A DNA stretch of 63,916 nucleotides, filler included, from Collodictyon triciliatum (taxonomy: Eukaryota): assembly GCA_043381765.1 (NCBI GenBank). It is 38 parts of 38 records of this genome, joined end to end, with 100 filler letters (N's around TTAATTAATTAA, not from the genome) between each part and the next. Parts side by side here need not be neighbours in the genome. Positions count along the whole stretch, not along the records: positions 53,948 to 55,527 come from JBHJMP010010711.1; 37 more parts are not named here. One strand, given 5' to 3'. Within the stretch, counting starts at the first letter, position 1, and each line of letters begins with the position of its first letter. Shown here in pieces: positions 1-63,916 of this stretch. The notes beneath the pieces were generated by a model. It was not told the origin of the DNA. It was given only the letters and a program-made list of their open reading frames with translations, and searched no databases. The translations under genes and the position numbers were made by a program.

Positions 1-53189: not shown

Positions 53190-53948
53190 ACTCTTCCTAC
53201 GCATACGATGAGGAAAATATGATGGTTTTCAATCGTTATGGGTGTTACAGATATGATTCCTTTTTATACTTGAAGAAAATATGCAACTCGACCACTTTTC
53301 AGGAGAATAATCCAATACATCACTATTTTTAGCTTCATCGCAAAGTCTGCGTTACAGATTTCAAGTAAAATGCACCTAGGTGTGGGTGAAGTGCATTTAT
53401 GATTGAATTGAGATTTTACCAAAAATTCGATGGTTGTTGATTTCTTTCCTTTCGTCTTTGCCTTAAATTCCTGTCAAAAGCTCTCATGATTAATAACCGG
53501 CAGAAGATAGAAGTGTTTTTTTCCTTATATTTAATCGATAAAAAGAAATAAAAGGAAACAAAATAAAACAAAATAATGGGCAAGATTGGGGTGGGTACTA
53601 ACCTCAATTCTTTGCATTCCTTGTAAGATGGAGTTTTGAATGGTACTATGATGTATTTTTGAACAAGAAAGAGGAATATCAGTTCAATAATGCATTTAGA
53701 TTTTGGGGGGTTGAAGAGAAAAAGAGAGAAGAGAGAGAGAAGAGAGAGAGAAGAGAGAGAGAAGAGAGAGAGAAGAGAGAGAAGAGAGAGAAGAGAGAGA
53801 AGAGAGAGAAGAGAGAGAAGAGAGAGAAGAGAGAGAAGAGAGAGAAGNNNNNNNNNNNNNNNNNNNNNNNNNNNNNNNNNNNNNNNNNNNNTTAATTAAT
53901 TAANNNNNNNNNNNNNNNNNNNNNNNNNNNNNNNNNNNNNNNNNNNNT

Positions 53949-55424
53949 CTAAAGTCGATTGTAAAGAATCCGGATGACTATGACGAAATCAACGATACGG
54001 TTATATTGTGTCATAATTTGGTTACCATCACTTATATGTTTGCAAGATGTTACATATTGAAATCACAACAACTCCCAACAATCGATGAAATGTTTTTTTT
54101 GTACGCTTTAAAGACAGTCGGAGTAGCTTCACAAGATAGACACACAAGATTAAAAATCCAGATATGAGAGATGACATGATGACTTTTTATCTCTATGATT
54201 TTCGATTCCATTTGTCCCGAGAAGAACGCTTTCCATCGGTTGGACTGTCTCATGTATCACCGTACTTGGCGAAGCAAATGTTAACAGCTTATCATAATAA
54301 CATTAACAAACATTCTGTTAAGATATTACTGCGTTTATTAAATCAAACAGTTCCTAAAGATGAGAATATTACGGAAGCTACTAAAAAGGCAGAGTTACCA
54401 AAGTTTAAAAAAGCCATCTTCAAGAAACTCGAAATACCAAAGCAATATAAGGAATGAGCTATAATGCATTTGCATCATATCATCCCAGCGATATGGTAAA
54501 TGGTATCGAATATATGGTCAAAGTCAATCCGAAGTACATTCCATATCTGATTTACATGAATCGCATTTTTTGAGGACATTGCAACTTAACTGTTTCAACC
54601 AATCCCTATAAGAACTAACACTATAATGTCATATTACTCTAGATACTACATGTGCGATAGATATATTAGTAACAACTGGAAAACATTATTAATGAAGAAT
54701 ATATTAGAACGCAAAGAGACCCTATGGGATGAGTTCTTTGAAATCAAATAGAGTGTCTTTCATGAAACAGACTAAAATTTTCAATACATGATTTTTTTAT
54801 TCTAAAAATCTTAGCTGTTGAGCCCGTCTCAACAATCATTTTCAATACATGATACAAACAGACGGCTTGGCGGTGTCATTATTGTTTGAAAATAAGGTAT
54901 TTCAAATTCAAAATTCCAAACATAATCAAAAAACACTAAGAATATGTTTATATAGATGAACTTTCCGAGGAGCAGTTATCTTTATTAGGGAAAATAATAA
55001 TAGTTGGAGTGGATGCAGGCAAGTTTAATTTGGTTTACATGGTGGATGAGACAGGTAAGAAATTACGTTACATGGCACACCAAAGAAGACTTGATAGCAA
55101 ATCTCTTAAAAATCACAAACTACTCTTGCACAATAAAGAAAAAAAGAATGCTTCAGGGATATGCATGGCAACAAATTTTCACAAAGTGTTGTTTCTTTTG
55201 GTCAAATGACTTTTGATGAGAATCAGCGGTTTGAGACATCAAGAGCATCTTTAATCGATTTAGAGACAGAACTGAGTAAACATAATTCATGCACAGTCGA
55301 TTATGAAAAATTTCGAAAATATGTATCTATGAAATCAAGATACCAGATAGAATTTTCCAGATTTTATGAACAGGTGACTTTACGAAAGATGAGGAGACAG
55401 TATGTTAATACAAAAAAACGTTAA
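53949..55424 (+). pseudogene. Fanzor1-type endonuclease, degenerate copy 2 (N-terminal part through RuvC-I, 3'-truncated)
   Basis: LKSIVKN...INDTVILCHNLVTITYMF; YLAKQMLTAYHNNINKH; MIQTDGLAVSLLF; intact RuvC-I IIVGVDAGKFNLVYM. Alignable by eye at DNA level to 3486-4423. Confidence 0.9.
54777..54853 (-). mobile_element. 45-bp retroposed (LINE/SINE 3'-end) insertion with a 16-bp target-site duplication
   Basis: ATTTTCAATACATGAT at 54777-54792 and 54838-54853; the homologous site occurs once in copy 1. The insert has the hairpin TGTTGAG/CTCAACA and ends AATAAAAAA on the minus strand. Confidence 0.8.
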
Positions 55425-55646
55425 CGCGAGCTGGAGACAAGCACGAACTCCGCAAGTCCTTCCAAATCACCGCTCTCTAATGCTTAATATCACCAATAGG
55501 GAGCTATGGATAGGCACACGCGCGGCANNNNNNNNNNNNNNNNNNNNNNNNNNNNNNNNNNNNNNNNNNNNTTAATTAATTAANNNNNNNNNNNNNNNNN
55601 NNNNNNNNNNNNNNNNNNNNNNNNNNNAAAAAAAAAAAAAAAAAAA

Positions 55647-55686
<40 letters not shown>

Positions 55687-55783
55687 ACCAACAAAAAACG
55701 ACAACCTTCTGTTACATTGTTTGTCACTTTTTTTTAGTAAAAGATTTTCCTATATAGCATTATGGTGTGAAAGAAAGGGGTGA

Positions 55784-56255
55784 CCTATTAGCTCATCGGC
55801 CTCACTACTGATATCTAGATAGTCTTCCTCTGTCTGGTCCGACTTCCCTCCAAAAGCATGGGAAGACTCTGCACTGGAGCGAGCGCACTGCTCATCACCG
55901 TTGTCATTGCCTCCGCCCACAAATAATCCACCAGAAGACTCTGCTTTACTTTGCAAAGCTAAATTCAAGTGAGTAAGCTTCACTTTGGAGAAATCAATGA
56001 CGTAAGGGTTTGGCTTCGGGCTCTCGGGCTCGACGTTACCCTCATGGCCAAAGCCTGCAGGCAAACCCATCAAACGTGGGGTCACGTCAAGTGCCGATTG
56101 CACCAAACTGCGAAGAGATGCATTTCGTCGTTCGCTTTCGTCCTCTTCCATTTGAAACCTTTAGGGGTTACTCAGGCTACGAGGCAGCAATATTTTCAGT
56201 AATACAGTAGAAAGGATACTGGTATTATCGATGAATAAGTAGCCCTGAGTAAACC
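55784..56255 (-). CDS. Exons of an unknown protein
   Basis: Long open exon FQMEEDESERRNASLRSLVQSALDV...SSEADELI. No family recognised. Confidence 0.4.
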
Positions 56256-56803
56256 TTGTATCGAATAAAGGAAAAAAAAAAGTAGCCTTGGGCAAGGAGG
56301 GCTTTGGGTGCTGGAAGAGGGGTGCGATCGTGTCTGGCGCTGTCGGTTAAACAGTATATTCCACATATAGATGAAATAGAAAGGGAGAGTGCAATATAAT
56401 AATAATAATGATTGTTGAAAAAATTAGGTAAATTATAGTATATATAAAATAAGGAAGATAAATAATAAATATTATATATTCCAATAATAGGGAATTGACT
56501 CTTCTCAATTTGATTCGTGGCGGGTTTTATTATTTTAAATTTATTTCCAAAGATGGATATATCATCGAGGTATATAGTCCAACAAAATCAAGGTATTTAT
56601 AGGATTAGCCAAAGGGAAAAGACATAAAACTTAATTGGGGGATTGTGGGATCAGTTATTGCGGCGGCTGTCACCACGGACGCCACCGCCTAGCTCTTTCG
56701 CCAAAGACCTAACACAAAGCTACTTCATGTTGCCCTGCCACGGGTTTGATTCGCAACACCAAAGTACTAACTGGAAGAATCGGACAAATTACACAGAAAG
56801 GAA

Positions 56804-56912
56804 ATGAAAATTCTTGTCACGGGCGCATCCGGCTACATCGGCGAGGAAGTTGCTTTGGCTCTCCGACGTCGAGGACATCAAGTTTATGGCCTTGTGCGCA
56901 GTCAAGAAAAAG
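56804..56912 (+). CDS. NAD(P)-dependent epimerase/dehydratase (extended SDR), first exon
   Basis: MKILVTGASGYIGEEVALALRRRGHQVYGLVRS, the TGxxGxxG Rossmann motif. Confidence 0.85.
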
Positions 56913-59082
56913 GTTTTCCCTTTCGACAAAAACTATATCTAAGCCGACGTTTTCCTCTTGCTGTTGCTGTTGCTGTTGCTGTTGCTCTTGCTTCTTTTCT
57001 GTTCCCTCTTTTCTGTTCCTTATTCATTCTTCTGCTTAATATTTGATTTTGCCTTTTTTATTTCTATATATTGTTTTCAAGCAAGGGTGGCCTTGGGAAC
57101 AAAAAACAAAAAACAAAAAACAAAAAACAAAAAACAAGAAACAAGAAACAAGAAACAAGAAACAAGAAACAAGAAACAAGAAACAAGAAACAAGAAACAA
57201 GAAACANNNNNNNNNNNNNNNNNNNNNNNNNNNNNNNNNNNNNNNNNNNNTTAATTAATTAANNNNNNNNNNNNNNNNNNNNNNNNNNNNNNNNNNNNNN
57301 NNNNNNCCAAATAATCAAACACAACGCTTTAAAAAGTAAACAAATATATCAAAGATAACTAAGTTCCAATAAAAATAAATTCATAAACAGTTTCTTTCTA
57401 GTAAATTTGCCCAATCATTTTTCTGTAAGCCATCAATCACAAAGACCAATATGTAATAGATAGCGCAGTATAAACCATATTTCCGGCACAAAAACTAGTC
57501 ATTCACTTTCATCATACTGGATTTTTTTTAACATAATCAAACGCTAGACATGAATTTTACAAATAATATATTTCACGAACCGTGAATATACTCTTTTTAT
57601 ATTATATTCATTTCGTCTCAAATAATAATAATGAGACACTTGATTTACTCAAATATTCGACTCTTCTTAATAATTCATTCACAAATGATGCAAAATAAGA
57701 TTTTGAGATATCAATAAGCCACTGCGCACTGCAAGCGTAATCGCGGTCTTCAAGAGCCAACAATGATAATGCGGCCCATACACTATTTTTGTTTAAAAAA
57801 ATCACAATATTTACGCATTAATGATGGTGTTGCTGATACACACAAATCATAGCAATAATAATAATGATTATAATAGATGAACTGGTGTCATTTTTTCCCC
57901 TTATTCGAGTCAAAGTGCAGCGAGGTTATGCCATACAAAAAATGAACTGGTTATATAAAGTTGAACATAAAACTCATCGATAATTAATTATTGTTGTTGT
58001 CAATTTATCGTTAGCCCATCCCTATATTTAGCCTACCTACACCGTCCTAAAGTTATATATATCTTAATAAATAACATGTGCATAGCCATTTTGTGCTTTA
58101 TTTCGATTTAGCAAAATTGCCTTTCTATTACTTTTTCTTTTTTCTTCTTCCTTTCAATTTGTCCAAAATGACGGAGGTTTTGTATTTGATGCATTACCTT
58201 TTCTTCTACAGTCCAATAATACAGTTGTGCCTTCGCTACAAAGTAGTGATACAAGTTGGATTGGGCTACATGTCAAGTCGGAGCAAGAACTGAATTTAGG
58301 ATTCCCTCCTATGCGCCTGGTAAGTATCAAAATAATCTCATCACATATATTGCTACAATACCTAGATTCTAGACTTCAACATCATCCATGGCCAGATTTC
58401 ATCGAACTATAACAATGGCGCATAAGATTTGATTTTAAAATAATATAAAAAACAAATCACACTGGTCTAGTATTTCTTTTGACATACGAAATTCTACAAA
58501 TTCATTGGCATGAAAAGTCTTGAGGCCAACTTATTCACTAAAAATATATCAGCGTCGTTGTAATTAACTTCCTCGAATTTCAAATAATAGAATTAACCTT
58601 ATACGCTATGAACATAAATAAACATTCTTGATGCAACAAAAAGTAACATGAAAATTAAAAAAGTCAGTATCAATCATAGATGATGTGTCATACTATTAAT
58701 TTATTATCTGCGATTTTAATTTTTTATGCATATACTGTATATTTTCTTGCACAACATTACATATATCAATGCGTGTCATTTCCCACCAACTCAAATCAAT
58801 TCACATTTATTTGCATAATTCTGAGAGTTTCTCATCATTTCTACTCTATCCAAATCAATCTGCACATATTCTCATTAATCCACATNNNNNNNNNNNNNNN
58901 NNNNNNNNNNNNNNNNNNNNNNNNNNNNNTTAATTAATTAANNNNNNNNNNNNNNNNNNNNNNNNNNNNNNNNNNNNNNNNNNNNTTGTTTGTTTTTTGT
59001 TTGTTTTTTGTTTGTTTTTTGTTTGTTTTTTGTTTGTTTTCTCATTTTTGTCTGAAAATGTAATCAAAATTGTGTAATAAAA

Positions 59083-59518
59083 ATGGAACCATCAGCAACA
59101 ACGACGCATTTTGATGCCTTCCTCGACCACTTGAAATCACAAGGACTGGACGGCATCTGGGATCTGAAACCTCTCATGAACGTGAGGACACCATCATAAG
59201 AATTATCATAGACATAGATACTCGAATCAATCTCTTTGAGCGCATTATTTCCTTTGCAACCTACCACGTCCATCACATTTGACGCAAGAGTGCGACTGCG
59301 AGCTCTGAATCGTTGCCTCATGGTGTGGCTAATCGTTTTCTCAGGGAAAGGAACTGGCCCAGCATCTCGGGATGAAGCCTGGACCTGGCCTTGGTGTCCT
59401 ATTAGACCTGCAAACACGCTGGCAGATTGCGCATCCATCCGGCGACATAGCCGCCTGCAAGGCGTATCTACTCGAGGAGCACTTCAAGATCGTGTCGAAC
59501 GGAAATAAACCAAAGTAG
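59083..59518 (+). CDS. CCA-adding tRNA nucleotidyltransferase, C-terminal exons
   Basis: QGLDGIWDLKPLMN|GKELAQHLGMKPGPGLG...RWQIAHPSG..AACKAYL, TAG at 59516-59518. Confidence 0.8.
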
Positions 59519-59709
59519 GCCTCCCTCTGCTGCCTTCCTCTGTAAAGTGGCCATGATTATCTGCTTTGTAGCTTTTATTCTGCTATTTGCTCTGTATCTT
59601 GTTTTATTTTATGTTCCTGGATTGGGTGAGACTGAGAAGCAAAAGGTGTGGGCCGGTGGGCGACACGGGCGGGACTGCAAATAATCCCTGGCGTGGAGTC
59701 TGGAGCTGA

Positions 59710-60464
59710 TCACAGCAGGAACTTGTAGTAGAGAACGCCAAGAATGACGACAAGGAGAAGAGCGACCGGGGCATAGCGCTCGATCATCGCCTTCTGGTTG
59801 AGCCACTCTGCATTCTTTGTGTACTTCTGACTCTCGACAGACAGCTTGCTCGACAGAGAGGAGATTCCTAGTGCGAGGGGATGGGCTATGAGTCTCCGCC
59901 ATATTCCTCCCCGCCAAGCAGGGCAGCTACTTCAATCGCTGGTTGTTATAAAGTCGCACTATTCACACATATACACATACACATACATATTCGATTACAC
60001 ATAAAAGTCAATTATTTACGTTCAAGTCCTTCTCCTCGTCCAAGCACGTCTTGGATGTTCTCTGTGAGGACAGAGTGCACGTCCTGTAAGAGTTGTGGCA
60101 TAAAGGAGCAGATAAAAAAAGAATCGTCATGTGAACGGCTTTCCTTTCTCGATGTATAATATTTTCAAAATATGAACTTCAGCCTATTCGAGCTTACATG
60201 TATGGTTTGTTGGTTTTTTATATATATATATATAATAATGATATTAAGCACAATAATAGTCCAAGAATGCATGTTTGTTGGAATGTTTGTTTGATATGAT
60301 TGGTTTCCAATCAAATTGACACAATAATGAACAAAAATATATGTTGAGAGATGATAAACTTCCTCTGGTTCCAACCTGCAAGTCCTTTTTGAGTCTGTCA
60401 TACTTTGGATTGTGGCTCCCGCGGGAGTCTTCGTACATCTTTTTGTAACGCTGGATTGTCGAAT
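59710..60464 (-). CDS. SEC22: SEC22 R-SNARE, 3' exons
   Basis: IQRYKKMYEDSR...LKKDLQ|DVHSVLTENIQDVLGRGEGLE|RISSLSSKLSVESQKY...RYAPVALLLVVILGVLYYKFLL*. Confidence 0.9.
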
Positions 60465-60916
60465 CTGTTTGTTTGTTTGTTTGTTTGTTTGTTTGTTTGT
60501 TTGTTTGTTTGTTTGTTTGTTTGTTTGTTTGTTTGTTTGTTTGTTTGTTTGTTTGTTTGTTTNNNNNNNNNNNNNNNNNNNNNNNNNNNNNNNNNNNNNN
60601 NNNNNNTTAATTAATTAANNNNNNNNNNNNNNNNNNNNNNNNNNNNNNNNNNNNNNNNNNNNACAAAACAAAACAAAACAAAACAAAACAAAACAAAACA
60701 AAACAAAACAAAACAAAACAAAACAAAACAAAACAAAACAAAACAAAACAAAACAAAGTAATGCCGCCTTTCTGAAGCGAGACAAAAGCGAGCACTCCCC
60801 CAAGCATCGCAGCGCCCGGTGCGCGTTACTTTATCTTTGTTATTTCCCTCCTTGATTTGATTCAAAGCAAAAAGAGTGATGAGCCAACTTGTCCTGTGGC
60901 AAAACGTAGTGAAGCC

Positions 60917-60990
60917 CACCCCCGACGGGACTCGAACCCGCAATCGCCGGATTAGAAGTCCGACGCCTTATCCAATTAGGCCACGGGGGC
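60917..60990 (-). tRNA. tRNA-Arg (anticodon UCU), intronless
   Basis: GCCCCCG/CGGGGGT acceptor stem, D-arm TGGCCTAATTGGATAAGGC, anticodon arm TCGGA-CT-TCT-AA-TCCGG, T-loop GGTTCGAGTCC, and a TTTT terminator about 13 nt downstream. Confidence 0.96.
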
Positions 60991-62770
60991 TTCTACTTGA
61001 ATGAAATGAAGTGGTTATGTAATATAAACACTGATTTTAAGTCCTTTTGCGTTCTGGACAAAAAGGATTTTTTTAAGCACATTCTTACGGAATAAATGCT
61101 GATATATATGTATTTTTCTTCTTTTTTTGATATTCTGTGCCTTTGCCAATTTTTCGCAAGCAGAAATTATAAAATACATCGAGGGGGAATATGAGTATGG
61201 AGAATTGGATAAGGGGTTTATTTTTCCTGCTGCAGGTGTGCTTTCAGTCCATTAAGATGGCTCCGTGGCTGGGAGGGTAGAAAGTCGGGCAGCCGCAAGT
61301 GACTTCAGTTTGGGGGTGGGGCCGAAGTCGCATCGTCTGGACTAGAAAAGACGCTCCCAGTTTCAGGAGAGAAGGGGTCGTATTCTATTTCCTACATAAT
61401 TGCTTGCTTATTATTACAAGAACGAAAAGACATAGCGAGGGCTTCTATCATCCCCTTTATTCCATAGGTTGATTGTTTGAGAAAAAGCTTCGGCACAGTG
61501 TCGGTTTGTGCGAAATGTTTCAGAGGAGCTTATTCCAAGGTTTATGAGTGATTATATGTGAACAAATTGAAGATACCTCTGCAAGAACATTCTTGACTTT
61601 TTTTAGCTCAGCCAACGCGTACTGTAGGCGAAATATGTCCATTTTCCCATCCCTGGCATGTTTTTGATTGTTTGAAGATGAAAGTTAAGATAAAAAAAAT
61701 AGTAAAAAAGTGAAAGGACTATCTTATCAAGCTATACACAAATGTATAGACTTGGTGGTACATAATTAAAACCAGTGCGTTATGGATGTTTCATTTTTTA
61801 TACTATTTTTGTCTTTTTTCTCTGCAGAAAATAATAAATGATAATGCAACCCTTTTTGGATGAGCTCTGTGTGTAAAACGTCTATACTTCTTTGTAGCTC
61901 GGATGCCATTTGACTTTGGATAGCTCTCAACTTACCAATCTCCTTCTAATAAGACAGAGTTAATCAACTTCTCTTTTCTTTCAAAAATGAAATGGATCAA
62001 GATAACTTGGAAAAACAATTAAATTCAAAAAAATAGATAATAGAGTACAATAAAATGAAATAGGGGAAAGAAATAAAGGACAAAAAGAGAGAGAAAAAAA
62101 AGAGAAAAAAAAGAGAAAAAAAAGAGAAAAAAAAGAGAAAAAGAGAGAGAAAAAGAGAGAGAAAAAGAGAGAGAAAAAGAGAGAGAAAAAGAGAGAGAAA
62201 AAGAGAGAGAAAAAGAGAGAGAAAAAGAGAGAGAAAAAGNNNNNNNNNNNNNNNNNNNNNNNNNNNNNNNNNNNNNNNNNNNNTTAATTAATTAANNNNN
62301 NNNNNNNNNNNNNNNNNNNNNNNNNNNNNNNNNNNNNNNTTTTGTGTGTTTGTTTTTTTGTGTTTTTGGTTTTTTTTTTTTTTTTTTTTTTTTGGTTTTT
62401 TGCGAAGCAAAGACATACGCCCTCAACGTAACAGAGCACGGTGGCATTAATTGACATAAATTCCAGATATGTATAGGATATTCTGGCGAACTCCGTTCTA
62501 TCAGGAACATTCGAAGAATCGAACATTCTATTTTGTGTGCTTATTTATTAGTCTGACATATTTAATGTTATTAATCATGTCCCTCGAGAGGATTTTCTCT
62601 TGATTTAAGGCAGCCGAGGTGAGCGTGAGAGCTGGGTGAATCGCTTCAGAACCGGGAGAATGTCTGGAAGAGCGAGTATGACTGACTCACTGTGGGTTTC
62701 CTTCTGCTTAGGGTCTCTGGGCATCTCTTATCCGTCATAATTTTTCTGAACCTTCTTGCCAACCTGCGAT

Positions 62771-63604
62771 ATGGAGTTCCCTGCGTTGGGAAGATCGTGC
62801 GAGTATGCAGAATGCCGGCTTTTGGGTGGGTCTATCATTCCAAAGAACCTGCTGGCAGTGCCTGTGCAGGATAAAAAAAATAAAAAAGGACTTCATTAGC
62901 CCATCAATACAGAAGTTAAACTATTCTCTCTGTCATCCTTTCCACTCTTTTTTCTCCTTTTTTTTTTTTTTGAAAGACAACAAGGCTGAATGATAACTGA
63001 AATTACCTTTCATAGATTTTTTACCGTATCACTGCGACCTTTGCAATAAAACGCTCTGTCATGACCACCGAACGTATGAAGGACACAAATGTACCTCCAA
63101 AGATATCAGAGACACGCGGGTGCCAGTGTGTCCCATGTGCAATGCTCCAGTGGCAGTTAACAAAGGCCAAGACCCAAACATTCGCATGGAAGAGCACCTG
63201 AGTTCAGGCTGCAAAAAGAAACCTTTTCGAAACGCAACTGGAAATCCTCTGAAACATAGCTGCTCTCGTTCGGGTTGTAAACAAAGAGAATTCGTTCAAA
63301 TTGTGTGCAATTCCTGCCAGAAAAACTTTTGCACAAGGTAGTGAATTTATCGATAATGTTGAAAGTGTTTGATAAAATTATGAGACTTTGTACCAAGATT
63401 TTAGGGCACCGTGGTATTGCATCATTCCTCTCTCATTCAAATGTCCTCCTCTTGCCATAACCTCCGTCACTCACCAGGCATCGACTCCAAAGCGAGCACC
63501 AGTGTCCCTCCGCCGAGCGTATTCGCGGTTCATGTCAAAGAACAAGCATGCTTTCATCGGTGCCTATTTCGTCGCGCCTCCTTCACCAATCTGTAAAAAG
63601 CTGA
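62771..63604 (+). CDS. AN1-type zinc-finger protein, ZFAND2/AIRAP-like (complete, 3 exons)
   Basis: MEFPALGRSCEYAECRLL|DFLPYHCDLC...HRTYEGHKC...VPVCPMC...CSRSGCKQRE...CQKNFCT|RHRLQSEHQC...KS*. Confidence 0.92.
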
Positions 63605-63916
63605 ATGCCGATATTTCAGTAGCCTTGGAATGGACGGCATGGGATGGGACGAGGAACCAACCAGCAATCAGACTCTCACCTCCTTTGAAGGATAATTGTG
63701 TACAGACAAAGATAAAAATACTGCCACAAAGGCAGACATCTTTTTCCACCTTCATGTCTACTTTATATATAATATGGCGTTATATTTTGCATAAAATTTA
63801 CCTTTTGAAAGATACAAAACCCAGGATGGGACTGTCAAATCGTAATGAATATATTTTCCGCAAATGTATTATTCCGTTTTCCCTTTTTTGGGTTCATCAC
63901 ATCAGTCAAACTTCAT

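Follow-up and report, generated by a model that had tools for sequence, protein, structure and literature searches.

Here we describe two copies of a Fanzor1 gene carried by two contigs in a 63,916-nucleotide stretch of Collodictyon triciliatum DNA (assembly GCA_043381765.1), hereafter the window. Intact Fanzor1 proteins are transposon-borne RuvC nucleases whose DNA cutting is guided by an omega-RNA from the 3' end of the element, SpuFz1 being an example. The two contigs very probably hold old, independently decayed pseudogenes of a single Fanzor1 family, residing in an AT-rich eukaryotic nuclear genome, and as such the pair is ordinary: pseudogenes of a known family. In the history that we propose, the ancestral protein would have been a RuvC nuclease that cut matching DNA after binding the omega-RNA transcribed at the 3' end of the element encoding it, and the family would have multiplied to many copies in the host genome. 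The two copies would then have drifted neutrally, gaining different frameshifts, stops and losses of catalytic residues, copy 1 being truncated by an A-run and copy 2 by an unrelated repeat.

The window consists of 38 contigs of 1577-1593 bases each, sorted from longest to shortest and separated by joints made of N44, TTAATTAATTAA and N44. Because the 38 contigs span only 16 bases in size, we infer that the source assembly is very fragmented and contains a great many contigs. In an all-against-all blastn of the 38, the only similarity between contigs was that of 3383-4973 (copy 1) to 53948-55527 (copy 2). Other window contigs carry short, exon-like pieces of eukaryotic domains (ZFAND2/AN1, EF-hand, C2, TMEM144 and LRR). 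No Pfam family was found for 9 of 12 long window ORFs, nor for 56 of 62 further ones, and a tRNA was the sole Rfam match over the whole window. We read the DNA as eukaryotic, nuclear and AT-rich, with a Fanzor1 lineage that the genome shares with giant viruses.

Assignment of the two copies to a family proceeded through intact relatives. The longest open piece, 4018-4572 of copy 1 (185 aa), is 59% identical (E 1.2e-59) to P0001, an intact 648-aa protein encoded on a 2.6-kb metagenome contig, and, of 1.84 billion representatives searched, matched 940 at E <= 0.001; a protein search restricted to lengths near that of the query gave no match. P0001 is the nearest intact relative and retains all of the catalytic and zinc-finger residues, whereas the window copies are decayed. 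Against the solved Fanzor1 proteins, P0001 scored E 2.1e-28 for Guillardia theta, 2.7e-24 for Parasitella parasitica and, as a single sequence, only 3.7e-23 for Spizellomyces punctatus (SpuFz1). A profile, A1, made from the alignment of 46 full-length relatives, reached the same three proteins at E 5.5e-104 to 2.6e-81 (PpFz1 5.5e-104, SpuFz1 2.8e-101, GtFz1 2.6e-81), the alignment to SpuFz1 running over profile positions 16-597 of 614. Neither Fanzor2 nor TnpB was among the matches of A1 listed for solved structures at E <= 0.01; besides Fanzor1, these comprised two LaTranC chains alone, at about 5e-5 and over the zinc-finger stretch.

When A1 was searched against every stop-to-stop frame of at least 20 residues in the window, nine ORF pieces were recovered (E 5.9e-49 to 2.5e-3), all nine on the copy 1 and copy 2 contigs and collinear. 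The best copy 1 piece was again 4018-4572 (E 5.9e-49), and the copy 2 pieces scored from 4.7e-20 to 2.5e-3. The nine invariant columns of A1 include D364, E555 and D604 (P0001 numbering), which are aligned opposite D383, E541 and D606 of SpuFz1, described in the structural account of PMC10432273 as Mg-coordinating. Passages of PMC10711439 name the DPG and shifted glutamate ('Ealt') signatures, as well as the TDG motif of the Fanzor1 WED domain. SpuFz1 (Spizellomyces punctatus, PDB 8GKH) resembles the window family in domain order, the D/E/D columns, the CxxC...CxxC zinc finger and TDG. Since P0001 and A1 match solved Fanzor1 proteins, A1 matches the window pieces, and the catalytic columns align with those of SpuFz1, sequence comparison places both copies in Fanzor1 by a transitive link, from the pieces to A1 and from A1 to the characterised proteins. 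General domain libraries returned less on the window pieces: PF07282 matched 4517-4810 of copy 1 at E 8e-4 and 20 bits, under its cut-off of 26.3, and NCBIfam gave a weak zinc-finger match and nothing else. Our Pfam scan of P0001 found no family at E <= 0.1; the Pfam family on record for this protein is PF26935. The ESM-Atlas clusters nearest to P0001 bear the label Nucleocytoviricota.

To locate lesions, each contig was aligned to P0001 by a frameshift-aware dynamic programme. Copy 1 (3486-4852, + strand) corresponds to P0001 residues about 186-640 and is identical to it at 268 of 463 aligned residues (~58%), the first 13 residues of this alignment being spurious as they sit in an A-run. That run of 96 A (3383-3478) forms the start of the contig and takes the place of everything upstream of residue ~186, and homology to copy 2 starts at 3486. 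Copy 1 has six frameshifts and five in-frame stops (3606, 3624, 3750, 4015 and 4811), that is, 11 disabling lesions. Its RuvC-I motif (4015-4029, + strand) is destroyed, with a TGA at the Gly position (4015), His (CAC 4021) at the catalytic Asp two codons after this stop, and Ser (AGC 4027) at the second Gly; at the TDG position it reads K-H-G. The RuvC-II catalytic position (4592-4594, + strand) is Gly (GGA), as opposed to the Glu of the relatives (E555, invariant in 46 of 46 and equivalent to SpuFz1 E541), which is consistent with a dead member of Fanzor1 rather than a different family. Further along, 4613-4759 (+ strand) hold the four Cys of the zinc finger (4613, 4622, 4688 and 4697) and the RuvC-III motif R-D-F-I-G-A-K-N, with R-D at 4736-4741, the catalytic Asp kept at 4739, Ile at 4745 in place of a nearly invariant Asn, and Asn at 4757. 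Two of the three catalytic residues are lost from copy 1.

Copy 2 (53949-55418, + strand) corresponds to P0001 residues 26-499, its 5' side being cut by the contig end, and is identical at 268 of 462 aligned residues (~58%), with which tblastn concurs. It carries 14 disabling lesions, namely eight frameshifts and six in-frame stops, of which three are aligned (54455, 54587 and 54749) and three lie within inserted DNA. The RuvC-I motif V-D-A-G (55009-55020, + strand) keeps the catalytic Asp (GAT 55012), in the column of SpuFz1 D383, and has Ala (GCA 55015) at the position of a Pro (P365) that is invariant, along with D364, in 46 of 46 relatives. A T-D-G of the WED domain is found at 54858-54866; among relatives its first residue (T312) never varies, and the other two (D313 and G314) hardly do. 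A 61-nt insertion (54777-54837, + strand) is private to copy 2, missing from copy 1, flanked by a 16-nt direct repeat, and carries in-frame stops at 54789 and 54819. Copy 2 ceases to resemble copy 1 and P0001 at 55416-55418, and from 55425 to 55527 an unrelated, very abundant repeat takes the place of the 3' third of the gene. As read from these sequences, neither copy could give rise to a protein.

Relatives of the family were sought in public sequencing runs. Four runs of Logan contigs were used (X1, X2, X3 and X5), from which pieces were taken at >= 80% likeness, depth in these runs not being equivalent to copy number; X1 is a freshwater metagenome, and X2 and X3 are small runs under coded organism names. 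Related contig pieces numbered 281 in X2, 241 in X3, 109 in X1 and 2 in X5, covering 30 of 30 bins in each of X1, X2 and X3 and 7 of 30 in X5. Single positions were overlain by 5-18 distinct contigs in X2 and X3. As many mutually different fragments occur in one sample, these results support a multi-copy family, in agreement with the high copy number that the earlier note had proposed. Descriptions in the literature are in line with this: Fanzors are often multi-copy, with up to 122 copies per genome (PMC10530073), are accompanied by partial genes and loci devoid of an ORF (PMC10432273), and for SpuFz1 in particular Saito et al. 2023 (PMC10432273) give 19 full-length copies together with partial genes and 134 'ghost' loci that lack an ORF. 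As incomplete or dead members have thus already been documented in families of this kind, finding dead ones in a multi-copy Fanzor1 family is to be expected.

The same runs bear on the individual lesions of copy 2. Its stops at 54455-7 and 54587 are replaced by another letter in all or nearly all related contigs, and the 2-nt insertion at 55179 is missing from most of the depth (69.9 of 83.6 in X2, 83.8 of 96 in X3). X1, X2 and X3 each have one contig that bypasses the 61-nt insertion, 54776 being joined directly to 54838, and for the remaining frameshifts the alternative state was found in a minority of contigs among the rows listed. Other family members run beyond 55416 as copy 1 does, and the repeat that begins at 55425 is elsewhere preceded by different DNA, with a word depth of up to 2041 in X2. 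Comparison of these contigs indicates that less-decayed members of the family exist. Copy 2 itself was absent from the public runs (best share of sampled words 0.13), and no RNA run was listed among the sequencing runs that share words with it. P0001-derived patterns in metagenome contigs yielded no confirmed related DNA, and a degenerate pattern of the peptide FNLVYMVDE had 0 matches in metagenome and viral contigs.

Intact relatives are numerous in viral sequence. With an alignment designated A2, 193 IMG/VR stretches encoding relatives were found, many in giant-virus MAGs, and the best 80 of these (L001-L080) were retained; P0001 alone, used as the query of viral contigs, found none. The viral Fanzor1 genes provide the closest context at the DNA level, and their copies are intact, unlike those of the window. 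It could thus be proposed that the two window copies are not members of a transposon family of the host but giant-virus DNA, present in the assembly either as a viral contig or as an insert that has become endogenised, a proposal that also draws on the ESM-Atlas clusters nearest to P0001, 92-100% viral and mostly Nucleocytoviricota. We judge it improbable. The viral relatives share no more than 35-47% identity with P0001 and are free of damage, whereas the window copies are full of lesions; dozens of mutually divergent fragments are present in single-organism runs; the neighbouring contigs resemble intron-split eukaryotic genes; and a right-end motif of the viral loci is absent from the window. 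This motif, a 26-mer allowed <= 6 substitutions, was present in 74 of the 78 viral loci, drawn from the best 80 of 193, that reach the C-terminus. It starts between 9 nt before and 114 nt past the stop, and at least 19 nt past it in all but one locus. In the window it had 0 matches at up to 3 mismatches, which argues that the ends of the window family's element differ from the viral ones. A decayed family of the host genome therefore remains the preferred reading.

The viral relatives also have a conserved RNA structure at the 3' end. For the RNA alignment, 62 rows were reduced by 14 outliers (L001, L002, L014, L016, L019, L021, L022, L036, L040, L044, L046, L052, L057 and L060). RNAalifold gave no structure with the untrimmed 62-sequence alignment. 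With 47 distinct viral sequences it returned a 3' hairpin in which three pairs vary in a compensatory way (for instance UA 22, CG 17, AU 6, UG 2), and in the same 47 an upstream stretch pairs over a long range with the right end. The viral loci therefore carry both the right-end motif and a covarying 3' hairpin, neither of which was detected in the window. An nhmmer search of the window with the right-end profile had no match on the copy 1 contig and two on other contigs (E 1 and 4.3), and a covariance model, R1, run with filters off, gave 17 window matches at E <= 10 (best E 1.2), none of them on the + strand of 4811-4973.

That stretch, the 3' tail of copy 1 (4811-4973, + strand), would be the place expected for a Fanzor guide-RNA scaffold, and it includes the segment 4814-4950 that the earlier note had put forward as an omega-RNA. 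The position of this candidate RNA is as expected for a guide RNA. Its fold and its likeness to known relatives do not bear the proposal out: 4814-4950 folds at -34.5 kcal/mol with a z of -1.18, 21 of 200 shuffles being as good, and it has no motif, nhmmer or covariance match to the viral relatives. The z was -0.22 for the reverse strand and -0.92 for the wider 4700-4973. Coding similarity to P0001 reaches 4852, and so overlaps the proposed RNA. GC content is 0.438 in 4814-4950 and 0.448 in the whole tail, as against 0.340 in the coding remains. In Rfam, the copy 1 tail matched no family beyond a chance-level lncRNA hit (E 0.23), and the copy 2 tail gave no match. By eye, an 8-bp hairpin of copy 1 begins in F-T-T codons, at the same spot as the viral hairpin, which is a resemblance only.

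The carrier of the family can be approached through the same viral loci. Fanzors have been linked to transposons of the Mariner, hAT, Crypton and Helitron types (PMC10711439). In L019 and L021, the Fanzor1 ORF is accompanied by a divergent 346-aa transposase with DDE_3 and HTH domains (E 1.3e-13, above cut-off), within a Tc1/mariner-like element of ~3.3 kb that is bounded by inverted repeats of 32-33 nt; other viral copies are elements of 2.06-2.1 kb without a transposase. By analogy, it is a reasonable guess that the carrier of the window family would be Tc1/mariner-like. Neither of the two contigs, both of which stop within the ORF or shortly past it, has a transposase-like ORF, just as had been noted earlier. 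In comparison with SpuFz1, the window copies are pseudogenes, and inverted repeats and guide RNA are not definable on the two contigs.

Taken alone, the two pseudogenes have little significance: Fanzor1 is well described, its dead and partial copies are on record, and public data already contain intact relatives by the hundred. A Fanzor1 lineage that is mostly one of giant-virus bins and has multiplied in an apparent eukaryotic genome does, nevertheless, bear on the exchange of RNA-guided nucleases between virus and host, and the sharply conserved right end and covarying 3' hairpin of the viral relatives are usable as a search model. We entertain, as a tentative and rather doubtful extension, that the same genome also has intact and possibly active Fanzor1 members, that the family thereby records an exchange of genes between giant viruses and a freshwater eukaryote, and that its right end and guide RNA are unlike the viral ones. 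Elsewhere, nearly all records of the lineage come from giant-virus metagenome bins.

The short contigs and the highly fragmented assembly raise the question of whether the genes might be intact and the lesions due to sequencing or assembly errors, to introns or to a non-standard code. This is very improbable. Invariant catalytic residues are substituted, the two copies have 14 frameshifts in total, and TGA, TAA and TAG all occur in frame; moreover, one other contig of the same assembly holds a 526-codon frame interrupted by one stop only, which shows that the assembly is not error-ridden, and the standard code reads through P0001 without interruption. Introns were ruled out as the source of the frame breaks, which are shifts of 1-2 nt or, in one case, the 61-nt insert, whose ends are AT..TC and not GT..AG. 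A ciliate-type code was likewise ruled out by the interruption of the frames by TGA, TAA and TAG together.

The two copies are collinear and share an overlap of about 0.95 kb, the figure given previously. By blastn, copy 2 54419-54792 aligns to copy 1 3486-3866 with 83.8% identity over 383 columns, and copy 2 54838-55416 to copy 1 3851-4423 with 86.0% over 586 columns. In a global alignment of the overlap, 814 of 931 columns match, with 117 mismatches (12.6%; 66 transitions and 51 transversions) and 19 indels. The disabling lesions are private to each copy, and since the indels of the two do not coincide, the lesions are independent. All three of the lesion pairs listed in the earlier note were recovered: copy 2 has TGA at 54455, in the KE.A segment, and TAA at 54937, where copy 1 has TGG and CAA respectively, and copy 1 has TGA at 4015, where copy 2 has GGA (55006). 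That the contigs might be allelic, or represent a single locus in different strains, as their collinearity and similarity across ~0.95 kb could suggest, is given almost no weight in view of the 12.6% mismatches over 931 columns, the 19 indels, the private 61-nt insertion, the differing truncations (A-run in copy 1, unrelated repeat in copy 2) and the 5-18 distinct contigs at single positions in X2 and X3. With lesions private to each and a divergence far above the allelic range, the identification of the copies as paralogous relics is supported.

The mode of this divergence was assessed over the 297 codons that the copies share through P0001. Differences number 46, 41 and 63 at codon positions 1, 2 and 3, and the 118 codons that differ comprise 95 with an altered residue and 23 silent ones, a pattern close to neutral, unconstrained drift. 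We therefore infer that the bulk of the divergence accrued once both copies had stopped coding. The excess at third positions (63 vs 46 and 41) hints that a small part dates from a time when the lineages still encoded protein. Ala replaces the Pro of DPG in both copies, as against Pro in 46 of 46 relatives, and because it is common to the two, their common ancestor was probably already D-A-G.

Together the two copies span P0001 residues 26-640 of 648 and outline ~95% of the ancestral reading frame without restoring an active site. Residues 26-185 come from copy 2 only, with the frameshift at 54144, and residues 500-640 from copy 1 only, with the frameshift at 4555, the in-frame TAA at 4811 and Gly at the RuvC-II Glu; because copy 2 does not reach residues 500-640, these copy 1 lesions cannot be cross-checked. 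The near-complete reconstruction anticipated by the earlier note is thus not supported beyond an outline of the frame: the termini are missing and the single-copy stretches carry lesions. Its Fanzor identification stands and can be made specific to Fanzor1 through A1, P0001 and the solved structures, and its view that the copies are not allelic agrees with the 117 mismatches in 931 columns, the 19 indels and the non-coinciding lesions. The contributions that it ascribed to each copy need qualification: copy 2 does supply the N-terminal part and a RuvC-I GVDAG with its Asp at 55012, but has Ala for the invariant Pro in this motif, and copy 1 does supply the four Cys of the zinc finger and the RuvC-III Asp at 4739, but has Gly at the RuvC-II Glu. 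A complete catalytic triad, the lack of which the earlier note had itself named as counting against its proposal, is not obtained from the two-copy composite, for which copy 1, with its Gly, is the sole source of the RuvC-II position, copy 2 ending before this site. Residues 1-25, residues 641-648 and both ends of the element are missing from both copies. In P0001, the N-terminal 25 residues are rich in lysine and arginine.

The closest viral Fanzor1 genes lie inside elements of about 3.3 kb on giant-virus contigs (L021, 3637-6952, and L019, 3627-6949, among the best 80 of 193 IMG/VR contig stretches encoding Fanzor1 relatives), which are bounded by inverted repeats of 32-33 nt. In addition to Fanzor1, both elements encode a divergently oriented Tc1/mariner- or IS630-like transposase of 346 aa with DDE_3 and HTH domains.

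Comparison of the last ~145 bases of each viral element (alignment A4, loci L003-L079) revealed a near-invariant right end, GGCGTTTKAAATG...AARGGTGTAA, in 74 of the 78 loci. The viral relatives also share a 3' hairpin that overlaps the end of the ORF and has compensatory changes at three pairs in the same alignment, as well as a second helix, in which an upstream TTTACA-T-rich stretch pairs with the right end. Together, the hairpin and the right-end helix, captured in the covariance model R1, are a good candidate for an omega-RNA scaffold.

Each of the two contigs carrying the decayed Fanzor1 copies has other sequence at one end. The final 100 bases of the copy-2 contig (55425-55527) are a separate repeat, far commoner than the Fanzor1 copies, with a word depth of up to 2041 in X2, a small public sequencing run in which depth is not copy number. 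Other copies of this repeat are preceded by DNA unrelated to that upstream of it in copy 2, and an Rfam search with the repeat gave no match. The copy-1 contig begins with 96 A (3383-3478) in place of the 5' part of the gene; either the insertion of a retroposon tail into copy 1 or an assembly break at a homopolymer could explain this run.

Elsewhere in the window, the contig at 13527-15112 is GC-rich (0.50 overall and 0.64 in 14001-15000, against 30-40% GC in other contigs). Both of its strands carry long open frames that overlap, for which a Pfam search gave no match; the contig could be of foreign origin or consist of a GC-rich repeat. An open frame of tandem WD40 repeats, preceded by pentapeptide-like repeats, spans almost the whole of another contig (40498-42080). 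The unit is 45 residues (135 bp), with 85-90% DNA identity between units, and the sole in-frame stop, TAG at 41457, falls at a position that varies among the repeats. Short open pieces at 62997-63338, 47749-48048, 12578-12862, 42911-43207 and 17137-17547 match eukaryotic domains (ZFAND2-type C2H2 and AN1 zinc fingers, EF-hand, C2, TMEM144 and LRR); they resemble exons of genes split by introns, a sign that the genome is eukaryotic and nuclear. The sole Rfam match above a gathering threshold in the whole window is a tRNA gene on the minus strand (60917-60990; RF00005, 65.8 bits).
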